Source of the DNA: Escherichia phage 1-6af
Strand: one strand, 5' to 3'
Sequence record: OR983333.1
Length of the DNA stretch: 64,000 nt
Shown: piece after piece, positions 1 to 64,000 of the stretch
How positions within the stretch are numbered: position 1 is the first letter of the stretch
Layout of the letters: the number at the start of each line of letters is the position of its first letter
The notes under the pieces: generated by a model
Databases searched by the model: none
The model's input: the letters and a program-made list of their open reading frames with translations, nothing else
Told to the model about the DNA's origin: nothing
Program-made: the position numbers and the translations under genes

Positions 1-885
1 GTAGGCTTGATGATGAATGCTGCACAGAACCGTCTCCGTATGGTATGTCGTAACATTGCTCACAATGGTATGGTTGAATTGATGCGTGGTATTTACAATC
101 TTATCAGAGAAAATGGTGAAGTTCCTATCGAGGTACAAACCCCTCGTGGTATGATTCAGGTAAATCCTAAACAATTACCAGCTCGTCACAACCTTCAAGT
201 TGTTGTAGCTATCTCTCCTAACGAGAAAGCAGAACGTGCACAGAAACTGATTAGCTTGAAACAGCTGATTGCAGCAGATGCACAGTTAGCACCTCTCTTT
301 GGTTTGGAGCAAGACCGTTACATGACTGCACAGATCTTTGAGTTGATGGGTATTAAGGACACTCATAAATACCTTCTGCCTCTGGAACAGTATCAGCCTC
401 CAGAACCTTCTCCGATGGAAATCCTCCAGCTCGAGATGACTAAAGCACAGGTTGAGAACGTACAGGCTTCTTCTCAGAAGATGATTGCTGATGCATTCGA
501 CCAACGTGAACGTACTACATTCGAACAGCAGAAAGCTGCGGATGAATTAAGTCTGCGTCAGGAAGAGTTGCAGTTCAAGCAAGAAAATGCAGCAGATGCA
601 ATGACTCTGGAAAACCGTAAAGAAGATAACAATGCTACTCTGGAACAAGCTAAGCACAAGTTAGCTCTTATGCAACAGCAGGTCCGTCAGTATGAATCTG
701 TACTGAAAGAATTGCAGATGGTTATGTCTCATCAGGTAGACCAAGAGAAGATTGTTCAGCAAGCTCGTGTTCAGGACAAAACTTTGGAACTCCAAAAGAA
801 AGAAGTTAATGTAACTAAGAAAGAGCAACAAGCTTCTCTCAAAGATTCACGGATTCCAGGCAAACGTCTTGGAAGTAAAAACTAA
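1..885 (+). CDS. portal (head-tail connector) protein, C-terminal part; gene starts upstream of window
   Basis: Frame open from nt 1; coiled-coil Q/E/K-rich C-terminus; sits immediately upstream of scaffold and capsid genes (T7-like order). Confidence 0.45.
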   Translation, partial: VGLMMNAAQNRLRMVCRNIAHNGMVELMRGIYNLIRENGEVPIEVQTPRGMIQVNPKQLPARHNLQVVVAISPNEKAERAQKLISLKQLIAADAQLAPLFGLEQDRYMTAQIFELMGIKDTHKYLLPLEQYQPPEPSPMEILQLEMTKAQVENVQASSQKMIADAFDQRERTTFEQQKAADELSLRQEELQFKQENAADAMTLENRKEDNNATLEQAKHKLALMQQQVRQYESVLKELQMVMSHQVDQEKIVQQARVQDKTLELQKKEVNVTKKEQQASLKDSRIPGKRLGSKN

Positions 886-894
886 GGACGTCGA

Positions 895-1131
895 ATGAAC
901 ATTAGACATCAATTTAATAAAGAGCACGCCGCCGCTTTGGCGGCTCTCAACCTTAACGGCAGTCTTGACGCAGCATTAGAGGCATTGAAAGAAAGACTCA
1001 TGACAGAGATAGTTCAAACAGAACCTCATGAGAATAAGAAACGCGAAGATTGTTATCAAAAGTATAAAATGGTTGGTAGCTTAAAAGAGGTCATAAAAGC
1101 TGCTATCAATAGTGCAGGAGATGTTTCATAA
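895..1131 (+). CDS. hypothetical small protein (78 aa)
   Basis: ORF between portal and scaffold genes, same strand, tight spacing. Confidence 0.35.
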   Translation: MNIRHQFNKEHAAALAALNLNGSLDAALEALKERLMTEIVQTEPHENKKREDCYQKYKMVGSLKEVIKAAINSAGDVS

Positions 1132-2207
1132 TGCCACAAGATAATTATATTGACCCGAACGATTTTAAATCTTTCCTCCAACTGGATGACCTGAAAGGTT
1201 CTTTCAAAGAAGAACTCGGTCGATTAGAATCTGAACAAGAACCAGAAGTGGACATTGACGATGAGTTCCCGGAAAAAGACGGTGACGATTTCGACTTTGA
1301 TACCGACCTTCTCGGTGAAAGCGATGAGCTTAAGTTCGAAGATGAAGATGGTTGGGAAGATCGTGAAGAGGAAGGCGAAGTCGAAGAAGATGAAGATGAA
1401 TCCTCTGAAGCAGAAGAACAAGAGGAAGAAGATTCAAGCGATGCAGAGTATGAAGATGATTCTGCTGACGGTGAAGGTGAAGTCTTTGATGTAGACTACG
1501 AAACCGTTATCACCCTTCCTGATGGACGTGAGATGACTATTGAAGAACTTTCTAATGGCTATCTTACTGGTGCTGATATGACAGAACGAGAGACTACTCT
1601 TCAGCGTCATATGGAAGCATTCGAGGAACGTGTAGTAGGTTTGAAGGATGTATTAGAACTAGCGTCTTTAGAAGCAGACCGAGTAATTGAAGATTATAAC
1701 GGTTTTGATTGGGACAAGCTTGCAGTAGAAGATCCTCAAGCATATGTTGAAAACAAACGTTTCCTAGAGAAGTACACAGCTCGCCGTCAACAGCTTGAAC
1801 AGGCTCAGGTCCGTATTAAGCAGGAAGCAGCAGCTAAAGAGCAGGAAGCTTTCCAAGCCAAGAGTATTGAATGTGTTAATATTCTGAAACGTGAGATTCC
1901 AAATTGGGATGAAAACTTATATCAAAACTTAATGCAATACGCAATTGACTTAGGTGCTACTGAAGAAGAAGTATTGAAGGAAAACCGTCCGTCTATTTTC
2001 CTAGCTCTCCATAAAGCATACCAATTTGATAAAGGTAAGCAACAGGTGATGGCTAAGATTAAACGTCCCGGTGCTCCACGCAAGGTTGTGAAGTCTGATG
2101 CTGCAAAGTCTCGCACTTCCAATAAGCCCGACAACGCTAAGGTTGCCAAGGCATTCGCAGAGGGTCGCGTTAGTCACGAAGACGCATTCAAATTCCTCGT
2201 AGATTAA
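1131..2207 (+). CDS. scaffolding protein (acidic)
   Basis: Extremely acidic D/E-rich N-terminal half, helical C-terminal half, directly upstream of capsid gene. Confidence 0.5.
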   Translation: MPQDNYIDPNDFKSFLQLDDLKGSFKEELGRLESEQEPEVDIDDEFPEKDGDDFDFDTDLLGESDELKFEDEDGWEDREEEGEVEEDEDESSEAEEQEEEDSSDAEYEDDSADGEGEVFDVDYETVITLPDGREMTIEELSNGYLTGADMTERETTLQRHMEAFEERVVGLKDVLELASLEADRVIEDYNGFDWDKLAVEDPQAYVENKRFLEKYTARRQQLEQAQVRIKQEAAAKEQEAFQAKSIECVNILKREIPNWDENLYQNLMQYAIDLGATEEEVLKENRPSIFLALHKAYQFDKGKQQVMAKIKRPGAPRKVVKSDAAKSRTSNKPDNAKVAKAFAEGRVSHEDAFKFLVD

Positions 2208-2248
2208 TCGACAAATTAAATTATTAATAGTATAGGAGCTAACATAAC

Positions 2249-3307
2249 ATGGCTAATCCAACTTTATTTGTATCGTATGACCAGAATGGTAAAAAACTTT
2301 CTTTTGCTAACTGGATTTCTGTTCTGTCCCCTCAGGATACCCCGTTCGTATCTATGACCGGTAAAGAGTCTATCAACCAGACTATCTTTAGCTGGCAGAC
2401 CGATGCACTGGCAAGCGTTGACGGTAATAACGCACACGTCGAAGGCTCTCGTGCTGAAGACGGCGAAATGAAACCGACCGTTATCAAATCTAACGTTACT
2501 CAGATTCTGCGTAAGGTTGTTCGTGTTTCTGATACTGCTAACACCACCGCTAACTACGGTCGTGGTCGTGAACTGATGTATCAGCTGGAGAAGAAAGGTA
2601 AAGAGATCAAGCGTGACCTCGAGAAAATCCTTCTGTCCGGTCAGGCTCGTACCGACGTTCTGGCTGACCAGTATCTGACTAACTCTGCAACTGATCCTGC
2701 TGTTGTTGGTCTGAATGACACCCATGCAGCTCGTAAGACTGGTGCATTCCAGTTCCTGTGTGCTCACGGTGGTTTGTCTGGTGGCGTTGTTGACAAGACT
2801 AAGAATGGTCCTGCTGACCCGGATACTGGTGCAGTAACTGTTAAAGTTGCACAGAATGCTTCTAACCCGACCACTAACATTGGTTTTGATGAAGCTGATA
2901 TCTTTGATATGACTCTGCAACTGTATACCGCTGGTTCTGAAGCAGATATCATCATGATTAACCCGGCTCATGCTAAGATCTTCGCTGGTCTGCAAGAAAA
3001 TACTCAGGGTTCACGTAAGCGTATCTTTGAGAACACCAAGCAGTTCATCTACGAAGTTAACAGCATCACTGACCCGCTGGGCCAAAGCTACAAAATCATC
3101 GTTAACCGTTGGATGCCTACCGATGCAGTTTACTTCTTCCGTAGCGCTGACTGGACTCAGATGGTTCTGCGTGCTCCGAAACGTACTGAACTGGCTAAAG
3201 ACGGTTCTTACGAGAAGTGGATGATTGAAATGGAAGTTGGTCTGCGTCACCGCAACCCGTATGCTTCCGGCGTTCTGTTCACTGCTGCGGGAAAGGTGGC
3301 GGCGTAA
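2249..3307 (+). CDS. major capsid protein
   Basis: 352 aa ORF after scaffold; strong RBS (taggag); highly biased codon use; followed by frameshift Ig extension and strong terminator. Confidence 0.7.
   Translation: MANPTLFVSYDQNGKKLSFANWISVLSPQDTPFVSMTGKESINQTIFSWQTDALASVDGNNAHVEGSRAEDGEMKPTVIKSNVTQILRKVVRVSDTANTTANYGRGRELMYQLEKKGKEIKRDLEKILLSGQARTDVLADQYLTNSATDPAVVGLNDTHAARKTGAFQFLCAHGGLSGGVVDKTKNGPADPDTGAVTVKVAQNASNPTTNIGFDEADIFDMTLQLYTAGSEADIIMINPAHAKIFAGLQENTQGSRKRIFENTKQFIYEVNSITDPLGQSYKIIVNRWMPTDAVYFFRSADWTQMVLRAPKRTELAKDGSYEKWMIEMEVGLRHRNPYASGVLFTAAGKVAA
3289..3295 (+). other. -1 programmed ribosomal frameshift slippery heptamer G_GGA_AAG
   Basis: X_XXY_YYZ heptamer in the capsid zero frame, 4 codons before the capsid stop; -1 frame stays open into the Ig-like ORF. 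Confidence 0.55.
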
Positions 3308-3831
3308 CAGTAGACAGTGTGACTGTTAGCCCTGCGTCTTTAGCAAGTCTAGAGACAGGGGCTACTCGGCAGTTCACTGCAAGCGCGGAGAAAAGTGATG
3401 GTTCTACCGAAACAACTGGCTTTACTTGGTCAGTGACAGGAGGTGGTTCTATCACTCAGTCGGGTTTGTATACTGCTCCGAGTGCGTCTCAATCCACTGA
3501 TGTATCCATTACTGCAACTTTAGAAGGTGTTTCTGGTACGGCAACCATTTCCGAAATTGTTGCTCCTGCTCCTACTATTGTAGCTAAGGGTCCAATTACG
3601 GGTAAAACTGGTGGTTCCTCCACTAATTTCACTACCATGTTTACTGTAACTAATTCTATTGCTGATGATTACACACTTGTTGTAACTCCCGCAGAAGCTG
3701 GTACAATAAGTGCTAATAATTCGTTAAAATTAGATGCTGCTGCAAGTGGCGAAGTTACTGTTCAAGCAAGTTTGACAGCCAACCCGTCTATCAATGCAAC
3801 ATGCACTTTTACTGGTGTAACACCTGCTTAA
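3295..3831 (+). CDS. Ig-like (Big_2-type) C-terminal extension of capsid, reached by -1 frameshift (capsid-Ig fusion)
   Basis: -1 frame has no stop from 3295 to 3831; no RBS before the GTG at 3319; Thr/Ser/Gly-rich beta-type domain with Ig-like pattern. Confidence 0.55.
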   Translation, partial: GGGVTVDSVTVSPASLASLETGATRQFTASAEKSDGSTETTGFTWSVTGGGSITQSGLYTAPSASQSTDVSITATLEGVSGTATISEIVAPAPTIVAKGPITGKTGGSSTNFTTMFTVTNSIADDYTLVVTPAEAGTISANNSLKLDAAASGEVTVQASLTANPSINATCTFTGVTPA

Positions 3832-3838
3832 AATCAGA

Positions 3839-3862
3839 CCCTGCCTTCGGGCGGGGTTTTTT
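3839..3862 (+). terminator. rho-independent terminator after capsid module
   Basis: ccctgcc-ttcg-ggcgggg hairpin followed by T6. Confidence 0.75.
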
Positions 3863-3890
3863 CGTTTTAAGACCTATACAAGCCAGTGTG

Positions 3891-3899
3891 TAATGTATA
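3891..3899 (+). promoter_or_regulatory. TAATGTATA promoter-like motif (preceded by TAAGACCTA, 14 nt spacer)
   Basis: Identical bipartite arrangement recurs at 20181-20211; located 34 nt upstream of the next start codon. Confidence 0.5.
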
Positions 3900-3932
3900 T
3901 TCTTTGTCTACATATAACAAGGAGGACAACCT

Positions 3933-4445
3933 ATGGCAATGCCAGATTTCAGAGAAGCTTTTACCTATGATCCAAATACAGGGCATCTTTTCTGGTCTAT
4001 GAGTAACATCTTTAATAAGCAGAAAGGACAACGTGCCGGGTGTATTGGCGACAGAGGTTATCGTAAAGTGACTTTTAAAAAGAAATCATATTTAGAGCAT
4101 AGGGTCATAGCTGAACTCTTTCTTCCTAAGGTAGAAGGGAAGGACTGTGTCAACCATAAGAATGGAATAAAAGACGATAACAGGATTGAGAATCTAGAGT
4201 GGTGTACTCAACAAGAAAATTGTACACATGCTTTTGAAACAGGCCTCTCAACACCTAGGAGTCTTGAGGATAACCCTAATTCCAAACTCACTAAAGAGCA
4301 AGTTCTCTTTTGTTTGGAGAACTACAAACCGAGAGATAGAGAGTTTGGAGCTAGAGCCTTAGCTAGAAAGTTTGGGGTCTCTAAAAGCACAATATCTCTC
4401 ATTACTAAAGGCGTAAACTGGAAGGAGGTTTATTATGATGCCTGA
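3933..4445 (+). CDS. HNH homing endonuclease (HNH_3-like with C-terminal HTH)
   Basis: YDPNTGHLFW...GYRKV...HRVIA...VNHKNG...DNRIENLEW motif pattern; free-standing between structural genes. Confidence 0.8.
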   Translation: MAMPDFREAFTYDPNTGHLFWSMSNIFNKQKGQRAGCIGDRGYRKVTFKKKSYLEHRVIAELFLPKVEGKDCVNHKNGIKDDNRIENLEWCTQQENCTHAFETGLSTPRSLEDNPNSKLTKEQVLFCLENYKPRDREFGARALARKFGVSKSTISLITKGVNWKEVYYDA

Positions 4446-5184
4446 CGTCCAATATCCCATCAATACCTATGGGTGGCTAAAGAAAGCCGTGGCCCTCTGG
4501 GCAGATAGGGACGATGACGAATTTGTTAATCAAATTCCAAACTTTATTAATTTTGCAGAGAAAGAGATTTATCGCAACTTACGTATCCCTCCTCTGGAAA
4601 AGGAAGTGTATCTGAGTATCAAGAATGGTATAGCATTCATCCCACCGGACTACTTGCAAGCTCAATGGATAATGAGAGCTAAAGATGGAGCAATATTCCA
4701 AGTAACTTCCCCAGAAGAGATAAGCTATCGTAAACAGCATGGCACAATTAACCCCTCTCACTGGAATAATCAACCTGTTAATTTTGCTCGTTTCGGAAGT
4801 CGTTTCTTGTTCTATCCACTGATTGATGCTGATACCCCTGTTTACCCTGAAGATGGAAGTCCTGCTATTCCAGCAGAGAACTCTGTAATTCTAAGCTATT
4901 ATGCAGATCCTCCGGAGTTTCACGCAGACGAAGATACTAGTGCAATACTTACGATTGCTCCAGAACTTCTTCTATACTTTACCCTTAGGCATGCATGTCT
5001 TTTTGTTCAGGATGATAACGGTGTTCAAAAATGGTCTGCGTTAGGTAAGGCTATTCTTGATGAGATGGTTGAGCAAGATAAGAAACAGGAGTACTCAGGT
5101 TCTCCTATTGCGATACCCAACAACATGACCAGACTTCAGAGTAGCCTGCCAGATATTTATGGAATACGTACCTCTAGAGTATAA
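4435..5184 (+). CDS. hypothetical virion protein (possible adaptor or tail tubular protein)
   Basis: Position in structural block; overlapping start with upstream gene. Confidence 0.3.
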   Translation: MMPDVQYPINTYGWLKKAVALWADRDDDEFVNQIPNFINFAEKEIYRNLRIPPLEKEVYLSIKNGIAFIPPDYLQAQWIMRAKDGAIFQVTSPEEISYRKQHGTINPSHWNNQPVNFARFGSRFLFYPLIDADTPVYPEDGSPAIPAENSVILSYYADPPEFHADEDTSAILTIAPELLLYFTLRHACLFVQDDNGVQKWSALGKAILDEMVEQDKKQEYSGSPIAIPNNMTRLQSSLPDIYGIRTSRV

Positions 5185-5193
5185 GGAGATTTT

Positions 5194-5742
5194 ATGATCA
5201 GTTACAACAACTCAGCACCTAATGCAGTTAATAATGTAGGTCAGTTTGGTGCTACAGAAGGCTCTATCGGTGCTTACAAATCAGCAGCTGAATACGCAGC
5301 TGATTCCAAGTATTGGGCGATGCTTTCTCAAAAGAACTACAACAGCATTGATGAAATTCTTAAGGAAGTAGAAAGACTCTATGCAGAAGGTAGTTTATTA
5401 AAAGAAGATATTGAACAACTCAAATTTGATTTTGAAAACCAAAACCAAATGCTTCTTGGTCTTATTCAGCAAACGGTCGAAGCTGTTGACAACACTAATA
5501 CTGCTATTGGCGAAGCTAATGCAGCAACAGATCGAGCCAACCAAGCAGTGCAAGATGTTCTTACTCAATTAGATAAGGTTTCTAATATGTCGGTTGTTGC
5601 CACAACCCTTCCTCCGGGAGCACCCGCAACTGGGAGTTTTGATAATAGTACAGGTGTTTTCTCCTTTGGTATCCCTGAAGGCCAGCCCGGTAAAGATGGG
5701 AGGATGGAACAGATGGTACAATCTCTGATATTGGGGATGTAG
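5194..5742 (+). CDS. tail fibre protein, N-terminal segment (frame-broken from downstream ORF)
   Basis: RBS aaggag; ends in the start of a Gly-X-Y collagen-like run that continues in the -1 frame. Confidence 0.45.
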   Translation: MISYNNSAPNAVNNVGQFGATEGSIGAYKSAAEYAADSKYWAMLSQKNYNSIDEILKEVERLYAEGSLLKEDIEQLKFDFENQNQMLLGLIQQTVEAVDNTNTAIGEANAATDRANQAVQDVLTQLDKVSNMSVVATTLPPGAPATGSFDNSTGVFSFGIPEGQPGKDGRMEQMVQSLILGM

Positions 5743-5780
5743 CTATAAGCACTCCTGTAGCTGATGATTATGGGTTCTTT

Positions 5781-8700
5781 GTGGACAAAGACAATGGTGG
5801 TTTGTATCGAACTCCAATGAGTGAGATTGCTAAGCTTGTTCCAGCAGTTGTTAGTTTCAATGGTCGTACTGGTCCTGTTATTCCGGCTGCTGGAGACTAC
5901 ACAGTAAGTCAAGTTACTGGCGCAGCTGCTTCTGGCGTTAACAACGATATTAACCAGATTCGTGGGTTGACTACTGCCCTATCTGTAGCTCAAGGTGGTA
6001 CGGGTGGTAAGACACCGTACGAAGCTAGAACCAACCTCCAGCTGGAAAGGTTCACCCAGAATGATGCTAACACTACTTCAATGAAAGCTGGTGGTGATGG
6101 AAGGATTCGTCTTACAGTTAGCAAGTCCGCTGAAGGCTCTGGGTGGGGTTGCTTTAATGACGACACTGGAGCATACATTCCTCTCGGAGTAGGTCAAGGT
6201 GGTACGGGGGCAACAACGGTGGTCAGTGCCAGAGAGAATCTCGGTGTCAACCGCGTAATACAAGGTGGTAGTTATAGCGATTTCCTTACAGCCAACGGTT
6301 CCAACCGCTTGCGTATCCAGGATAACGGTGCATGGGGCAGCAGCACTGGAACAGGTTGGATACCGTTAGGGGTTGGACAGGGTGGCACTGGGGCAACAAC
6401 AGCAGCTGGAGCTCGAGCTAACCTAAACTTGAATAGGTTTGGGGAAGTAGGTTCTGAGACTCAAGTGTTTTCTCCTAACGGTAGTAAGAAAATCATTATT
6501 ACTAATGACCGATGGGGAGCCTATGACATTGCTGCTTCCAAATACCTCCCTTTAGGTATTGATCAAGGTGGTACTGGGGCAAATACTGCTGATGCAGCGC
6601 GTATGTCTCTTGTTGCTGCTAAAAGTGGGGCTAACTCTGATATAACCTCAATGACTAACAAGGTTACTTTCACGCAGTCTCCAGTGATTCCTGATGCAGT
6701 AGCTAACAACGAACCAGTAGCTCTCGGTCAACTGTCTACTGAAACTGCATTACTTGAAACGAAGATTAACGAAGCTAAAGATGCTGCTGCTGCTGCTAAT
6801 ACTAATGCGGATAGTCGTGTACCAACAGCTCAGCTTTCTAATACGTCTAACGTAGCTCAAGGTGATGCACTAATTGGGGTCAAGGCTCCTTTCGCTGGCG
6901 CTGCGGCTCGTACTCAGCATGACATAAATGCACAATTCAGTAGCATTCTTGACTTTCTTGGTGATAAATACAACGGCACTACGGATGCTGCAAGTTCCTT
7001 TATTTCTGCCAACACACTTCTACCTAAAAGTCGTGAGATCATTGTTCCAAGCGGGACATACCTCCTCAATAGTAATGTAGAATGTTACGGTCGCCGTTTC
7101 GTATTTGAAGAACCAGTGACATTTACTGGTGCTGGTAAATTCTATGGTGCTATTGTAAATCGCATTATGTCGGATGGGACAACTAAAGTTTCCCAATGGG
7201 CTAAGCCAGGAACTACTGAGAGGATGACCACATCTGCTGTTTTCGGTGATAACGGAGTGACGTCAACCGGAATTCAGATTGGTGGGGCTGTGCCATATAA
7301 CGGTGCTGATGGTATTAGAATGTTTACCGATGGTAGTTCTGGGTGGTTAGGTGTTCGTGCATCTAAATGGCCTCACCCTACAGAAATGGCGATATATCCA
7401 AGTTCTAAATCCGGGTCATGTCAGACAATCTCAGGCAGCAATGCTGTAAAAATCCTGTCTGGTGCTAGCATTACATCTGAAGCGATCGGTAAACCTATTG
7501 CTATCTATGATGCACTTTATACTGTAGCATCCGTAACAGCAGATGGTTTTACTGTTAAAAATATCAATGGGTCACCTGTTACTTGGGGATCAAATGCAAC
7601 CCACTCGTACAGCTTGTGTTACTACCACGGCAGTGGTGTATGCAGTGTATCCGGCACTACTGTAACCCGCATTAGTGGTGATCCGTTTGTGATTCCCGAC
7701 GCATCAGTACCTCAGACAATGACTATTAATGGTGTCGACTACCGCGTAGTGGCTTTTACAGACCCTCAGCATGTTACCCTTAGTTCTGCTCCGGGGGATT
7801 CAGCATCAACAGAATATAAATTCTGGGGTACAGTTAACAACCTCAACAGTGCACTTCGGGTTCATCGTATCAATGATGCTGGCTTTGAGGAAAATATTAG
7901 TCTCATTGCCAATAATAGTGGATATTACGCATTGCACGCTGCTGCTAGTAACCCAGCGAATGAGCAGTATCCACTCTACATTGGATCTGGTTGGGAAGAT
8001 AACGGGCAGATGCGAAGAAGCATTATCTCCGCAGCCAATGGAGATGTAACCCTCGGTGGTAACTACGGGAACGGGCCGTTATATGTACCCTATAGCCAAA
8101 CCTCTAACCCACAAATCATGCTGGACAACAGGAATGGCAACGCCACCGTTACAGTCTCTGGTGGATCTACACCGGATGCGTCGTTAACTATTAAGTCTAA
8201 AGGTGCAGGTAAGGTTGTGTTCCACTCCGAGGTAGGTGTTAACGCCGCGATGTATCCATATATAGATAACATCTATTCGTGTGGTAAGTCTGGGAATAGG
8301 TGGTCACAGATATGGGCATCGAACGCTACTATCCAGACTTCTGATGGGACGACAAAAACCGAAGTTCAAGGATCCAATCTATCTACAGACTTTATTCTGG
8401 GCCTAAACCCTGTTTCTTACAAAAACATTGTTGGTGGGAATGTTGTAGAAGAGATTGAAGATGGTGTAGAGGAGATTGAACGTCAGGTGGTAGAAAAGGT
8501 TGTTTCAACTGAAGAAGTCCACGAACGTGTTGTTGATGGAGATGAAGTCTATTACGTCCGTAAGTTCGTTGACAAGGAAGTAGAGCGTCCAGTGTTCCAT
8601 GAGGTTGATCTGCGTGATGAGCTAGGTAATGTCATTGGAACAATCAAAACACCGTTGATGGAGAAAGTAACCGTTCCTAAAACTCGCCAAGTTATTACGG

Positions 8701-8903
8701 AAGTACCGGGTAAACGTACGCACTATGGATTCATCGCACAGGAAGTTAAGGATCTCGTAGACAAGTTGGGAATCTCCGACTTCGGTGGGTACGTTGAAGG
8801 TGAGGACGGTAAGCTTGGTCTTCGCTACGGTGAGTTCATCTCTCCGATAGTGTCTTGCTTGCAGGATATTATCAAGCGACTGGAACTGCTAGAGAAAAAA
8901 TAA
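5781..8903 (+). CDS. tail fibre protein with collagen-like/Gly-rich repeats and C-terminal intramolecular chaperone (peptidase S74-like) domain
   Basis: Four ~62 aa repeats containing GQGGTGATT; C-terminus GFIAQEVKDLV...YGEFISP...LE typical of S74 chaperone domains; frame open upstream from 5694. Confidence 0.65.
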   Translation: MDKDNGGLYRTPMSEIAKLVPAVVSFNGRTGPVIPAAGDYTVSQVTGAAASGVNNDINQIRGLTTALSVAQGGTGGKTPYEARTNLQLERFTQNDANTTSMKAGGDGRIRLTVSKSAEGSGWGCFNDDTGAYIPLGVGQGGTGATTVVSARENLGVNRVIQGGSYSDFLTANGSNRLRIQDNGAWGSSTGTGWIPLGVGQGGTGATTAAGARANLNLNRFGEVGSETQVFSPNGSKKIIITNDRWGAYDIAASKYLPLGIDQGGTGANTADAARMSLVAAKSGANSDITSMTNKVTFTQSPVIPDAVANNEPVALGQLSTETALLETKINEAKDAAAAANTNADSRVPTAQLSNTSNVAQGDALIGVKAPFAGAAARTQHDINAQFSSILDFLGDKYNGTTDAASSFISANTLLPKSREIIVPSGTYLLNSNVECYGRRFVFEEPVTFTGAGKFYGAIVNRIMSDGTTKVSQWAKPGTTERMTTSAVFGDNGVTSTGIQIGGAVPYNGADGIRMFTDGSSGWLGVRASKWPHPTEMAIYPSSKSGSCQTISGSNAVKILSGASITSEAIGKPIAIYDALYTVASVTADGFTVKNINGSPVTWGSNATHSYSLCYYHGSGVCSVSGTTVTRISGDPFVIPDASVPQTMTINGVDYRVVAFTDPQHVTLSSAPGDSASTEYKFWGTVNNLNSALRVHRINDAGFEENISLIANNSGYYALHAAASNPANEQYPLYIGSGWEDNGQMRRSIISAANGDVTLGGNYGNGPLYVPYSQTSNPQIMLDNRNGNATVTVSGGSTPDASLTIKSKGAGKVVFHSEVGVNAAMYPYIDNIYSCGKSGNRWSQIWASNATIQTSDGTTKTEVQGSNLSTDFILGLNPVSYKNIVGGNVVEEIEDGVEEIERQVVEKVVSTEEVHERVVDGDEVYYVRKFVDKEVERPVFHEVDLRDELGNVIGTIKTPLMEKVTVPKTRQVITEVPGKRTHYGFIAQEVKDLVDKLGISDFGGYVEGEDGKLGLRYGEFISPIVSCLQDIIKRLELLEKK

Positions 8904-8956
8904 GTGGTCACTGTTTTTCTTGTGCAGTTGATGCATCTTATAGCTAAATCTAATAA

Positions 8957-8974
8957 CCCTCTTCGGAGGGTTTT
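8957..8974 (+). terminator. rho-independent terminator
   Basis: ccctc-ttcg-gaggg hairpin followed by TTTT. Confidence 0.7.
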
Positions 8975-9043
8975 AGTAGTATTTAGGTGAGACAGATAAT
9001 GAATTCAATATGAATGAAAGGTTAATATATAGGAGACACTAAG

Positions 9044-9262
9044 ATGAAAATGATGAAACAAGCTGCATACGGTTTAGTTTGCTTAGGTGCTGGAGTTGTT
9101 GTATCAACAGCAGTTCCTGTTAATGCAGTCCACCCTTTAGTCACTACTCCTGCTCCAGTAGAGAAACTCAGTTCACAATGCAAGCAGCGAACCATTCAAA
9201 ACAACTTGGTTGTTATTTGCCCTGATGCTGAATCTAACGCTCTGAGAAAGATACTACCTTAA
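9044..9262 (+). CDS. small secreted or membrane protein (72 aa), possible lysis accessory
   Basis: N-terminal hydrophobic signal-like segment; immediately upstream of endolysin. Confidence 0.35.
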   Translation: MKMMKQAAYGLVCLGAGVVVSTAVPVNAVHPLVTTPAPVEKLSSQCKQRTIQNNLVVICPDAESNALRKILP

Positions 9263-9291
9263 TTTAAAGGGACCATGAAAGGAGGTTAGAA

Positions 9292-9783
9292 ATGGATAAC
9301 GTCGCATTGCCACCTGTACAACTAAACTTAAGCCCAGCTGGAATGGAATTCATCATGAAGCATGAGGGTATGAGAACCAAAGCTTATAAAGATTCCGCAG
9401 GCATCTGGACGATTTGTGTAGGGGCTACGCGCGATATGAATGGTTATCCGGTTAGGCAAGGATTAACATATTCTATAGAGGATTGTCTAGCTCTGCTAGA
9501 TAGAGACACACAAGACTCTGTTCGTGCTACTCAGAAGAACATAAAGGTTCCTTTGCTAGTTCATGAGTTCGATGCACTCACCTCTTTCAACTTCAATGTT
9601 GGTAGTGGGGCACTGAGCACATCTAAGCTAAGGAAAGTTATCAATGGAGAGGTTAAGGGTGATATATACTCAGAATTTCTACGTTGGGATAAAATTACGG
9701 TTAAGGGAGAGAAGCAGAGAAGTCAGGGTCTTCATAACAGAAGGGTTGCGGAAGCTGATCTTTATACCGAAGGTAAATATTAA
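9292..9783 (+). CDS. endolysin, GH24 (T4/lambda-type lysozyme)
   Basis: N-terminal FI.KHEG...AY.D..G.WTI.VG signature of GH24 lysozymes; RBS aaaggagg. Confidence 0.75.
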   Translation: MDNVALPPVQLNLSPAGMEFIMKHEGMRTKAYKDSAGIWTICVGATRDMNGYPVRQGLTYSIEDCLALLDRDTQDSVRATQKNIKVPLLVHEFDALTSFNFNVGSGALSTSKLRKVINGEVKGDIYSEFLRWDKITVKGEKQRSQGLHNRRVAEADLYTEGKY

Positions 9784-9795
9784 TGGAGGTTCCTT

Positions 9796-10599
9796 TTGGC
9801 TATTGAAACTAATGCGGTCGTGATTACCGACCTGAACCCGCTCTATCCTAGAGATAGGGATTATATCTACGAAGGGGCGGCCCAAATCCGCCTCATTAAA
9901 CAAACACTAAAGAACACATTCCCTAATGTAACTGAGCCAGTTGATATAGATTCCGACACCTTTAAGATCATGTCAGAGAAGCTCAAGTTTACTGGTGATG
10001 CAATGGATGTTGGCGGTCTTATGATTAAGAACGTTACTCCGGGAACTGGTGACAAGGATGTTGTTACTAAAGGCCAGATGGAAGCGTTCATGAACAACTG
10101 GATGGAGAATAAGCTTTATCGAATTGGTTCTTACTATATCACTGAAGAGGATATCAACCCCGGAGACTCTATCTCTCTTGGGTTTGGCTCTTGGTCTAAA
10201 GTTACTGGTGTTATCATGGGTACTGGTGTGGTCAACCCTGATGGTACAGTTCCTAATGCCTCTAGGGTTGAGTTTACATCTGGAGCTACTGGTGGTAGGA
10301 TTTTCAATACAGTCCAGACAGAGAACTTACCGTTGATAACTATTGATGGCTCTAGCTTCTCTGTTTCCAGTAACACCCATTCACACAATATCAACTTTGG
10401 TCGTGGGGATGCTAGTGGTCACAATAGTTCTCCTAACTGGTATAGTCCCGGTTCTGGGTTTACTCATAGAACAGAATCTGATACTCATACTCACACAATA
10501 TCTGGTTCTGTTAGTTTTGGACGTGATGACATATCTCGTCAACCTATTAACACTTTGCCACCATTCAGAGCGGCTCACATTTGGAGACGTATTAGCTAA
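9796..10599 (+). CDS. tail fibre or tail-associated protein (TTG start)
   Basis: RBS ggagg 6 nt before TTG; Gly/Ser/Thr-rich; His-rich C-terminal region. Confidence 0.4.
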   Translation: MAIETNAVVITDLNPLYPRDRDYIYEGAAQIRLIKQTLKNTFPNVTEPVDIDSDTFKIMSEKLKFTGDAMDVGGLMIKNVTPGTGDKDVVTKGQMEAFMNNWMENKLYRIGSYYITEEDINPGDSISLGFGSWSKVTGVIMGTGVVNPDGTVPNASRVEFTSGATGGRIFNTVQTENLPLITIDGSSFSVSSNTHSHNINFGRGDASGHNSSPNWYSPGSGFTHRTESDTHTHTISGSVSFGRDDISRQPINTLPPFRAAHIWRRIS

Positions 10600-10608
10600 G
10601 GAGGAATT

Positions 10609-13600
10609 ATGGCGTTGTATCCAATAAAATCACTCGGTGCTGTCGGTGTTATTGCTGACCAAGCACCTACTGATTTAGCTCCTAACGCTTTCACTAACGC
10701 TATAAACGCTCGATTTGTTGAGCAGAGAGTTTTTAAGACGGGGGGCAATGCCCCTCTTTCTTACGTAGATGAAGATAAGGATCTAACCCCATTATCTTTC
10801 ATATCTATGCCTTTCGATTACTATAGTGCAGGTAATAGCTTTCTTATTGTGGGAACCAATAAGAAGTTATATAAACTAACAGATGAAAGCTTAACTGATA
10901 TCAGCAGGAAAGTTGCTACGGTCACTAAAAAAGCTTCTGCTAATATCAAGATATACCCTGTAGTCTCTAGGATTACTCCTAAAGAGTCTACTATTTCTAT
11001 GAACTTCAACCAAACTAAATCTCTAGAAGTTACAATCTCTCCAGAAGATGCTAATAACCCTGAACTTGTTTGGAGTGTTAGTAACTCTTCTTACGGTCAG
11101 ATCACTGTAGACCCTACTGACTCTAAGAAAGCCTCTTTGACGTCTTTGAATAAAGAAGGTAATCTCGTAGTTACAGTTCAGACTAAAGATGAATCTGTAT
11201 CAGCTCAGATTGCTGTCAATATTATTGACGGAGACTCAGGTATTTTCTTGAGTCAGGATACTCTGACTGTCCGTAAAGGTGGAAATACTACCATAACTGC
11301 GGTGACTGGTAAAACTCCTGTAAGTTGGTCCACTACTAATGGCTCTATCATTTCTATAACACCTAATGCTAACACACTCACAGCAGTGCTTGTAGCTAAT
11401 GGAGAAGGGACAGCAACTGTTACAGCAGACAATGGAACAAAAACTGCATCATGTATTGTTAATGTAATCCCACAGATTGATAGTATTACTCTGAGTCAAA
11501 CAGATGTTACCATTAATAGAGGGGTTCAATATATTCTCACAGCTACAGTGTCTCCAACGAATGCTCCTAATAAAAATATAACATGGACTTCCTCTAACCC
11601 GAATATTGCTACAGTGTCTGGTACGAGCACAGAGGCTACCATCACTGCAATTACAGCTGGATTCACTGAGATTACTGCTACTACTCAAGAGGGCAACAGA
11701 ACCGCTGTCTGTACAGTTCGTGTAGATTTGGCTGGAAGGATGATGAGAACCTCTCTTATGGCTGAGTCTTCTACTGAACCAGATGCTCCAGAAGTGGTTG
11801 AGGATGTAGTAGTTCCTGAATCAGAAGAGGTTTTATATTTTGCATCACCCTCCTCTGGGATTGATACTACTGGAATGTCTGAAGGAAATAGCTTCTATGA
11901 TTATTCAAACGTTGATGACATGGAAGGTTTTGCAAGAGCCTCTCTTTTTGCCACTCCTTTAGACTCTGTAACATTAGATGTAGTTAGTGCTTCTCTTGAT
12001 GTAGGAGAGGAGATCGTTATTACAGCTACAGCGTCTCCAGAGGGTGACTACTCGTACTTATGGTCTGTAGACAAAACTGGCTATGTCTCAACTACTTCAG
12101 TAACTGGTAAATCTATTAAACTTACAGCTCTTCGCAAAGGTGAGATTAACATAACATGTTCTGTCAGCCAAATGACACAAAGGGATTATGACGCGTTTGA
12201 CGACTATCCTTGGTATCATGCTGTTATATCAAACTGTGCAGTTGCTACAACTCACTATGAAACACCACAAGTAAAAGAATTCGAATCTGAACATTTTACT
12301 GATCTTCCGGGGTGGGGAGAACAAACAGTGGTAGATAGTGATGGGAATCCTTCAGTTAAGAAGTTCAACTGGAAATGTGAAAGAGTTCGTTCTTTTAACA
12401 ACAGGCTCTTTGCCCTGAATATGAGGGAATCAAATGCTTCTGGCGTTACAACTAACTACCCACTTCGTCTTCGTTGGTCTAATTTTGCTAATGAGAACAA
12501 AGCTCCTACACTATGGGATGACTTTGCCTATGATCGTTTAGTAACATCTGACTTAGCTTCGAACATAGTTGGGCAGACTGAGGCTCTGGAAAATGGTTAT
12601 GCTGGTTACATTGATTTAGCAGACTCCAATGGCAGCTTGATTGATATCCTACCTCTTAAAGATTACTTGTTCGTTTACACGGAGTTTGAAACGTACATTG
12701 GTTCTCCGACTAATAACACGTATCAACCACTGATGTTCAAGAAACTCTTTAATGACTCTGGTATCCTTGCTCCTGAGTGTGCAGTTGAAGTAGAAGGTAG
12801 CCATTTCGTTGTTACTCAGAACGATGTGATCTTACATAACGGCGCAACTAAGAAGTCAATCGCTTCCAACCGTGTCAAGAACATGCTGATTAATGAGATC
12901 TGTCTGGTCAACCCGTTAGCTACCAGAGTTCACTTACATCAAGATAAAAAGGAGGTTTGGATTCTTTATGTAGGTCCGGGAGAGCCTAAGGAAAGTTATG
13001 CTTGTACTAAAGCTGCTGTATGGAATTACGAGTTTGATACTTGGTCTTTCCGTACTATCCCATATGCTCAGTGTATTGGTTTGGTTGATCCTCCTGTCCT
13101 TGAAAGGGGTCCAATTTGGGCTGACTTCCAAGAAATCACTTGGGATGACCCATCGATCAAAGAGCTTGTTTGGAGAAAGGATGCAACAAACTTCAGACAG
13201 AGGATTACGATAGTAGGTTCATTCTTGAGGGGATTCTACCAAGTGGATGTAGGCGCTCTTGACTATTTCTATGACAGATTAAATGATGCTGTTATAGAGA
13301 AGCCTCTGGAAATGAGGTTGGAGAGGACTGGTATAGATTTTGATAATGTGACGAATGAGTGGAATCAGAAGCATGTTAATAGATTCCGTCCTCAGACAAC
13401 TGGCTCAGGCACCTATACCTTTGAAGCTGGAGGTAGTCAATTCTCAAATGAATATGGACACCCACACACATCTAAGACTTATACAATCGGTGTTGACAGA
13501 CATGTCTCGGTGAGACTGAACCATCCATACCTTTTCTATAATGTTATAGATAATGATGTTAACAGTAATGCTGCTATCAATGGGTTAACGATAGAGTTTG

Positions 13601-13620
13601 CTGTTGGCGGACGGAGATAA
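10609..13620 (+). CDS. large tail protein with Ig-like (Big_2-type) domains
   Basis: 1003 aa; several ~80 aa Thr/Ser-rich Ig-like repeats; structural block. Confidence 0.5.
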   Translation: MALYPIKSLGAVGVIADQAPTDLAPNAFTNAINARFVEQRVFKTGGNAPLSYVDEDKDLTPLSFISMPFDYYSAGNSFLIVGTNKKLYKLTDESLTDISRKVATVTKKASANIKIYPVVSRITPKESTISMNFNQTKSLEVTISPEDANNPELVWSVSNSSYGQITVDPTDSKKASLTSLNKEGNLVVTVQTKDESVSAQIAVNIIDGDSGIFLSQDTLTVRKGGNTTITAVTGKTPVSWSTTNGSIISITPNANTLTAVLVANGEGTATVTADNGTKTASCIVNVIPQIDSITLSQTDVTINRGVQYILTATVSPTNAPNKNITWTSSNPNIATVSGTSTEATITAITAGFTEITATTQEGNRTAVCTVRVDLAGRMMRTSLMAESSTEPDAPEVVEDVVVPESEEVLYFASPSSGIDTTGMSEGNSFYDYSNVDDMEGFARASLFATPLDSVTLDVVSASLDVGEEIVITATASPEGDYSYLWSVDKTGYVSTTSVTGKSIKLTALRKGEINITCSVSQMTQRDYDAFDDYPWYHAVISNCAVATTHYETPQVKEFESEHFTDLPGWGEQTVVDSDGNPSVKKFNWKCERVRSFNNRLFALNMRESNASGVTTNYPLRLRWSNFANENKAPTLWDDFAYDRLVTSDLASNIVGQTEALENGYAGYIDLADSNGSLIDILPLKDYLFVYTEFETYIGSPTNNTYQPLMFKKLFNDSGILAPECAVEVEGSHFVVTQNDVILHNGATKKSIASNRVKNMLINEICLVNPLATRVHLHQDKKEVWILYVGPGEPKESYACTKAAVWNYEFDTWSFRTIPYAQCIGLVDPPVLERGPIWADFQEITWDDPSIKELVWRKDATNFRQRITIVGSFLRGFYQVDVGALDYFYDRLNDAVIEKPLEMRLERTGIDFDNVTNEWNQKHVNRFRPQTTGSGTYTFEAGGSQFSNEYGHPHTSKTYTIGVDRHVSVRLNHPYLFYNVIDNDVNSNAAINGLTIEFAVGGRR

Positions 13621-13625
13621 CAACA

Positions 13626-13653
13626 AGGGGCTTCGTGCCCCTTTTATTGTTTT
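13626..13653 (+). terminator. rho-independent terminator
   Basis: aggggc-ttcgt-gcccct hairpin followed by T-rich tract; lies inside the 5' extension of the predicted ORF 13598. Confidence 0.7.
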
Positions 13654-13663
13654 GGAGGAACTT

Positions 13664-14632
13664 ATGGGTGCAGGTGGTTTTCGTAAGAACACTGGTCGTA
13701 ATAACACCACACTCCCGTACAACGTTGGGTTTCTCAATAATGTACAGGACACAGAAACATATAACGTAGCCGTATATGACGAGCTACAGAAAGTTAGTAC
13801 AGCTACTAACCAAATGTTCCAAGCTATTGATGAGATTCACGATGAGATTGATGTTCGTATCAAAGCTCTTCATGCGATGAATCTACAATTTGATGAGCTT
13901 GAGAATAGAGTTACTACAGAGATAGAGACAGCTATTGCAGATATCCAAACTCAGATGGGGAACTTATCCACTGAAGATATTTGGGATAATTCTGTTCAAC
14001 CTCCTGTAAAATTAGAAAGCACTGTATCTGGCTTTAAAACTAGTATTGAAGGTAACACAACTAAGATTCAAACGGTAGAAGGGATTGTTAACGACCAAGG
14101 TCAAGAGATCGCTTTAGTTCAGACAGAGATTCAAAATATCAACGGAAGCCTTTCTCAGTATATGAAACTCTCTGAGTATGAAGCTACGTGGGGTGTTAAC
14201 TCTACAATCAACGGAAAATATGCTGGGGTCAAGCTAACTAACAACGGAACAAACAGTCAATTCCAAGTAACAGCTAACAAATTTATTGTTGGTGATGGCA
14301 GCTCCGGTAACACTCCTTTTGTTTTTGAAAACGGTAGAGCGAAGATGGAGTTTGCTGACATAAAGAATGTCAACATTACAACTGCTATGATTGCTGACGC
14401 TAGAATACAGTGGGCACAAATTGATAATGTCAACATCACAAACGCACAGATTCAGAGTTTGTCTGCTAATAAAATTACCGCTGGTTCTATGAGTGGTACA
14501 AACTGGAGATTGACTGTTGGTGGTGATTTTGTTATGGGTGGTACTGGTGGTTCTCAGCTATGGATGAATGGGAACAGGATAGATTTTTATGATGGAAGTG
14601 GTACACTCCGTATCAGAATAGGGAGTTGGTAA
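13664..14632 (+). CDS. virion protein (coiled-coil N-terminus), start revised to ATG 13664
   Basis: RBS ggagg upstream of ATG 13664, after the terminator hairpin; same frame as ORF 13598. Confidence 0.45.
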   Translation: MGAGGFRKNTGRNNTTLPYNVGFLNNVQDTETYNVAVYDELQKVSTATNQMFQAIDEIHDEIDVRIKALHAMNLQFDELENRVTTEIETAIADIQTQMGNLSTEDIWDNSVQPPVKLESTVSGFKTSIEGNTTKIQTVEGIVNDQGQEIALVQTEIQNINGSLSQYMKLSEYEATWGVNSTINGKYAGVKLTNNGTNSQFQVTANKFIVGDGSSGNTPFVFENGRAKMEFADIKNVNITTAMIADARIQWAQIDNVNITNAQIQSLSANKITAGSMSGTNWRLTVGGDFVMGGTGGSQLWMNGNRIDFYDGSGTLRIRIGSW

Positions 14633-14633
14633 T

Positions 14634-15668
14634 ATGGCATATGGAATATGGACAACGCCAGTTGGACCGGGACCAGCTTCTCCGGCTGAGATTTTTATTG
14701 ATAGTAATTCCACTTTCCCTCAATTCAAGAATAGGGTCAGTGGTAATTACAACTTTAATGGAGGTAGTAGAGATTTCCCTATTTCTGGATGGGATGGCTC
14801 AGGCCAAATTGTTGTAGTCCCAACCGGCTCTTTGTGTTGGCAATGGGAAGTCCCTCCTAACCTTGTCCCTGATGTGTATGTTGTAAATAACATAAGTATT
14901 GTGAATAACTCAACTTTTAGGGTTAGCATAAATATGAATCCCGGAAGTAACCCATTGTTTGACGTGGCTTTCAATGTATATCAAATATGGCCTAGAGCTA
15001 ATAGAAACTACGGGATAACCTTTTCAAACACAGCTGATTACTTCTCTATATCAGATGCTGGGGTTGTTGGTCAATGTATTTGGGCTTGGGAAGGAAACAT
15101 TAATGGTTCTATGCAAATACCAGCCATCAGTGGTTTTGATATGTCAAGAGCTTCTGTGTTTGCTAACTGGTCTGGAGGGCAAGGTTTACTGTACGATGCA
15201 GGGAGTCGTAATATCAGAGTTTATCAAAACAGAACATACGACAATGGAAACAACAACCAAACAGGTACAATCAACAATGTGAGAGTTGCAGTGTTCTGTG
15301 ATGGGGCTGGTGTTCCTACTCACAATGGTGGATTGAACATCTACTCACCTAATGGTTCTCAATGTGTATTCTCTACTTACAGAACACCTTTTATGGTTGA
15401 TCGCTTTATGGCTATGAGTGGAGGAGACACTGGACTATCCTATCCTATGATTCCTCTGACGAATGGGGCTGGTTCAATTAGAGGCCAAGCTGGTAGTTGG
15501 TATTTCCAACACGCAAGATCTCATATAATGAACGGGTCTTCTTTTGGCACAGGGTATGGTCGATATATGTTCCAGTGGAGTAGAAACTACGATATGGGTG
15601 GTGGTGGGGCTATCTCCCTTCAGGTTCCAGTACTAGATGCTAGGAAGATTTTTAGAAGCATACAATAA
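14634..15668 (+). CDS. virion protein (344 aa)
   Basis: Translationally coupled to upstream gene; Gly/Asn-rich. Confidence 0.4.
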   Translation: MAYGIWTTPVGPGPASPAEIFIDSNSTFPQFKNRVSGNYNFNGGSRDFPISGWDGSGQIVVVPTGSLCWQWEVPPNLVPDVYVVNNISIVNNSTFRVSINMNPGSNPLFDVAFNVYQIWPRANRNYGITFSNTADYFSISDAGVVGQCIWAWEGNINGSMQIPAISGFDMSRASVFANWSGGQGLLYDAGSRNIRVYQNRTYDNGNNNQTGTINNVRVAVFCDGAGVPTHNGGLNIYSPNGSQCVFSTYRTPFMVDRFMAMSGGDTGLSYPMIPLTNGAGSIRGQAGSWYFQHARSHIMNGSSFGTGYGRYMFQWSRNYDMGGGGAISLQVPVLDARKIFRSIQ

Positions 15669-15677
15669 GGAGAGCTT

Positions 15678-16460
15678 ATGGCAATTAGAATGGATATAGA
15701 AGAACTAGACCCGATGGTTCAACAGGCTTCAAAGAAGTATGGAATCCCAGCTGCTTTGATTCATGCTGTAATCCAAAGAGAGTCTAGCGGACGTCCTAAG
15801 GTGGCTTCCGGAACTGGTCCTGTCGGTTTGATGCAGATCAGTAAAGGGTTAGCCAAAGACTATGGTTACAAACTAGAAGATAGACTTGATCCAGCAAAGA
15901 ATATCGACATGGGTGCTCGTTACATCAGAGACAACCTGAAAGCTTTTAATGGTGACGTTAAGAAGGCAATGGTCGGTTACTCAGAGGGAACTGGTGGTGC
16001 TAAGCAGATGTTCGCTGGTAAGAAAGGATTTACCCCTCAGGCTCTAGATTCAATGAACAACAAACACTTTCTTCCTTTTTATGGTGATGCAGCTTCTCAG
16101 ATTGCTAACCCTGTTGGAGCTTTGCAAGCTGTTCAACCAGTCAATCAGTTTAGTCCTGACTTATTAGATAGAGAGAAGGCCGCACAAGCTCCGACTCAGG
16201 CAGAAATTGCTGCTTCTAAGACTGGTGCTTTAGGTGGCAATCCAGTAGAGTTTTACTCTGATGAAGCACAAGAAGGGGAAGATCAGAAGCCTCAACAGAA
16301 CTTTGGTAATGCAGTATTAGGGGTAGCTGCTATGCTTGCTGGTAAACCTCCTACTTCTCAAACAGTTCAGAGGGCAAGTGCACCACATGCGGCAGGTTCT
16401 CAGTACAGTCCACAAACACAAGCAGTGCTCAGACGTTTGGCTAGCATTGGTGTAAAGTAA
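15678..16460 (+). CDS. SLT-domain lytic transglycosylase (internal virion protein)
   Basis: AALIHAVIQRESSG...GLMQIS motif of lytic transglycosylases. Confidence 0.75.
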   Translation: MAIRMDIEELDPMVQQASKKYGIPAALIHAVIQRESSGRPKVASGTGPVGLMQISKGLAKDYGYKLEDRLDPAKNIDMGARYIRDNLKAFNGDVKKAMVGYSEGTGGAKQMFAGKKGFTPQALDSMNNKHFLPFYGDAASQIANPVGALQAVQPVNQFSPDLLDREKAAQAPTQAEIAASKTGALGGNPVEFYSDEAQEGEDQKPQQNFGNAVLGVAAMLAGKPPTSQTVQRASAPHAAGSQYSPQTQAVLRRLASIGVK

Positions 16461-16479
16461 TAATCTTTAAGGAGGACTT

Positions 16480-17532
16480 ATGTCTTTATTTGGAAAATCA
16501 GCTTCTAGCAAAATCACAGTGGCCCCTTCCTCTCAGGTTGATGCCCTGCTGAAGCAGATTGTTGCTAATGCTCAGAATATGCAGAACAACGATCCGGGAT
16601 TCATCTCCCAACAACTGGCTGGGTTTAATGGCAACCAACAAGGTGCTCTGAATAACTTAGCAGCTTCTACTACTCAGAAGCAATTGGCTGATATGTACAC
16701 ACCTCGTACACAGCAAGGGTTGGACCAATTAAACTCTCTTGCACAGCAGTATCAGAATATTGTCAACAGTGGTGGGGTTACAGCTGATGGTGTTAATAAT
16801 TTTAGCAAAGGTTTGAACAATTCAGCTTTAGCTCAAGCTACTAGCAAAGCAGCTTCCAACGTATCTCTCGGAAATGGTTCTGACTCAGGTTCTCTTCGTA
16901 GAGCTGCTGCTCAGGGTGCTGCTTTGAATGGTGCTAATACAAATCTATCTCGAACTATCAATGGAAAGAATATGGGAATTAATGCCCTTCAACAAGACCA
17001 AAACTTCCAGAGAGGCTTACTTGGTGCTCAGTTGGGGTTAGCTGGACAGAACCTTAATCTTGGTGCACAAGGTGTTCAGGCAACCCAACAAGCTATCCAG
17101 AATCAACTCTTGGCTGGTAATTTACAACAGCGACAAGATCAAGCTCAAGCTGACATTAATTGGCAGAATGCTATTGGCTCTAGGCAGTATGGGTGGAATC
17201 AGCTTAACAACCAGCTTAATGTATTAAACAGTGTAAGCCCAATGGCTGGGTACACAATTAAGAATGCCGCTCCGGGTATTAACACAGGACAGCAGATTCT
17301 CGGTGCTGGTATCACTGGATTAGGTATTGCAGGTCGTATGGGTGCTTTCTCTCCTAACCAACAGACTCAGAATGCTTGGAGTTCCTATAACAACTCAGGT
17401 GGGCAATCTGGAATGGCTGGTCCTATGATTGGAGGTTCTAATCTTTCTCAACAGAAAGGTCAGTCTAACTGGTTATCCACAGCAGGTAGTAATATCTTAG
17501 GTGGTGTCTTAGGGGCATTCGGAGCAAACTAA
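16480..17532 (+). CDS. Q/N/G-rich internal virion protein
   Basis: Low-complexity Gln/Asn/Gly-rich 350 aa ORF; paralogous to next gene. Confidence 0.45.
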   Translation: MSLFGKSASSKITVAPSSQVDALLKQIVANAQNMQNNDPGFISQQLAGFNGNQQGALNNLAASTTQKQLADMYTPRTQQGLDQLNSLAQQYQNIVNSGGVTADGVNNFSKGLNNSALAQATSKAASNVSLGNGSDSGSLRRAAAQGAALNGANTNLSRTINGKNMGINALQQDQNFQRGLLGAQLGLAGQNLNLGAQGVQATQQAIQNQLLAGNLQQRQDQAQADINWQNAIGSRQYGWNQLNNQLNVLNSVSPMAGYTIKNAAPGINTGQQILGAGITGLGIAGRMGAFSPNQQTQNAWSSYNNSGGQSGMAGPMIGGSNLSQQKGQSNWLSTAGSNILGGVLGAFGAN

Positions 17533-17544
17533 AGGAGATTTAAT

Positions 17545-18513
17545 ATGGCTTTATTTGGAGGAGGGAATAGTAAAACTACTTCCCAAATGATTCGCCCTGA
17601 ATACATTCAACAGTATATTGACCAGCTTAATAAGCAGATTGGTAATACCAGTTCAGGGGATTATGTTTATCGAGATAATGTAGGGTTTAATAACAACCAG
17701 ACGGAGGCACTTAATAACTTAGCACAATCTGGTGCTCTAGGAACTCTCTCACAGCAATATATGGATGCAGCAGGTCAAGGGTTAGGGTATCTGGATAATG
17801 CCTATAAAGGTTATCAGAGCCTCTCTGGACAAGGTGGGATTACTGGAGAACAGATCGGTGCTCTCGCTGGTCAACTGTATGATGACGATGCTGTGCAAGC
17901 AGCTATTACAGCTAATAATGAGCAGGTTCAACAGAACTTGGCACGTAATGCGCTTCCTCAGTTAGCTCAACAGTTTGCTGGTCAACAAGGCTCAGGTGCT
18001 CGTATGGCTAAGTCTTTTGCCCAAGGTGATGCTCTGAATCAGATGCAAGGGCAAGCAACAGACATTACCAATAGTGCCTATAACTCTGCTATTAGCCAAG
18101 CTGAAAGTATCCTCTCTGGTAATAGGCAGAATCAGGCAGCTGCTCTCTCAGGTCTTTCTAATATTGGTTCTAACCTTTCTAACCTAGGTCAACAGGGTGC
18201 TAATTTGTCTCAACAGCAAATGATGAATCAATGGAATGCAGGGTTGCAGCAACAACAGCAACAACAGAATGAATATGATAATGCCTACCAGAATGCTCAG
18301 AATGCAGCTAATTGGGGATGGCAGGATATCAACAACCAACTCGGTGCAGCAGGTGTACTTAACGGCGCTCTCGGACAAACTACAACTACTAAAACATCTG
18401 GTGGCAAAGGTGGTTTCCTTGGTGGAGCTATGAGTGGTGCAGCAGCAGGTTCTTCCTTTGGGCCTTGGGGTGCATTAGCTGGGGGTGTAATCGGTGGGTT
18501 GGCTAGTACTTAA
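17545..18513 (+). CDS. Q/N/G-rich internal virion protein (paralogue of 16480..17532)
   Basis: Shared M.LFG N-terminus, GFN.NQ..ALNNLA block and Gly-rich C-terminus. Confidence 0.45.
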   Translation: MALFGGGNSKTTSQMIRPEYIQQYIDQLNKQIGNTSSGDYVYRDNVGFNNNQTEALNNLAQSGALGTLSQQYMDAAGQGLGYLDNAYKGYQSLSGQGGITGEQIGALAGQLYDDDAVQAAITANNEQVQQNLARNALPQLAQQFAGQQGSGARMAKSFAQGDALNQMQGQATDITNSAYNSAISQAESILSGNRQNQAAALSGLSNIGSNLSNLGQQGANLSQQQMMNQWNAGLQQQQQQQNEYDNAYQNAQNAANWGWQDINNQLGAAGVLNGALGQTTTTKTSGGKGGFLGGAMSGAAAGSSFGPWGALAGGVIGGLAST

Positions 18514-18526
18514 TTAGGAGATAAAT

Positions 18527-20182
18527 ATGCAACAGACAACTTACGCTCAGGTTAGAAGTCGTGACCCGAGAAATACTTTCTATGGTGTTAATCCAGGAGC
18601 GGCTTCGGCCTCTCCTTATATGGCTAGACCGACTCAGACAGCAGACATTTCTATGTACCAACGTCCTGCTGTACCTTCATCTCTTGCGGGTCTTGTCTCT
18701 CAGGCAGAAGAAGATCAGAATGCTATGATTAATCCGGGATTCCAGCAACGTCTTATGGAACAGCAGAATCAAGGAACCCCTACCAGTCTTCAGGGTATTG
18801 ATATTGGAGCACCAGCCCCTGTAGCGGCTAATCCTAACCTATCCACTGATCAAGGTTTACAAGATGCAGGGCTTATGCCTAGTGACCCTCTTCCGGTAAC
18901 ACCTCCCCCTAAACCACTAGAAGCTGGTCCTATGGAGTTTACTCCTTCTCAGGTGGAACAGGCACAAGGTGTGATTAACACTCTTGCTCAAGGACAAGAC
19001 ACTGGTGATGGAATGGCTGCTGCTACTCGTGCTAAAGATCAGGAACGTGTTAACAATGATATCTTGCAAGTTGCTAAAGCTAAAGACCCTTCAGAAGCTT
19101 GGAACAAACTACAGAAAGAACCGTTCTATCAGAACTCTAGTTTCTACACAGGTTTGATGGGTGTAGGTCTTTCAATCATGTCAGGTAAGTCTCCTATCGA
19201 AGCTTTCCAGATTGGTCAGGGAATGGCTAATCAAGATGAGACTAAGAAGCAACTGGAAGCTAACCGTGATGCCCTGATTGAACAAGGTTTCTCTCAAGAC
19301 TCGATCGCAGCTGCTATTGCTAACGGAGACCCTTCTCTGCTGAAGATGAAAGCTGTAGACCCTGCTCAGAAAGAAGCGTTGTATGCTGCTCGTGAAGAAC
19401 GACAGAATGCTGAATGGGATAGACGTCAACAGATTCAAGAGCAGACTATGCGTGAGCGTGCTGAGGAAACTCGTCGAGCCGCTGAAGAAAGAGCTAATAT
19501 GAACTTTGAACGTCAGAAAGAGTTGATTGGGTATCGTGATAAAGTTAAGGCTGAACGTGCTGAACAAGCTGCTCAGAGTTTTAACTTTAACCCGAAAGAA
19601 GTTCGTCTTGCTCAGAATACAGCTGAAGGTACGGTTGCTAAGCAGTGGGCAGAGAAAGGTGGTCTGTTTAACCAGTCTAACAAAGACTTGGATTTGGCTG
19701 ATAAGGCTGTTAAGGATAAAGACTATCAGACAGCTCGTTCTGCTTACATGCAGGCTATCATGAACTCCGCAAGGGCTGAAATCGGTGCTACTCGTTCTCT
19801 TACCGAAGAAGATTTGGGGCACTTTGCAGAAGACCCATCAATCTTCATTCGTGTTGGCAACAAGTTTGCACTTAAATCTGGATGGCGTCCTACTGATTCT
19901 GCTCTTGCTTATGCTCGTAAGCAAGCTAACGTTGGTCACACCTCTGCAATGAAAGGTGTTGCTGATGCTAAGAGAGCTACGATTGAAGCTTACATCGGTT
20001 CTGGTATGGATAAGAAGAGAGCTACTGCATTGGTTAACCGTGCAATCCCTTCTGGCGGTTTCTACGATCCTCTAGGTGTTTTCTCTGAACAAGCGGAAGA
20101 AGCAGTTGGTGGTGCAGCAACCAATCCTAAGCTTAATGGTGCTTTATCAGCTGTCGAAGACACTAGCTGGTTCACGCAATAA
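18527..20182 (+). CDS. internal virion protein (551 aa)
   Basis: Position; Pro/Gln-rich N-terminus, charged helical C-terminus. Confidence 0.45.
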   Translation: MQQTTYAQVRSRDPRNTFYGVNPGAASASPYMARPTQTADISMYQRPAVPSSLAGLVSQAEEDQNAMINPGFQQRLMEQQNQGTPTSLQGIDIGAPAPVAANPNLSTDQGLQDAGLMPSDPLPVTPPPKPLEAGPMEFTPSQVEQAQGVINTLAQGQDTGDGMAAATRAKDQERVNNDILQVAKAKDPSEAWNKLQKEPFYQNSSFYTGLMGVGLSIMSGKSPIEAFQIGQGMANQDETKKQLEANRDALIEQGFSQDSIAAAIANGDPSLLKMKAVDPAQKEALYAAREERQNAEWDRRQQIQEQTMRERAEETRRAAEERANMNFERQKELIGYRDKVKAERAEQAAQSFNFNPKEVRLAQNTAEGTVAKQWAEKGGLFNQSNKDLDLADKAVKDKDYQTARSAYMQAIMNSARAEIGATRSLTEEDLGHFAEDPSIFIRVGNKFALKSGWRPTDSALAYARKQANVGHTSAMKGVADAKRATIEAYIGSGMDKKRATALVNRAIPSGGFYDPLGVFSEQAEEAVGGAATNPKLNGALSAVEDTSWFTQ

Positions 20183-20202
20183 GACCTAAGTCCTGCCTTC
20201 TA

Positions 20203-20211
20203 TAATGTATA
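20203..20211 (+). promoter_or_regulatory. TAATGTATA promoter-like motif (preceded by TAAGACCTA, 14 nt spacer)
   Basis: Same bipartite element as at 3869-3899; 39 nt upstream of ATG 20250. Confidence 0.5.
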
Positions 20212-20249
20212 TAGGGGGTAGGACATTTTTATTTATAAAAGGAGACGTT

Positions 20250-23200
20250 ATGGCTAACATTAAACCGTGGGAAGAAGCTTCCAAAGCTCCTGCGTATCTG
20301 AATGCCTCTCCGGAGCAACAAGCTCAAATGAGAGAACAATATAAGGCAGCAGGTGGCTCTATTCCTGAGGAACAACCAGTAGCACAACCACAACAAGAAG
20401 AACGTGGTGCTATAGGTGAGTTTGCTCAAGGTGTGTCAAATGCTCTTCAATCTGGTGGTGCAAATATTGCAGCTAGTGCTGCTAAAGGTATTGGTGGTTT
20501 AGTTGAGATTGGTGAGAATCTAGCTGGAGCACAAACTAGTTATGGTAAGCGTATCCAAGAGAACTCTCAGAACCTTCTGAAAGAACGTATGGATAAGATT
20601 GAGGATGGGATTGGTAAAACTGTTGGTCAGTATGCTGGCGTTGCTGGTGATATTGGTATGACTGTTGCTAACCCATTGGCTGCTGCTGCTATCATCGCAG
20701 GTCGTGAGACAGGTCGTGCATATGCAGACCAAACCCCTGAAGAGGGAGAAGATAAATCTATTCTAGATGCGGCCTTAGTTGGTGGTGCTAACTATGCGGC
20801 TCAGAGAATTCTTCCGGGCGCTGTTGGTACAGCTGAGTCCACACTTGGACGTATCGGTCAGAACGTTGCTAGTAACGCAGTGGCTGGTGCTAAAGGTGGC
20901 GCTCTTGTAGGTGCTGCTGAAGCTCAGAACAAGCATGGAGATGATACAACCTTTGCTAATGTATTAGAGGGTGCTATCGAAGAAGGTGCTATGGGTGCTG
21001 CATTTGGTGGTGCAGTTGGTGGGGTTCATGGTTTGATTAGCCGTCCAGACTCTGCTGTCTTCAAGAATACTCCAGAGTATGCGAAGACTGATATTGCTGC
21101 TGATGACGAACTAATTCGCAGTGCTAAGAATATTGATGAATTGAAAGAAGCCTACTCTAAAGCTGAAACTGCTAACGCTGCTTCTGCTCTGAATCTTCTG
21201 GATGAGAATGGATTCCGTATTACAGATGCTGTTGCTGTAGATTCTCCTGCTGCTCAGCGTATCCTCAATACTGACCAAGCTCGCGCTGAGAAAGCTGCTT
21301 CCGTTCAGAAAGAACATTCCAACATTCCGGGCCTTAACCCTTTAGCTTCTCCTGCTAAAACTCGTGGTAAAGCATTCGCTGATAACGAGCACAACCAGAA
21401 GCAGGCTGTTGCTATGAAGGATGCAATGGCTGATTATACCAAAGACAACACGAAAGCTCTTACAGATGTTCTAGATAATCTAGACCGTGAATTAACATCT
21501 CTCCGAGCTTCTGGTGATTTTACTGGTAGTCCGATTGATATTAAGAATCGTACACAAGCTGACCGTGATTTCATTGATGCTTACAAGACTTTCTACAATG
21601 AAGCAAATCGATTCAAAGCTCGTGATGGTGAAGACTTTAATAACTTTGTAGAGAAAGCTGCTGAACTACAGAAGATGGCTGATAATGTTTCTCCAGAGAT
21701 GAAGAAAGCTATCGGTGGGTTGAAGAAACTGAAAGGTATGCCTGAAGGTTTTAATCCTATCCAAGATGCTTACACTCTGAACAATACAGCTAAGTTCATG
21801 AGCAATCAAGACCGTGGTTGGACTTCCCTGACTGATGATGGATTCCGTGAGGCTTCTTCACCTAGTCTGGTAATGAATACTCTCGGTGCTGCTAAGTATG
21901 CTCTGAATCGCTTCTCTTCTCAGCGTGCTCGCTCTCAACGTGTTAAGCAACAAGAATCTAACAGTGAAGCTATCCGCTCTCTTGCTCGTGGTGATTTGGA
22001 AGTTGCTCGTGCTAAATCTACTGCTGATGAAGCTCGTGCTAAGATGGAAGAAGAACCAGTTGTTGATGACATTAAATTTAAGACGCAAAATGACGTGGAA
22101 ACCGAACCGGTTCGGGAGTCTTCTTCTAGTACTGTGACAGAAGAAAATCCTCCTTCTTCTGCTCCTCAAGAAACTCCTCTTACAGCTCGTGATTTAGTTG
22201 CTCAAAGACGTGCTATCCGTCAGGCTGAACAGCGTCGTGCTGAAGAAGAGGCGTTGGCTGCTCAAGAAGCTCCGGTCGAACAAGCTCCACAGGCTGAACC
22301 TCTCCCTGCTCGCAACCCTTTAGAGGAGCGTCGTGCAATGGAACAGCAACGTGCTCAAGAAGAGGCCGCACAAGCTCCAGAACCAACCGTAGAGGAACCA
22401 ACAGTCAAAGCTGAGCCATTACCTGCCCGTGCTCCTAAAGCTCCTAAGGAGGCTGTACAGGATGTTAAACCGGCAAGTGGTGTAGAACGTTTAGCTGCTA
22501 TGTCTAGTGCTGCCCGTCAGGCTACTAAAGATCGTGCAGAACGTTTTGCTCGTTCTCTGTACTCTAAGGCTGCTAAGGCTAAAGCTACCGCTGAAAACTT
22601 CTTGGCTTATAAAGGTGATCCTAAGGAATTGATGCGTCGTATTCGTCAGGAAGACAATGCTATCAACACTGAACGTCATGAAGAAATGGCTCGTAACCAG
22701 CTGGCTTCACAGCAAGGTATTGCTACTGCTAAGAACAACACTGTACGAACTAATTTTGCTGAATGGGTTAAGGAACGTGGTCTGCCAGAAGACATTGCTA
22801 CTAAGGCATTACGTGCTGAAGAGAAAGGTTTAGGTGGGAACGTTACTAACTTGGATAGTCTGAAACGTCGTGCTGAAAGGTTGTATCAGAAGCAGCGTGA
22901 AGATGAGTTTGATAGATTGTATCAACAAGCTCTAGAAGAGAACAAAGCTTTCGATAATAAGAATGCTCCTAAACTGGTTGACCAGAAGAAAGAGCTTCAG
23001 TCTGAGATTGATGCTTTGATTGATTCAGAACCTTTACGTCCTGCTCAGAAAGATGCTATGCGCAAGTTGATGAATGACTTTGTAGATGGAAAGTTTAAAT
23101 CTTCAGAGAAAGCTGGTAGGGAAGAGGCTTTGGAAGTTGGTCAGATGAAGGATATTTGGGATGGGTTTATTAACACCTATAACAGAGAAGTGAATGCCTT

Positions 23201-24671
23201 CAACAAAGCCAACAAGAACTCTCAATACGAAGCTGCTGCTAAGCATTTACAGGCTCGTGAAGAACGTCTTGCTACCCTCAGGAAAAAGGCTCAGGCTCGT
23301 TCGGATGCTAAAGCTGCTGTTGAGAATGAACGTAAAACCCTAGAGGCTATTGCAGCTCAGAAGAGTGAGATTGAGAAGATGATGGAAGGTTTACCTAAAC
23401 CTGTTCGTGAGGCTCAGGAATCTCGTACATTGAAACAGTTGGCTGCTCACCACGATAAGAACTCTCCGGTTCCTCCAGAGAAGTTCCGTAGTTATATTGA
23501 ACGTATTCACAACGCCGAGTCAGATTACCTTGATCGTCAGCGTCGTTTAACTGATGCAGAGGAAGATGCTCGTCAGGCTAAGTGGAATAAGATGTATGAG
23601 CAAGCGGAAGAGATGAACCGTAAGTTTGATGTGGACAAGAGAGTTAAGCGCAGTGAAGAGCTTAAAGCGGCCCAAGAGCGAGAGAATGACCTTATGGCAG
23701 TACAACGTCAACGTGATGACATTCATCGCCGTCTGATGCGTACTATGGAAGATAAGGGCATATCTAGAGAGGATGCTGAAGCGTTTGCTGGTTCCTACAT
23801 GGATAACCGTTATGCACTTCTCGAGAAGCCTATGACTCCAACTGAACATCAGAATGCTCGCTCTCGTATTGAGGCTGATGTTGAGAAGTTCGCTAAGAAG
23901 TACGAATCAATGACTCCTATCGAGAAAGAGATTGTTAAGGTTACTGGGGATACTGAAGGTAAGCTTGATAACTTGGATGCTGATACTAGGAAGGCTATTG
24001 AGGAGGCTCAGAAGGTTGACTCTGATATTAAGAAACTGCAAGAGGAAGAGTTGGAGATGGAGAAGATTCGTTCTGCTCTGCCTGACGATGAAAGATCTCA
24101 AGCAAATTCTGATATCTTGGAAAGCATTAAACAACAGGAAGAGGTCTTTGCTGATAAAGTAGAGAAAGCTTTCTTGAGTGGTAAAAGCTTGGATGAGTTG
24201 GCTAGTGTGGCTGAAGTTTTAGACAGGGTTCATGGTGCAGATAAGGCTGGTAACAACCGTCGCTTTGTACGTGCATTGCAGACTGCTGCTGAAAACAAGA
24301 AGAAGTATGGTGATAATCCAGTAGCTTGGTTTAGTGCTGATGATTATTCTGCTATTGCTAAACTTGGTGCTTCTTCCGCAGGTGGTAACAAATCCAGAGC
24401 ACTGGAGAAGATCTTTGGTTCTACAGCTGAACAGGCTAAGAGTAAGTTGCTTGGTAGGGATGATGTAGCGAAGATGAGACGTGTAATTGAAGAGAACCCT
24501 GATATTAAGATTCCTTCTTACAAGACAACGAACCGTACTGAGTACTTGAAGTTCTTGGAGAAGTTTAATGACGAAGGGAAGCCGAAGATTAAACGTGGCT
24601 CATTGTCAGAGAAGCTTGAACGCAGTAAGCGTCAATCGAGACTCCGTGTAAGAGTTCGACCTAAGGAGTGA
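20250..24671 (+). CDS. very large internal virion / ejection protein (1474 aa), start revised to ATG 20250
   Basis: RBS aaaggaga before ATG 20250; Gly/Ala-rich N-terminal region then long charged coiled-coil. Confidence 0.55.
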   Translation: MANIKPWEEASKAPAYLNASPEQQAQMREQYKAAGGSIPEEQPVAQPQQEERGAIGEFAQGVSNALQSGGANIAASAAKGIGGLVEIGENLAGAQTSYGKRIQENSQNLLKERMDKIEDGIGKTVGQYAGVAGDIGMTVANPLAAAAIIAGRETGRAYADQTPEEGEDKSILDAALVGGANYAAQRILPGAVGTAESTLGRIGQNVASNAVAGAKGGALVGAAEAQNKHGDDTTFANVLEGAIEEGAMGAAFGGAVGGVHGLISRPDSAVFKNTPEYAKTDIAADDELIRSAKNIDELKEAYSKAETANAASALNLLDENGFRITDAVAVDSPAAQRILNTDQARAEKAASVQKEHSNIPGLNPLASPAKTRGKAFADNEHNQKQAVAMKDAMADYTKDNTKALTDVLDNLDRELTSLRASGDFTGSPIDIKNRTQADRDFIDAYKTFYNEANRFKARDGEDFNNFVEKAAELQKMADNVSPEMKKAIGGLKKLKGMPEGFNPIQDAYTLNNTAKFMSNQDRGWTSLTDDGFREASSPSLVMNTLGAAKYALNRFSSQRARSQRVKQQESNSEAIRSLARGDLEVARAKSTADEARAKMEEEPVVDDIKFKTQNDVETEPVRESSSSTVTEENPPSSAPQETPLTARDLVAQRRAIRQAEQRRAEEEALAAQEAPVEQAPQAEPLPARNPLEERRAMEQQRAQEEAAQAPEPTVEEPTVKAEPLPARAPKAPKEAVQDVKPASGVERLAAMSSAARQATKDRAERFARSLYSKAAKAKATAENFLAYKGDPKELMRRIRQEDNAINTERHEEMARNQLASQQGIATAKNNTVRTNFAEWVKERGLPEDIATKALRAEEKGLGGNVTNLDSLKRRAERLYQKQREDEFDRLYQQALEENKAFDNKNAPKLVDQKKELQSEIDALIDSEPLRPAQKDAMRKLMNDFVDGKFKSSEKAGREEALEVGQMKDIWDGFINTYNREVNAFNKANKNSQYEAAAKHLQAREERLATLRKKAQARSDAKAAVENERKTLEAIAAQKSEIEKMMEGLPKPVREAQESRTLKQLAAHHDKNSPVPPEKFRSYIERIHNAESDYLDRQRRLTDAEEDARQAKWNKMYEQAEEMNRKFDVDKRVKRSEELKAAQERENDLMAVQRQRDDIHRRLMRTMEDKGISREDAEAFAGSYMDNRYALLEKPMTPTEHQNARSRIEADVEKFAKKYESMTPIEKEIVKVTGDTEGKLDNLDADTRKAIEEAQKVDSDIKKLQEEELEMEKIRSALPDDERSQANSDILESIKQQEEVFADKVEKAFLSGKSLDELASVAEVLDRVHGADKAGNNRRFVRALQTAAENKKKYGDNPVAWFSADDYSAIAKLGASSAGGNKSRALEKIFGSTAEQAKSKLLGRDDVAKMRRVIEENPDIKIPSYKTTNRTEYLKFLEKFNDEGKPKIKRGSLSEKLERSKRQSRLRVRVRPKE

Positions 24672-24680
24672 TAAAAGAAA

Positions 24681-24719
24681 AGCCCTCAAGGAGAAATCCA
24701 AGAGGGCTTTATTTGTTTC
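24681..24719. terminator. candidate bidirectional terminator at convergence of + and - blocks
   Basis: agccctc / gagggct stem with 14-nt loop; T-rich on both strands; weaker hairpin than the others. Confidence 0.4.
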
Positions 24720-24865
24720 TAAGTTTTAAAAACCATCAAATTCGTCATACATCCCAATTCTCTTCAGAAGTCTGGATGTTCATCTTCAAAGCATCCTGAG
24801 ATGCCTCCGTAGAACCAATCTGATTTACTACCAAGAATAACAACTTCTTCATTCATATAACCCCC

Positions 24866-25026
24866 TAGATTGTGTTTATAAAATTAATAAGCTTCTCTTC
24901 ACTTTCATCAAAAGCTTTTCCAGCTGCTTCCATCTCCCAAGTGTCGGCGTTGTTGATAAAACTCTGAGCTTCTAATAGGTCGTGGATTAAGTCGAAGAGT
25001 TTATTTTTATCTGCTTGTGTGATCAT
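24866..25026 (-). CDS. hypothetical small protein (~53 aa)
   Basis: Short ORF with RBS-like aggaa, below ORF-track cutoff. Confidence 0.2.
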
Positions 25027-25037
25027 GTCAGTTCCTA

Positions 25038-25262
25038 GATTAAATCGTAATACTGAATAATATCAGAGAGTTTGAACTCTCGAATCTCATCTTTCTCTAC
25101 ATCTATTGCTGTCATAATCCAACAAGGTTTGCCACCGTTATGAAAACGGGAGCTAGCAACGGAGGTTCGGAGTGGAATAACGGACCGGTCAGCAACCTCG
25201 CCTCTCCAATTGCGATAGCGAAAGCGAAGCACTTGTTGCGTAGATTTTTGATCATCACTCAT
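25038..25262 (-). CDS. hypothetical protein (75 aa, internal start of ORF 25035..25397)
   Basis: Internal ATG chosen to avoid long overlap with upstream gene. Confidence 0.3.
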
Positions 25263-25656
25263 TTCCTTTTTTGAATTGTTTTCTTGCATCATTCTCTTCT
25301 TTTGTTTTAATCTTATGACAAGGGTCTTTACATAGAACCTGAAAACCTTCTTTCTCACACAGAGCACGAGAGATGATTTCATCCCAAGTTGCTTCATGAT
25401 CTAAGGGAACTATAGGCTCTATGTGGTCAATAGCCATATCCTTTACAGGGTGGTCAGAACCACACATGGCACATTTAAAGTGCATTGCCAGTCTTCCTGT
25501 CTTCGGATTAATCTTCTGCTCTGTCTTGGCGTCTGCTAGTGCATCGAACATGGGCTTCCACTTTCTAGTCAGAGAACGAATCCCTGACTTGATGAAAGAG
25601 TTGTAACGAGCTTCAGTCCACATTCCACTACAGCGAGTCTTCTCAGACTTCGCCAT
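25255..25656 (-). CDS. HNH-family nuclease (endonuclease VII-like), possible junction resolvase
   Basis: CAMCG...IDHIEPI...C..CH zinc/HNH pattern. Confidence 0.45.
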   Translation of the reverse strand: MAKSEKTRCSGMWTEARYNSFIKSGIRSLTRKWKPMFDALADAKTEQKINPKTGRLAMHFKCAMCGSDHPVKDMAIDHIEPIVPLDHEATWDEIISRALCEKEGFQVLCKDPCHKIKTKEENDARKQFKKGNE

Positions 25657-25835
25657 AATCAGCTTCTTCCCAAACTCGTTTGTTTACACGATGACTCACT
25701 TTGCCCTCACGAGGAATACGACCAGTTCGCTGATCAAACAGTTGATGTTTAATCTTTTGATCTTTACGAGATTCACGATTGGATGAGTTTTCATCATATG
25801 AACGATAATCAAATTTACCCATTATAATATCCTTA

Positions 25836-26678
25836 TTACCAAGATTTATCTAACCATGTCCAGTCGAACAGGTCTTCCGGAGCCTGACCAACAAAGAGCA
25901 GCCGAGCATTCTCAAGCATCTTCTCTTCATCTTCAGTATCGAACTTCTTATAGTATTCCATTCGTACTATATGATACATGGTCCACTTATCTGTAACACC
26001 AGCCAACAATTTAGCTGCTGCCTTCTTCCCTATTCCTTGACGTCGAAGCTGAAGCTTACCGCCCCACATAACTTCTTTACGTTCCCCACATCCGGGGATA
26101 TTATCCGTACCATCTCCAATCAACATTTGATAGAAGAAGTTTTGCCATGAGACTAAATCGGATACATAGTGAGGAGGAACTTCTTTCTGTCTTTCTCCAC
26201 AAGCCCAGCGATAATGCCATCCGGGAGTTATCAACAAATCCTTGTCTCTAGTACAGATGATAGTATTCTTATCCCTACGTTGTCTTTCAGCTAGTGCATC
26301 ATCAGCTTCTCTCCCAAAGACCTCAATGTATTCGTACTTGGCTTTAATGTAATCACCAACGTTTTGCCAGTGAAAAGGTCTTTCTCCGGGAGGTCTGTTT
26401 GCCTTGTAGTCTTGCTGCTTAGCAACATCAAAACGGAAGTTACCGCCTTCGCTGAAGTAGAACACAACCTTACTGCAACCTGAGCGAGCAATGATTGTAT
26501 CTATCTTGTACTGAAGTCGTTCAATCATGAAATTGTAATCAACTGGAACACGTCCTGTGTCAAGAAAGGGATGCTCCTGAGTAAGAGCACCCACTTCATA
26601 TCGAAGAACGTCAGCATCCACTATAGCAACTTCAGGGAGCTTAACTTCTTCCATAAATATCATCCTGAGCTTGAGCAA
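25836..26678 (-). CDS. 5'-3' exonuclease / flap endonuclease
   Basis: H3TH-like GIGKKAAAKLL motif; sits with T7-like replication genes. Confidence 0.55.
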   Translation of the reverse strand: MLKLRMIFMEEVKLPEVAIVDADVLRYEVGALTQEHPFLDTGRVPVDYNFMIERLQYKIDTIIARSGCSKVVFYFSEGGNFRFDVAKQQDYKANRPPGERPFHWQNVGDYIKAKYEYIEVFGREADDALAERQRRDKNTIICTRDKDLLITPGWHYRWACGERQKEVPPHYVSDLVSWQNFFYQMLIGDGTDNIPGCGERKEVMWGGKLQLRRQGIGKKAAAKLLAGVTDKWTMYHIVRMEYYKKFDTEDEEKMLENARLLFVGQAPEDLFDWTWLDKSW

Positions 26679-27530
26679 TAATCCAATCTAGATCTGAGAC
26701 TGCTGATTCGATGGTTGAGTCATTAAACAGTAGATATGTTTTTCTCTGTTCGCCTTCAATATATGAACGAGAGTCTCCATCAAAAGAGCAACCATCTCTA
26801 AGAACTTGGACAACTTGGACATGGAAATTCTTTTCTAGTTCTCGTACCTCTGCATCAAAACCTCCGTCAGTAAACACGACAATATCATCCTGACCTAGCC
26901 CTTCTTGTTTGATACTTTTTACAGCAAGATTCCCCATATGATTGTTGCCAAACATAGGTTTTAAGAAGTCTTCACTTGTAGAAATCATCAAATCTCTTAC
27001 AGACTTCCCTCCCCATTCTGGTCTATGTTTTTCTTTCCATTCACGATCTTCATAGCGTGCTAGAAAATTTTCTAGAGGTATTCCTAGTGCAGCAGCAGCT
27101 ACTCTGTACATTGGCTCCTTGAAGGATTTGGTTGAATATCCGTGGTGGTATGAATGGGCATTGACCCAAGCATTGGCTATCGTATCTTTACCACAACCCG
27201 GAGGCCCATTAAGAATTACTACTAAAGGCTTATAGTGGGAATCTCCCACCATATTGGTCAGTGCTGGATTGCCTTGAGATTCCATTTCTAATTGCTCCGT
27301 GTGGTCATGTGAGTAATCTACTGGAGAAGTTTTGTTACCAGTAACTTTAGGTAAAATCGCTCTAGTTGTTTCTACGTATCTACCGCCATCAACATTGATT
27401 TGAAACTCTACAAGTTCATTCTGTAATTCATACCCTGATAAGTTGGATAGCTCCTCCAACTCATCTCTGACGAAATTTAAATGTTTGATTTTAATTGCAA
27501 GAGCTTTCTTTAAAGCTTTTACCTCTTCAT

Positions 27531-27540
<10 letters not shown>
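26641..27540 (-). CDS. P-loop nucleotide/nucleoside kinase-like protein
   Basis: Walker A ILNGPPGCGKDT; specificity unknown. Confidence 0.45.
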
Positions 27541-29026
<1,486 letters not shown>

Positions 29027-29027
<1 letters not shown>

Positions 29028-29287
29028 TATTTTATTCCACGTTCTTTCAGAGCTTCTAACAATCCATTGTGATTGGCAGCACATTCTGTGTACTGGTCCT
29101 GATACCACTCCAATGTAGTGGCTAGTGCTTTTCCTTGAGCACTCTCTAAAAGAGGTAGGTCAACCCTACATTCAGCTTTTAGGTTTGTTGGTAAGGGCAT
29201 TGATTGCCTGCTGTTGTCGCTCATTGAACAAGCTGACATACTCATCACTAGCGCAGACATTATAAAAAACTGGTTTAGTTTTCTCAT
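29027..29287 (-). CDS. o-spanin (Rz1-like outer-membrane lipoprotein)
   Basis: Signal peptide with lipobox-like MSAC, Pro-rich mature region; overlaps i-spanin gene in another frame. Confidence 0.5.
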
Positions 29288-29522
29288 AATGCATCTCTTT
29301 ATAAACGGTTTCCGTGTTCTTCTTCCAGTTAGATAAACCGGTAAGAACTCTCTGAGCAACTTCATCAGCTGCTCTATTTCTTTCAATCTCTAACTCTTGT
29401 TGATGTTTCTCTTTATCCAGATTACTACTGTCTGTTTGGTACTCGTTAAACTTCATACCACCAAAGAACACAAGAGCTGAGAAAACGATAAACCCTAAGT
29501 TATCACTTAATGTGTTTTGCAT
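29172..29522 (-). CDS. i-spanin (Rz-like)
   Basis: N-terminal TM segment then charged coiled-coil; start revised to ATG 29522 after terminator. Confidence 0.5.
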   Translation of the reverse strand: MQNTLSDNLGFIVFSALVFFGGMKFNEYQTDSSNLDKEKHQQELEIERNRAADEVAQRVLTGLSNWKKNTETVYKEMHYEKTKPVFYNVCASDEYVSLFNERQQQAINALTNKPKS

Positions 29523-29534
29523 GTTGTCTCCAAC

Positions 29535-29558
29535 GAAAAAAGCCACCCGGAGGTGGCT
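29535..29558 (-). terminator. rho-independent terminator (minus strand)
   Basis: agccacc-tccg-ggtggct hairpin followed by T6 on minus strand. Confidence 0.6.
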
Positions 29559-29580
29559 AAGCTATAACAAGGAGAGTTAT

Positions 29581-29994
29581 TTATATGAATTTCTGCATAC
29601 CTTTGATACGAGGGTTATCATCACCAACTCTCGATTTACAGTAAGCGATAAAAGATTCAGTATTGAGGTTATCTTTTTGGGAACCCCACTGAAGGTTGTC
29701 TGCTCTATTGTTGCTCGGATTATCATCCAGATGCATAACAACAGCGTTAGGAAAAGGTTTATCACCGTGAAAAGTCTCACACACTAAGATATGAATCCTT
29801 TTCTTAAACTTTCTTTTCTTGTTTACAAACACCATTCTTCCATCTTTCTCTCTATATCCGCTATATGGTTTTCCTACGAAAAGCCTAACTCCACCATTAT
29901 TCATTATGGCTGTGAAAGGCTTAATCTTAACTCTACCAAAAGATGATACGGAAAGGAAATCATAATAGGGATGATCTTTCCAGACTTCTTCCAC
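29581..29994 (-). CDS. HNH homing endonuclease
   Basis: HGDKPFPNAVVMHLDDNPSNNRADNLQWGSQKDN HNH_3-type motif. Confidence 0.7.
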   Translation of the reverse strand: MEEVWKDHPYYDFLSVSSFGRVKIKPFTAIMNNGGVRLFVGKPYSGYREKDGRMVFVNKKRKFKKRIHILVCETFHGDKPFPNAVVMHLDDNPSNNRADNLQWGSQKDNLNTESFIAYCKSRVGDDNPRIKGMQKFI

Positions 29995-30003
29995 TATTTA
30001 TCC

Positions 30004-30750
30004 TCAAAATGGGCTATCGTTGTCGTCTTCATAAGTAGAAGCAGGCTCTTTATCAATCGTAGGGATTGAAGGAGTAGCTTCTTTCTGATCTGTTTCAGAA
30101 GCACGAGTAATTTCACGACCAGCCAGAGGCATGTTCTTAGCGTCATTAGCTTGAGTAAGCAGGTTGCGCTGGAACGGGAACATCAGTTGATAGGATGCTA
30201 CGTTCTCATCGGTTTCAGCATACGGTTCGAAGAATACCAGAGGACTACGAGCTTCACCAACTGCTGCACGATATTTGGTTGGGATTGGAGAAATGGTCTT
30301 GATGGAGTTTTTAACTTCACCAGCTTTGTTAGTGTAAGAGTTAACCAGAATGTTAACAGGCTGACCTAACAGAACATCCTTGAACCAAGACAGATCACCT
30401 TTCAGTGCTTGAATACTTGGGTCAATCATCTTGCAAAGATCAAGAATACCAGAGTTCTTAGCTCGTGGGTTTACATCATAGCTCTTGAACTGGCAAGCCG
30501 GACGTGGTTCTAATGCCTTACCATCGGAATCTTTACCAGTAGCATCAACACCAATCAGCTCGAAAGCTAAATCCATACGGAAAGCCGGATTCTTAGGAGT
30601 TACTGCTTTGGTCTTCGGGTCAATCCAAGGGTCACGATTGTGAACACCCAAACCTACTACACGAACGATACGTGCTTCGTACTCACCATCAGGGATTACA
30701 TCGTAGTTGGATTTACGGGAAGAAGTTGCGATAGTTGGAATCATAGACAT
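30004..30750 (-). CDS. single-stranded DNA-binding protein (T7 gp2.5-like)
   Basis: Acidic C-terminal tail ending ...YEDDNDSPF with terminal Phe; in replication block; large upstream promoter region. Confidence 0.5.
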   Translation of the reverse strand: MSMIPTIATSSRKSNYDVIPDGEYEARIVRVVGLGVHNRDPWIDPKTKAVTPKNPAFRMDLAFELIGVDATGKDSDGKALEPRPACQFKSYDVNPRAKNSGILDLCKMIDPSIQALKGDLSWFKDVLLGQPVNILVNSYTNKAGEVKNSIKTISPIPTKYRAAVGEARSPLVFFEPYAETDENVASYQLMFPFQRNLLTQANDAKNMPLAGREITRASETDQKEATPSIPTIDKEPASTYEDDNDSPF

Positions 30751-30809
30751 ATTTTAATTTCCTTATTTAATTTGAAAGATTGTTGCTCTCTTTGAGCGGT
30801 TATGTATAG

Positions 30810-30818
30810 TATACATTA
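30810..30818 (-). promoter_or_regulatory. TAATGTATA promoter-like motif (minus strand), part of palindrome ATGTATAgTATACAT
   Basis: Revcomp of tatacatta; ~60 nt upstream of SSB gene start. Confidence 0.45.
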
Positions 30819-30881
30819 CGCTTATACCGATAAGAGTACTATATAATATAAGTATCTTTGGTAGTAGATATAACACACTAG

Positions 30882-30890
30882 TAATGTATA
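30882..30890 (+). promoter_or_regulatory. TAATGTATA motif on plus strand with no downstream ORF
   Basis: Exact 9-mer; faces a 280-bp AT-rich ORF-free stretch. Confidence 0.3.
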
Positions 30891-31296
30891 TATTGTATAG
30901 CTGATAAAGTTATTGCAGGCTTGTATATTGGGCAATTCACAGAATCCCTTGCAAGTACCGAAGGGCAGGAGCCACCTGCGAGATAAAAATAGAGAATTAA
31001 GGAATCCTTGATTTAGGTTGTAGGGACTCCTAGGGACTTTGATTCTCTATTTAAAAGAATATTAATTACTTATTACCTAAATAATTAACTAACTTACTTA
31101 AACCAAATTCAAGAACAATAGATAAAAAGATTATTCCTAAGAAAGCTAAAAAGTAAAGGATATAAGTTACCATTCAAGTAAACCTTTAAAGTTAGATTGT
31201 TCTACTATCCTCTGATAGTGAAGATTAGAATCAGCTTGTTTCTTTAACATCTCATTATATTGATCTCTGATAGAGTCTTTATAAACTACAGGTTCT

Positions 31297-31800
31297 TTAA
31301 ATAATGAGATCTTGTTCTTTTCTTCTTTCATCGAAAACCTTCCTAATCTCTTGCAGAGAAACAGCTTTATAATTAATTTGCTCCATTGATGTACAGAAAT
31401 ATCTCCAATCATCAATTACATGATTATGGGTATGAGCATAAATATTAAACTTCCCTCTCATTTCATCAGTGTGAATAGGAATATGAGTTACCCAAAACTC
31501 TTTATATTTATAATCACCAGAGATTCTACGGAAGACTTTCATCATATCAGGGAGAAGTTCTAACCTGTCATGGTTCCCTAAGACTAGATGCTTCTCTCCT
31601 TTTACTTCAGCGATGATATCAAGGGCATACTTTTCAAACACCCAATCACCGGTAAAGAATATTTTGTCTCGCTTAGTTACATGATCAAATGCAGCTAGAA
31701 TTGCTTTGTCATGTTCTTCGATGGTTTTAAATTGCTTACGAAAACTACAGATGTTGCGATGACCTAAGTGACCATCTCCTGCAAAATAAACTTCAGCCAT
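31297..31800 (-). CDS. calcineurin-like metallophosphoesterase
   Basis: GDGHLGH, GDW, GNHD, HTH motif series. Confidence 0.6.
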   Translation of the reverse strand: MAEVYFAGDGHLGHRNICSFRKQFKTIEEHDKAILAAFDHVTKRDKIFFTGDWVFEKYALDIIAEVKGEKHLVLGNHDRLELLPDMMKVFRRISGDYKYKEFWVTHIPIHTDEMRGKFNIYAHTHNHVIDDWRYFCTSMEQINYKAVSLQEIRKVFDERRKEQDLII

Positions 31801-31809
31801 AAAGACCTC

Positions 31810-32025
31810 TTAGATAGTACACCCATCACAAGTTAAGTCACCTAGCAGGGATAGGGAAAGTAATCTGGATTGCTCATCACTATATAGTTGATCAATCTCT
31901 TCTTTAAGTTTTGCCAACTCAATGAAATTGATAAGTTGACCATGTTCGAGACAGTCTGTTTTTAGTATAAATAAAACTTCAGCGTCTGTTGAATCTTCAC
32001 TTGAATATTTATCAATGTATTCCAT
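31810..32025 (-). CDS. hypothetical protein (71 aa)
   Basis: ORF in leftward operon. Confidence 0.3.
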   Translation of the reverse strand: MEYIDKYSSEDSTDAEVLFILKTDCLEHGQLINFIELAKLKEEIDQLYSDEQSRLLSLSLLGDLTCDGCTI

Positions 32026-32180
32026 TTTTACTCCTATTAATTATGACCAAGATTTAGCTTTTACTTCGACGTATGTTTTAACTTCACCTTTCAAGACTTC
32101 CTGAGAAGCAATTGCACTTTCCTCAGAGTGATGTACAACGGTGATCTCTTTCTTTCCAATCTTATAAGTGTGAATCCAAA

Positions 32181-32381
32181 TCATACTTCTTCCTCATATT
32201 CCCAATTTCTTTCATAATATCCAGAGTTGTAGTTTAGGGCGCACTTCTCAGCCTCTTCTATGTCGTCAGTGTTTAGGATATTTACCCACCCTCCAACTTC
32301 ATCAAAACCTTCTTCTTCTTCGTTAAACCATACACTATACTTTTTCATCGAGAAGTTCTTCCCCAATCTTTTACATAGCAT
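32181..32381 (-). CDS. hypothetical protein (66 aa)
   Basis: ORF in leftward operon. Confidence 0.3.
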   Translation of the reverse strand: MLCKRLGKNFSMKKYSVWFNEEEEGFDEVGGWVNILNTDDIEEAEKCALNYNSGYYERNWEYEEEV

Positions 32382-32517
32382 CGACCGTTAACCCACTTTG
32401 TCTCTGACTTAAACTCTTGAGACAATCTCACTTCACAGTCTTCTCTACTGGCATCTCCTCCGATATCAATCAGATACAGGAATAGAGCTATACCTAAAGC
32501 CCAAAGAATTATCTTCT

Positions 32518-32910
32518 TCATCGAATCACCAAAGGCTCTTCAGAGTACACAGGAGCGGCTATTTCTACAGGAGGTGCTGCCCTAAGGTCATTAAGTCTTA
32601 CACCCTTCAGCATCCCATCTAGGTGGTCCTTTTGGGGGATTCCAACAGGGAAGTCGTCAATCCAGATATCTACAAAGAAACCTAGCTGCCGACATACCTC
32701 ATCCTTCTGTACACCATTGCAAAAGATGATAGGAATTTGCAAACACTCTGCATCAATCTTAATGTCGTGATTATCATACCCATTAGGCTCTGCAAAGCGA
32801 TAAGTTACAAAACGTACATCATAACCTTTGGCTTGCATTAATGCCACCACAGAGCGCCACAGCTTTTTATCTGAGGTGTAAGTGTCATCGTAATCTAAAC
32901 CAATATTCAT
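32518..32910 (-). CDS. HAD-superfamily phosphatase-like protein
   Basis: N-terminal IGLDYDDT (DxDxT) motif. Confidence 0.4.
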   Translation of the reverse strand: MNIGLDYDDTYTSDKKLWRSVVALMQAKGYDVRFVTYRFAEPNGYDNHDIKIDAECLQIPIIFCNGVQKDEVCRQLGFFVDIWIDDFPVGIPQKDHLDGMLKGVRLNDLRAAPPVEIAAPVYSEEPLVIR

Positions 32911-32920
32911 ATCTAAATCC

Positions 32921-32950
32921 TTTAGACAAGAAAAGCCGCCCGAAGGCAGC
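32921..32950 (-). terminator. rho-independent terminator (minus strand)
   Basis: gctgcc-ttcg-ggcggc hairpin plus U-run on minus strand; same hairpin sequence as capsid terminator. Confidence 0.6.
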
Positions 32951-32957
32951 TTCTTAT

Positions 32958-33155
32958 TTAACTGTTCACTTTAGCTTCAAGTGTTTCATTTTCAATACTC
33001 AAGTCAATCACTACACCAGTAAGCTCAACGACTGCTTGGCGAAGGGCATCTTTACCCATAGAGTGTACTTGAGATAAGAAGAAAGCTTTACCTTCTTCAG
33101 TGGATATGGTTTCTTTCAGTTCAGTTGCAGTCATTCTTTTTCTCTCTCTTTCCAT
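32958..33155 (-). CDS. hypothetical protein (65 aa)
   Basis: ORF in leftward operon. Confidence 0.3.
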   Translation of the reverse strand: MERERKRMTATELKETISTEEGKAFFLSQVHSMGKDALRQAVVELTGVVIDLSIENETLEAKVNS

Positions 33156-33311
33156 AATTCAGCCAGTTCTAAATAATATTGTGCTTCATCAGCACGTCCT
33201 TGTTCACTACAGATGGCGCTTTGACGATAACACCAATCCGATGGCATCTCTTCCACTTCAATCTCCTTGTTACGAACCAATCAATAAGAATAGTTCATTC
33301 GTCTTATTTAT

Positions 33312-33503
33312 TCACTCTGCCAATGCAGGTATCTCTAATCTCTTAATTGTGAATGCTTTGTCTGGAAACTTTCGAACTAGCTCCGCTGCTTTGCTAATTG
33401 CTAAGTTCTCTGTTTCAAAGATACAGAATTGACTATTCAGCGCGGTAATAGTGGAGCCACCACTGAAGATGGCCCAAGATTTATAATAATCACGAACACT
33501 CAT
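33312..33503 (-). CDS. hypothetical protein (63 aa)
   Basis: ORF immediately downstream of polymerase exon 2. Confidence 0.3.
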   Translation of the reverse strand: MSVRDYYKSWAIFSGGSTITALNSQFCIFETENLAISKAAELVRKFPDKAFTIKRLEIPALAE

Positions 33504-33511
33504 AACCCACC

Positions 33512-33664
33512 TTAGTGCGTATGCATCCAGTTAAGTCCAATCTGACAATCAGATGCCAGAGGACATTCCATGTTCAAGTACTCACCAGCTTTCTTAACGC
33601 AAAGCTCAGTGTGCTCTTTGAGTTTCTGTACATCGTTACGATTAACTGAGAACTGGCCCTCATC
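33512..33664 (-). CDS. DNA polymerase (family A, T7 gp5-like) exon 2: DEGQF...GLNWMHTH
   Basis: Encodes the D-E of the HDE motif and a T7-like C-terminus (..NW...H); preceded by in-frame TAA; not in ORF track (<60 aa). Confidence 0.6.
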   Translation of the reverse strand, partial: DEGQFSVNRNDVQKLKEHTELCVKKAGEYLNMECPLASDCQIGLNWMHTH

Positions 33665-34271
33665 CATTTATGTTATTCCCAAATTACTTCGGGTATCGGA
33701 CTATATCATAACAGCATAGCTAATTTGCTGTTGTTGGCGCTTCGAGGGTTTCCCTGTTAACCCCCTACTCCCGCAGGATAGTCTCTACACTTTCCACTTT
33801 CGAATCCATCTACAAGCGATTCCAAAGCTCACACCAAACCTTTCTGCAAGAGCAACACCAGTGCATTCATTGTTAAGCCAGAACTCTTTAGCAGCATTCT
33901 GTCTTTCTCTGTTTCTGCCAGTGTTTGACTCGATAGCATGTGCACTACCTTCTAAGATTTCTAGATGGTCAGTATTGCAACAAGCTCTATTCTTGCATTT
34001 ATGGTTAACTTCATAACCGTCAGGGATGTTTCCAAATTTCTCTTCCATGACGTATCTGTGATACATGACCCATTTGCCATTTATCATTTTTCGAAAGTAA
34101 CCATCTTTATTTAGTTTGTGTGAGATAGGGATGATACATCCTGTGCTAGTTGTTTCTAGCACTAGATCTTTCTTAGCCATATCACCTCCTAATAGCTTAG
34201 CTCGGTATTGCCCTCAACTTAATGGTCGGGTTTCACCGAGTTCACCAACTTTTACATGCACAATGAAGTTT
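33665..34271 (-). mobile_element. putative group I intron in DNA polymerase gene
   Basis: 607 nt splitting the catalytic motif MH|DE; exon 1 ends in U, intron ends in G; contains HNH ORF. Confidence 0.5.
33785..34180 (-). CDS. intron-encoded HNH endonuclease
   Basis: VNHKCKNRACCNTDHLE zinc-HNH motif; lies within the polymerase gene interruption. Confidence 0.75.
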   Translation of the reverse strand: MAKKDLVLETTSTGCIIPISHKLNKDGYFRKMINGKWVMYHRYVMEEKFGNIPDGYEVNHKCKNRACCNTDHLEILEGSAHAIESNTGRNRERQNAAKEFWLNNECTGVALAERFGVSFGIACRWIRKWKV

Positions 34272-35963
34272 ATGCATATCAATTACCTTAGCACAACGAA
34301 CCCCATCCCTCTCAATCCACTTGTTAAGGAACATCATAGCATATTTCATAACAACAGCACCAGCACATTGCAGGAGTGTGTTAAGGGCTTTATGAACCAT
34401 AACTTTACCAGTGGCATCTCGTCTCATTGTAATCTTACGACCATCAACACCAATCAAGTATCCTTGAGCAGCCTTTTCTGTCATACGATCAATGAGGATT
34501 GCAATACATGGGTTCTCTGCCAAGAAACGTGCTCGCATCACTGAACCTTCGTCAGCCCCACCACCTACAATTGAACCAAGCTTAGCATCGCCAGCACCGT
34601 AGTTGAATGCATAGATAAACGTTTTAGCGTTGTCACGAGTAGGAAGACCAGCAAGTTTCTGGTTGTGGGAGTGGATATCACCTTCAAGGAGAATATCACG
34701 ATACATAATAGCAGAAGCTAAACCACGTTCTGCCAGAGCTTTCTTAGCTGGGTTGTTCTCTTCAATTGCCTCAGCAAGCATATCCCTACACTCTTTAATG
34801 AGGTAGTGAGCGAGCATACGAAGTTCAAGCCCAGAACCATCATACCCTAAGAATACTTCTTTACCAGCGGGTATGTAATATTTGTAAGCACCTACAGGTT
34901 TGTCTTTCTTCCCCGGTTTACCTTTCTCATAAATTACGTTAGTACCTTTTCGTATATAACAACCATCAGGAACAACGTTAGTAATAACGAAAGGACGAGA
35001 ATGATCACTGTCTGAGTTATAGTCAGACTCAAACAAACTGCGACACTCGTGACCAAACAAACCACGGGAGGGAATATTAACCACGATACGATGTTTGAAT
35101 CGAAAAGTCGGCGTAGCGCAGCTGTTAGCTTCTGCCGAAAGTTTACCATCTTCGCGTTCCTTTGCTATGAGTCCACTGATAAGACCTAGCCTGTGAGCCG
35201 CTACAACGCGTCTCTTAAGCAAACTTCCGACACTCCCTAGCTCACCCCCTAACCCTTCTTCAAGAGTCTCCTCGAGGTTTGTAGGAGCTGTAGGCCACTT
35301 GTTTGAAGTGGCTAGTGCTTTCTTAATCTCATCAAACGTTACAGGATTACGTCGATTCGGGTTTAATCCCAAACCAAACACGTAAGCCTTCATATAGTTC
35401 TTAGTTTTAAACCTAAAATGCTTTTCTAAGAACTTCTTAATATCAGCGTCAACCATCTCGGCTGTCTGCTTCTGCTTAGCATTTCCTCGCATCCAAGCAG
35501 TATACCATGCTTGGTATGTTCCATACTTTCTCATATCTTTCTTAATTTCGAAAGTATTCCAAGGCTTCTTAGATACGTTAAACTCTGGAGGAAGAAAGCC
35601 CTCATCCATAAGAGCTTCTTTAACTCGTGCATCTTTCGATGGGTCAAAGTCTACGTATTCGACACAGGTGAAAGCTCCACCAATGTCTTCTCTCTTCAGC
35701 CCAACTCTATCACAATAGGCTTGAGGCCACTTCTGCAAAGCTCCAGACTTCTTAAACGGCTTCATATAAGTAGAGCCATCTAATCTCATCTTAGGTAAGA
35801 GAGGAATCAACTCTCTGTCAATATTAACAATAATCTCTTTAAGGAGGTGAACATACCACCGAGCATTTCTTCGGTTGAAACTCACTCCGTGCTTTGCTTG
35901 CTTAGAGATTATATCAGCGACAGTCATCTCTGTCAAAAATGGAAGAGCGTCCGGGTTGCTCAC
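34272..35963 (-). CDS. DNA polymerase polymerase-domain (T7 gp5-like) exon 1
   Basis: DGSGLELR, GDIHSHN, LPTRDNAKTFIY, YGAGD, ALNTLLQCAG blocks match the T7 DNA polymerase palm/fingers. Confidence 0.8.
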
Positions 35964-35979
35964 TTTATACTCCTTTAAA

Positions 35980-36402
35980 TTATTGGTAAAGTAAATCTGT
36001 AAATGCTTGGTTATCTTCTACTACATTCAACATGGTGGCTTCATCACTATAAGCCCTAACCGTCCCGTTGACAACTGTCCAAGGAGGAGGTGGAGGTGGT
36101 GCATGGTTAGCCCTAGCTTCACGAGGTTGCTCTCGTACTAAATGAGCCACAACCCTTTGGTTAGCGACTTCTTCTCTTTCTCGGATAGCTCTTTGGATGT
36201 AAGCCAGCTTCATACCCCAAGCTTCTTCAAACTCTTGAGGGTGTTTATCACTGATAACCACATATTGACGTTCAGGAATACCAGATCGAATCTCCGATAA
36301 TAATTCATGGAACAGATCTAGTTCGTGCTCAGTGAGATTCATTTCGATATCATCCCACTTAAGAACTAAGAAACGGTTTTGGTGTCTAGCTGGTAATGGC
36401 AT
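35980..36402 (-). CDS. hypothetical protein (140 aa, poly-Pro segment)
   Basis: ORF; PPPPPPW tract. Confidence 0.35.
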   Translation of the reverse strand: MPLPARHQNRFLVLKWDDIEMNLTEHELDLFHELLSEIRSGIPERQYVVISDKHPQEFEEAWGMKLAYIQRAIREREEVANQRVVAHLVREQPREARANHAPPPPPPWTVVNGTVRAYSDEATMLNVVEDNQAFTDLLYQ

Positions 36403-36405
36403 AAC

Positions 36406-36681
36406 TCAACCTTTTGGGAATGGCATTAAAGATTCCATAGCAGATTTAATTTCGTTATTGATTCGTGAGTCACGATAAGAGATAAACTTACCTTTGCTAT
36501 CACGTAACATCACATTAGTTCTGGCTGTTAAATGAGGGAGTAATGTAATACTGGTTGGGATAGTATCAATCCCTACAGAACATCTGTCAATAGTTTTGCT
36601 TTCAGTTAACAAATAAGACCAAGTCTGCTCTGGATGGTTGGGGTATGTGTCTCGAATCTGTACCATAGCTAACTTATTCAT
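36406..36681 (-). CDS. hypothetical protein, PFPKG-tail family (paralogue A)
   Basis: C-terminus RTNVMLRDSKGKFISY...PFPKG shared with adjacent gene. Confidence 0.4.
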   Translation of the reverse strand: MNKLAMVQIRDTYPNHPEQTWSYLLTESKTIDRCSVGIDTIPTSITLLPHLTARTNVMLRDSKGKFISYRDSRINNEIKSAMESLMPFPKG

Positions 36682-36682
36682 G

Positions 36683-36940
36683 TTAAACTCCTTTAGGGAA
36701 TGGGATGAGGTTTTCTACTGCAACACGATATTCTTTCTCTACATCTTTATTCTTATAAGAAATGAATTTCCCATCAGCCCCACGGAGGATTACATTAGTA
36801 CGAGCTGTTTTTGGATTATGACCAATCTGGTTTGCAATTAGGCTGATGTTGTGTTTGACATCATGGTTATTAGTGAATTTCCACTTAGCCAGACGGTTAG
36901 TCCAAACATCAATGATAGTTACGGTTTTTACAATAGACAT
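36683..36940 (-). CDS. hypothetical protein, PFPKG-tail family (paralogue B)
   Basis: C-terminus RTNVILRGADGKFISY...PFPKG. Confidence 0.4.
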   Translation of the reverse strand: MSIVKTVTIIDVWTNRLAKWKFTNNHDVKHNISLIANQIGHNPKTARTNVILRGADGKFISYKNKDVEKEYRVAVENLIPFPKGV

Positions 36941-36965
36941 AATTATTACCTAAGAAGTTTAATTT

Positions 36966-37003
36966 GGTTTATATAAAAGAAAAGGCCACCCAAGTGGGCA
37001 GCC
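36966..37003 (-). terminator. rho-independent terminator (minus strand)
   Basis: ggctgccc-actt-gggtggcc hairpin plus U-rich tract on minus strand. Confidence 0.5.
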
Positions 37004-37021
37004 TATTGTACTAGAACTGGA

Positions 37022-37207
37022 TTACTCTTCGATGACATTTAATAACAACTTCTGACGGACAACTCTTCTCACATATCTATGCTCTTTTTTAATACCGAGA
37101 GCACGCTGTCGAACTGAACGCCTGTTTTTGTATTTGTCACACGGATATTTGTCATGACCGGGGCAGCAATTTCCAGGGTTGATAAAATTGATAATTTCTC
37201 TCTTCAT
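37022..37207 (-). CDS. hypothetical small basic protein (61 aa)
   Basis: ORF between two terminator hairpins. Confidence 0.3.
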   Translation of the reverse strand: MKREIINFINPGNCCPGHDKYPCDKYKNRRSVRQRALGIKKEHRYVRRVVRQKLLLNVIEE

Positions 37208-37214
37208 CTAATTG

Positions 37215-37248
37215 CCCTTTAATGAAAAGGCCACCCATTTGGGTAGCC
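37215..37248 (-). terminator. rho-independent terminator (minus strand)
   Basis: ggctaccc-aaat-gggtggcc hairpin plus U-run on minus strand. Confidence 0.5.
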
Positions 37249-37253
37249 TCATG

Positions 37254-37571
37254 TTATGATGAGCTTAAAGCTCCTTTGCGTGCTCCAGCTGCTTTTCCAG
37301 CTCGATCACCACTTTTGCCGCCGTTTGAACGGTTTGAGCTGACTGATTCAACACGTAAGTTGCTTGACGCATTAGAACCTCCAGACTTGACAGCTCGTTT
37401 GTGTCCAACGTCTTTACCTCTGACAGCAGCTTTTCCATCGCGCTTTTCAACGATGCGACGTGCACGGTGGCGCTGAGCATCTCCGCTCTTGCTCCCAATT
37501 CCCGTTTCACCGCGCTTGATCGCAGTCCTTCTTTCTTGTGCATAATCTCTTTTTCCTACATGATCTGCCAT
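37254..37571 (-). CDS. highly basic Gly/Ser/Arg/Lys-rich protein (105 aa)
   Basis: Perfect RBS aggaga 6 nt before ATG 37571; overlaps two other open frames. Confidence 0.4.
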   Translation of the reverse strand: MADHVGKRDYAQERRTAIKRGETGIGSKSGDAQRHRARRIVEKRDGKAAVRGKDVGHKRAVKSGGSNASSNLRVESVSSNRSNGGKSGDRAGKAAGARKGALSSS

Positions 37572-37900
37572 TAGATTTCTCCTGATTCTCTTTGATTAAA
37601 GGTGTGGATGGCGTGGCAATTAGCACACAATATCCTGCACTTCCTCATCTCTTCTTTTACTTGAGATAAAGATCTGGTGTGCCCTTTGGAGAGTTCGAAT
37701 GACTTAGTTAATGGATTTAAATGATCAAACTGAAGAGCAGATGCGTGGCCCTTAAAGCCACACTCAGAGCATCCATAGAATGTTTTAACTCTACGAATAA
37801 AAGCTAGTTGCCTAACTCTTCTTCTCTCGTTATCTGCCTTTCTCTTATCTCTATTTCCTGGGTCGGCCCATCTACACGAGTCATTGCAAAACCTCTGCAT
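37571..37900 (-). CDS. HNH endonuclease
   Basis: CSECGF...QFDHLNP...CANCH motif. Confidence 0.6.
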   Translation of the reverse strand: MQRFCNDSCRWADPGNRDKRKADNERRRVRQLAFIRRVKTFYGCSECGFKGHASALQFDHLNPLTKSFELSKGHTRSLSQVKEEMRKCRILCANCHAIHTFNQRESGEI

Positions 37901-38194
37901 TATATACTTCGTTACAAATGGTACCTTACAGGTTTCACATTCCTTGTGGTAGGTTGCTATTTGGACCTCCTACTCAGTGTAAATAAAACCCTCTTCTATC
38001 ATTGACTTTTGAGTACTAATCACTCCACCCTCCCGGTGGTTCAAAATTTTCTTGAACATCCAGAACCTCTACATCATCACTCAGGTAGGTACTCTTGCCA
38101 AAACCTAAAAGCCAGCGAGCTTTATCAATATCTTTATAAAAATTAAGAGCTGCACTACCATCATAACACTCACGAACTATAATACCGATTTTCA

Positions 38195-38935
38195 TTAACT
38201 GTTTACCTTTTCCATTGCTTTAACAATCGCCTTACAGAAACCAGAACGAACAATATCATCTGACTCACCGTCTACAATCTCAGCGAACTCATACAGATCA
38301 TGTTCATCAATAAAATTAGTAGCCCAAGTTAGGCCACTCTCACGACCACGCATATCATGCTGGTTAGTATCACCCATGCAGAACAGCTGAGAGGTTTCTC
38401 CCAATCGAGTCATGATTGAGAAGGCTTCATCTTTAGTGGTGTTCTGGAACTCATCAACAATAACAATAGCATCATTGAAAGAACGACCACGGAGATATTC
38501 CAGAGGTACAAATTCAATGTTACCATTTCCGATTTGGCATTCATAGAATCCCTTACCGTATCGCTGAGTAATAACATCAATGATAGGCATCAGGTAGGGT
38601 TCAAACTTCTCGCGCATTCCTCCCGGAAGTAACCCAAGAGAGTTACCCATGCCGACCGAAGGGCGACTCAGAATGATCTTCTGAATCTTACCGCTTTTCA
38701 GTGCATCAATAACCGTGGAAGTGATTACAAAGGTCTTACCACAGCCCGCAGGAGCATCTGTGAACACAACTTGTTTAGTCTTGATAGCATTGAGTAGCTC
38801 AGACTGAAACTGGTTCTGAGGGACTACAGGCTTTGCTAAAACCACCTCTTCATACTCTCGCTTACCTTTACGAGTAACAAGTGCTTCTCGACGAAGGTCT
38901 TTCCGTGATTCTTTCCGTGATTGACGACGACTCAT
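38195..38935 (-). CDS. phoH: PhoH-like ATPase
   Basis: Walker A DAPAGCGKT and VIVDEFQN Walker B in PhoH-like arrangement. Confidence 0.75.
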   Translation of the reverse strand: MSRRQSRKESRKDLRREALVTRKGKREYEEVVLAKPVVPQNQFQSELLNAIKTKQVVFTDAPAGCGKTFVITSTVIDALKSGKIQKIILSRPSVGMGNSLGLLPGGMREKFEPYLMPIIDVITQRYGKGFYECQIGNGNIEFVPLEYLRGRSFNDAIVIVDEFQNTTKDEAFSIMTRLGETSQLFCMGDTNQHDMRGRESGLTWATNFIDEHDLYEFAEIVDGESDDIVRSGFCKAIVKAMEKVNS

Positions 38936-39117
38936 TTACGCTCTCCAATTTCTTCGTAATGACACTCAGTAGTTAAGCAGTCTTTACAGATTGCTGTATA
39001 AACCCTGACGTTAGTAAATCGTTTGTTCTTCCCTTTGGTTGGAGAGCCTTTGGCAAGCTCTCTGATAACCTTGTTACTTAAATGAAGGTTTGTTCCTTCA
39101 CATTTAGAGCACTTCAT
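38932..39117 (-). CDS. zinc-ribbon small protein
   Basis: CSKCEG...CKDC pairs of Cys. Confidence 0.4.
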   Translation of the reverse strand: MKCSKCEGTNLHLSNKVIRELAKGSPTKGKNKRFTNVRVYTAICKDCLTTECHYEEIGERK

Positions 39118-39125
39118 TGTTTACC

Positions 39126-39371
39126 TCAGAAATTATAAGGGTCATAATCAAGAGAATCAAACCCATAATCTGAGCTATTAAGGTATCGGCGCTTTAATCC
39201 GAAATCTTCGTAGTGAGGTTTTCCAGGAACAGTTTTGCCTTTGGTTATGTTCGTTACTTGACTAGAAGAGAAAAGGTGAACCCCTTCAGAAGTCCTAGCA
39301 GAAGATTTTTCTCCTTTCTTAACCACTTTTCCTTTTTTGGCCCATCCTTCGAATGTTCTATATTGCATCAA
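39126..39371 (-). CDS. hypothetical protein (81 aa)
   Basis: ORF in leftward operon. Confidence 0.3.
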   Translation of the reverse strand: MMQYRTFEGWAKKGKVVKKGEKSSARTSEGVHLFSSSQVTNITKGKTVPGKPHYEDFGLKRRYLNSSDYGFDSLDYDPYNF

Positions 39372-39377
39372 AACTCC

Positions 39378-39578
39378 TTACCACAATGTCCATTCAGTAA
39401 GGGACCACAGAGAGTCCCCTATGTGGGTGTTGTCATGTCGGATGAGATCTTTGATTTTATCAACATCAGTCAAGTGAGTTACATTCAAGATATCCTCAAC
39501 ATCTGGAACATGTTTGAATATGGCAACAATGTTATTACCATCATCAGAAAACTCCTCAAGCACATAAACTACACTCAT
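39378..39578 (-). CDS. hypothetical acidic protein (66 aa)
   Basis: ORF in leftward operon. Confidence 0.3.
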   Translation of the reverse strand: MSVVYVLEEFSDDGNNIVAIFKHVPDVEDILNVTHLTDVDKIKDLIRHDNTHIGDSLWSLTEWTLW

Positions 39579-39898
39579 GCGACATTAGCCTCTTTATGAA
39601 GTCTATAAATAGCTGTCGCCATGCAAGCAACAGCCTCGTTGTGTGGGAGGTGCATCCCTGTAGAACCATCCCAATCTTTGAACTCACTGTCAAAGACTCC
39701 GGTAGGCTCTGGATACAGAGCTTGCAGCTCCACTAGATCGTTAGCAACTTGTTGCCATTTATCGTCAGACCAGATAGGGTCATCCAACCAGTAATACAAA
39801 TAGGAATGGATGATCAATTGCCTTCTGTGCCGATTAATTACTTCAGCGGGACTTATCTCACTTCCATTTGAAGTCCTAAATGTATTACTGTCAATCAT
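39575..39898 (-). CDS. hypothetical protein; weak resemblance to NAD-dependent DNA ligase N-terminal Ia domain
   Basis: HSYLYY..DDP.WSD...W..L...L..LYPE pattern; tentative. Confidence 0.25.
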   Translation of the reverse strand: MIDSNTFRTSNGSEISPAEVINRHRRQLIIHSYLYYWLDDPIWSDDKWQQVANDLVELQALYPEPTGVFDSEFKDWDGSTGMHLPHNEAVACMATAIYRLHKEANVA

Positions 39899-40101
39899 TA
39901 CGAAAATTCCCGTTCTGTTAAAGAGTGCTGAACTTCATTATCCGGAGACCAAACCTTTTCTCCATTTACCAATTTCTTAGCATCTTCATCTGAAGCACAA
40001 TCTAAAGCAGGATTATCAGGTGTTGGCTTCTTTGGAAATCTTTTCCAAGTCCAAAAATATCCGTCATCGTCTTGGCAACCAAGAGTCCACAAAGTTTTCA
40101 T
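39898..40101 (-). CDS. hypothetical protein (67 aa)
   Basis: ORF in leftward operon. Confidence 0.3.
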   Translation of the reverse strand: MKTLWTLGCQDDDGYFWTWKRFPKKPTPDNPALDCASDEDAKKLVNGEKVWSPDNEVQHSLTEREFS

Positions 40102-40116
40102 TTCACAACCTTAAAT

Positions 40117-40359
40117 TTAAATGTTGTTGGGTGAGAATAATTCCACACAGTCAAGCATGTAGTAGGAGTAACCAAAGGGTTTGGCTGTTAAGTTGGAAAC
40201 CATTTTATCAAAAAGGGATTGAGAAACATCCTCTTCTACTCCAACATCCTCAAGCTGCTGCTTTGTAGGATAGTCAGTGAAAGAGCAAAGAATTTCTGTA
40301 TCCTCTCCTCTGTCTGCATCCTCAACACGACTCAGAATCCAAATATTCTTCCTAACCAT
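40117..40359 (-). CDS. hypothetical acidic protein (80 aa)
   Basis: ORF in leftward operon. Confidence 0.3.
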   Translation of the reverse strand: MVRKNIWILSRVEDADRGEDTEILCSFTDYPTKQQLEDVGVEEDVSQSLFDKMVSNLTAKPFGYSYYMLDCVELFSPNNI

Positions 40360-40360
40360 T

Positions 40361-41017
40361 TTAATTCTCCAAAGTTTTCTTCAGAGCTGCCCACGAGATT
40401 GGGTAGAGCTTAGCCATCTCTTCATCTACGGATTTAGCAAACACTCGAACTTCATATTGAGCGTGAGAGGATAGTCGCTGACGGCACAACTCAAACCAGC
40501 CATACAAAGAACCAGTCCACACCCACTCAGTGATCATCCCCTGAGGAAGAACAAATCGAGCTTGCTCTGGTGCAATAAATTCAATCAACTTATCATATGC
40601 TGCTAAAGAAGCTTCATATGCATCATTAATCAACATTAATGCTTCAGCTCGCTCTCCGTCGATGAGTTGAATCCCTGAACCTGCATGGAGGTCCGAAGGT
40701 CTCGCAAAAATCTCTTTAGGGATGAAGACTTCAACTGCTCCATCTTTATACCGCCGGGACATTTCGTTCCACGAGAATCCAACCTGATGCTTTCCCAGCT
40801 GTCTCGCAATTGCGATAGGTGCTTTGCATCGGAAACTGACTTGCGGGTGTCGGAATGGAGTACAGTGTTTTTCCCGTGCAAGGAAGTTGATAAGTTTTGT
40901 GTCTCTCTCATTTAAGTCACCTTCTCGAACAACACCGAAAGATACTCTAGCTGCATTGACTACAGATTTGTCACTTCCCATAGCTTCGATTAATGTTGCT
41001 TGTAGTTGTTCATTCAT
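40361..41017 (-). CDS. thyX: flavin-dependent thymidylate synthase (ThyX-like)
   Basis: ARVSFGV...LINFLAREKHCTPFRH ... NEMSRRY blocks typical of ThyX. Confidence 0.6.
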   Translation of the reverse strand: MNEQLQATLIEAMGSDKSVVNAARVSFGVVREGDLNERDTKLINFLAREKHCTPFRHPQVSFRCKAPIAIARQLGKHQVGFSWNEMSRRYKDGAVEVFIPKEIFARPSDLHAGSGIQLIDGERAEALMLINDAYEASLAAYDKLIEFIAPEQARFVLPQGMITEWVWTGSLYGWFELCRQRLSSHAQYEVRVFAKSVDEEMAKLYPISWAALKKTLEN

Positions 41018-41032
41018 CCGTGAATATCCTTA

Positions 41033-41308
41033 TTATTTATTGCTCAGGGCTGTATCCAAAAAAGCTTTCAGGTTTGCTTCAGTCTGCATACCAGAGAGGC
41101 TGTAGTGTGCACCACTGTTACGGTCAGGCACAACGAAAGCAGGGATGCTTCGTACACCATACTTAACAGCTTGCTCACGACCATCACCTTCAAGGATGTT
41201 AATCTCTTCCACTTCTACATCAAACTCCTTAACAACCTTCTCAAAGGTAGGAGCCATTGCTTTACATGGAGCACACTGATCACTATAAAACTTAATTACT
41301 TTAGACAT
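41033..41308 (-). CDS. thioredoxin
   Basis: CAPC active site in thioredoxin-length protein. Confidence 0.75.
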   Translation of the reverse strand: MSKVIKFYSDQCAPCKAMAPTFEKVVKEFDVEVEEINILEGDGREQAVKYGVRSIPAFVVPDRNSGAHYSLSGMQTEANLKAFLDTALSNK

Positions 41309-41316
41309 GTAAATCC

Positions 41317-41496
41317 TTATGCAGTCAGGAGGTGAAGCAGGAATGGGATAACAACAGCTATGATAACCATGATGGTTGATGCTGTTTGAATCTCACCTTT
41401 CTTATCAGGGGTTTCTTCAATAAGCTTCCCAGAAGCCCAATAAATACCACCACCAATAAAGATAGCCCAAATACCCCATACGATTGCTGATAACAT
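41317..41496 (-). CDS. small two-TM membrane protein (59 aa), holin-like
   Basis: Two hydrophobic segments; not in ORF track (<60 aa). Confidence 0.3.
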   Translation of the reverse strand: MLSAIVWGIWAIFIGGGIYWASGKLIEETPDKKGEIQTASTIMVIIAVVIPFLLHLLTA

Positions 41497-41556
41497 ATAT
41501 CTATATCCTTATAAATAAGTTCGCCCCACCTCGGGTTAGGAGACAGGGCGGAGGTT

Positions 41557-42159
41557 TTAGTAAGACACATCACCACTTGAATGGGACATGTTGCTCTTGA
41601 CGAAGTAGCAATACTTGCCAAGACCTTCATTAATTTCTTGAAGCATACTCTGATCGACAGGGTAGGTGGCTAAATCACCATCAAACTCATCCATCTTCTC
41701 AATAATACACATCAAGGTCATGCACATATCAGAGAGCATACCGTCCATGTCTAGATCAGCATTACCCTCTGAGAACCAAGCATGAGAGAGGTAGTTAGCT
41801 GCTGTAGCATCCACTTTAACACAGTGGTAACGCATACGTTCAGCAATACGATCTCCTACCTGTCGTGCGTAATCTTCCAGCTCATCAAACATACCATGAA
41901 CACCTTGAAATCCTGCACCAGAGACGTTCCAGTGGTAGTTTTTAGCTTTGATATGCAAGAGTTCCATGTTAGCTTGTAAGCAGCTCAGGATGTGTTCTAG
42001 GCTGTTTCCACTAATCATACCCTGCATTGTTTCAAGGCGAGAGATTGATAGGTCGGACCGGTCTAACATGCTATAACTGTCACGACCGATCTCAGGTAAA
42101 TCAAAAACATTCTTATGCATTTGGGTTTTCTCCATCCAGTTCAACTGAGTTAGCAACAT
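41557..42159 (-). CDS. Dps/ferritin-like protein
   Basis: LQANMELLHIKAKNYHWNVSG..F...H..FDE pattern as in Dps ferroxidase region. Confidence 0.5.
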   Translation of the reverse strand: MLLTQLNWMEKTQMHKNVFDLPEIGRDSYSMLDRSDLSISRLETMQGMISGNSLEHILSCLQANMELLHIKAKNYHWNVSGAGFQGVHGMFDELEDYARQVGDRIAERMRYHCVKVDATAANYLSHAWFSEGNADLDMDGMLSDMCMTLMCIIEKMDEFDGDLATYPVDQSMLQEINEGLGKYCYFVKSNMSHSSGDVSY

Positions 42160-42442
42160 TACGTGCGATATTATCCATTACCTGCTGAGTAATTACGATG
42201 CAGTTCTGTGGGTCTACTGACTTAGAACGCCCCATTTCAGGGTCATACACCTTAACTCGCTTAGCAGTTGAACCTGTAACCTGAAGAACCTTCAACAGAT
42301 ATCCCTGATTACCAATAGACCAAGCAACAACATCACGATTCTTGATAAAGCGACCAAGCATATCACGATGATAAAACTGTTGCATCACCTTGGATTTTGT
42401 AATCTCTTCAGTGGGCGGGGCCACTTTACTCAAATCTAACAT
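42113..42442 (-). CDS. hypothetical protein (109 aa)
   Basis: ORF with promoter-like motif 40 nt upstream. Confidence 0.3.
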   Translation of the reverse strand: MLDLSKVAPPTEEITKSKVMQQFYHRDMLGRFIKNRDVVAWSIGNQGYLLKVLQVTGSTAKRVKVYDPEMGRSKSVDPQNCIVITQQVMDNIARNVANSVELDGENPNA

Positions 42443-42481
42443 AACTCTCTCCTGTAAAATACAAATTCTTGTTGTACTCTA

Positions 42482-42490
42482 TATACATTT
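42482..42490 (-). promoter_or_regulatory. AAATGTATA promoter-like motif variant (minus strand)
   Basis: One mismatch to TAATGTATA; 40 nt upstream of gene start 42442. Confidence 0.35.
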
Positions 42491-42514
42491 GAGAGTTACC
42501 ATATCTACTACCAA

Positions 42515-42724
42515 TCAGTAATAAATTACTTTAGACATAAAAGAACCCGAGTTAGGGTCTTCGTACCAGCGATGAATGTCAGCACTTTTAACTGTTCCAA
42601 TTAAAGTTTTCATCTTCTTCTTAGCAATACGAGCATCTTTACGGGTGTCAAATAATTTGATATTATCTTTACCTAGATGGTGTCCATCTTCCCAAACAAC
42701 ACGAACAGCCCATATCTTTTTCAT
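42515..42724 (-). CDS. hypothetical small protein, W-x5-W family (paralogue)
   Basis: MKKIWAVRVVW...TRKDAR..KKKM shared with adjacent gene. Confidence 0.35.
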   Translation of the reverse strand: MKKIWAVRVVWEDGHHLGKDNIKLFDTRKDARIAKKKMKTLIGTVKSADIHRWYEDPNSGSFMSKVIYY

Positions 42725-42918
42725 TAGTAATGTACCTTTCCGCTGATATAAACACGACCAGAGGAATACTCTCTGGCCTTATGAATGCTAATACTCTTAG
42801 TTAAGTCCATATTGAACATAGACTTTTTAAACTCTCGAGCTTGTTGGCGGGTAGGTAGTGCAGTCATAGTCATACCACCTGATGCCCACTTAATCTTCGC
42901 TAACCAGAATTGTCTCAT
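42724..42918 (-). CDS. hypothetical small protein, W-x5-W family (paralogue)
   Basis: MRQFWLAKIKW...TRQQAR..KKSM. Confidence 0.35.
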   Translation of the reverse strand: MRQFWLAKIKWASGGMTMTALPTRQQAREFKKSMFNMDLTKSISIHKAREYSSGRVYISGKVHY

Positions 42919-42971
42919 TTATCTTTCATCCACATTAAAGGAGAGATGAAGTCTACTTCTCATAGACTTCG

Positions 42972-43442
42972 CTAGGAGTTTTGCCTCTTCAAGAGTTTTA
43001 CTCCATACACAGACTCACGTTTACCATCTTTTTGAACAGATACACAGAACGTCCCGCCCTTCTCTTGGTAGACATTCTTAACTCCTAGCTTGTTATCAAC
43101 CCTTGTCTTAGCATTCTGACTGTTCTCAGAGTGAGAGCACTTTCTCAGGTTAGTTTCTTCTAGGTTTTCTCTGTTACCATCGGCATGATCTATTTGATAT
43201 TCATCCGATAAATCCTCACCAGTATAAAGAACAAAAAGAATCCTATGATTATGGACACGAACTCCTCCTAAGGGAATTTGATAATACCCATCTTTTGTGA
43301 GCTTGCCATCAGGTTTACCTACTATATCATTAGCAAACTTACTAGGCTTCCTTTTCCAAGAAAGCCCTGAAGGGGATGACATGTCTATATTAAAGAGATC
43401 AACTACTTCATCATAGCATATCAGCATGATTTGTTCCACCAA
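42972..43442 (-). CDS. HNH homing endonuclease
   Basis: GVRVHNHRILF...QIDHADGNRENLEETNLRKCSHSEN HNH_3-type motif. Confidence 0.7.
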   Translation of the reverse strand: MVEQIMLICYDEVVDLFNIDMSSPSGLSWKRKPSKFANDIVGKPDGKLTKDGYYQIPLGGVRVHNHRILFVLYTGEDLSDEYQIDHADGNRENLEETNLRKCSHSENSQNAKTRVDNKLGVKNVYQEKGGTFCVSVQKDGKRESVYGVKLLKRQNS

Positions 43443-43965
43443 AAGCTTTTGTTGGCCCTTGTTGGTTATTGTATGAACCTTTAGTTGCGTAGCTATCCTC
43501 TTCCGAGGATGAGTGTTTAAAGAATTCCATCTGACCGATACGCATTCCCGGCTTGATCAGCAGAGAGTGGTGCTGTAGGACGTTCTTGAATTCCATAGTT
43601 AACTGACTGCCATGCCAACCACCGTCAGCATGACCAGCGTGCATGTGCTCTAAGAAGCAACGACCGACAGTAGATCGTAGCATGAAGTCACAGCTAATGT
43701 TGTCTGGAAGGTTGAATGTCTCCACTGTATGAGCTAAGAAACACTCACCCGGTTTGATCACCAACCCTTCCTCTGGAATCATAACCTCATTGAAATTAGG
43801 GGATTCTTTAGCAGAGATATCAACAACCCCATTAGCTGCACCTTCCATCAGAACACGATCTCCAATACGAACATCAATGCTGGAGGAATTAACAGCTGAG
43901 TGTGGTGCATCAATAACACCATCATCAATTAATTTATGTAACTCTGGGCTTCCTAGTAAACTCAT
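43411..43965 (-). CDS. dcd: dCTP deaminase (dUTPase superfamily)
   Basis: N-terminal ...IDVRIGD and C-terminal G.QLTMEF.N....L.KPGMRIGQMEF as in Dcd. Confidence 0.7.
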   Translation of the reverse strand: MSLLGSPELHKLIDDGVIDAPHSAVNSSSIDVRIGDRVLMEGAANGVVDISAKESPNFNEVMIPEEGLVIKPGECFLAHTVETFNLPDNISCDFMLRSTVGRCFLEHMHAGHADGGWHGSQLTMEFKNVLQHHSLLIKPGMRIGQMEFFKHSSSEEDSYATKGSYNNQQGPTKAFGGTNHADML

Positions 43966-43974
43966 TCTTATTCC

Positions 43975-45288
43975 TTAGTTATTTGTTTCCATGTCAAAAG
44001 AGATTCCACGACCCGCTTCATCGGCAAACCGAACTGTACGGGTTTGAGGTTCTAATACTTCAGGGTTGTTGGCAATAAAGCGATCAGCGAGATTATCTAC
44101 CACATCTTGGGCCACACCTTCATCAGTCCACACAGCCCTAACAGGTGCGTTGATATCACCAACAGCAAAACCCTGACCAGAGAACTGGTGACGGCTAACA
44201 GTCAAGCCGTTTGATCGACCACGAGAAGGACTAGACATCCATTGCTCCATAGAATCACTTGTAATACCAAGAGCTTCTTCAAAAGATGTTCTACGAGAAG
44301 AGCTTAGATTTCGTGCTTCATTTGCTCGACGTCTTGTAGGGGCTACAAACACCCCTTCAATTGCATTGTGTCGGTTAGGTTCGTCTTCTCTACCAAGCAG
44401 ATCACCACCTGTATTAGTTGTTAAATTTGTCAACCCTTCAGACCAATACGCATGAATCTGACCGGAACCGTGAAGACTAGACATAATCTGAATCTCTTCA
44501 TAAGGGATTCCAAAAAATCGACTCATGTCTCGGTTAACACAATATAGAGCACTTGTTGTATCCTCAATAAGAGCAACCTGACCTATTTCATTAACAAGAT
44601 GACTGACTGGCTGAGGTGTAGGAAGGTATCGAGTTTGGGCCATATATTGATATGCAACAGATGGGGCTGAGAATCTTAACACTTGTGAATTAGGCCACTT
44701 TTTGTGAACGTATCTGATTTCACGACTAGAAACAACCACAGGGCAAGGGGCGGTCATAGCTAAATACCCATGAGGGGTCATGAATAAGTTGTCAAGAGTC
44801 ATCGCACCACGGCACATCATAGGAAAGTTATCCAATACCTCTTCGATAGAAGTAGGATAATTAAACATGAATTGGATACGAACCCCATTCCACTGAAACT
44901 CAATAATATCAGTGAATGTTAATTGAGAACCCCCAGCATAGGATTCGTTTGTAGCTTCAGCAAGAAGAGATGAATACTCAATATCTTGAGACTCAAGCCA
45001 CTCTTTAACGTTACTTTCAACTTCTCGTCCGAGATCTTGCCACTGCTCATGACGGATGAAAGTATTTCGAGTTCTTGGGGCCTGTCCTCTGACAATAAAG
45101 ATATCAATGTCATGCGGAGCTGTGTTATTAAGCACAGCATCACGAATAGCCCCACCAGTGATGATAGGACAAATACAGTCTGGAATCAAGTTGTTGTTAA
45201 TCAGCTGTTCAATGAAGTGACGACCAACAGTGATATCCGGTTGTTGAGCAACCTTATCTTCAATTCGGTTAATCGGGATAACAATCAT
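43975..45288 (-). CDS. CCA-adding/poly(A)-polymerase-type nucleotidyltransferase with long C-terminal extension
   Basis: ITGGAIRDAVL...HDIDIFI head-domain signature; start taken at ATG 45288 abutting exo gene stop. Confidence 0.5.
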   Translation of the reverse strand: MIVIPINRIEDKVAQQPDITVGRHFIEQLINNNLIPDCICPIITGGAIRDAVLNNTAPHDIDIFIVRGQAPRTRNTFIRHEQWQDLGREVESNVKEWLESQDIEYSSLLAEATNESYAGGSQLTFTDIIEFQWNGVRIQFMFNYPTSIEEVLDNFPMMCRGAMTLDNLFMTPHGYLAMTAPCPVVVSSREIRYVHKKWPNSQVLRFSAPSVAYQYMAQTRYLPTPQPVSHLVNEIGQVALIEDTTSALYCVNRDMSRFFGIPYEEIQIMSSLHGSGQIHAYWSEGLTNLTTNTGGDLLGREDEPNRHNAIEGVFVAPTRRRANEARNLSSSRRTSFEEALGITSDSMEQWMSSPSRGRSNGLTVSRHQFSGQGFAVGDINAPVRAVWTDEGVAQDVVDNLADRFIANNPEVLEPQTRTVRFADEAGRGISFDMETNN

Positions 45289-45289
45289 T

Positions 45290-45847
45290 TTACATTTTCC
45301 AATATAATGAAGGTGGGTCGTAAGGGTCAAATCCTGTGATTTCACACAAGAAAAGATAAACCTTAACAGTTAAGTTAACGTCCTGTTCACAATAAGTAAA
45401 CATATCTTCAGTGAAAGCATCCCATGCTTCCTCTTGCTCACCATAATCGCCCTTAAGTTCTCCTAAGAACTCACCCCACTGCTTCAAACCATGACCCCTT
45501 GGGCCACGTCTAGGGTCGCCTTTCGGATACTCAGGACTGTCACCAATACGGTCAGGTTTAAGATATCGACTAAGACATAAAGTGTCAAAGACGTTAAAAT
45601 TATATTTAATCAAAGAGGGATACATCTTCTTCAGAGCAGGTAAGTCGAAGTCAATAATATTATGACCCACGAGCACATCTGCTTCTGTCAGTTTACGAAT
45701 CCCGTCTTCGATTTGGTGAGGCCGATAGCCCCACCTTTCACCAGTTTCAACATCGAAGATATAAATACACCATACTTTAGTTATGTCATCGTACAGTGCA
45801 TTACTCTCGATATCGAATGCAAACACTTTCTTCTTTTTCTTTACCAC
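45290..45847 (-). CDS. DNA polymerase 3'-5' exonuclease domain (T7 gp5 N-terminal-like), separate gene
   Basis: [44 protein letters not shown] blocks align to T7 gp5 residues 1-190. Confidence 0.75.
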
Positions 45848-47631
45848 GGTGAAGCTCCATCTGCTTGGTTGACGAGAGAAGCTGCATCCTCTCCATTAGT
45901 TAAAACGAATGGATTATCTTCATCAACTTCAAAGTCTTCCCTCTCTACAAGTCTACCGGTTTCACTGATATACTTAGTATAACAGACACCTGTCTGACCG
46001 TAGTTGCGTTCTTTCAGTAATCGAATGACTGAGAGGTTCTTAGCTAAGCCGTCAGCTTGCTTGTCACGCTCAAAACCAATGATACACTGACACCAACGCA
46101 TAAGAGAACGAGAGCCAGTGAACTGCACTTCACGTACCTGTCCACCTTCTTCATGAGGAGCACCACCTGCCGGAGCATTAAGGTGAGATAACACGAAAGC
46201 GGTAAAGTCTAGTTCTTTACACATACCAGCAAGCTCGGAAGCAATCTTACTGATTTCAGTGTTAATCTCTGAAGGGGTTAAATGAGACACCAGAGCGGTA
46301 ATGTTATCAAGGATGATGAACTTACACTGGTTTTCAACTACCCAGAAACGAATACACTGTTTAATGTCTTCCCACTCATTCTGTCCGAAGTTGTCATACA
46401 AGAAGAATTTGTCTGCATAACGAAGTGCTTCATTACGCAAATCCTCCTCATCATATTCAACATCGGGTCGGTGGAAAGGAATTGATGCTGACTTACCAGC
46501 AATGTTCTTAACAGACATGCCTACCTTCTCTTCCAAGAAGAAGCCACCTCCATTAAAACCATGCTCTAAGCACAGATGAGCAACCAGCTCGTGAGCAATG
46601 AGTGTTTTACCACTACCAACCCCACCACCAATTGCTACCACCTCTCCCCATCGAATACCGAAGGTCATCTCATTCAGAGTCTTCCACGGATATGGGATAC
46701 CCCACTCCGCTTTCTTCAGAGCATCATCAAGGCAATCAAAGATTGTTACAGCTCCAGCAGGAGATTCCCGCTTTGCTGAATACTTGAGAATGTTGAATAA
46801 CTCTTGACCACGACCAGACAGAAGCATATCATTCGCATCCTTAATCTCTTTCTCCACACCGTTGTATGGGAAGGTTCCTTTAGGGATACGAGCAAACTTG
46901 ACATGAGGGAATAAAGAACGACCTTTTGTTAAAGCTATCTCACCTGCATCATCGTTGTCCATGCAGAGCACAACCTCCTCAAAACCATTTACGAAGTCTC
47001 GATTACGAGACAACACAGAAGAGATTGAACCTGCACCGAACGGTAAAGAAACACAGGCTGGTTTAATGTTTGTTGCATTTGTAAAAGCTGTAAGGACATG
47101 GAAACCAGACATACAAGATAGCGGGTCTTCAAAAATGAAGAGCTTCTTGTTGTACACATCTCCACGTTGAGCTTGTGCCATACCAAATAAATCTGCTTCT
47201 TTCACACTGCCGACATAATAAAACTTCTTATTATCTAGCAGCTTAACCTCGTAACCAACAATGTTTCCATCACGTTCGCGAGGAAAGAAGTAGCTGTCTG
47301 GAGTCTGACCGTCAGTTTGACTGAGGCCAATACGACACTCAAAACGCTCTGATACAGCTTTTGGGATTAAACGTCGAGTAAGCTCTCCCTGAGGAAGCTC
47401 TAAGCAATCATCTAAGACTTCTCTCAACTCTTCAGGGGATAACTCTTTTCTCTCGTTTGGAGTAGGTGTAGTGCCCTTTTCGAACACTTCGTAATTCCCA
47501 CAACGGTTACAACTTCCCCACTCCTCACCTGTCTCTTCGTTACGGAAGAGAATCATGTGGTTGTGGGTTTTATCACGACCATGAGAGATACATTCCTTAC
47601 AACCTGTGTCTCCCAAAATGATCTTTGACAT
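45841..47631 (-). CDS. primase-helicase (T7 gp4-like)
   Basis: N-terminal Cys4 zinc finger, TOPRIM-like region, Walker [10 protein letters not shown]. Confidence 0.8.
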
Positions 47632-47657
47632 GCTCTTCCTCCTTGGAATCCTTGAGC

Positions 47658-47861
47658 TTAGTAGAACGAACGAATTTCATCCCACACTTGTTCCTGTTCT
47701 TTCCTATAAAAAGAAAGTTGGGTCTTGAACATCTCCACTGATGATTCAAAGTTTTTGGTTTGTGCAGCTTCAACGAAACGTTCATGTCGGTTGATTTTGC
47801 ACCGTAGCATTAAATACTTGGCTTCAAGTCTCCGAAGAGCCTGCCTTTTCTCAAGATTCAC
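47658..47861 (-). CDS. hypothetical protein (67 aa)
   Basis: ORF. Confidence 0.3.
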   Translation of the reverse strand: MNLEKRQALRRLEAKYLMLRCKINRHERFVEAAQTKNFESSVEMFKTQLSFYRKEQEQVWDEIRSFY

Positions 47862-48270
47862 TTTTCAGATACTCTGACCAGTCGCCAGATTCAACCAGAA
47901 CGTCTTGTTCTTCGTCGATGTGATAAATCCAAGCGATAACAGTTTCACCTGAGTCCATCTTAACAGCAATCTGAGTACGCTGATAGAAGCTGTCTTCAGG
48001 GCTATGTTTGTTGTAACCTTCCAGACGGTCATACGGACCTTCCAGACCTGCTTTGTCAGTAGCAAACACTTCTACACGAACAGGCTTATTATTATTGCTG
48101 TGTGTGAGAGAGATGCTTGGGAAGTAGGAACCACCATAACGGAACAGATCGAAGTTGTCTTCAGTCCAACCTTCACCAATTGACTTAGCACCAGCTCGGT
48201 CATTAACTAAATAGTTAGCTTGACCACGACGAAGAGAACCATAAGTTGCTACGTAAATTACTTCTGACAT
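47851..48270 (-). CDS. AIG2-like / gamma-glutamyl cyclotransferase-like protein
   Basis: N-terminal VATYGSLRRG (YGSL) motif and size. Confidence 0.5.
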   Translation of the reverse strand: MSEVIYVATYGSLRRGQANYLVNDRAGAKSIGEGWTEDNFDLFRYGGSYFPSISLTHSNNNKPVRVEVFATDKAGLEGPYDRLEGYNKHSPEDSFYQRTQIAVKMDSGETVIAWIYHIDEEQDVLVESGDWSEYLKSES

Positions 48271-48339
48271 TATCTATACCTTTGTTGGTTTGTTTAGTTT
48301 ATCCGAACTAGCCTCCTCTTTCGAAGAGGCTAAAGCAGA

Positions 48340-48525
48340 TTACTCTGTAATAAAGATTTTGATTACGCCACAGATCGCTGCACTTTCAAACACTGCAATA
48401 GCTTCACTTCCTTGAAAGAAGGCCACTTTGCCATCAGTGAAGTTAAACATATCAGCATCGAGGTCCATAGCTCGCATTTCACCAGCTGCATTGGTATCTT
48501 TAAACAGAACTTTATACTTATTCAC
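48340..48525 (-). CDS. hypothetical protein (61 aa)
   Basis: ORF in cassette. Confidence 0.3.
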   Translation of the reverse strand: MNKYKVLFKDTNAAGEMRAMDLDADMFNFTDGKVAFFQGSEAIAVFESAAICGVIKIFITE

Positions 48526-48770
48526 AGATAGGTCACTCCTTTGTCTTGTTGTGCTTCAGTGATGATACGTTCTACACATTCCATAGAATACTTATCACCA
48601 CGTTTCAGGAAAGTTACAATTGCAGAGAATTGATTACCAATCATTCGCTGATTAGTAATACCCCACTCCTCACACAATTTACGCAACTCTTTACGAGAGC
48701 CTACAATAAGAGGCTCTTTTTGTTCTATCATTCCATTTTGTACTAGATCTTCCAATGAAAACATATCCAT
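48522..48770 (-). CDS. hypothetical protein (82 aa)
   Basis: ORF in cassette. Confidence 0.3.
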   Translation of the reverse strand: MDMFSLEDLVQNGMIEQKEPLIVGSRKELRKLCEEWGITNQRMIGNQFSAIVTFLKRGDKYSMECVERIITEAQQDKGVTYL

Positions 48771-48776
48771 ATATCC

Positions 48777-49973
48777 TTAGTAGTTTACAACAGTGCCATC
48801 ATTCAGGGTAATGCTATTAATCTGCAACACACGACCAAGCTGACGATCACTAATTGGAGCATTCCAGCCAGAGCGGTAGAAGTTACGACCGCAGAAGAAA
48901 ACAATTACGTTACTTGCTACAGTTGAACCGTTTTCAGGATGCTTGATGTTAGCGATGTAATAACCACGACGCAGATTACGACGGGTGATCGGGGTGATCT
49001 CTAACCCTTGCTCTTCAACTTGCATCGTTTCAGGAACAGGTTCCGAAGATTCTTCAGCAACTGGCTCAGCTGTTAATGCAAAGTTCTCATCATCTGCTGA
49101 TTCAGCAAATTCTTCTTCCGCTTCTTCAACAGGCAGTTGGTAAGCAACACGATAGTCAGGTTCAACACCAGAGAAGCTCTTAACAAACTCAACGATATTG
49201 TGAGTGTAAGTCTCCAGAGTTGTACCAGTCAGTCCCGGAGCTGTATTTACTTCCAGAACCCAAGCGTTATTCCCTTTACTAATCAGATCAACAGCACCGA
49301 AGTTTAAGCCCAGAGCAGATACAGCTTTGTGAGCTTGAATCAGAACTTGATCAGGAGGAGCTTCAGTGAATGCGTTAGAATAAACCCAACCAGTGTGATG
49401 GTTACGAATATCTTCACGGTAGCTTTCCAGTTCACGATATCCATTACGACGAATCTTCTTCTGAACGTAAGTGATAACACCTTCAAACACATGAACACGC
49501 CATTCACGACGTGGGCCTTGAATACCTTTCGTATACAGAGGAGCACTTGCAACACCTTCTCCCGGAAGACGAACGGTGATACCTTCACCAGAGTGACCAG
49601 TTAAGGTTGCACGTTCATAAACAATTTCGGTTCGGTTCCAGTTCAGAGCTAATTCGTGATCGATAGTGTATTCAACAGTCTTAACTTCAGCCAAACGCAA
49701 TGCGTTGAACGCTGCAATCTTGTTAGCCGCTCGGTTCAGAGCTTCAACAGGGTTCAATACGGTTGCACCACCAAAGAAAGAAGCATCATAACGGCGGTTG
49801 CCATAGTTTACAACAATATCACCAGCTCGAGAACGATAACGAGAGCCTTCTGATACCAAAGACATTACGTTAGCATTTAAGCGGAGTTCCTGAATCTTAG
49901 TATTAATTGCAGAAGTAAGTTCACGAACTGAATCGGAAGGGCCATAAGGAAGAACACGGATACGAGTAGTCAT
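48777..49973 (-). CDS. ATP-grasp ligase
   Basis: C-terminal WVLEVNTAPGLTG (EVN..PG) hallmark. Confidence 0.6.
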   Translation of the reverse strand: MTTRIRVLPYGPSDSVRELTSAINTKIQELRLNANVMSLVSEGSRYRSRAGDIVVNYGNRRYDASFFGGATVLNPVEALNRAANKIAAFNALRLAEVKTVEYTIDHELALNWNRTEIVYERATLTGHSGEGITVRLPGEGVASAPLYTKGIQGPRREWRVHVFEGVITYVQKKIRRNGYRELESYREDIRNHHTGWVYSNAFTEAPPDQVLIQAHKAVSALGLNFGAVDLISKGNNAWVLEVNTAPGLTGTTLETYTHNIVEFVKSFSGVEPDYRVAYQLPVEEAEEEFAESADDENFALTAEPVAEESSEPVPETMQVEEQGLEITPITRRNLRRGYYIANIKHPENGSTVASNVIVFFCGRNFYRSGWNAPISDRQLGRVLQINSITLNDGTVVNY

Positions 49974-49975
49974 TG

Positions 49976-50200
49976 TTAGATACCTTTAAGTTTAAGAATT
50001 TCGTTACGAGTTTTTTGAATCTGAGCTTCAATTTCGAAGTAGTCGTTGAACGCATCGTTCTCTACTTCATCGGATGGTGCATCAATCAGACCGAAAGCGA
50101 ACGGATACAGCTTTCGCTGCTCCGTTACTAATTCGATATGAACTCCCATATAATACTGTAGGAGAGTGATCTTTGGTTTCTTAGGAACCAGATTTGACAT
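49976..50200 (-). CDS. hypothetical protein (74 aa)
   Basis: ORF in cassette. Confidence 0.3.
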   Translation of the reverse strand: MSNLVPKKPKITLLQYYMGVHIELVTEQRKLYPFAFGLIDAPSDEVENDAFNDYFEIEAQIQKTRNEILKLKGI

Positions 50201-50414
50201 GAGGTTCTACCTTAATGCCTTTGATTTTTACATAATCAGCAAGCACGTTGTTGATCACCGTTGGGAAAGGAACCTCAACCTGTGTTTCAAGTACTTGACC
50301 AATACCAGCTTGCATCCACTTTTGGATTGCACGAAGGTTATCACATCCTGTGCTCGTCATCGGGATACGTCGAGTAGTTACAACGTTATCCAGCATCATC
50401 TTACGAATTTCCAT
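50181..50414 (-). CDS. hypothetical protein (77 aa)
   Basis: ORF in cassette. Confidence 0.3.
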   Translation of the reverse strand: MEIRKMMLDNVVTTRRIPMTSTGCDNLRAIQKWMQAGIGQVLETQVEVPFPTVINNVLADYVKIKGIKVEPHVKSGS

Positions 50415-50416
50415 AC

Positions 50417-52443
50417 TTAACCTCTATTCAATGAACATTTAGGAGAATTACAATAAACTTGATTCATAGAACCAAGCGTACAACTTTCAGCATCGCGCCA
50501 CGGAATCTGCTTAAAACACTCTGAGCAGTATCCAAGGGTTGACCACATGGCTTTGGTGAAGTCAGTGCTTCGGTTTCCGTCGAAGCTGACAACAGTTTTG
50601 CGGAGAGTTGTTCGTGATTCAGGAAACACACCTGCTTTCTCAGCAGGTTCCTCCTTTTTTGGCTTAGTTGAGATTGCAAAAATACTGTTGCTACGTTTCT
50701 CAACATAAGCATCAACAACATCCTCCAGAGTGATGCCTGTCTGTTTCGCTGAGGAAGGTAATACAGTCATACGACCAATCATATCTTCAGTTACACGTAA
50801 AGCAAACTCAGGACGACGGGCGTTTGTTGTATCTGTTGCTTTAATCCATACATAACCATCTTTGATCGTAGCATTAGATACTTTCTTCTTTACCTCTACA
50901 GCGCAGGCTTTACAGATATCTTCACCGCGAAGACGACTAAGTTCATCATCGAACTCATTCTCTGTTTTAACTTCACCACAGATTTCACAAACACCAATAG
51001 GAGTCTCCTCCTCTTCTTCCTCTTTAGGTTTAGTCAAACCTTCCAGACATTCAGGATGCCAGTAGCACTGATATGCGAAGACTGCTTTAGGTGCATCCTT
51101 CCAATCAATGTGTTTGTCACAACCACCACAATCACCATGAGAATGTGCTTCCCAGAATTTACGAGTGATAGTAACGCCATTCTTGTTGACGAAACTATCA
51201 TTCATGTCAAAAGGGATATCATCATCAAAGTCAGCAGTAGTAGACTCAGGCTCCTTTTTCTCCAGAGATGGGTCAACAAAACGACCTGCTGTGATCACTA
51301 AGCGAACCATAGCATTAACTTCGGAGATACAGGATACTGTCCCACGGTAAACAATTTTAGGGTCTTTCAGGGCATCCTGATAAGCCTTAATATCTACGTT
51401 ATGGACATCACCTTCGATATACTCTTGAGATTTCTCATCGTAGATATAACCAATCATCTTACCACGAGAAGGAACAGCACCAGCAGTTGCATAAGGAACA
51501 AACTCATGCGGAGTGATTTCCACAGTCATATCGCGGCGAATATCAATGTTTCGATCACTTGCGATTTTGTTTTGACTTACCACTGCGTTTCTTCGACGAA
51601 CATCTGCCGCTGTCACTCCCGGCTTCGTGTCGTAGGGATTGCTTGTACTGCTTTTTGAGGAACTTTGATAGTTGCTTTGGCTGTAGTTGTTCGAGTAATA
51701 ACTGCCCCAACGATTGGCTACCGTAAAAACCGGAAGCTCGTGGGCGACCTCTTCAACCAGAGTCATGCCGTTGTTTGACATATCAAAGATATACTCTGTA
51801 CCAACTTTACATTCAAAATGCTCGTCAATACGGTTCTTATGAGACTTAGAACGCTTCAGAATCCACATCAACATATCTTCTTCAGAAGCACCAAACCAAT
51901 CTCTGTTACAACGTGCGAGGTGGAAAGGACGCTCTTCGTTACGAATGATATGAAGGCGGTTATCAGAAGCATCATGCCAGATTAAGGTGAAAGCACCATC
52001 CAGCTTTTGAATAGTCTCTGCTGCACCGATAGTGTTAATAGAGTGGCAGATGTTCTCGCTGTCTACCTCGAAGCTTTTGCTGTCAGGTAACAGATCTTGG
52101 TCCATCAAGGTTCCATTATGAACCAGAGTGATGTTACCATGTTGGAAAGGATGGGCGTTCTTGGCGTTAACTGCACCTTTCGTTGCATGACGACTGTGAC
52201 CAACAATCCATGAAGGTGCTACAGTGTAAGCTGTTTCACCAGTGGTGTGCTTCTTGTACTCATCTTGTAGGATGAATGCGAAAGAAGGAAGAGCTTCTTT
52301 ATAAGTGAAGACTTCCTTAGTGCTTTTACGCTGACCAAAGATACCGGAGGAATGTTGTCCTCGGAATACTCCAGCATAAAAGAGTTGGTTGAATACGTCT
52401 AAATCAGTGCTTGACAGATTACCGCCAGCTAATACGATGCCAC
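50417..52443 (-). CDS. class-II (Ntn) glutamine amidotransferase-like protein with C-terminal zinc-ribbon region; frame-broken N-terminus
   Basis: CGIVLAGG ... RGQHSSGIF ... AHPF.HGNITLVHNGTL resembles PurF/AsnB N-terminal domain; needs frame change near 52376-52381 and has no canonical start at Cys codon. Confidence 0.5.
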
Positions 52444-52526
52444 AAATTTTCTAATCCACCTGAAGGGTAAACCCTTTCATCTAATTAACCTTTAAATTGT
52501 GCCCCTTTGTCAGAGGCACCCATTGA

Positions 52527-53630
52527 TTACAGCGCTTGTTCTAACTGATTTTCCAGATGGTCTGGAATGTACCCTGTGATATTGCTATCACTGTGACCTG
52601 ACTCACGTAGTAAGTCAAAAATAGCACGGATACGTTGTTCTGGAGCGTGTCTTACTTGAGATAGGTCTGCTGTACGAAGCATAACCAAAATCTCTTGATA
52701 CAAGTTGTTAGCGTTCCCTCGGACATAACCAAGGAATCCATAGAAGTCTGACATAAGACGCAAGTCAACAAGAACATCTCCGTTGGAGTTGGTTCGACGT
52801 AAACGAATACGACCAGACTGTTCTACTTCATGAGAACGACAATACAAAACATCACGGGCCATACAATAACCTGAATGCAAATCCGATTCATCCAGATTGT
52901 AATCCAGAGGAAGGTAAGGAAGCATTGGGGCAAATCGTACAGTATTTAAATGCTCAACAAACTGATCGTTGCTCATATCTGCGTTATCTAAAGCCAGCTT
53001 CTTCAGCATCAAGAAGCGGTTAACCAGATTGAGAAGTTGACCACGTTTCCACTTAGGCTCGCTGATACGGAACTCAATCGAACCGTATTGGGCAAGTGGC
53101 AGAAGGTTCAGGGATGTATACTTATCCCATGAACGAACCAGACGGTTGAAGAACTCTTCACCATCGTAGTTAAATGCGTCAGAGGCATTCATTACCTGTG
53201 CTTGTACCACTGCAAACGCAGGGCAGAAATTGCTACGGTAACGATGGTAGCCTGAGCACTTGAACAACATCTTTTCGTAGAAGGTCCAAGCGAGAATGGT
53301 TTTCTTGAGGATATTACTATCAGCATCCCTCATATCCATATGAACGTGAGTAGAGCAACGCCAAGTCCCCTCGGCGTGCGATTCAGCTACTGCTTCACTC
53401 AGGTTGTTGATAGCGTCTAACAACTCCTGTCCGTTGTAAGGTCGTGAACATACCATTTCACAACCATTACGCAGGGAACCATCCTCTGTACAATCCCACA
53501 TATCTGCTTCGATATGATCGGAACCTTCGAGTTCAAGTTCAATACCGACACCGCACTGAAGTGCAATTGAACTATGCGCCTCAGTTAAACGTCCTTCTCG
53601 ATATCCAAAAGTTTGCGCTACAGTTGTCAT
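52527..53630 (-). CDS. amidoligase-like (glutamine synthetase-like) protein
   Basis: GVGIELELEG G.E.E-type motif; gene neighbourhood with GATase and AIG2 genes. Confidence 0.4.
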   Translation of the reverse strand: MTTVAQTFGYREGRLTEAHSSIALQCGVGIELELEGSDHIEADMWDCTEDGSLRNGCEMVCSRPYNGQELLDAINNLSEAVAESHAEGTWRCSTHVHMDMRDADSNILKKTILAWTFYEKMLFKCSGYHRYRSNFCPAFAVVQAQVMNASDAFNYDGEEFFNRLVRSWDKYTSLNLLPLAQYGSIEFRISEPKWKRGQLLNLVNRFLMLKKLALDNADMSNDQFVEHLNTVRFAPMLPYLPLDYNLDESDLHSGYCMARDVLYCRSHEVEQSGRIRLRRTNSNGDVLVDLRLMSDFYGFLGYVRGNANNLYQEILVMLRTADLSQVRHAPEQRIRAIFDLLRESGHSDSNITGYIPDHLENQLEQAL

Positions 53631-54244
53631 AACGAATCCACCAACGTAATATTATAATTGCTAAGGTTTTCAGAGATGTGATGAAAATGCTCCAGAAGTC
53701 GCATCGGTTGCTGACCGTAAGAGTCACGAGGTGCTTCCAGATCTACTTGTCCTACCAGTGCACCTTTATAATGCACCTTACCATCCGTAGGGTTGATGTA
53801 AATGTAACGAGTAACCAATCCATCAAATTCAGGATTGAACAGACTGTAAACCATTTCACCAGAGATCGAACGACCAATCCCAGGAGCGTTTCGAATCTTG
53901 TTACCCATCAAACCCTTCGCTCTCTGACGAACAGGGTTGATGTGAGTCCAGCTTACAGTGTTACCGTTATGGAACAGATAACCAACATCAGGCGATTCAA
54001 GAATCAAGGTTGGGTCGAACACTGGAATATTCATCGTAGTGTTTCGAAGATTCCCTTGCTCATTCTTGTACCACTGCTCTACAACAAAGTACAAAGCCTG
54101 TTCTGCTTCGTGAGAGAAGTCATCGCTGCGGAAGTTACCGCTCTGCTCAACACCAATCACAAAACACGGAAGGTTGATATTGCCTGCCCGTTTAGCAATC
54201 CATGTACCATTATAGTAATGAGAAAAATCAGCTACTAAGCTCAC
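53627..54244 (-). CDS. hypothetical protein (205 aa)
   Basis: Translationally coupled in cassette. Confidence 0.35.
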   Translation of the reverse strand: MSLVADFSHYYNGTWIAKRAGNINLPCFVIGVEQSGNFRSDDFSHEAEQALYFVVEQWYKNEQGNLRNTTMNIPVFDPTLILESPDVGYLFHNGNTVSWTHINPVRQRAKGLMGNKIRNAPGIGRSISGEMVYSLFNPEFDGLVTRYIYINPTDGKVHYKGALVGQVDLEAPRDSYGQQPMRLLEHFHHISENLSNYNITLVDSL

Positions 54245-54253
54245 GATAACCTC

Positions 54254-55060
54254 TTATGCTACCTGAAGGAGTTTGATCTGCTGGTCAGCTTCTTTAACGT
54301 TGTTCCCGTTAATGATTTCATGAAGCTTCTCAATCGGAAGGCGAGAGTGCAATGCCATCAGAGTGGACATATCACACTGCTGAACAACCTTGTCAACCTG
54401 ATCGTAAACAAACTTACGGTTTTCACGATCACTAATCCAGAAGTTAGACAGAGAGCGGTATTCAATACCATAGTCTTTATAACGGATTGCAGATGCTTTA
54501 CCGTAGAGTTCTTTACGGCGAGTATCTTTGTCCATAATTACTGCTGGGAGAGACAGGAAGTAGTCACACAGCACACCAAGCATCATCTGAGTTTGCAAAG
54601 TGATATCCAAAGCACCAACTACACCAAGATGTACGTGACCACCGGCAGTACGAAGCCCCTTATTCTGGGAAGTCGGGGATGGGTTCTTCTGACCAGTGAA
54701 GGCGTTGAAATCAGGAGTGCACCCGAAGATGAACGCTGATTCATTAAAGGTCTTCATCTCTTCTTCAGTGAAGATGTGAGAGCTAACACCAGGAGCTGTT
54801 TCCATGTCCAGTTTGTTCAGGACATTATTGGTGAGATCAATACCACGTTGCATGTTATCGTTAAACGCTTCAAAACCGCTCTGTGGGTCAATATCAAACT
54901 CAGCCAATACGTTGTCCTCTTGGAGACGAACATCCTTAGCCAGAGCGATCTTATCGTCCTTAGAGCAGCCTAATAAACCGGCTACAGAAGTGATGATACC
55001 ATTGCTAGTACGAACAAACATTTCAGGGTCAGAGCCGATAAGGAATTTGCGCTTAGTCAT
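54254..55060 (-). CDS. hypothetical protein (268 aa)
   Basis: ORF in cassette. Confidence 0.35.
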   Translation of the reverse strand: MTKRKFLIGSDPEMFVRTSNGIITSVAGLLGCSKDDKIALAKDVRLQEDNVLAEFDIDPQSGFEAFNDNMQRGIDLTNNVLNKLDMETAPGVSSHIFTEEEMKTFNESAFIFGCTPDFNAFTGQKNPSPTSQNKGLRTAGGHVHLGVVGALDITLQTQMMLGVLCDYFLSLPAVIMDKDTRRKELYGKASAIRYKDYGIEYRSLSNFWISDRENRKFVYDQVDKVVQQCDMSTLMALHSRLPIEKLHEIINGNNVKEADQQIKLLQVA

Positions 55061-56024
55061 TGTAATACTCCACTAGTTCAGAAAAGAGAGATGAGATTGT
55101 GTTACCAACTTCTTCAAGAGTAAGACCGGAATCTGCTCCAGTTCTCTGAATCAGTCGGGCTGTAAAGTTTTGTACTGTAATGTTTCCCAACTTGTCATCT
55201 ATTGTTTCACGTTTGTGACCATAACAGTTGGACCAGAGTCTTAACCACTCTGACATTGTTTCATACTCGTCTGGGTCTTGATCTTTAGCACGAGCAAATC
55301 TTCGTAAGGCATCTTGGTTATGGTTACGAACATAACCATGCCCGTTGTCGCCAACACCGAAGGGGTTTTGAACCCATACTTGTTTCGTGTATTCATCAGA
55401 GTCAACAACCAAAGGAAGGAATGCTGCTGCTGACATATTGTTGTTAATAACAATAGAGGTGCTCTCGCTACTCCCATTGGCTCTTCCTCGTTGAGACCAT
55501 CCACCGAAGAAGTCACGACCCAACCCAGCTAACACTAGAGCGATGCCGATGCGTTTACGCTTAAGCCACTCTTCCCTGTCTTCAATTCCTTCTGCTAGGA
55601 AATCCATTCCACGATACTGCCCTTCCAGAATGCTACGGAAGAGCATGAGTCCTGTGAAGATCTGATCTGCTGGATGCTCACGAAGGTTGACAGCAACACT
55701 ATTCGCTGAAGTGATCGTAAATACGTCACGATAGCAAGACATGGAGTTCATAATGTCTGCTGTTTCAACCAAATTCTTTTCAATATCAGATGTAACATGA
55801 CCATGAAAAGAGTGAGTCCAGTAATTCAACATCTCCAGTTGCAAGTTGATATCACGGTTGAAGCGACGATAGCGCCCTTCTTCCGTGATAACTTCACCAT
55901 TAATGTCATTTACACACTGGCCTTGCATGTAGTTGTGGATACCGAAGCACCCACGACCTAAGAACTTCTGTTCCCCTAAATCCTGTTGAAGATTCTGAGG
56001 TACGATCGTTGTGGAGATTGACAT
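55053..56024 (-). CDS. hypothetical protein (323 aa)
   Basis: ORF in cassette. Confidence 0.35.
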   Translation of the reverse strand: MSISTTIVPQNLQQDLGEQKFLGRGCFGIHNYMQGQCVNDINGEVITEEGRYRRFNRDINLQLEMLNYWTHSFHGHVTSDIEKNLVETADIMNSMSCYRDVFTITSANSVAVNLREHPADQIFTGLMLFRSILEGQYRGMDFLAEGIEDREEWLKRKRIGIALVLAGLGRDFFGGWSQRGRANGSSESTSIVINNNMSAAAFLPLVVDSDEYTKQVWVQNPFGVGDNGHGYVRNHNQDALRRFARAKDQDPDEYETMSEWLRLWSNCYGHKRETIDDKLGNITVQNFTARLIQRTGADSGLTLEEVGNTISSLFSELVEYYND

Positions 56025-56034
56025 AACTAACCTT

Positions 56035-57234
56035 TTATTTTCCTAAAAATAATCCGCTCATAACACCATCCCACTCAGAGGATGGAATCACTGAATACTC
56101 CGAACTTTGGTCCAGAGTTCCACTACTAAATCGCTGAACAATGTTGTAGATGTTGAACAGGTCTTTAGCCTCGGCACGAATGCCATATACTAATTTATTT
56201 GCTGTTCTTTCATCTTTAGAGACACGACGAGCAAAGTTAACCAAAAGGTTATCACATTTCAGGATTTCTGATTCACTCTCTACTAGATCGGGGTGCATTA
56301 CTGGCAAGAACATTGAGTTGTTAACTCGCAATTCTGCTGTTTCGTCGTTCTCATAATGAATCCACTTAAAGTCTTCATCACGGAAGTGACCGCATCCATC
56401 TCTGTATGACTGTTGACGCCAAGGCACTTGAAATGCTTCAGCGTATTTATCAGCCATACCAACTGTAAATAGCGACGCTGGGAAGATACAAGCATCCCAA
56501 TCATTACCAACCAGAGTTGCTTTCGTTTCACCCAAGAGGTTAGTGTAAGTGCTAACCATTCGTGAGTAAACATAAGCCTGAAGGATTGTCCAGCCTTCAA
56601 CCAACCATTTGTGGAGGAAGGTTTCAACTTGACTCTCTTCATCTTCACAATAGAAGGTTCGATCTAACATCAAATAGAATAGACAACGATCAGCAGGAAC
56701 ATTTTCAGTTGCTACCCCCATAAAACCTTTATCGTGCCAGCGTAAACAGGAGGGACGATCTTTGTCCACAAATGCTTCCATAGCTTCCAGTACAGCACGA
56801 GGTGTGGTTCGATGTTCAGGGTTTTTGTCGTTCCAACGTTCAATGTTATTCTTAGGGGGCGTGTCTTCATCTTCATACGAACACCAACTTAAAGCTTCAG
56901 CTACATGCTTTTCATCACGCCAACTTCTAAAGCCTAACATCTTCATATGAGTTCCAGAGTTCCAGATATGCTTGATTTTACACATATCCATCTCTCGGCT
57001 TAACAGGAACTCTTCCCCATCAGCACTACGAACGTTAGATTCTTCATGCCACACTCGAACGTGCATATTCCATCCATGAGTTGCCTCATACATGTTAGGG
57101 TCGAAGTAGTCATCATATTCTTCGTCGTCTTCATCAACGCCACCATTATAGTTGCGAAGCTGAAGGAACCCATAACAAGGAGGACTAACCGTTAAAACAT
57201 TACCTTCAGTATCTTCTAATGTTACTGGAAACAT
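56035..57234 (-). CDS. hypothetical protein (399 aa)
   Basis: ORF in cassette. Confidence 0.35.
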   Translation of the reverse strand: MFPVTLEDTEGNVLTVSPPCYGFLQLRNYNGGVDEDDEEYDDYFDPNMYEATHGWNMHVRVWHEESNVRSADGEEFLLSREMDMCKIKHIWNSGTHMKMLGFRSWRDEKHVAEALSWCSYEDEDTPPKNNIERWNDKNPEHRTTPRAVLEAMEAFVDKDRPSCLRWHDKGFMGVATENVPADRCLFYLMLDRTFYCEDEESQVETFLHKWLVEGWTILQAYVYSRMVSTYTNLLGETKATLVGNDWDACIFPASLFTVGMADKYAEAFQVPWRQQSYRDGCGHFRDEDFKWIHYENDETAELRVNNSMFLPVMHPDLVESESEILKCDNLLVNFARRVSKDERTANKLVYGIRAEAKDLFNIYNIVQRFSSGTLDQSSEYSVIPSSEWDGVMSGLFLGK

Positions 57235-57245
57235 TATACCAACCT

Positions 57246-57608
57246 CTATTGGTTTTTAATTAACTCAATCGACTTACGGATATAAAGAATATCTCGGAAG
57301 TTTCGATAGTTGTTCATAAATTGATGCTTCTGGAACTCAGCTTCTTCCAGAGCTTTCTTTGCTTCTGCGTAGTTTTTACGGGCAAGATGTACAACCCGCT
57401 CTGGTAACACGTTTGCACGATGGATTAGATACTTATGAGCTTTCATGTTACTTTGCTCACGAGCAATCTTACCTTTAGCAACCTTGATACCATTTGCAAT
57501 CCAAGCAAGTTCTTGCTCAAGCTCATCGTTGGACATTCCACCGAGGTTTGATGCAACCTTGTTCAGAGTTTCAATATTAACGTTGCCCTTGATGGGACGT
57601 GTATTCAT
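57246..57608 (-). CDS. hypothetical protein (120 aa)
   Basis: ORF. Confidence 0.35.
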   Translation of the reverse strand: MNTRPIKGNVNIETLNKVASNLGGMSNDELEQELAWIANGIKVAKGKIAREQSNMKAHKYLIHRANVLPERVVHLARKNYAEAKKALEEAEFQKHQFMNNYRNFRDILYIRKSIELIKNQ

Positions 57609-57609
57609 A

Positions 57610-57762
57610 CTTACTCCTGTTGTTTACACTCGTCAATAACCCACTGATAAGTGGATTGCCCAGAAAAGAAACACTGAATAAATCCAGATGTTCTCTGCGT
57701 TACCAGTGCTAGTGCACAAATCACTACCGCTGCTGCTAGCAGTTTTAAATCTAATTTAGACA
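57610..57762 (-). CDS. small membrane protein (50 aa)
   Basis: RBS gagga; hydrophobic N-terminal segment; below ORF-track cutoff. Confidence 0.3.
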
Positions 57763-57780
57763 TATTTCCTCTCGTTGAAT

Positions 57781-57807
57781 TTAAAAAAGGACTCTCCGAA
57801 AAGAGTC
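57781..57807 (-). terminator. rho-independent terminator (minus strand)
   Basis: gactct-tttcgg-agagtc hairpin followed by T6 on minus strand. Confidence 0.55.
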
Positions 57808-57989
57808 AAGCTTTAAATACAAAAAGATATTACCCAATATCTGTGGATAACCTGCTCTTAAAATATCTATCCGACGGATGTTCGAGGAATGTTCCTCTCC
57901 CTAGCATCGGCCCCATACGGGAAATATATTAAGATTAGGTTAGTTGAGTCAGAATAACTCACATAGCCCTCCGAAGAAGGCTATAGGTG

Positions 57990-58223
57990 TTACTCGCCTT
58001 TCTTAGCACGGTCTTTGGCAGTCTTGCCAGTGCGGATGCGGTGTGAAACGTTAACCAGAGTGCCACCTTCAACTACAGTAACGCTCTTGTTTTTAGCCAG
58101 ATCAAACACAGTCTTCTCTGTGCCGCCCAAGCGAATTTGCTTAGGCTCACTGAAGGTTTGGGTTGATTTAGATTGGAACTGGAATGGTTGACGGATTGCA
58201 TCAATTGCGCTTACTTTAGACAT
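57990..58223 (-). CDS. hypothetical protein (77 aa)
   Basis: ORF. Confidence 0.3.
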   Translation of the reverse strand: MSKVSAIDAIRQPFQFQSKSTQTFSEPKQIRLGGTEKTVFDLAKNKSVTVVEGGTLVNVSHRIRTGKTAKDRAKKGE

Positions 58224-58457
58224 AGGGGAAATTCCTTAAAAAGTCATGGCTGCGTAGAGGGAATTCCCTACGCAAATTGGGCCGCCCACAGAGAGGCGTC
58301 ATAGTACTAAAAGGAGGAGAGAAGAAGGCTTATTTAGCTACCTTTTTCTGTCCATTTACGAACCAGATAATTGAACCATCAGGCTGTCGTTGACCGAAGC
58401 CTTTCTGGTTAATCATATCGTCATAAGAATATGCTTTACGTCTCATTTGTTTTCCTA

Positions 58458-58670
58458 TTAACAGGCGTAGTTACTTAGATACACATGCCGATCTCTCAGC
58501 ACCTCACCAAGAAAAGATTTGTAATCTTCTGTTATGTCAGAATAAAACTTCTCTTTAGCTTCTTCCTCAGACACTTTCCACAACTTAGAAAGTTGGTTGA
58601 ACAATACTTCCTCAGAGGAGAACAGTAGGTATGCATTCTGGATGAGTATATCTTTCTCTTCTTGAGTCAT
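58458..58670 (-). CDS. hypothetical protein (70 aa)
   Basis: ORF in tight array. Confidence 0.3.
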   Translation of the reverse strand: MTQEEKDILIQNAYLLFSSEEVLFNQLSKLWKVSEEEAKEKFYSDITEDYKSFLGEVLRDRHVYLSNYAC

Positions 58671-58677
58671 AGATCAC

Positions 58678-58926
58678 CTATGAAGTTAAAATAATCTCAG
58701 CCTTAATAAACTTCTCACCAACAACCATATCTCCAGACACAGGACGAACTTCTCCAGTTCCTAAGTTAACAGCTCCAGCAGGTTGACAACCTATGCTCTT
58801 AGCTGTCAGCATGTAAATCTTTTGAAGATGGCACTCTTGGAGAGTGAACACATCTGACATGTTTAGATCTTTAACACGGAGGACTGTTTCCTCTTTGCTC
58901 TTAACTTTAATATGAATAGTGCTCAT
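58678..58926 (-). CDS. small protein, ~80 aa paralogue family member
   Basis: Shares ..DVF...Y...AGAVNLGTGEV pattern with 58929, 59174, 60715 genes. Confidence 0.35.
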   Translation of the reverse strand: MSTIHIKVKSKEETVLRVKDLNMSDVFTLQECHLQKIYMLTAKSIGCQPAGAVNLGTGEVRPVSGDMVVGEKFIKAEIILTS

Positions 58927-58928
58927 AA

Positions 58929-59174
58929 TTACTCCTGAACCACTGACATACGAATCATTTCAACCTGAGTATCACTTTTCATAACACCCAGAACACCAGT
59001 CATAAGATTAACTGTAGTAATCCAACCTTCTTCGACAGAGATCTTATTGGATACATTGGTAACTCGCATATAATACTGAGGCGATGCTAAACCTTGTTGG
59101 ATTACGAAAGGGTTTCCGGGAATAATTGTATCCAGTGAAACAGTTTTATCTTTAATCTTGGGAAGGATCTTCAT
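58929..59174 (-). CDS. small protein, ~80 aa paralogue family member
   Basis: MKI..K..KT..L.TIIPGNPF ... ITTVNLMTG pattern. Confidence 0.35.
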   Translation of the reverse strand: MKILPKIKDKTVSLDTIIPGNPFVIQQGLASPQYYMRVTNVSNKISVEEGWITTVNLMTGVLGVMKSDTQVEMIRMSVVQE

Positions 59175-59422
59175 TATGTGTTATCCACCAAAAGTTCTGC
59201 TGACACAGGAACAACTCGGCACCAGATAGAAGGTGCTGTTACGTTACCATCGGATAAACGAAGGGTAATTGCTCGATCAGAGTTAACGGTTACATTAGGA
59301 CTTTCAGACACAGACCCTTTAACATAGAGAGTAGCACTCTCAGGGAATTTAAATACTGCTCCGCTGGGAAGGGAGTTGATATCAACCGTGGTCACTTCTT
59401 CTTTCTTGTGAGTAATCTTCAT
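59174..59422 (-). CDS. small protein, ~80 aa paralogue family member
   Basis: MKI..K...T...SLPSGAVF ... ITLRLSDGNV pattern. Confidence 0.35.
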   Translation of the reverse strand: MKITHKKEEVTTVDINSLPSGAVFKFPESATLYVKGSVSESPNVTVNSDRAITLRLSDGNVTAPSIWCRVVPVSAELLVDNT

Positions 59423-59430
59423 ATTGATTC

Positions 59431-59742
59431 CTATTTAAGTTTGAGGCTAATATTAAGGTGCATACATGCCCTGTTCTGTACAGCAGCATAGCTTCTACCG
59501 AGCATGTCAGCCATTCTCTGAATAGACATGAACCCAGCATTACGGATAAGGAACTGGTCTTCTTCTTCAGACCATTTAACTCGGATTGAAGCTCTTGATA
59601 TTCCGAATTTAGTGCAAGCTGTATTAACTGCATTCTCCGTTACATTCATAATCTGAGCAACTTCTTTAACCGAGTACTCTTTGATTAGTCTCCGAAGATT
59701 TTCAATCTGCATCGGAGTCCATATAGTTCTTCGTGCTTTCAT
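59431..59742 (-). CDS. DNA-binding protein with two HTH-like repeats (putative transcription regulator)
   Basis: Two W/E-L...S..E.A repeats; first gene after tRNA-like element. Confidence 0.4.
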   Translation of the reverse strand: MKARRTIWTPMQIENLRRLIKEYSVKEVAQIMNVTENAVNTACTKFGISRASIRVKWSEEEDQFLIRNAGFMSIQRMADMLGRSYAAVQNRACMHLNISLKLK

Positions 59743-59770
59743 ACATCCTCCAATTAGATATTATTCGATT

Positions 59771-64000: not shown

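What the first reader, a model, noticed from the sequence alone, without database searches (positions are those of the whole stretch)
3281..3831. Programmed -1 frameshift at the end of the capsid gene predicted to make a capsid-Ig-like fusion
A perfect X_XXY_YYZ heptamer G_GGA_AAG (3289-3295) sits in the capsid zero frame four codons before the stop. The -1 frame is open from there for 179 codons and encodes a Thr/Ser-rich Ig-like (Big_2-type) domain. There is no RBS before the GTG at 3319. A small hairpin ACAGT-gtg-ACTGT lies ~19 nt downstream. Ig-like domains appended to phage structural proteins by frameshifting is an established theme, as with T7 10A/10B.
Basis: partly seen in the sequence, partly recalled or inferred. 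Interest (0 to 1): 0.55.

Follow-up and report, generated by a model that had tools for sequence, protein, structure and literature searches.

The report
Known capsid frameshift adding Ig domains

Summary
G_GGA_AAG lies at 3289-3295 in the zero frame of the major capsid gene (2249-3307). The -1 frame runs on for 178 codons to a stop at 3829-3831. It encodes two tandem Big_2-type Ig-like domains (AlphaFold pLDDT 96.5; best PDB match Leptospira LigA).

- The heptamer is invariant in every Gordonclarkvirinae and Privateervirus relative examined.
- The GTG at 3319 has no Shine-Dalgarno sequence and is a non-start codon (ATA or GTA) in several relatives.
- The Ig domain starts upstream of that GTG, directly after a Gly/Ser linker.
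- Salmonella phage 7-11 carries the same kind of extension fused in frame to a second capsid gene copy.

It is already known. The window is a Kuravirus whose 150-nt junction is identical to that of phiEco32. The frameshift at GGGAAAG is annotated in the RefSeq record of phage Paul, which cites phiEco32 (PMID 18294652). It is also described for SU10, Privateer and YF01.

- The small hairpin it noted is not conserved.
- A different invariant 7-bp stem (3305-3311/3322-3328) exists, but there is no evidence that it has a function.
- The T7 10B extension is not Ig-like; the T3 extension is.

Interest is low.

The parts
2234..2238 (+). Shine-Dalgarno (AGGAG) of the major capsid gene
   Evidence: Read from the sequence. 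Anti-SD duplex energy is -6.5 kcal/mol.
2249..3307 (+). Major capsid protein gene, zero frame (352 aa, 38.7 kDa), HK97 fold
   Evidence: Pfam SU10_MCP, E=8.7e-77. PDB 7z45 SU10 major head protein, E=2.5e-235. 100% protein identity to phage FH3 and 99.7% to EcoN5.
3289..3295 (+). Slippery heptamer G_GGA_AAG, site of the -1 shift
   Evidence: In register. Invariant in all Gordonclarkvirinae and Privateervirus loci examined. The same heptamer is named as the frameshift site in the Paul RefSeq record and in PMC9965538, PMC7881722 and PMC4281155.
3296..3304 (+). Overlap/linker: VAA in the zero frame; Gly-Gly-Gly linker in the -1 frame (together with G3295)
   Evidence: Relatives differ here only by 3-nt indels. 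The -1 reading stays Gly/Ser-rich: GGG, GSGG, GGS.
3305..3307 (+). Zero-frame TAA stop of the short capsid protein
3295..3831 (+). -1 frame extension: 178 codons plus stop, giving a fusion product of 527 aa and 55.8 kDa
   Evidence: AF2 pLDDT 96.5. dN/dS against relatives is 0.25-0.45. GenBank records annotate it as a separate 170-aa 'Ig domain containing protein' starting at the GTG.
3304..3558 (+). Ig-like domain 1 (Big_2 type), about residues 4-88 of the extension
   Evidence: Pfam Big_2 over residues 6-83, 18.8 bits, below the gathering score of 22.8. NJ01 and Paul orthologues score above it. The first beta-strand, residues 6-12, starts before the GTG codon at residue 9. Foldseek best match is LigA 8gyr, E=7.7e-11.
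3568..3828 (+). Ig-like domain 2 (beta-sandwich), about residues 92-178 of the extension
   Evidence: AF2 secondary structure. Tandem-Ig matches in the PDB.
3305..3328 (+). Invariant 7-bp stem UAACAGU(3305-3311)/ACUGUUA(3322-3328), 9 nt after the heptamer; candidate frameshift stimulator, unproven
   Evidence: Present in the MFE folds of nearly all variants (in SU10 the loop also pairs). RNAalifold keeps it, but all 7 pairs are invariant, so there is no covariation. Shuffle z-scores for the downstream 60 nt are about -0.8 to -2.3 in most variants, but +0.11 in EP335 and -4.65 in SU10.
3314..3326 (+).
   Evidence: It exists, but it competes for the same 3' arm as the 7-bp stem. Its 5' arm is not conserved in NJ01, Paul, Bas86 or EP335.
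3836..3869 (+). Intrinsic terminator that closes the capsid transcription unit after the extension, not after the zero-frame stop
   Evidence: 10-bp stem with 6 GC pairs and a T-tract. Terminators are annotated at the same place in SU10 and Paul.

Best explanation
Most ribosomes translating the capsid mRNA read GCG GGA AAG GTG GCG GCG TAA and release the 352-aa major capsid protein.

A minority slip one base backwards on G_GGA_AAG, with tRNA-Gly re-pairing GGA to GGG and tRNA-Lys re-pairing AAG to AAA. These ribosomes continue in the -1 frame through a Gly3 linker and two tandem Big_2-type Ig-like domains to the stop at 3829-3831. The product is a 527-aa (55.8 kDa) capsid-Ig fusion that co-assembles into the prolate head as a minor species.

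Shown here: the signal, its register, its conservation, the start-less -1 ORF, the fold of the extension, and the lack of an independent initiation signal.

Taken from the literature: both protein forms were detected for phiEco32 and Privateer.

Inferred:
- Efficiency of a few percent, by analogy with G_GGA_AAG in lambda G/GT. That would give tens of the roughly 715 capsid subunits per head.
- Display of the Ig domains on the capsid exterior.
- A weak carbohydrate or surface adhesion role.
For: - Register and ORF geometry.
- This is a unique outlier among 39 in-frame heptamers in the window.
- The heptamer is invariant across Kuravirus, Suseptimavirus, Nieuwekanaalvirus and Privateervirus loci, while flanking codons vary and carry only 3-nt indels.
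- GTG 3319 is replaced by ATA or GTA in NJ01, KBNP1711, Paul, EP335 and Bas86. In those phages the next start-like codon downstream of the heptamer is an ATG at extension codon 33, inside the domain.
- There is no SD before 3319.
- Gene callers choose five or more different internal starts in homologues.
- Big_2 profile position 2 aligns to extension residue 6-7 in the window, NJ01, Paul and EP335. The AF2 first strand covers residues 6-12.
- In other lineages an Ig domain also starts within about 8 residues of the slip site.
- Salmonella phage 7-11 has a second capsid gene with three in-frame Ig-like domains.
- The terminator follows the extension, not the zero-frame stop.
- The extension is under purifying selection in the -1 frame, dN/dS 0.25-0.45.
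- The 150-nt junction is identical to that of phiEco32.
- PMC7881722 reports two capsid bands plus MS in Privateer. PMC9965538 and PMC4281155 describe the same site.
- G_GGA_AAG is described as highly shift-prone in E. coli (PMC5009743).
Against: - No protein data exist for this particular phage.
- No convincing stimulatory RNA element was found. The 7-bp stem is invariant, so there is no covariation, and the fold z-scores are not significant.
- In SU10 the cryo-EM capsid shows no extra density and no long band (PMC9509320). This is explained by a premature TAG in SU10's -1 frame.
- That SU10 result also shows the extension is dispensable for head assembly.
- The 2014 SU10 MS claim for the long form rests on nearly the same peptide count as the short form.
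- I could not read the primary phiEco32 paper.
Confidence: 0.9

Rival explanations
1. The Ig ORF is a separate gene, translated from GTG 3319 as in most GenBank records. It would give a free 170-aa Ig-like decoration protein that binds the capsid non-covalently or has another role.
For: - This is how phiEco32 gp12, MN05, SU7, FH3 and others are annotated.
- The SU10 cryo-EM paper treats gp10 as a possible separate minor capsid protein.
- GTG is a legal start codon, and the ORF from 3319 is 170 aa.
Against: - There is no SD: -1.7 kcal/mol, equal to background.
- The GTG is ATA or GTA in several relatives whose ORF is intact.
- The domain's first strand and the Big_2 profile begin upstream of the GTG.
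- The -1 frame is open back through the heptamer in every relative.
- The Gly/Ser linker is conserved in the -1 frame.
- Phage 7-11 has in-frame fusions.
- The literature reports a fused product.
Confidence: 0.05
2. The extension is a decaying, unexpressed remnant. The heptamer is fortuitous or a relic, and only the short capsid protein is made, as apparently in SU10.
For: - SU10 has lost the reading frame after 11 codons yet is fully viable with a normal capsid.
- Selection on the extension is more relaxed (dN/dS 0.25-0.45) than on the capsid core (0.08-0.11).
Against: - The 178-codon ORF is intact here and in nearly all relatives, and has grown to 372-545 codons in EP335, Bas86 and Paul.
- dN/dS is well below 1.
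- The AF2 model is very confident.
- The heptamer is invariant.
Confidence: 0.03
3. The fusion arises from transcriptional slippage: RNA polymerase adds or drops a base in the GGGAAAG run, rather than the ribosome shifting frame.
For: Both mechanisms would give the same protein. Nothing run here distinguishes them directly.
Against: - The homopolymer runs are only 3 nt long. By established knowledge, productive transcriptional slippage in bacteria needs runs of about 7 or more A/T, as reviewed in PMC5009743.
- The motif is a textbook tandem-slippage heptamer in the correct codon register.
Confidence: 0.01

Closest known systems
phiEco32 gp11/gp12 (Kuravirus) major-capsid -1 frameshift at GGGAAAG; also annotated or described in phages Paul, YF01 and SU10, and in Privateer (Privateervirus)
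   Same: - Same capsid family (SU10_MCP).
- Same heptamer, and the 150-nt junction is identical to that of phiEco32.
- Orthologous two-domain Ig extension.
- Same terminator position.
   Different: - Nothing differs in the mechanism.
- The second Ig domain carries a few substitutions relative to phiEco32.
- This phage has an HNH endonuclease gene inserted just downstream, which phiEco32 lacks.
- Paul, YF01, EP335 and Bas86 have longer extensions of 372-545 or more codons.
Phage T3 / T7 gene 10A/10B capsid frameshift
   Same: A -1 frameshift near the 3' end of a podophage major capsid gene yields a minor, C-terminally extended capsid subunit that co-assembles. A terminator follows the extension.
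   Different: - The slippery sequence differs.
- The T7 extension is short and not Ig-like; only the T3 extension is Ig-like (PMC5009743).
- Membership in the T7 capsid sequence family was not tested here.
Lambda G/GT tail assembly chaperone frameshift
   Same: - Same heptamer G_GGA_AAG a few codons before the zero-frame stop (my own knowledge: Levin et al. 1993).
- Efficiency of a few percent (about 3.5%, quoted in PMC9965538).
- No strong stimulatory structure is known.
   Different: - It is a different gene class: a tail chaperone, not a capsid protein.
- The extension is the T domain, not an Ig domain.
- The product is not part of the virion.
Ig-like domains added to phage structural proteins by frameshift (Fraser et al. 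2006; Listeria phages A118/A500/PSA, Lactobacillus phage A2)
   Same: - A C-terminal Ig-like (Big_2 or I-set) module is appended to a fraction of a structural protein.
- The same module is in frame in some relatives and out of frame in others (PMC5009743).
   Different: None in principle. This is one more instance of that theme, and one already catalogued.

Membership tests
Canonical -1 programmed ribosomal frameshift cassette | X_XXY_YYZ slippery heptamer in the zero-frame register | tested here: met
   G_GGA_AAG at 3289-3295; zero-frame codons are GC[G] GGA AAG.
Canonical -1 programmed ribosomal frameshift cassette | A -1 ORF that is open across the site, has no initiation signal of its own, and extends well past the zero-frame stop | tested here: met
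   The -1 frame is open from 3229 to 3828, 174 codons past the stop. The only start-like codon is GTG 3319, which has background-level SD energy. It is a unique outlier among 39 heptamers.
Canonical -1 programmed ribosomal frameshift cassette | Phylogenetic conservation of the site and of the trans-frame ORF | tested here: met
   The heptamer is invariant in 20 loci across 4 genera plus Privateervirus. The -1 ORF is intact in all except SU10.
Canonical -1 programmed ribosomal frameshift cassette | Stimulatory element: a downstream hairpin or pseudoknot 5-9 nt away, or an upstream SD-like sequence | tested here: inconclusive
   An invariant 7-bp stem starts 9 nt downstream, but it shows no covariation and the z-scores are mostly not significant (about -0.8 to -2.3; EP335 +0.11; SU10 -4.65). 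No upstream SD-like sequence is present. Such an element is not strictly required for G_GGA_AAG.
Canonical -1 programmed ribosomal frameshift cassette | Trans-frame protein product detected | not testable with these tools
   Available only from the literature for relatives: Privateer gel plus MS (PMC7881722); phiEco32 via the Paul RefSeq note citing PMID 18294652.
Kuravirus (phiEco32-like) capsid gene module | Major capsid protein of the SU10_MCP family within a portal-scaffold-capsid-adaptor gene order | tested here: met
   Pfam PF17236, E=8.7e-77. 97-99% nt identity to Kuravirus genomes. Gene order as in phiEco32, SU10 and Paul.
Big_2 (PF02368) bacterial Ig-like domain | Pfam score above the gathering threshold | tested here: not met
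   The window extension scores 18.8 bits against a cutoff of 22.8. Orthologues in NJ01 (28.3) and Paul (23.4) pass; EP335 (22.3) falls just short.
Big_2 (PF02368) bacterial Ig-like domain | Ig-like beta-sandwich fold resembling solved Big_2 domains | tested here: met
   AF2 pLDDT 96.5 with two beta-sandwich domains. The top Foldseek match is the Leptospira LigA tandem Big domains 8gyr, E=7.7e-11. Big_2-CBM56 entries 7r3t and 7quz also match.
T7-type 10A/10B capsid frameshift | Homologous capsid protein and homologous extension | not tested
   Only a functional analogy is claimed. The review PMC5009743 states that the T7 extension is not Ig-like.

The most novel reading that the evidence does not exclude
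The capsid-Ig junction in prolate (C3) podophages may be an evolving recoding hotspot, and part of it is still unannotated.

- Besides the canonical G_GGA_AAG seen here, Aeromonas Lahexavirus phages (LAh_9) and related metagenomic phages end their capsid gene with CTG AAG GTA AAG NNN TAA.
- In those phages a start-less -1 ORF of 88-169 codons follows, encoding Ig_3/I-set or Big_2 domains. This implies -1 shifting on a non-canonical G_GUA_AAG site (single tRNA-Lys slippage), helped in some by a GC hairpin 6 nt downstream.
- In the window itself, the invariant 7-bp stem that begins at the zero-frame stop codon could tune the ratio of the two products.
Probability: 0.35. Interest if true: 0.3.

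Novelty: already known. Interest (0 to 1): 0.12.

Why it matters
- Annotation. Most GenBank records of these phages still split the product into 'major head protein' plus a GTG-started 'Ig domain containing protein'. The correct annotation is a joined CDS with ribosomal slippage at GGGAAAG.
- Biology. The fusion puts Ig-like adhesion modules on a fraction of capsid subunits of phages that are being developed for E. coli therapy and biocontrol. This may affect adherence to surfaces or mucus, but that is an inference.
- Novelty. No new mechanism or open question is exposed by this window.

Tried and rejected
- Enrichment of the bare heptamer. GGGAAAG is not over-represented: 5 copies against 7.6 expected. 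Significance rests on register and context, not on motif count.
Rejected: 5 bp, 18-nt spacer, 5' arm not conserved.
- Covariation support for any downstream structure. None was found; all pairs of the conserved stem are invariant and the outer pairs show only one-sided changes. Shuffle z-scores are mostly unremarkable.
- The stem-loop proposed for SU10, which encloses the heptamer (CTGCTGC...GCGGCGG, PMC4281155). It folds in the window too (z about -0.9). However, it would already be melted when the ribosome sits on the heptamer, so I do not count it as a stimulator.
- Pfam on the window's extension alone. The score is below the gathering threshold, so structure prediction and orthologues were needed.
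- Reading the primary phiEco32 paper by PMID and by DOI. It is not held, so its result is cited second-hand.
- A role of the long form in determining prolate head geometry. Rejected because SU10 lacks the extension yet builds a normal prolate head.
- ARAGORN found no tRNAs in the window.

Full report
**What the window is.** The region 2249-3831 is 97-99% identical in DNA to about 50 Escherichia/Shigella phages of the genus Kuravirus. It is 97.5% identical to phiEco32 and 98.9% to phage FH3. ORF 2249-3307 encodes a 352-aa protein that matches Pfam SU10_MCP (E=8.7e-77). It also matches the solved SU10 major head protein 7z45 (E=2.5e-235). Upstream lie the portal, a small ORF and an acidic scaffolding protein, in the same order as in phiEco32, SU10 and Paul.

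**Checking the observation.**
- The sequence reads ...GCT GCG GGA AAG GTG GCG GCG TAA. G_GGA_AAG therefore occupies 3289-3295 in exact X_XXY_YYZ register, with the stop at 3305-3307.
- The -1 frame is closed by TGA at 3226 and then stays open to TAA at 3829-3831. That is 178 sense codons from the re-read G at 3295.
- The only ATG/GTG/TTG in that frame before 3420 is GTG 3319.
- The predicted fusion is 527 aa and 55.8 kDa, against 38.7 kDa for the short form. The junction is FTAAGK|GGGVTVDS.
- GGGAAAG alone is not enriched (5 copies, 7.6 expected), but the arrangement is unique. Among 39 in-frame XXXYYYZ heptamers inside ORFs of at least 100 aa in the window, the -1 ORF after this one is 178 codons. 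The next longest is 30 and the median is 4.
- Upstream of GTG 3319 the anti-Shine-Dalgarno duplex energy is -1.7 kcal/mol. That is indistinguishable from random positions (median -1.5). ORFs of at least 150 aa have a median of -6.1, and the neighbouring genes score -11 to -12.

**What the extension encodes.** Pfam gives only a sub-threshold Big_2 hit for the window's own sequence (18.8 bits against 22.8, residues 6-83). Orthologues in NJ01 and Paul pass the threshold, and EP335 (22.3) falls just short; all have the profile starting at residue 7. I built an AlphaFold2 model from an alignment of 21 homologues. It has mean pLDDT 96.5 and shows two beta-sandwich domains, at about residues 4-88 and 92-178. 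The best PDB matches are the tandem Big domains of Leptospira LigA (8gyr, E=7.7e-11). Other matches are tandem Ig arrays, including the Ig-like nozzle domains of SU10 itself. The first strand covers residues 6-12 (VDSVTVS). It therefore begins before the Val encoded by GTG 3319, which is residue 9.

**Comparative evidence for frameshifting rather than separate initiation.** I collected 36 related loci from IMG/VR and GenBank.
- Site conservation. In every Gordonclarkvirinae locus (Kuravirus, Suseptimavirus, Nieuwekanaalvirus) and in Privateervirus, the heptamer GGGAAAG is invariant and in register. The codons around it change.
- Linker. Between the heptamer and the zero-frame stop, relatives differ only by 3-nt indels. 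The -1 reading is always a Gly/Ser linker: GGG, GSGG, GGS.
- Start codon. The GTG is present only in the phiEco32 clade. It is ATA in NJ01 and GTA in KBNP1711, Paul, EP335 and Bas86. In those phages the first start-like codon downstream of the heptamer is an ATG at extension codon 33, inside the domain.
- Gene calls. Automated gene calls for homologues start at five or more different internal positions.
- Extension length. It varies from 178 to 372, at least 403 (Bas86, which runs off the fetched stretch) and 545 codons by addition of Ig modules.
- Selection. The extension is under purifying selection in the -1 frame (dN/dS 0.25-0.45). It is much more diverged from NJ01 (dS 1.2) than the capsid core is (dS 0.15). 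This suggests module exchange at the junction.
- In-frame fusion elsewhere. Salmonella phage 7-11 has two tandem capsid paralogues: a short one, and a 585-aa one with three Ig-like domains fused in frame. This is an independent indication that the Ig modules belong on the capsid protein's C-terminus.
- Transcription unit. The only strong intrinsic terminator lies at 3836-3859, after the extension.

**RNA elements.**
Its 5' arm is mutated in four lineages.
- The same 3' arm pairs better with 3305-3311, giving a 7-bp stem UAACAGU/ACUGUUA. This stem starts 9 nt after the heptamer, begins with the zero-frame stop codon, and is invariant in all nine distinct Gordonclarkvirinae variants.
- Because that stem never varies, it offers no covariation evidence. 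Shuffle z-scores for the downstream 60 nt are about -0.8 to -2.3 in most variants, with EP335 at +0.11 and SU10 at -4.65. Its conservation may simply reflect the V-T-V...T-V-S coding and the stop codon.
- I therefore leave the stimulator question open. G_GGA_AAG is reported to be highly shift-prone in E. coli by itself (PMC5009743).

**Mechanism.** Tandem -1 slippage of tRNA-Gly and tRNA-Lys on G_GGA_AAG yields a minor capsid-Gly3-Ig-Ig fusion.
- Efficiency is inferred, not measured. It is a few percent by analogy with lambda G/GT (about 3.5%) and T3/T7 (about 10%), both quoted in PMC9965538.
- With 715 capsid subunits per SU10 head (PMC9509320), that would mean roughly 25-70 extended subunits per virion.
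- Surface display and weak glycan or cell-surface adhesion are inferred from the general literature on phage Ig-like domains. I did not test them.

**Comparison with what is known.** This exact feature is published.
- The SU10 genome paper names the GGGAAAG slippage that fuses CDS9 and CDS10 'as in phage phiEco32' (PMC4281155).
- The Privateer paper shows two capsid bands and MS detection (PMC7881722).
- The YF01 paper describes the short and long isoforms across the Kuravirus-like group. It notes that SU10 has a premature TAG in the -1 frame (PMC9965538). I confirmed this: the extension is 11 codons in the SU10 record.
- The window's 150-nt junction is identical to that of phiEco32.
- The Atkins et al. 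review places such cases in a general class of Ig-like C-terminal extensions made by frameshifting. It points out that the T3 extension is Ig-like but the T7 extension is not.

**Verdict.** Novelty is 'already known'. The practical value is limited to fixing the split annotation that most GenBank records still carry.

The only mildly new points come from relatives, not from this window:
- a candidate unannotated frameshift on a non-canonical G_GUA_AAG site in Lahexavirus-like phages;
- an A_AAA_AAG variant in one metagenomic contig;
- the invariant stem downstream of the Kuravirus site.

Noticed in passing
window 3933-4445 (+), with 3832-3951 and 4435-5184: An HNH_3 endonuclease gene (Pfam E=6.3e-13) sits between the capsid terminator and the adaptor/gatekeeper gene. 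Only 10 of 85 matching Kuravirus records carry it; phiEco32, SU10 and Paul lack it. The window still matches phiEco32 up to about 20 nt into the start of phiEco32's adaptor gene. The HNH ORF therefore appears to have taken over that gene's RBS and first codons (MAMPD...). The adaptor gene now restarts at 4435 (MMPDVQ...), overlapping the HNH stop. This looks like a typical sporadic homing-endonuclease insertion.
   Followed up: partly
L035 (Aeromonas phage LAh_9) about 2400-2690; L013 3900-4190; L010-L012 3900-4430: These capsid genes end CTG AAG GTA AAG NNN TAA. A start-less -1 ORF of 88-169 codons follows, encoding Ig_3/I-set or two Big_2 domains that begin within about 8 residues of the AAG. 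GenBank calls the LAh_9 ORF a 74-aa 'tail protein'. This is a candidate unannotated -1 frameshift on a non-canonical G_GUA_AAG site. L010-L012 have a GC hairpin (GCGYCC-CUAC-GGGCGU) 6 nt downstream, and a C-to-U change there keeps the pairing.
   Followed up: partly
L015 3921-4052 (IMG/VR metagenomic contig, 125 kb): The capsid gene carries the dnaX-type heptamer A_AAA_AAG two codons before its stop, with a short Pro/Val/Lys-rich -1 ORF of 42 codons.
   Followed up: no
L023/L027 (Salmonella phage 7-11) and L036 (Cronobacter phage GAP52): Each has two tandem capsid paralogues. The second one in 7-11 is 585 aa, with three Ig-like domains fused in frame. This is a gene-duplication route to short and long capsid forms, as an alternative to frameshifting.
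   Followed up: partly
L004 (SU10, KM044272) locus 2541-2590: Relative to all other kuraviruses, the SU10 record has a 1-nt insertion plus substitutions just after the heptamer (GACACTGTCTACTGTTAG). This gives a TAG after 11 -1 codons. The 2014 MS table lists the '9+10' form with 22 peptides against 23 for gp9 alone, so it does not clearly show extension peptides. This agrees with the remark in PMC9965538.
   Followed up: partly
window 61499-61577 (-): Rfam gives a tRNA match at 29.7 bits, just above the gathering score of 29. ARAGORN reports no tRNA anywhere in the window.
   Followed up: no
window 3295-3828 versus L006 (NJ01): Synonymous divergence of the Ig extension (dS about 1.2) is roughly eight times that of the adjoining capsid core (dS about 0.15) in the same pair of phages. 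This suggests recombinational replacement of the Ig module at the frameshift junction.
   Followed up: partly

What the first reader, a model, noticed from the sequence alone, without database searches (positions are those of the whole stretch)
3869..3899. Recurrent TAATGTATA promoter-like motif, twice in a bipartite TAAGACCTA-N14-TAATGTATA form, plus a phage sigma factor gene
The exact 9-mer TAATGTATA occurs at 3891 (+), 20203 (+), 30882 (+) and 30818-30810 (-), with a one-mismatch variant at 42490-42482 (-). All are intergenic and four of the five lie 34-60 nt upstream of a start codon. At 3869 and 20181 it is preceded by the identical TAAGACCTA with exactly 14 nt between. TAAGACCTA also occurs fused to a TATAAT-like box upstream of the sigma gene (28633-28648, -). 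An ECF-like sigma gene (27920..28567) is present. From memory, phiEco32-type phages use a gp36 sigma recognising TAATGTATA; I cannot verify this here.
Basis: partly seen in the sequence, partly recalled or inferred. Interest (0 to 1): 0.55.

Follow-up and report, generated by a model that had tools for sequence, protein, structure and literature searches.

The report
Known phiEco32-type phage sigma promoters
The repeated TAATGTATA boxes are the already characterised middle and late promoters read by the phage's own sigma factor (gp36) in a phiEco32-like coliphage, so the finding is correct but not new; one extra, apparently unreported copy points at a conserved non-coding stretch.

Summary
The window is a phiEco32-like Kuravirus (99.3% to phage FH3, about 97% to phiEco32). 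The motif counts and positions are as described and exceed chance. The sigma ORF is 213/214 identical to phiEco32 gp36 (PDB 9m7y_F). Its co-activator gp79 is also present (81/82 identical).

Four sites are positional orthologues of the published gp36 promoters P13, P26, P40 and P68, whose published consensus is tAATGTAtA.

The 'bipartite' form is also real. TAAGACCTA spans -38 to -30 and covers the two positions (-37, -34) that the gp36 C-terminal domain contacts in the 2025 cryo-EM open complex. All six published promoters and the new site carry T-R-R-N-A at -38 to -34.

The TAAGACCTA copy near the sigma gene lies inside gene 37 and is out of register. It is probably not a gp36 promoter.

Two points go beyond the papers I could read:
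- A seventh exact site at 30882(+), divergent from P40, shares a 14-nt -35 block with P68 and is conserved in all relatives examined.
- That site faces a conserved, unannotated, roughly 160-nt non-coding block whose 5' hairpin starts at the predicted +1.

P58 is missing from this phage.

The parts
3868..3899 (+). P13 orthologue (late promoter). It reads TAAGACCTA (-38..-30), 14 nt, then TAATGTATA (-15..-7). Predicted TSS is about 3906. It sits directly after a terminator-like hairpin and T-run (about 3840-3865).
   Evidence: The 45 nt upstream of the box and the first 48 nt downstream of it are identical to phiEco32 around 9101. Exact motifs are shown. P13 is listed in PMC8948821 Table S3.
20180..20211 (+). 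P26 orthologue (late promoter). It reads TAAGACCTA-N14-TAATGTATA. Predicted TSS is about 20218, and the gene 26 homologue starts at 20250.
   Evidence: Identical to phiEco32 around 26014 over the 125 nt shown. P26 was used as a late promoter in vitro and was activated 4-fold by gp79 (PMC12276001). The box is conserved in ECBP2 and SU7 while the upstream flank differs.
30810..30841 (-). P40 orthologue (middle promoter). TAGTA lies at -38..-34 (30841-30837) and TAATGTATA at 30818-30810. Predicted TSS is about 30803, and gene 40 starts at 30750.
   Evidence: Identical to phiEco32 around 36640(-) over the 125 nt shown. Listed as P40 in Table S3.
30858..30890 (+). Seventh gp36-type site ('Pdiv'), divergent from P40. 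It reads TTGGTAGTAGATAT (30858-30871; TGGTA at -38..-34), 10 nt, then TAATGTATA (30882-30890). Predicted TSS is A30897. It is not among the six published promoters in the sources I could read.
   Evidence: It shares the same 14-nt -35 block at the same spacing as P68. Both boxes are kept in 17 of 17 homology-selected relatives while the spacer varies. It is absent from Table S3.
30897..31056 (+). Conserved unannotated non-coding block downstream of Pdiv, a candidate RNA of about 160 nt. It has a 5' hairpin (30897-30913), a central segment with two alternative inner modules among relatives, and a long hairpin (30987-31053). Read on the - strand, that long hairpin is followed by TTTTTAT.
   Evidence: The 5' hairpin shows two pairs with compensatory changes and G-C/G-U variation. 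Identity across 15 phages is 0.89-0.99 for 30940-31059, against 0.56 beyond 31060. There is no Rfam match. No feature is annotated under the match in the records listed.
42482..42514 (-). P68 orthologue (middle promoter). It reads TTGGTAGTAGATAT (42514-42501; TGGTA at -38..-34), 10 nt, then AAATGTATA (42490-42482). Predicted TSS is about 42475, and gene 68 starts at 42442.
   Evidence: With the first base of the 9-mer numbered -15, G falls at -37 and A at -34, the two bases contacted in the P68 cryo-EM open complex.
27920..28567 (-). Phage sigma factor gene (gp36 homologue). The annotated start corresponds to the second ATG, at 28564.
   Evidence: 213/214 identical to PDB 9m7y chain F. All published DNA- and RNAP-contact residues are present at the published numbers.
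48522..48770 (-). gp79 homologue. gp79 inhibits the sigma-70 holoenzyme and activates the gp36 holoenzyme.
   Evidence: 81/82 identical to PDB 9m7y chain G.
28586..28615 (-). Sigma-70-type promoter candidate for the sigma gene, TGGACA-N18-TATAAT, inside the 3' end of gene 37.
   Evidence: It matches 11 of 12 consensus positions and the sequence is shown. It fits the published descriptions for SU10 and phiEco32 (PMC4281155; PMC8948821).

Best explanation
These sites are the middle and late promoters of a phiEco32-like Kuravirus. Host RNA polymerase core bound to the phage sigma factor gp36 (27920-28567, -) recognises them. The sigma2-like N-terminal domain of gp36 reads AATGTA at -14..-9 and opens DNA from -11. 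Its sigma4-like C-terminal domain reads the -35 region, with R187 contacting the purine at -37 and Y186 contacting the T opposite A-34. gp79 (48522-48770, -) removes sigma-70 region 4 from the polymerase and stabilises the gp36 C-terminal domain, which switches transcription from early to middle and late genes. In this window the sites are P13 and P26 (late, structural genes on the + strand) and P40 and P68 (middle, - strand). TAAGACCTA is the -35-region element of the two late promoters. The mechanism is taken from published work on phiEco32. Applying it to this phage is an inference from near-identity of the proteins and promoter sequences.
For: - The window is 97-99% identical to Kuravirus genomes.
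- The sigma ORF is 213/214 identical to gp36 and gp79 is 81/82 identical. All contact residues are retained.
- The four sites are identical or near-identical to phiEco32 P13, P26, P40 and P68, in synteny.
- The published consensus is tAATGTAtA, with six promoters. Published contacts are at -14, -13, -12, -11, -37 and -34.
- The exact 9-mer occurs 4 times against 0.48 expected.
- The composite T-R-R-N-A-N19-AATGTA occurs 6 times against 0.94 expected, reached in 1 of 300 shuffles. Five of the six hits are the intergenic sites.
- The same -35 pattern holds in all six phiEco32 promoters. It also holds in the ECBP2 equivalent of P58, whose upstream sequence is unrelated.
Against: - No transcript 5' ends were mapped for this phage, and function is inferred by orthology.
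- The T-R-R-N-A pattern was derived from the same promoters it describes. Exceptions exist: P40 in ECBP2 and SU7 is shifted by one base, and one metagenomic P40 reads CGGTA.
- The bare hexamer AATGTA is not enriched (46 against 42 expected).
- P6, also a late promoter, lacks TAAGACCTA, so that 9-mer is not a general late-class signature.
Confidence: 0.93

Rival explanations
1. The sites are ordinary host sigma-70 promoters, read as AT-rich TATA-like -10 boxes, and are not phage-sigma promoters.
For: The SU10 paper proposes sigma-70 promoters near some middle genes. The consensus scan finds a weak TAGATA-N18-TATATT (9 of 12) overlapping the 30882 site.
Against: None of the sites has a good TTGACA/TATAAT pair. 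Sigma-70-like hits in the region are no more frequent than in shuffles (8 against 9.7). The orthologous phiEco32 sites are reported to be transcribed by the gp36 holoenzyme, while gp79 shuts off sigma-70.
Confidence: 0.03
2. The recurrence is chance or a remnant of duplication in AT-rich intergenic DNA and has no function.
For: One-mismatch variants occur at chance frequency (21 against 17.8). The two extra TAAGACCTA copies, in genes 37 and 53, look like chance.
Against: The exact 9-mer and the composite motif both exceed the shuffles. All five sites are intergenic, although only about 8% of the window is non-coding. Both boxes are conserved in phages whose sigma is only 79% identical, while the spacers and flanks change.
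Confidence: 0.02
3. TAAGACCTA is a binding site for a separate late-gene regulator that sets late timing, and is not merely the -35 region read by gp36.
For: Nine bases are identical between the two late promoters, well beyond the T-R-R-N-A minimum. They stay identical in ECBP2 and SU7. P68 and the 30882 site share a different extended block. The papers I read do not state what separates middle from late gp36 promoters.
Against: P6, also late, has TGGGAGGCT instead. The cryo-EM contacts at -37 and -34 already account for part of the box. No candidate regulator was identified here.
Confidence: 0.15

Closest known systems
phiEco32 gp36-dependent middle/late promoters P6, P13, P26, P40, P58 and P68 (Pavlova et al. 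2012, as cited in PMC4331800 and PMC8948821; structure in PMC12276001, PDB 9m7y)
   Same: The -10-type consensus is the same, the genomic positions match, the sigma and gp79 are essentially identical, and the bases at -37 and -34 are the same.
   Different: This phage lacks P58, and P6 lies outside the window. An HNH gene sits between P13 and gene 13. The site at 30882(+) is not in the published list. The 2022 paper described these promoters as single-element, whereas a shared T-R-R-N-A at -38..-34 is seen here.
Salmonella phage 7-11 gp47 late promoters, GTAAtg-(16)-aCTA (PMC8948821)
   Same: Both are bipartite promoters for a phage-encoded sigma in a related phage, located at similar genome positions.
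   Different: The consensus differs, 7-11 has no gp79 homologue, and it has no middle class.
T4 middle promoters with AsiA and MotA (sigma appropriation)
   Same: A small phage protein displaces or remodels sigma-70 region 4, and a second phage protein supplies new upstream specificity. This analogy is drawn in PMC12276001.
   Different: Here a complete replacement sigma, gp36, reads both elements. In T4 the host sigma-70 is retained.

Membership tests
phiEco32 gp36-dependent promoters | The tAATGTAtA element is present | tested here: met
   There are four exact copies and one AAATGTATA.
phiEco32 gp36-dependent promoters | Positional orthology with published promoters | tested here: met
   3891 = P13, 20203 = P26, 30818(-) = P40 and 42490(-) = P68, with identical or near-identical flanks and synteny. 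30882(+) has an orthologue at phiEco32 36704(+), but that site is not in the published list.
phiEco32 gp36-dependent promoters | The cognate sigma gp36 is encoded, with its DNA-contact residues | tested here: met
   213/214 identical to 9m7y_F. E79, H80, Y83, R84, W90, S91, S94, N95, Y186 and R187 are all present.
phiEco32 gp36-dependent promoters | The co-activator and sigma-70 inhibitor gp79 is encoded | tested here: met
   81/82 identical to 9m7y_G.
phiEco32 gp36-dependent promoters | The -35 region has a purine at -37 and A at -34 (the contacts seen on P68) | tested here: met
   TAAGA, TAGTA and TGGTA occupy -38..-34 in all five window sites.
phiEco32 gp36-dependent promoters | Transcription starts 6-9 nt downstream of the box and depends on gp36 | not testable with these tools
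   This needs primer extension, dRNA-seq or in vitro transcription.
Sigma-70 housekeeping promoters | TTGACA-N16-18-TATAAT | tested here: not met
   None of the five sites has a good match. The only strong match in 28400-31600 is 28615-28586, upstream of the sigma gene.
ECF (group 4) sigma factors | Pfam Sigma70_r2 and Sigma70_r4 domains above threshold | tested here: not met
   Sigma70_r2 scores 18.3 bits against a cut-off of 24, and there is no region 4 hit. The cryo-EM paper describes sigma2-like and sigma4-like folds. 'ECF' is therefore an annotation label and not a demonstrated membership.
Known RNA families (Rfam 15) for the block 30897-31056 | A covariance-model match at or near the gathering score | tested here: not met
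   Only chance-level hits were found (E of 0.35 or more), in the window and in ECBP2 and MN05.

The most novel reading that the evidence does not exclude
The seventh site (30858-30890, +) is an active gp36-dependent promoter. It would drive a conserved RNA of about 160 nt (30897 to about 31056) of unknown function, which may continue as an antisense transcript into gene 41. The block is found in every one of the 98 phage records returned by the similarity search. The pairwise-shared extended -35 blocks may also contribute to promoter class or strength: TAAGACCTA in the late promoters P13 and P26, and TTGGTAGTAGATAT in P68 and the new site.
Probability: 0.4. Interest if true: 0.5.

Novelty: already known. 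Interest (0 to 1): 0.27.

Why it matters
The core finding matters little, because it re-identifies an experimentally and structurally characterised promoter class in a close relative of the model phage.

Three smaller observations have some value.
- A common T-R-R-N-A at -38..-34 reconciles the older 'single-element' description with the 2025 structure, and gives a better search pattern for annotating Kuravirus and Suseptimavirus genomes.
- An exact-consensus seventh site with the P68 -35 block faces a conserved, unannotated non-coding region. If transcribed, it would be the first non-coding RNA assigned to this phage group, and one that is easy to test.
- P58 is dispensable: HNH-associated replacement removed it in this phage, and no match was found in SU7. 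The middle operons can therefore be rewired.

Tried and rejected
- Rfam scans of the 30600-31500 region, and of the ECBP2 and MN05 loci, gave only chance hits.
- Thermodynamic folding of the central part of the candidate RNA is unremarkable (z = -0.76 on +, +0.73 on -). Only the 5' hairpin and the long 3' hairpin stand out.
- A search for complementary targets of the candidate RNA inside the window gave only 11-mers, which is chance level.
- IMG/VR and metagenome pattern scans returned only close kuraviruses, so covariation power stayed low.
- Distant gp40 homologues (67-69% identity, L009-L011) have no comparable intergenic region.
- GC skew follows gene orientation and gives no sign of an origin at 30.8 kb.
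- TAAGACCTA-TAATGTTTA at 28648-28631 was rejected as a gp36 promoter for the sigma gene. It lies in coding sequence, the -35 register reads TTATC, and the -9 base is wrong.
- The full texts of Pavlova 2012 and Savalia 2008 are not held. 'Unreported' for the seventh site therefore rests on secondary sources and Table S3 of PMC8948821.
- A paper mentioning Kuravirus and RNA-seq did not map phage transcripts.

Full report
**Observation.** TAATGTATA occurs exactly four times, at 3891(+), 20203(+), 30882(+) and 30818-30810(-). The expectation is 0.48, and no shuffle of 100 reaches four. AAATGTATA lies at 42490-42482(-). With one mismatch allowed the count is 21 against 17.8 expected, so only the exact or near-exact copies carry signal. 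TAAGACCTA occurs four times against 0.63 expected.

**Identity of the window.** A 4.5-kb stretch around the sigma gene is 99.3% identical to Escherichia phage FH3 and about 97% identical to SU10 and phiEco32. BLAST against the phiEco32 genome shows collinearity over nearly the whole window. The sigma ORF (27920-28567, -) is 213/214 identical to gp36 in the cryo-EM entry 9m7y, and it keeps every residue reported to touch DNA or RNA polymerase. The ORF at 48522-48770(-) is 81/82 identical to gp79 of the same entry.

**What the sites are.** Comparison with phiEco32 gives the following correspondences, with identical or near-identical flanks:
- 3891(+) corresponds to 9101, upstream of gene 13.
- 20203(+) corresponds to 26014, upstream of gene 26.
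- 30818(-) corresponds to 36640, upstream of gene 40.
- 42490(-) corresponds to 46870, upstream of gene 68.

PMC4331800 quotes TAATGTATA as the experimentally determined consensus and names genes 6, 13, 26, 40, 58 and 68. PMC8948821 repeats this, and its Table S3 lists exactly those six promoters. PMC12276001 used P26 as a late promoter and P68 as a middle promoter in vitro, and solved the P68 open complex.

**The bipartite form.** If the first base of the 9-mer is numbered -15, P68 has G at -37 and A at -34. These are the two bases contacted by R187 and Y186 of the gp36 C-terminal domain, and their mutation abolishes transcription. With that numbering TAAGACCTA spans -38 to -30.

All five window sites, and all six published phiEco32 promoters, carry T-R-R-N-A at -38..-34:

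| Promoter | Bases at -38..-34 |
|---|---|
| P13, P26 | TAAGA |
| P6 | TGGGA |
| P68 and the 30882 site | TGGTA |
| P40 | TAGTA |
| P58 | TAGCA |

In the window the composite T-R-R-N-A-N19-AATGTA occurs six times against 0.94 expected, a count reached by 1 of 300 shuffles. The bare AATGTA hexamer is not enriched (46 against 42).

The pattern was read off these same promoters, so the best independent support comes from elsewhere. In ECBP2 the P58 equivalent has an unrelated upstream sequence but still reads TGGAA. In ECBP2 and SU7 the TAAGACCTA box of P26 persists where the flank upstream of it has changed. Exceptions exist: P40 is shifted by one base in ECBP2 and SU7, and reads CGGTA in one metagenomic phage.

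The 2022 paper described gp36 promoters as single-element and lacking a -35 element. The 2025 structure showed a -35 contact on one promoter. The shared pattern seen here links the two descriptions.

**What is not a promoter element.** The TAAGACCTA at 28648-28640(-) lies within the last codons of the gene-37 homologue. The adjacent TAATGTTTA has the wrong base at -9, and TTATC sits in its -35 register. The plausible promoter for the sigma gene is the sigma-70-type TGGACA-N18-TATAAT at 28615-28586, which agrees with published descriptions. The copy at 35180(+) is inside the DNA polymerase ORF.

**The seventh site.** The copy at 30882(+) lies 64 bp from P40, box start to box start, and points the other way. 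It shares TTGGTAGTAGATAT with P68 at identical spacing. It has an orthologue at phiEco32 36704(+) but is absent from the six-promoter lists. PMC4331800 searched only the gene-sense strand of intergenic regions, which would miss it.

In 17 relatives retrieved by homology, both boxes are kept while the spacer varies: TGGTAGTA is invariant and TAATGTATATA nearly so. This set includes Suseptimavirus phages whose sigma is only about 79% identical. In one phage about 120 bp is inserted between this site and P40.

The predicted +1 (A30897) is the first base of a 6-bp hairpin. Two of its pairs show compensatory changes, and one alternates between G-C and G-U. The G-U pairs favour the + strand.

The following roughly 140 nt contain no plausible ORF. 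They are as conserved as the neighbouring coding sequence (0.89-0.99 identity for 30940-31059, falling to 0.56 beyond 31060). They end in a long hairpin (z = -3.3) that, read on the - strand, is followed by a T-run.

Relatives carry one of two alternative inner modules. Twelve of 98 records cover at least 80% of a query carrying the longer one. The sigma search and the intergenic-block search each return 98 phage records. No feature is annotated under the match to the central and 3' segment of the block in any listed record.

The evidence for a functional RNA remains limited. The central fold is not better than shuffles, there is no Rfam match, and no target was found. I rate an active promoter here as likely, given its sequence identity to proven elements. 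I rate a functional non-coding RNA at about 0.4.

**Differences from phiEco32.** P58 is missing. The phiEco32 segment 42902-43110, which holds P58 and the 3' end of gene 59, is replaced by 37573-37990. That replacement contains an HNH-like ORF. An HNH_3 endonuclease ORF (3933-4445) now follows P13, ahead of the gene-13 homologue. P6 lies upstream of the window.

**Verdict.** The feature is an already known promoter class in a close relative of the model phage. Residual interest lies in the unreported seventh site with its conserved non-coding block, and in the shared -35 pattern.

Noticed in passing
window 30858-31056 (+): An exact gp36-type promoter, divergent from P40, faces a conserved and unannotated non-coding block. 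The block's 5' hairpin begins at the predicted +1. Relatives carry one of two alternative inner modules (12 of 98 records cover at least 80% of a query carrying the longer one).
   Followed up: partly
window 37573-37990 (-): The phiEco32 segment holding promoter P58 and the 3' end of gene 59 is replaced by 418 nt that contain an HNH-like ORF (37571-37900; Pfam HNH 21.0 bits, just under the cut-off). No gp36-type box was found upstream of the gene-58 homologue. SU7 also shows no P58 match.
   Followed up: partly
window 3933-4445 (+): An HNH_3 homing-endonuclease ORF (E = 6e-13) sits between P13 and the gene-13 homologue (4435-5184). Its first five codons are those of phiEco32 gene 13.
   Followed up: partly
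window 17194-17225 (+); phiEco32 23028; L050 23329; L051 22935: A composite TGGAA-N18-TAATGTATT lies inside the gene-23 (DNA ejection protein) homologue. It is kept in four genomes despite silent changes in the spacer. It could be an internal promoter, or simply protein-level conservation combined with the roughly one chance hit expected.
   Followed up: no
L050 34369 (-), L051 33597 (-): In the Suseptimavirus genomes ECBP2 and SU7, a near-consensus TAATGTAAA lies 21 nt upstream of the sigma gene's start codon, but without T-R-R-N-A at -38..-34. This may be autoregulation, and it has no counterpart in the window.
   Followed up: no
window 20190-20224 (+): An imperfect inverted repeat (GTCCTGCC ... 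GGTAGGAC) brackets the -10 box and the predicted start of P26. A similar repeat (GTCCTATCTC ... GAGGTAGGAC) is present in ECBP2 and SU7. It might be an operator.
   Followed up: no
window 30980-31019: The left half of the long hairpin between gene 41 and P40 is almost invariant (0.987 mean identity) across 15 phages. That is more conserved than the adjacent coding sequence and is unusual for a plain terminator.
   Followed up: no

What the first reader, a model, noticed from the sequence alone, without database searches (positions are those of the whole stretch)
5680..5790. Tail-fibre gene split by a frame change inside a collagen-like Gly-X-Y run
ORF 5194..5742 ends right after GQPGKDG, and the -1 frame, open from 5694, continues EDGTDGT..., giving an uninterrupted GQP-GKD-GED-GTD Gly-X-Y register if the reader shifts at GGG (5698-5700). 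One extra G would fuse both ORFs into one ~1230 aa fibre. Candidates are a homopolymer sequencing error, a recent frameshift mutation, or slippage producing a full-length and a truncated fibre.
Basis: seen in the sequence. Interest (0 to 1): 0.45.

Follow-up and report, generated by a model that had tools for sequence, protein, structure and literature searches.

The report
Tail-fibre gene broken by one-base deletion
The long tail-fibre gene of this E. coli phage (Kuravirus 1-6af) is split in two because one A is missing from a short repeat; this is an ordinary frameshift (a recent mutation or a sequence error), not a programmed way of making two proteins.

Summary
ORF 5194..5742 and the -1 frame open from 5694 to 8903 are two halves of one long-tail-fibre gene of Escherichia phage 1-6af, a phiEco32/SU10-like Kuravirus. 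All seven close relatives examined carry one continuous 1093-1261 aa ORF here. Alignment shows the window lacks one A: GAT GGG AAG GAT became GATGGG-AGGAT. ORF2 carries the shaft, the tailspike-like domain and the C-terminal chaperone, and has no start codon or Shine-Dalgarno of its own. Programmed recoding is not supported: there is no slippery heptamer, no homopolymer, no stable downstream structure, and no relative shares the two-frame layout. The capsid gene 2.4 kb upstream does have a textbook G GGA AAG site. This is the only frameshifting indel private to the window in 64 kb. It lies inside the 9-nt unit that sibling phage 1-6bf has deleted entirely. The sibling records look like Illumina/SPAdes assemblies, which favours a real, recent mutation (about 0.5) over an artefact (about 0.38). 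Only the reads or resequencing can decide. Interest is low.

The parts
4435..5184 (+). Adaptor gene immediately upstream. Its product forms the dock for the long tail fibre (context).
   Evidence: The ORF is listed. Relatives annotate it as adaptor or virion structural protein. The Logan homologue hits PF24175 SU10_adaptor. The SU10 structure paper describes the docking role.
5194..5742 (+). ORF1, the N-terminal fragment of the long tail-fibre gene. It has 169 authentic codons (adaptor dock plus coiled coil and the start of the Gly-X-Y run), then 13 out-of-frame codons and TAG.
   Evidence: Listed. Residues 1-171 align to SU10 gp12 (PDB 7z47_D) residues 1-164 with E=5e-60. It matches PHROG 10305 positions 1-164. 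The exact product is in UniRef as an uncharacterized protein of Escherichia phage 1-6af.
5689..5720 (+). Short collagen-like Gly-X-Y run encoded by imperfect 9-nt repeats: GGTAAAGAT / GGG(A)AGGAT / GGAACAGAT / GGTACA.
   Evidence: Sequence. Alignment with relatives.
5695..5702 (.). The 8-nt remnant (GATGGGAG) of the ancestral 9-nt unit GATGGGAAG. One A is missing between 5700 and 5702. GATGG direct repeats flank it at 5695-5699 and 5703-5707. Sibling phage 1-6bf lacks the whole unit.
   Evidence: One search shows that window 4435-5694 and 5703-5933 are exact and adjacent in 1-6bf.
5701..5742 (+). Out-of-frame tail of ORF1 (RMEQMVQSLILGM) and the premature stop TAG at 5740-5742.
5694..8903 (+). 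The -1 frame carrying the rest of the fibre: shaft repeats, a tailspike/endosialidase-like domain and the C-terminal chaperone. It is open from 5694. The first start-like codon is GTG 5781, with no Shine-Dalgarno.
   Evidence: Residues 20-90 match SU10 gp12 residues 441-510. It hits PHROGs 28871 and 10305. Positions 5694-5780 encode sequence identical to relatives.
8709..8771 (+). Core of the Peptidase_S74 intramolecular chaperone domain at the C-terminus of the fibre.
   Evidence: Pfam PF13884, E=5.6e-6, 27 bits against a cut-off of 22, ORF2 residues 977-997.
5733..5736 (+). G GGG, the only place in the 5694-5742 overlap where a P-site tRNA could re-pair perfectly after a -1 slip. No stimulator was found. 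It is listed only as the sole conceivable leak site.

Best explanation
This is one gene, the long tail fibre of Kuravirus phage 1-6af. It is broken by loss of a single A from the Lys codon AAG in the second Gly-Lys-Asp triplet of a short Gly-X-Y run encoded by imperfect 9-nt repeats.

The frameshift is not programmed. Translation from ATG 5194 yields a 182-aa stub: the adaptor-docking domain and coiled coil, then 13 junk residues. The remaining roughly 1067 codons (shaft, tailspike-like receptor-binding or depolymerase domain, self-cleaving chaperone) have no start signal. At best they are made in traces, and without the part that attaches them to the virion.

I judge the deletion more likely to be a real, very recent mutation in the sequenced phage stock than an artefact. 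It probably arose by replication slippage or misalignment at the GATGG...GATGG repeat. It would reduce or abolish long-fibre function. The 9-nt-shorter, in-frame allele of sibling phage 1-6bf is either an independent slip at the same hotspot or a frame-restoring 8-nt deletion derived from an allele like this one.

Shown: one gene; the position and nature of the deletion; absence of recoding signals; uniqueness of the indel in the window. Inferred: that the deletion is in the DNA rather than in the assembly; its mechanism; its phenotypic effect.
For: One gene: FH3, 1-6bf, Ptacy1479, Ptacy1532, WFI101126 and two Logan contig groups all have a continuous 1093-1261 aa ORF directly after the adaptor gene. 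ORF1 and ORF2 hit the same PDB chain, SU10 gp12, at residues 1-164 and 441-510. They also hit the same PHROG at successive positions. Purifying selection acts in the single frame across the junction: 239 synonymous against 25 non-synonymous codon differences, and 48 of 53 variable columns at position 3.

Deletion of an A.

Not programmed: there is no X XXY YYZ heptamer, no run of 5 or more, and no start or Shine-Dalgarno for ORF2. The downstream fold has z=+0.71, and 150 of 200 shuffles fold as well. No relative shares the arrangement.

Real rather than artefact: this is the only frameshifting indel private to the window in 64 kb, judged against both FH3 and 1-6bf, so the assembly is not indel-noisy. 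The sibling 1-6bf was sequenced with Illumina and assembled with SPAdes (PMC11773471). Both sibling records carry exact 127-nt terminal overlaps typical of SPAdes k=127 contigs. The deletion is not in a long homopolymer. It falls inside the 9-nt unit that 1-6bf has deleted, within 1.5 kb of otherwise perfect identity. A random independent error would land there with probability of about 9 in 64000.

Precedent: the lambda PaPa stf frameshift.
Against: No reads or independent assembly of 1-6af were available. The exact ORF1 and adaptor products are not in the gene-position index, and the exact junction is absent from IMG/VR. The sequencing method of 1-6af itself is inferred from its siblings.

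Biology argues against a fixed null allele. In SU10 the long fibres make first contact and prime nozzle formation. All BASEL Gordonclarkvirinae depend completely on O-antigen, which is presumed to be read by the long fibres. A fibre-less Kuravirus may therefore plate poorly or not at all.

The rest of the gene shows no secondary decay, which fits either a very recent mutation or an artefact. Other deposited Kuravirus records (ShigP1, EcK-vB) have clearly error-shattered fibre genes, so faulty records of this gene exist.
Confidence: 0.5

Rival explanations
1. Sequencing, assembly or consensus artefact. The phage really has the intact 9-nt unit (GATGGGAAG) and a continuous 1236-aa fibre, and one A was lost when the consensus was made. 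This could happen by indel mis-calling at the tandem 9-nt repeats, possibly in a lysate mixed for the 2-unit and 3-unit alleles, or during a polishing, reference-mapping or manual editing step.
For: The gene is otherwise perfectly intact and under strong purifying selection in relatives. Long fibres appear functionally important in this group. The site is a repeat where alignment-based indel calling is ambiguous, and where the sibling isolate from the same laboratory differs by 9 nt. Error-fragmented Kuravirus fibre genes do exist in GenBank. The sequencing method of 1-6af itself is not documented in any held paper.
Against: The window has no other private frameshifting indel in 64 kb. The sibling genomes are Illumina/SPAdes contigs, and majority-read single-base deletions outside homopolymers are very rare for that route. 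A de Bruijn path cannot invent the 1-6bf-type flank joined to an insert lacking one base unless reads contain it. A random error landing inside the 9 nt that are polymorphic in the sibling is improbable unless the artefact is itself caused by the repeat.
Confidence: 0.38
2. Programmed or functionally exploited -1 ribosomal frameshifting (or transcriptional slippage). This would make both a 20-kDa stub and a full-length fibre from the sequence as it stands.
For: The required shift is -1, and the overlap 5694-5742 is open in both frames. A rare AGG codon follows GGG, and the SD-like GGGAGG could pause ribosomes. G GGG at 5733-5736 allows perfect P-site re-pairing. The same genome does use -1 frameshifting in its capsid gene. 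If the deletion is real and the fibre is essential, some read-through would be needed for viability.
Against: There is no X XXY YYZ heptamer and no A or T run for RNA polymerase slippage. No slippery site lies at the 10-14 nt spacing from the SD-like motif. There is no stable downstream structure (z=+0.71). None of seven close relatives, nor SU10, has a two-frame arrangement, and all read straight through. tRNA-Gly on GGG 5698-5700 would re-pair to UGG with a mismatch. The stub would compete with full-length chains for the dock.
Confidence: 0.04
3. A genuine two-gene architecture, with a separately translated anchor protein (ORF1) and fibre or depolymerase protein (ORF2). This would resemble the proximal and distal fibre proteins gp14/gp15 of phiEco32 (gp12/gp13 of SU10), or a free soluble depolymerase made by re-initiation at GTG 5781 or ATG 5817.
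For: phiEco32 and SU10 do build the long fibre from two polypeptides. ORF1's stop lies 39 nt upstream of an in-frame GTG, so weak termination-reinitiation is conceivable.
Against: The break lies inside a conserved Gly-X-Y run in the middle of a domain that is continuous in SU10 gp12 and in all relatives. Twenty-nine conserved codons are left without a start. No Shine-Dalgarno precedes any candidate start. The ORF2 product would lack the residues that dock on the adaptor. The arrangement occurs in one genome only.
Confidence: 0.02

Closest known systems
Lambda PaPa stf frameshift (Hendrix & Duda 1992, as summarised in PMC12617516)
   Same: A single-base frameshift splits a side or long tail-fibre gene into an N-terminal ORF and an orphan C-terminal ORF. 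Intact relatives, or the original isolate, have one continuous gene. The lesion is a mutation, not recoding.
   Different: Lambda side fibres are demonstrably dispensable and their loss was verified experimentally. Here the reality of the lesion is unverified, and Kuravirus long fibres are thought to be needed for O-antigen recognition. The phage family and fibre fold also differ.
SU10 long tail fibre proximal protein gp12 (PDB 7z47 chain D) and the phiEco32 gp14/gp15 fibres
   Same: ORF1 is homologous to gp12 residues 1-164 (E=5e-60), including the adaptor-docking N-terminus and the GxPGKDG motif. ORF2 residues 20-90 match gp12 residues 441-510. The gene sits in the same position after the adaptor gene.
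   Different: SU10 and phiEco32 use two proteins (proximal and distal). The 1-6af, FH3 and WFI101126 lineage uses one long protein of about 1100-1260 aa, with a tailspike-like domain and a C-terminal S74 chaperone. In the window this single gene is interrupted.
Programmed -1 frameshift sites: the Kuravirus/T7-type capsid extension and the lambda G/GT G GGA AAG site
   Same: A -1 frame relationship between two overlapping ORFs in a phage structural module. The same genome has such a site at 3289-3295 (G GGA AAG) joining the capsid gene to the Ig-like ORF.
   Different: The fibre junction has no slippery heptamer, no stimulator and no conservation. It works like a mutation, not like these sites.
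Hypermutable repeat tracts that switch phage receptor-binding genes on and off, such as the poly-G tracts in Campylobacter phages (from my own knowledge, not checked here)
   Same: Length changes at a short repeat inside a receptor-binding-protein gene distinguish very closely related isolates. Here the changes are -1 nt in 1-6af and -9 nt in 1-6bf at the same unit.
   Different: Contingency tracts are long homopolymers or many perfect short repeats with high slippage rates. Here there are only about three imperfect 9-nt units, with G3 and A2 runs, and one observed out-of-frame allele.
T5 pb1 L-shaped fibre and K1F endosialidase-type fibres with a C-terminal intramolecular chaperone (Peptidase_S74)
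   Same: The C-terminus carries a Peptidase_S74 chaperone, and there is a weak endosialidase-like hit. The fibre is modular, with an N-terminal anchor.
   Different: This concerns only domain content, which has no bearing on the frameshift.

Membership tests
Kuravirus long tail fibre gene (SU10 gp12-like) | N-terminal domain homologous to the adaptor-docking segment of SU10 gp12 | tested here: met
   ORF1 residues 1-171 align to 7z47_D residues 1-164, E=5e-60. The paper built residues 1-90 docked on adaptor gp11.
Kuravirus long tail fibre gene (SU10 gp12-like) | Located directly downstream of the adaptor gene in the structural module | tested here: met
   Adaptor gene at 4435..5184, fibre ATG at 5194. 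Synteny is the same in FH3, 1-6bf, Ptacy, WFI101126, phiEco32 and the Logan contig.
Kuravirus long tail fibre gene (SU10 gp12-like) | One uninterrupted reading frame from the dock to the distal domain | tested here: not met
   The window has a stop at 5740-5742 after a 1-nt deletion. All seven relatives are uninterrupted. This is the anomaly: the window carries a disrupted copy of the gene.
Programmed -1 ribosomal frameshift site | Slippery heptamer X XXY YYZ in the zero frame within the overlap | tested here: not met
   None in 5685-5742. The capsid gene has G GGA AAG at 3289-3295 as a within-genome positive example.
Programmed -1 ribosomal frameshift site | Stimulatory element: a downstream hairpin or pseudoknot, or a Shine-Dalgarno-like sequence 10-14 nt upstream of the slip site | tested here: not met
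   The 5701-5800 fold is -19 kcal/mol, z=+0.71, and 150 of 200 shuffles fold as well. The SD-like GGGAGG at 5698-5703 has no slippery sequence at the right distance.
Programmed -1 ribosomal frameshift site | Two-frame arrangement conserved in related genomes | tested here: not met
   All relatives are in frame across the junction.
Programmed -1 ribosomal frameshift site | Both products detected, with measurable frameshift efficiency | not testable with these tools
   This needs proteomics or a reporter assay.
Frameshift-inactivated tail-fibre allele (lambda PaPa stf type) | Single-base indel relative to intact wild relatives, giving a truncated N-terminal ORF and a start-less C-terminal ORF | tested here: met
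   A 1-nt deletion against FH3 and the others. ORF2 lacks a start and a Shine-Dalgarno.
Frameshift-inactivated tail-fibre allele (lambda PaPa stf type) | Lesion verified in the phage DNA, and virions shown to lack the fibre | not testable with these tools
   No reads or independent assembly were found. This needs resequencing and electron microscopy or mass spectrometry.
Simple-sequence contingency locus in a receptor-binding gene | Long homopolymer or many perfect short tandem repeats | tested here: not met
   Only G3 and A2 runs and about three imperfect 9-nt units.
Simple-sequence contingency locus in a receptor-binding gene | Length polymorphism at the tract among near-identical isolates | tested here: inconclusive
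   There are two different length changes (-1 and -9) at the same unit in 1-6af and 1-6bf, with perfect flanks. This rests on two genomes only, and one change may be an artefact.

The most novel reading that the evidence does not exclude
The 9-nt Gly-X-Y repeat acts as a small mutational switch for the long tail fibre. Slippage between the GATGG repeats throws the gene out of frame (the 1-6af allele) and puts it back in frame (an 8-nt deletion giving exactly the 1-6bf allele). Sewage populations of this Kuravirus lineage would then carry fibre-off and fibre-on variants. Low-level -1 slippage, for instance at G GGG 5733-5736, might keep the off variant marginally infectious.
Probability: 0.04. 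Interest if true: 0.5.

Novelty: new member of a known kind. Interest (0 to 1): 0.12.

Why it matters
The practical value is for annotation and for phage-therapy characterisation. The two 'hypothetical proteins' in phage 1-6af should be annotated as one disrupted long-tail-fibre gene.

If the deletion is real, 1-6af should have impaired adsorption or a narrower host range than its published sibling 1-6bf. It would also make a convenient natural test of whether Kuravirus long fibres are essential.

If the deletion is an artefact, the record needs a one-base correction. Either way, no new recoding mechanism is indicated.

Tried and rejected
(1) I looked up the exact ORF1 product and the adaptor product in the gene-position index, hoping to find independent assemblies of the same phage. 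Neither is on record.

(2) I scanned IMG/VR for the exact 34-nt frameshifted junction and got no hits.

(3) I scanned IMG/VR, metagenomes and GTDB genomes with a degenerate pattern matching both the in-frame and the 1-nt-deleted allele. There were 172 loci and 203 matches. All were the in-frame length, but none is a Kuravirus; they are unrelated collagen-like genes, so the result is uninformative.

(4) I tried to fetch the 1-6af record under the neighbouring accession OR983333. It is not in the collections. The phage collection does not contain the window's own record.

(5) A literature search for 1-6af found only the 1-6bf paper, and 1-6af itself is not described.

(6) I considered chimeric de Bruijn path-switching between a 1-6bf-like and an FH3-like genome as the source of the 8-nt insert. 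I rejected it as a simple explanation because flank SNPs 7-10 nt from the insert mean the required k-mers would have to exist in reads.

(7) I considered a two-gene architecture like phiEco32 gp14/gp15. I rejected it because the break lies inside a conserved motif and ORF2 lacks start signals.

(8) I considered a noisy long-read assembly. I rejected it because the fibre indel is the only window-private frameshifting indel in 64 kb.
Full report
**What the window is.** The 64-kb window is a phiEco32/SU10-like podophage of E. coli, genus Kuravirus, subfamily Gordonclarkvirinae. It is 99.3-99.4% identical to Escherichia phage FH3 (OR886155) and about 98.8% identical to Escherichia phage 1-6bf (OR983334). 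The exact 182-aa product of ORF 5194..5742 is recorded in UniRef as an uncharacterized protein of Escherichia phage 1-6af, taxid 3117707. The window is therefore phage 1-6af, a sibling of 1-6bf. The 1-6bf phage was isolated from hospital sewage in Lahore on an avian pathogenic E. coli strain, sequenced with Illumina and assembled with SPAdes (PMC11773471). No held paper describes 1-6af itself.

**Checking the observation.**
- ORF1 runs from ATG 5194 through ...GGC CAG CCC GGT AAA GAT GGG (G-Q-P-G-K-D-G, ending at 5700).
- It then continues AGG ATG GAA CAG ATG GTA CAA TCT CTG ATA TTG GGG ATG TAG, which is 13 further codons to the stop at 5740-5742.
- The -1 frame is closed by TAA at 5691-5693 and open from 5694 to 8903.
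- From 5700 the -1 frame reads GAG GAT GGA ACA GAT GGT ACA... (E-D-G-T-D-G-T).
- Adding one base fuses the two frames into a 1236-aa protein.
- The only inaccuracies are that ORF1 does not stop immediately after GKDG, and, as shown below, that the missing base is not a G.

**One gene or two.** Every close relative has one continuous fibre gene starting 10 nt after the adaptor gene. The lengths (excluding the stop codon) are:

| Relative | Fibre length (aa) |
|---|---|
| FH3 | 1236 |
| 1-6bf | 1198 |
| Ptacy1479 | 1092 |
| WFI101126 | 1096 |
| Ptacy1532 | 1094 |
| Logan assemblies of two sequencing runs | 1261 |

- ORF1 residues 1-171 align to residues 1-164 of the solved SU10 long-tail-fibre protein gp12 (PDB 7z47_D, E=5e-60). 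The SU10 chain continues in frame through the equivalent GEPGKDGSVKD.
- ORF2 residues 20-90 align to residues 441-510 of the same chain.
- Both ORFs hit PHROG 10305 (tail fibre protein), at profile positions 1-164 and 438-659.
- ORF2 ends with a Peptidase_S74 intramolecular chaperone and has a weak endosialidase/tailspike-like match.
- In five intact relatives, the 86 codons around the junction show 239 synonymous against 25 non-synonymous pairwise codon differences. Of 53 variable columns, 48 are at codon position 3 of the single continuous frame.
- The Gly-X-Y continuity across the two frames is therefore homology, not coincidence. The window holds one gene with a frame break.

**What exactly changed.** The relatives read GGT AAA GAT GGG AAG GAT GGx ACA GAT GGT ACA, which is G-K-D-G-K-D-G-T-D-G-T. 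The window reads GGTAAAGATGGG-AGGATGGAACAGATGGTACA, so one A of the AAG Lys codon is missing.

Locally the window is a 1-6bf-type allele. Window 4435-5694 and 5703-5933 are exact matches to 1-6bf and are adjacent there. Relative to 1-6bf, the window therefore carries exactly 8 extra nucleotides, GATGGGAG (5695-5702), bounded by GATGG direct repeats. FH3 and the others have 9 nt at this position. The ancestral 9-nt unit has thus been hit twice in this very tight lineage: -1 nt in 1-6af and -9 nt in 1-6bf.

**Is it programmed recoding?** No supporting feature was found.
- The 5694-5742 overlap contains no X XXY YYZ heptamer and no homopolymer longer than GGGG.
- A P-site tRNA-Gly on GGG 5698-5700 would have to re-pair with UGG.
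- The RNA downstream is no more structured than shuffled controls. The minimum free energy is -19 kcal/mol, z=+0.71, and 150 of 200 shuffles fold as well.
- The SD-like GGGAGG has no slippery sequence 10-14 nt downstream.
- No relative shares the two-frame layout.
- The same genome contains a textbook site for contrast. The capsid gene ends ...GCG GGA AAG GTG GCG GCG TAA, with G GGA AAG at 3289-3295. The -1 frame from there runs into the Ig-like ORF 3319..3831. This is the known Kuravirus capsid extension by ribosomal slippage (PMC9965538).
- ORF2 has no independent expression signals either. The first start-like codons in its frame are GTG 5781, TTG 5802 and ATG 5817, none preceded by a Shine-Dalgarno motif. 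Twenty-nine conserved codons lie upstream of the first of them.

**Consequence if the sequence is correct.** In SU10, six trimeric long fibres dock on the adaptor dodecamer through the N-terminal roughly 90 residues of the fibre protein and carry their receptor-binding domains distally. They make first contact with the cell and prime the short fibres and nozzle proteins for nozzle formation (PMC9509320).

The frameshift would leave a 182-aa docking stub and separate it from everything that binds the host. The short tail fibre (9796..10599) is intact and matches SU10 chain 7z47_I at E=2.5e-168. However, the BASEL study found that all its Gordonclarkvirinae isolates depend completely on O-antigen. 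It interprets the long fibres as the O-antigen readers that act before the short fibres (PMC11990801). A true null allele should therefore be costly.

**Real mutation or artefact.** This cannot be settled without reads, so I weighed the indirect evidence.

For a real mutation:
- I compared the window with FH3 and with 1-6bf across all 64 kb and listed every gap.
- Apart from compensated pairs in divergent patches, in-frame indels and intergenic differences, there are few isolated small indels. Those at 32025 and 33141 are private to FH3. The one at 42460 is private to 1-6bf.
- The fibre junction is the only frameshifting indel private to the window. The assembly is therefore not indel-noisy.
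- The FH3 and 1-6bf records each carry an exact 127-nt terminal overlap. I interpret this, from general knowledge of SPAdes output, as untrimmed k=127 contigs. It agrees with the published method for 1-6bf.
- A consensus single-base deletion outside a homopolymer is very unusual for that route.
- The deletion falls inside the 9 nt that are polymorphic in the sibling. A random independent error would do this with probability of about 9 in 64000. A site-specific process is therefore involved. That process is either in vivo slippage at the repeat or a repeat-induced consensus artefact, for example from a lysate mixed for the two alleles.

For an artefact:
- The gene shows no further decay.
- The fibre is expected to be important.
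- The method used for 1-6af is only inferred.
- GenBank does hold Kuravirus records with error-shattered fibre genes (ShigP1 and EcK-vB).

I put a real recent mutation at about 0.5, an artefact at about 0.38, and all functional or recoding readings together at about 0.1.

**An inference worth testing.** The 1-6bf allele (GKDGTDGT) can be derived in two ways. One is a 9-nt slipped-strand deletion between GATGG repeats from the ancestral allele. The other is an 8-nt deletion between the same repeats from a 1-6af-like frameshift allele, which would be a frame-restoring pseudo-reversion. Both routes give the identical sequence. The second route would imply that the frameshift is real and selected against. 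Passaging 1-6af and watching the junction would test this.

**Comparison with known cases.** The closest analogue is the lambda PaPa stf frameshift. That single-base lesion splits the side-tail-fibre gene of laboratory lambda, whereas Ur-lambda has it intact (Hendrix & Duda 1992, as summarised in PMC12617516).
- This case differs in that the lesion is unverified and the fibre is probably less dispensable.
- It is a disrupted member of the SU10 gp12-like long-tail-fibre family.
- It fails every sequence-testable criterion for a programmed -1 frameshift site.
- It does not have the long simple-sequence tract of a contingency locus.

**Verdict.** The 'one gene split by a frame change' reading is right. 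The slippage option is not supported, and the exact repair is an A (Lys) rather than a G (Glu). This is an ordinary frameshift-disrupted tail-fibre gene, or a one-base error in the record. It has practical relevance for annotation and for interpreting the host range of 1-6af, but little general novelty.

Noticed in passing
window 3289-3295 (with ORFs 2249..3307 and 3319..3831): The major capsid gene ends with a canonical -1 slippery heptamer, G GGA AAG, 12 nt before its stop. The -1 frame continues into the Ig-like domain ORF. This matches the capsid 'natural and extended isoforms via ribosomal slippage' described for Kuravirus YF01 (PMC9965538).
   Followed up: partly
window 3933..4445: An HNH_3 homing-endonuclease ORF sits between the Ig-like ORF and the adaptor gene and overlaps the adaptor start by 11 nt. 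It is present in the window, FH3, 1-6bf and Logan contig SRR29378875_674. It is absent from WFI101126, Ptacy1479, Ptacy1532 and phiEco32, which have only about 100 nt there.
   Followed up: partly
window 5934-6590: The fibre shaft contains repeated modules (…GVGQGGTGATT… motifs) whose copy number differs between the window/FH3 and 1-6bf. The indels are 27, 9, 27, 15, 33 and 186 nt, all multiples of three, so this is a second in-frame length-variable region in the same gene.
   Followed up: no
window 4435-8700: The fibre gene is a mosaic. Positions 4435-5933 are an exact match to 1-6bf (apart from the 8 nt) but only 94-98% identical to FH3. Blocks at 6059-6170, 6438-6587 and 8238-8687 are 100% identical to FH3 but not to 1-6bf. 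This suggests recent recombination among co-circulating sewage phages, or less likely a mixed-sample assembly.
   Followed up: partly
L006/L007 (FH3, OR886155) and L185/L186 (1-6bf, OR983334), record ends: Both deposited genomes begin and end with the same exact 127 nt. This looks like an untrimmed SPAdes k=127 circular-contig overlap rather than biological terminal repeats. The true genome lengths would then be 127 nt shorter than deposited.
   Followed up: partly
L008 (ShigP1, PQ818763) and L009 (EcK-vB, PV591327): In these Kuravirus records the long-fibre genes are broken into several short ORFs or left unannotated, whereas phiEco32 has two intact genes. These are probably indel-rich assemblies.
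   Followed up: no
window 32025, 33141 and 42460: There are small length differences at a T5/T6 run between the Shine-Dalgarno and ATG of a minus-strand gene, at a CT repeat near the end of a 42-aa ORF, and at an A4/A5 run. The first two are private to FH3 and the third to 1-6bf, and the window agrees with the other relative each time.
   Followed up: partly

What the first reader, a model, noticed from the sequence alone, without database searches (positions are those of the whole stretch)
30751..31166. 415-bp AT-rich ORF-free region with a palindromic promoter motif and an outward-facing TAATGTATA with no gene behind it
Upstream of the SSB gene the motif is embedded in the palindrome ATGTATA-g-TATACAT (30802-30816), a possible operator or divergent promoter. 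A second exact TAATGTATA at 30882 points rightward into ~280 bp without any ORF. This stretch contains a tandem TAGGGACT repeat (31021-31039), and both flanking genes are on the opposite strand. It could encode a small RNA or antisense transcript, or be a regulatory/origin region.
Basis: seen in the sequence. Interest (0 to 1): 0.45.

Follow-up and report, generated by a model that had tools for sequence, protein, structure and literature searches.

The report
Unannotated small RNA gene in phiEco32-like phages
The "promoter with no gene behind it" is a conserved seventh phage-sigma promoter in phiEco32-like coliphages that most likely makes a ~160-nt structured non-coding RNA; this RNA matches no curated Rfam family or paper found in the library searched, and its job is still unknown.

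Summary
The window is a phiEco32-like coliphage (Kuravirus).

- **Known promoter.** The minus-strand TAATGTATA (30810-30818) is the published gp36-sigma middle promoter P40 of gene 40.
- **Unlisted promoter.** The plus-strand TAATGTATA (30882-30890) is not among the six published gp36 promoters. It is kept in 26 sequence variants from phage genomes and metagenomes, exact in 20 of them.
- **Shared upstream element.** It carries the same 14-nt element (TTGGTAGTAGATAT, 10-nt spacer) as the validated promoter P68.
- **Hairpin at the start site.** A hairpin begins at the predicted +1 (30897). Its stem occurs as seven different complementary sequences, including G·U pairs that work only on the plus strand.
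- **Downstream layout.** Next comes a swappable middle module, then a 95-nt block (30958-31052) holding the TAGGGACT repeat.
- **Conservation.** That block is 89-97% identical where the neighbouring gene is only 71-83% identical. It is non-coding in all six frames and has no Rfam match.

The likeliest reading is a new phage-encoded small RNA, convergent with the gene 41/42 unit. Its function is inferred only.

The "ORF-free 415 bp" claim is partly wrong. Positions 31066-31173 encode phi32_41, a 35-aa hydrophobic peptide. The palindrome is conserved only among close relatives.

The parts
30004..30750 (-). Gene 40 homolog (phi32_40), a probable OB-fold ssDNA-binding protein with a DDDxPF tail. 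It is the left neighbour and the gene served by promoter P40.
   Evidence: synteny, 98-100% identity to Kuravirus gp40; no family function; model pLDDT 83, best fold hits SSB/RPA/PriB-like, weak; sub-threshold NCBIfam hit to a phage replication-initiation family.
30785..30797 (-). Stem-loop in the 5' UTR of the gene-40 mRNA (GCUC-AAAGA-GAGC on the minus strand). The stem differs but stays complementary in relatives.
   Evidence: GCTC/GAGC, GTTC/GAAC, GTTCA/TGAAC, GTCC/GGAC, GTCCA/TGGAC.
30802..30816 (.). Palindrome ATGTATA-g-TATACAT. The right arm is part of P40. The left arm is the initial transcribed region of gene 40 (inferred +1 at 30803).
   Evidence: Variation: centre base G/A/T, spacing 1 or 3 nt in close relatives, symmetry lost in L068-L074.
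30810..30818 (-). P40, the published gp36-sigma middle promoter element TAATGTATA.
   Evidence: PMC8948821 Table S3. PMC4331800.
30858..30871 (+). Upstream promoter element TTGGTAGTAGATAT, 10 nt before the plus-strand motif. An identical 14-mer sits at identical spacing before promoter P68 (42501-42514, minus strand).
   Evidence: (only two exact copies in the window). Conserved in relatives while the spacer sequence varies.
30882..30892 (+). Unlisted gp36-type promoter, TAATGTATAta, divergent from P40. Inferred +1 at 30897.
   Evidence: in the first 50 kb of phiEco32 the 5 exact sites are P13, P26, P40, P58 and this one; kept in 26 unique variants (20 exact, 1 TAATATATA, 4 TAATGAATA, 1 GAATGTATT). 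+1 placed using 'AATGTA centred at -11.5' (PMC12276001).
30897..30913 (+). H1, a 5'-terminal hairpin of the predicted RNA (AUAGCU-GAUAA-AGUUAU).
   Evidence: always starts 6 nt after the motif; seven different complementary stems; G·U in 9 of 21 sequences (would be C·A on the minus strand).
30914..30957 (+). Variable middle module, starting with the conserved UUGCA. At least four forms occur that share no obvious sequence similarity, each with its own hairpins.
   Evidence: Compensatory UCGUC/GGCGA versus UCCUU/AGGGA between L066 and L070. Length differences are not multiples of 3.
30958..31052 (+). Hyper-conserved 3' domain. H3 hairpin GCAGG-AGCCA-CCUGC (30965-30979); A-rich linker with an A5 tract (30980-30989); long hairpin H4 (30987-31052) containing AAGGAAUCCUU and the two TAGGGACT copies (31021-31028, 31031-31038).
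   Evidence: 94-99% column identity, the highest in 1.9 kb; 89-97% against 71-83% for the gp40 CDS. H3 A-U to U-A compensatory change in L066; single copy per genome. Stops in all six frames (sequence).
31066..31173 (-). Gene 41 homolog, a 35-aa hydrophobic peptide (MVTYILYFLAFLGIIFLSIVLEFGLSKLVNYLGNK). It is convergent with the predicted RNA and its stop codon lies 13 nt beyond H4.
   Evidence: phrog_24970. Absent in the Paul, ECBP2 and StefiGeyer groups. Replaced by an unrelated 26-aa hydrophobic peptide in LAMP and L031.

Best explanation
The plus-strand TAATGTATA at 30882 is a genuine promoter for the phage sigma factor gp36. It sits back-to-back with the known promoter P40 and has not been listed before.

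**Predicted transcript (inferred from sequence, no transcript data).** It starts at about 30897 and is a structured non-coding RNA of about 160 nt (145-190 nt in relatives). It has three parts:
1. A hairpin at the very 5' end.
2. An exchangeable middle module.
3. An almost invariant 95-nt 3' domain: a small hairpin, an A-rich linker, and a long hairpin carrying the TAGGGACT/GGA-rich segment.

**How the 3' end forms (inferred).** The terminal hairpin has A5 on one side and 2-4 U on the other, so it may act as a two-way transcription stop. It would end leftward transcripts from the gene 41/42 unit and define or protect the 3' end of the small RNA. Rho termination in the G-poor stretch beyond it may help.

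**Function (inferred, not shown).** The 3' domain stays the same while the phage's own genes drift. The RNA therefore most likely works through a partner that does not co-evolve with the phage, that is, a host protein or RNA or a very conserved phage protein. A mere antisense copy of its neighbour would not need that constraint.
For: **The promoter is real.**
- The exact motif is 8-fold over-represented in the window.
- In the first 50 kb of phiEco32 the other four exact copies are all experimentally mapped promoters (PMC8948821).
- The motif is kept in 26 unique variants while its 9-10-nt spacer varies freely.
- It shares the 14-mer TTGGTAGTAGATAT, at the same spacing, with the validated gp79-activated promoter P68 (PMC12276001).

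**The product is a plus-strand RNA.**
- Hairpin H1 starts at the inferred +1 in every variant, with seven different complementary stems.
- In the 21-sequence alignment, 2 of its 6 pairs show double changes in 7 cells, and 0 of 500 shuffles reached that cell count or the covariation score (the per-pair count was reached by 55 of 500).
- G·U pairs in H1 and H4 fit only the plus strand.
- The plus strand folds better than the minus strand in all 21 variants tested.
- Compensatory changes occur in H3 and in the middle module.
- GC skew is positive on the plus strand here, opposite to the flanking minus-strand genes.

**It is non-coding but constrained.**
- Stops in all six frames; indels that are not multiples of 3.
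- The 3' block is 89-97% identical against 71-83% for the gp40 CDS and 52-61% for the RNA's own 5' part.
- Single copy per genome, and found only in this phage clade.
Against: - No transcript data were available.
- No plus-strand intrinsic terminator is predicted: only 2-4 U follow H4, and the terminator scan found none. The 3' end is therefore uncertain.
- The thermodynamic signal is modest: z = -2.4, and the MFE is in the top ~11% of random 161-nt windows.
- The 3' domain is almost invariant, so its structure cannot be tested by covariation. Its conservation could equally reflect a DNA-level site.
- In one relative (L080) the plus-strand promoter and its upstream element are kept but the RNA block is replaced by AT-rich sequence. 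This hints that the act of transcription, or an origin-like function, may matter more than this particular RNA.
- No target or partner was identified.
Confidence: 0.6

Rival explanations
1. Replication origin, or origin-activating transcript. A phage promoter fires into a conserved block and an AT-rich stretch next to a replication gene. The transcript opens the DNA or primes synthesis, and the invariant block with its TAGGGACT repeats and AAGGA-N-TCCTT palindrome is a protein-binding site.
For: - A promoter with no gene behind it, followed by a conserved block and then 14-26% GC sequence.
- Direct repeats one helical turn apart, plus a palindrome whose centre varies while its arms stay fixed.
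- The neighbour gp40 is SSB-like and has a weak, sub-threshold hit to a phage replication-initiation family.
- L080 keeps the promoter followed directly by AT-rich DNA without the RNA block.
- DNA-level recognition would explain invariance that structure alone does not.
Against: - No skew switch at 31 kb; skew simply follows gene orientation.
- The AT-rich stretch is largely the coding sequence of gene 41 and is mostly deleted in the Paul and ECBP2 groups.
- Only two repeat copies, and both change together (AGGGACT to AGGACT) with spacing going from 10 to 9 nt.
- H1 and module covariation with G·U pairs shows selection on the RNA itself, although a primer RNA could also be structured.
- No origin has been mapped in this phage group; nothing was found in the literature search.
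Confidence: 0.15
2. Cis-acting antisense RNA or insulator. The convergent transcript and its shared hairpin end or process leftward transcripts from the gene 58-41 operon. Or they control the small hydrophobic peptide gp41 in the manner of a type I toxin-antitoxin pair with overlapping 3' ends.
For: - Convergent layout, with the gp41 stop codon 13 nt from H4.
- gp41 is a 35-aa single-helix hydrophobic peptide. LAMP and L031 carry a different 26-aa hydrophobic peptide at the same spot, ending inside H4.
- The A5 tract, which reads as U5 on the minus strand right after H4, is invariant in all 26 variants. This fits a leftward terminator.
Against: - A cis-antisense role puts no constraint on sequence, yet the block is hyper-conserved.
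- About a third of the variants have no peptide gene but keep the RNA unchanged.
- H3 and the 5' half lie beyond the putative leftward terminator, so they would not overlap the gp41 mRNA.
- The hairpin is a poor canonical terminator: AU-rich base and a 44-nt interior. The scan did not flag it.
Confidence: 0.15
3. No dedicated product. The plus-strand motif is a by-product of the AT/TA-rich P40 control region, or serves only as a sigma-binding or decoy site. The conserved block is then purely a terminator or 3' UTR of the upstream operon.
For: - One-mismatch versions of the motif are at chance frequency.
- The published searches listed six promoters and not this one.
- The folding statistics are modest.
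Against: - The exact motif and its bipartite architecture are conserved across variants whose spacer and flanks have diverged or carry a 140-bp insertion.
- Identical upstream 14-mer as P68.
- The H1 hairpin is locked to the predicted +1 and shows plus-strand-specific covariation.
- Terminators are not normally more conserved than adjacent coding sequence.
Confidence: 0.08

Closest known systems
phiEco32 gp36-dependent middle promoters, especially P68 and P40 (Pavlova et al. 2012, as summarised in PMC8948821, PMC4331800, PMC12276001)
   Same: Exact tAATGTAtA element. Same extended TAATGTATAta as the consensus quoted in PMC4281155. Identical TTGGTAGTAGATAT upstream element and 10-nt spacing as P68. 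Conserved across the clade.
   Different: It points away from every annotated gene, against the local direction of transcription. It is not among the six published promoters. Its activity has not been tested.
Lambda OOP RNA (own knowledge)
   Same: A short non-coding RNA made from its own promoter inside a phage early or middle region, convergent with the neighbouring gene and ending in a stem-loop. OOP was also once discussed as a replication primer.
   Different: OOP overlaps the cII coding end and acts as an antisense RNA. Here the predicted RNA stops before the gp41 stop codon, and its sequence is far more conserved than an antisense role requires. The promoter is phage-sigma dependent.
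Type I toxin-antitoxin pairs with convergent 3' overlap: fst/RNAII of pAD1, txpA/RatA, bsrG/SR4 (own knowledge)
   Same: A small hydrophobic peptide gene facing a small RNA gene, with the two sharing a terminal hairpin.
   Different: The peptide is missing or replaced in many relatives while the RNA is unchanged. Toxicity is unknown. Most of the conserved RNA lies outside the possible overlap.
Transcription-activated phage and plasmid origins: T7 primary origin, T4 oriF/oriG, ColE1 RNA II (own knowledge)
   Same: A phage-specific promoter with no downstream gene, followed by AT-rich DNA and located next to replication genes. In ColE1 the primer RNA is structured.
   Different: No mapped origin and no skew signal. 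The AT-rich part is coding and dispensable in relatives. 160 nt of GC-richer conserved sequence lie between the promoter and the AT-rich DNA.
Protein-titrating small RNAs such as CsrB/RsmZ (own knowledge)
   Same: Four invariant A(N)GGA motifs in the 3' domain (CAGGAG, UAAGGAA, AGGGACU twice). The only indels there switch AGGGA to AGGA, which the CsrA motif tolerates.
   Different: Only four motifs, not clearly presented in hairpin loops. Two variant groups have GGGGA at one site. The count is not significantly above chance. No Rfam similarity.

Membership tests
gp36 (phiEco32 sigma) promoter | Single element matching tAATGTAtA | tested here: met
   Exact TAATGTATA at 30882-30890, extended to TAATGTATATA. 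Kept in 26 variants, 20 of them exact.
gp36 (phiEco32 sigma) promoter | Sits upstream of, and in the same orientation as, a middle or late gene | tested here: not met
   No conserved plus-strand ORF downstream. The nearest genes are on the minus strand.
gp36 (phiEco32 sigma) promoter | Promoter architecture shared with a validated member | tested here: met
   TTGGTAGTAGATAT-N10-motif is identical to P68. These are the only two exact copies in the window.
gp36 (phiEco32 sigma) promoter | Transcription by gp36 holoenzyme starting 6-8 bp downstream of the element | not testable with these tools
   Needs in vitro transcription or primer extension.
Any curated RNA family (Rfam 15) | Covariance-model match at or near the gathering score | tested here: not met
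   No hit at gathering threshold. Only noise at E 1.3-8 in the short and long variants.
Structured non-coding RNA (general) | Base pairs maintained by compensatory changes | tested here: met
   H1: seven complementary stem versions; 0 of 500 shuffles reach the observed covariation score. H3 and the middle module have one or two compensatory events each. H4 is invariant, so uninformative.
Structured non-coding RNA (general) | Absence of coding potential | tested here: met
   Stops in all six frames of 30958-31052. The 32-aa TTG ORF at 30913-31011 is broken by 1-nt and 26-nt indels in relatives.
Intrinsic (bidirectional) terminator | GC-rich stem-loop immediately followed by a U tract | tested here: inconclusive
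   H4 is followed by U5 on the minus strand (invariant) and by U2-4 on the plus strand. The stem base is AU-rich with a 44-nt interior, and the scan did not call it.
Type I toxin-antitoxin (3'-overlap class) | Small hydrophobic toxin ORF convergent with the RNA | tested here: met
   gp41 is a 35-aa hydrophobic peptide whose stop codon lies 13 nt from H4.
Type I toxin-antitoxin (3'-overlap class) | Toxin and RNA co-occur | tested here: not met
   The Paul, XT18, StefiGeyer, TH43, OliverMaurmann, NC-B, EK010 and ECBP2 groups keep the RNA but lack the peptide ORF.
Transcription-activated replication origin | Promoter followed by an AT-rich unwinding region | tested here: inconclusive
   GC is 14-26% at 31050-31170. 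That stretch is the gene-41 coding sequence and is mostly deleted in a third of relatives.
Transcription-activated replication origin | Compositional strand switch at the site | tested here: not met
   Cumulative GC skew turns only at about 25 kb, where gene orientation flips. This is a weak criterion for such phages.
CsrA-type protein sponge RNA | Many A(N)GGA motifs displayed in hairpin loops | tested here: inconclusive
   Four invariant A(N)GGA motifs. Their loop placement depends on which of several alternative folds is right.

The most novel reading that the evidence does not exclude
A virulent coliphage uses its own sigma factor to make a decoy RNA. The invariant GGA-rich 3' domain of that RNA would capture a host global RNA-binding regulator (CsrA-like, Hfq or ProQ) or another host factor, reprogramming the cell at middle times. 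Equally unexcluded is that the transcript acts as a structured primer or activator of the still-unmapped replication origin of the phiEco32 group.
Probability: 0.12. Interest if true: 0.8.

Novelty: new variant of a known kind. Interest (0 to 1): 0.55.

Why it matters
phiEco32 is the model system for a minimal phage sigma factor (gp36) and its partner gp79, and its promoter set has been treated as six sites. A seventh, conserved, gene-less promoter with a P68-type upstream element would add a non-coding output to that programme.

It would also give a natural test case for what the upstream element does. And it would define a new phage small-RNA family whose 3' domain is more conserved than the surrounding proteins, which marks an interaction worth finding.

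The claim is cheap to test. One Northern blot or one re-analysis of existing infection RNA-seq would settle whether the RNA exists.

Tried and rejected
- **tRNA/tmRNA scan.** Nothing in the region.
- **Rfam, gathering and permissive thresholds, short and long variants.** Noise only.
- **Small protein on the plus strand.** The 32-aa TTG ORF at 30913-31011 is broken by indels in relatives.
- **Similarity to E. coli genomes.** None. Short complementarities would not be seen by this search.
- **Complementarity to other phage transcripts.** Only chance-level 10-11-mers.
- **Pairing of the conserved block with the gene-40 leader or RBS.** No better than shuffled controls in 6 of 7 variants.
- **Second copies in the genome, or copies in relatives at 63-69% gp40 identity.** None by profile search.
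- **Copies in bacterial genomes.** None.
- **Left palindrome arm (TTATGTATA) as a second rightward promoter.** Rejected, because it becomes TTTGTATAC or GGTATAC in close relatives and is lost in distant ones.
- **Long-range pairing of UUGCAGG with CCUGCGA.** Rejected in favour of the local H3 hairpin, because the compensatory change in L066 fits only H3.
- **GC-skew evidence for an origin.** Absent.
- **Literature.** Searches for a phiEco32 or Kuravirus small RNA, origin or transcriptome found nothing. The 2012 promoter-mapping paper and the 2008 genome paper are not held in the library.

Full report
**What the window is.** The 2 kb around the finding is 96-99.8% identical to many Kuravirus genomes (phage 1-6bf, SU10, NJ01, phiEco32). 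The gene at 30004-30750 (minus) is the homolog of phi32_40. The small ORF at 31066-31173 (minus) is phi32_41. phiEco32 encodes its own sigma factor, gp36. gp36 recognises a single element, tAATGTAtA, with transcription starting 6-8 bp downstream. Six such promoters have been published: P6, P13, P26, P40, P58 and P68 (PMC8948821 text and Table S3; PMC4331800). A 2025 structural paper places AATGTA at -11.5 (PMC12276001).

**Checking the observation.** The exact 9-mer occurs four times in the window against 0.48 expected. One-mismatch versions are at chance level. Two parts of the description need correcting:
- The right-hand 100 bp are not ORF-free. They encode gp41, a 35-aa hydrophobic peptide retained in most relatives.
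- Only the two ends are AT-rich. The centre, 30900-31050, is 36-50% GC.

The 'SSB' label has no family-level support. It is plausible all the same. The model (pLDDT 83) finds OB-fold SSB, RPA and PriB proteins as its best but weak matches, and homologs end in DDDxPF. There is also a sub-threshold hit to a phage replication-initiation family.

**The minus-strand motif and the palindrome.** TAATGTATA at 30810-30818 is P40. With AATGTA centred at -11.5, the gene-40 mRNA starts at about 30803. The left arm of the palindrome is therefore simply the first transcribed bases. Among close relatives the arms are kept while the centre base varies (G, A or T), or the spacing becomes 3 nt. In members with about 70% gp40 identity the symmetry is gone. 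I see no support for an operator. The left arm is also not a conserved second promoter.

**The plus-strand motif is a conserved promoter.**
- In the first 50 kb of phiEco32 the exact 9-mer occurs five times. Four are the mapped promoters P13, P26, P40 and P58, and the fifth is this site.
- I collected 26 distinct versions of the locus from phage records, IMG/VR, metagenomes and Logan assemblies. All keep the motif: 20 exact, one TAATATATA, four TAATGAATA and one GAATGTATT.
- Upstream lies TTGGTAGTAGATAT, then a 9-10-nt spacer whose sequence varies freely.
- The same 14-mer, at the same 10-nt distance, precedes P68, the promoter shown to be activated by gp79 in vitro. These are the only two exact copies in 64 kb.
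- The promoter unit is modular. One lineage has 140 bp inserted between it and P40.

**What lies downstream.** The inferred +1 is 30897. A hairpin, H1, begins exactly there in every variant and ends just before a conserved UUGCA. Its stem exists in seven complementary versions: AUAGCU/AGUUAU, AUAGCU/AGCUAU, AUAGA/UCUAU, AGAGUUA/UAACUCU, AUAGUU/AACUAU, AUCUCU/AGAGGU and ACAUC/GAUGU. In the 21-sequence alignment two of its six pairs show double compensatory changes and one alternates G-C with G·U. No shuffle out of 500 reached the observed covariation score or the number of doubly changed cells; the count of doubly changed pairs was reached by 55 of 500. The G·U pairs would be C·A on the other strand, so the selected molecule is the plus-strand RNA.

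Next comes a middle module with at least four forms that share no obvious sequence similarity, each with its own hairpins. L066 and L070 differ by compensatory changes, UCGUC/GGCGA against UCCUU/AGGGA.

The 3' domain follows:
- (A/G)GAAGG.
- Hairpin H3, GCAGG-AGMCA-CCUGC. L066 has GCUGG/CCAGC, a compensatory change.
- The linker GAGAUAAAAA.
- A long hairpin, H4 (30987-31052), containing AAGGAAUCCUU and the two TAGGGACU copies.

**How conserved the 3' domain is.** It is the most conserved stretch in 1.9 kb. It is 89-97% identical in genomes whose gp40 coding sequence is 71-83% identical and whose RNA 5' part is 52-61% identical. It has stops in all six frames, occurs once per genome, and was found only in this clade. 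Sister lineages at 63-69% gp40 identity lack it. No Rfam family matches.

**Weaker points.**
- The folding energy is only moderately unusual: z = -2.4, top ~11% of random windows. The plus strand does beat the minus strand in all 21 variants tested.
- H4 is invariant, so its pairing cannot be tested by covariation.
- There is no canonical plus-strand terminator. H4 is followed by only 2-4 U on the plus strand. On the minus strand it is followed by an invariant U5.
- One relative, L080, keeps the upstream element and the promoter but replaces the RNA block with AT-rich sequence.

**Interpretation.** Shown by comparative analysis:
- a conserved gp36-type promoter with P68 architecture;
- RNA-level selection on the plus strand starting at its predicted +1;
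- a hyper-conserved non-coding 3' domain.

Inferred:
- A discrete RNA of about 160 nt is made at middle times.
- H4 acts as a two-way stop. It would end leftward transcripts of the gene 41/42 unit and protect the small RNA's 3' end. Rho may assist in the G-poor stretch at 31050-31125.
- The RNA works in trans through a partner that does not co-evolve with the phage. That is the simplest reason for a sequence to stay fixed while neighbouring proteins drift.

**Rivals.** The three rivals are a transcription-activated origin, a cis-antisense or type I toxin-antitoxin-like arrangement with gp41, and no dedicated product. I could not exclude the origin reading. The gp40 neighbourhood, the repeats and palindrome, the AT-rich flank and L080 all fit it. 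Skew gives no signal, however, and the AT-rich flank is dispensable. The gp41 antitoxin idea is weakened because a third of the variants lack the peptide yet keep the RNA unchanged.

**Comparison with known systems.** The promoter belongs with the phiEco32 gp36 promoters by sequence and architecture, but fails the criterion of serving a gene. The RNA resembles lambda OOP in layout and the fst/RNAII class in its convergent pairing with a small hydrophobic peptide. It is not a member of either. No paper found in the accessible library describes it. The two primary phiEco32 papers could not be read. I therefore rely on later papers by the same group, which count six promoters.

**Verdict.** This is a real feature and more than chance. 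It is probably a new phage small-RNA gene driven by an unlisted seventh gp36 promoter. Its function is open, and a Northern blot or a re-analysis of existing infection RNA-seq (PRJNA1225266) would test whether the RNA exists.

Noticed in passing
window 37571-37900 (minus strand), compared with L065 (phiEco32) 42900-42960: The published promoter P58 (TAATGTATA at phiEco32 42945) has no counterpart in this window, even with one mismatch. The intergenic region upstream of the gene-58 homolog (37254-37571) is replaced by a 109-aa ORF with HNH-like Cys and His motifs. How genes 58-41 are transcribed in this phage is unclear.
   Followed up: partly
window 42501-42514 and 42482-42490 (minus strand): Promoter P68 carries the same TTGGTAGTAGATAT element, 10 nt upstream of its AAATGTATA, as the new promoter. 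I found no mention of this upstream element in the passages read. It could mark a promoter sub-class or a sigma-70 -35-like site (TAGATA-N18-TATATT scores 9 of 12).
   Followed up: partly
window 30785-30797 (minus-strand RNA): The gene-40 5' UTR has a stem-loop a few bases after the inferred start. Its stem covaries across relatives, including lineages that lack the small-RNA element. It is likely an mRNA-stabilising 5' hairpin.
   Followed up: partly
window 61499-61577 (minus strand): A borderline Rfam tRNA hit (29.7 bits against a gathering score of 29), which ARAGORN does not call.
   Followed up: no
L014 (phage EcK-vB), about 830-1040; also L020, L044, L052: A roughly 140-bp insertion sits between P40 and the plus-strand promoter in one lineage. 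This shows that the two divergent promoters are separable modules. The content of the insert was not examined.
   Followed up: no
L080, 360-655 (reverse strand); Logan contig SRR30464905_88817: A relative with 68% gp40 identity keeps the TTGGTAGTA upstream element and a TAATGTATT plus-strand motif. Very AT-rich sequence with AU-rich hairpins follows, instead of the conserved RNA block.
   Followed up: partly
window 30004-30750 (minus strand): gp40 homologs end in a DDDxPF tail like bacterial SSB, and the model has an OB-like beta core. The protein also gives a sub-threshold NCBIfam hit to 'phage replication initiation protein, NGO0469 family' (E 2e-5, 24 bits against a cut-off of 75).
   Followed up: partly
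window 29581-29994 (minus strand): A 137-aa ORF lies between the gene-39 and gene-40 homologs. It is annotated as an HNH endonuclease in phage Ptacy1532 and is absent at that position in phiEco32. It is another mobile insertion in the middle-gene cluster.
   Followed up: no
L025-L027, L076, L078, L079 (region upstream of gp40 homologs): Sister lineages have TAATGGATA instead of TAATGTATA upstream of gene 40, preceded by a repeated AGCTAAGCTAAGCTA-like segment. This suggests a shifted sigma specificity. TAATGGATA also occurs on the minus strand of this window at 3503, 42172 and 49438.
   Followed up: no
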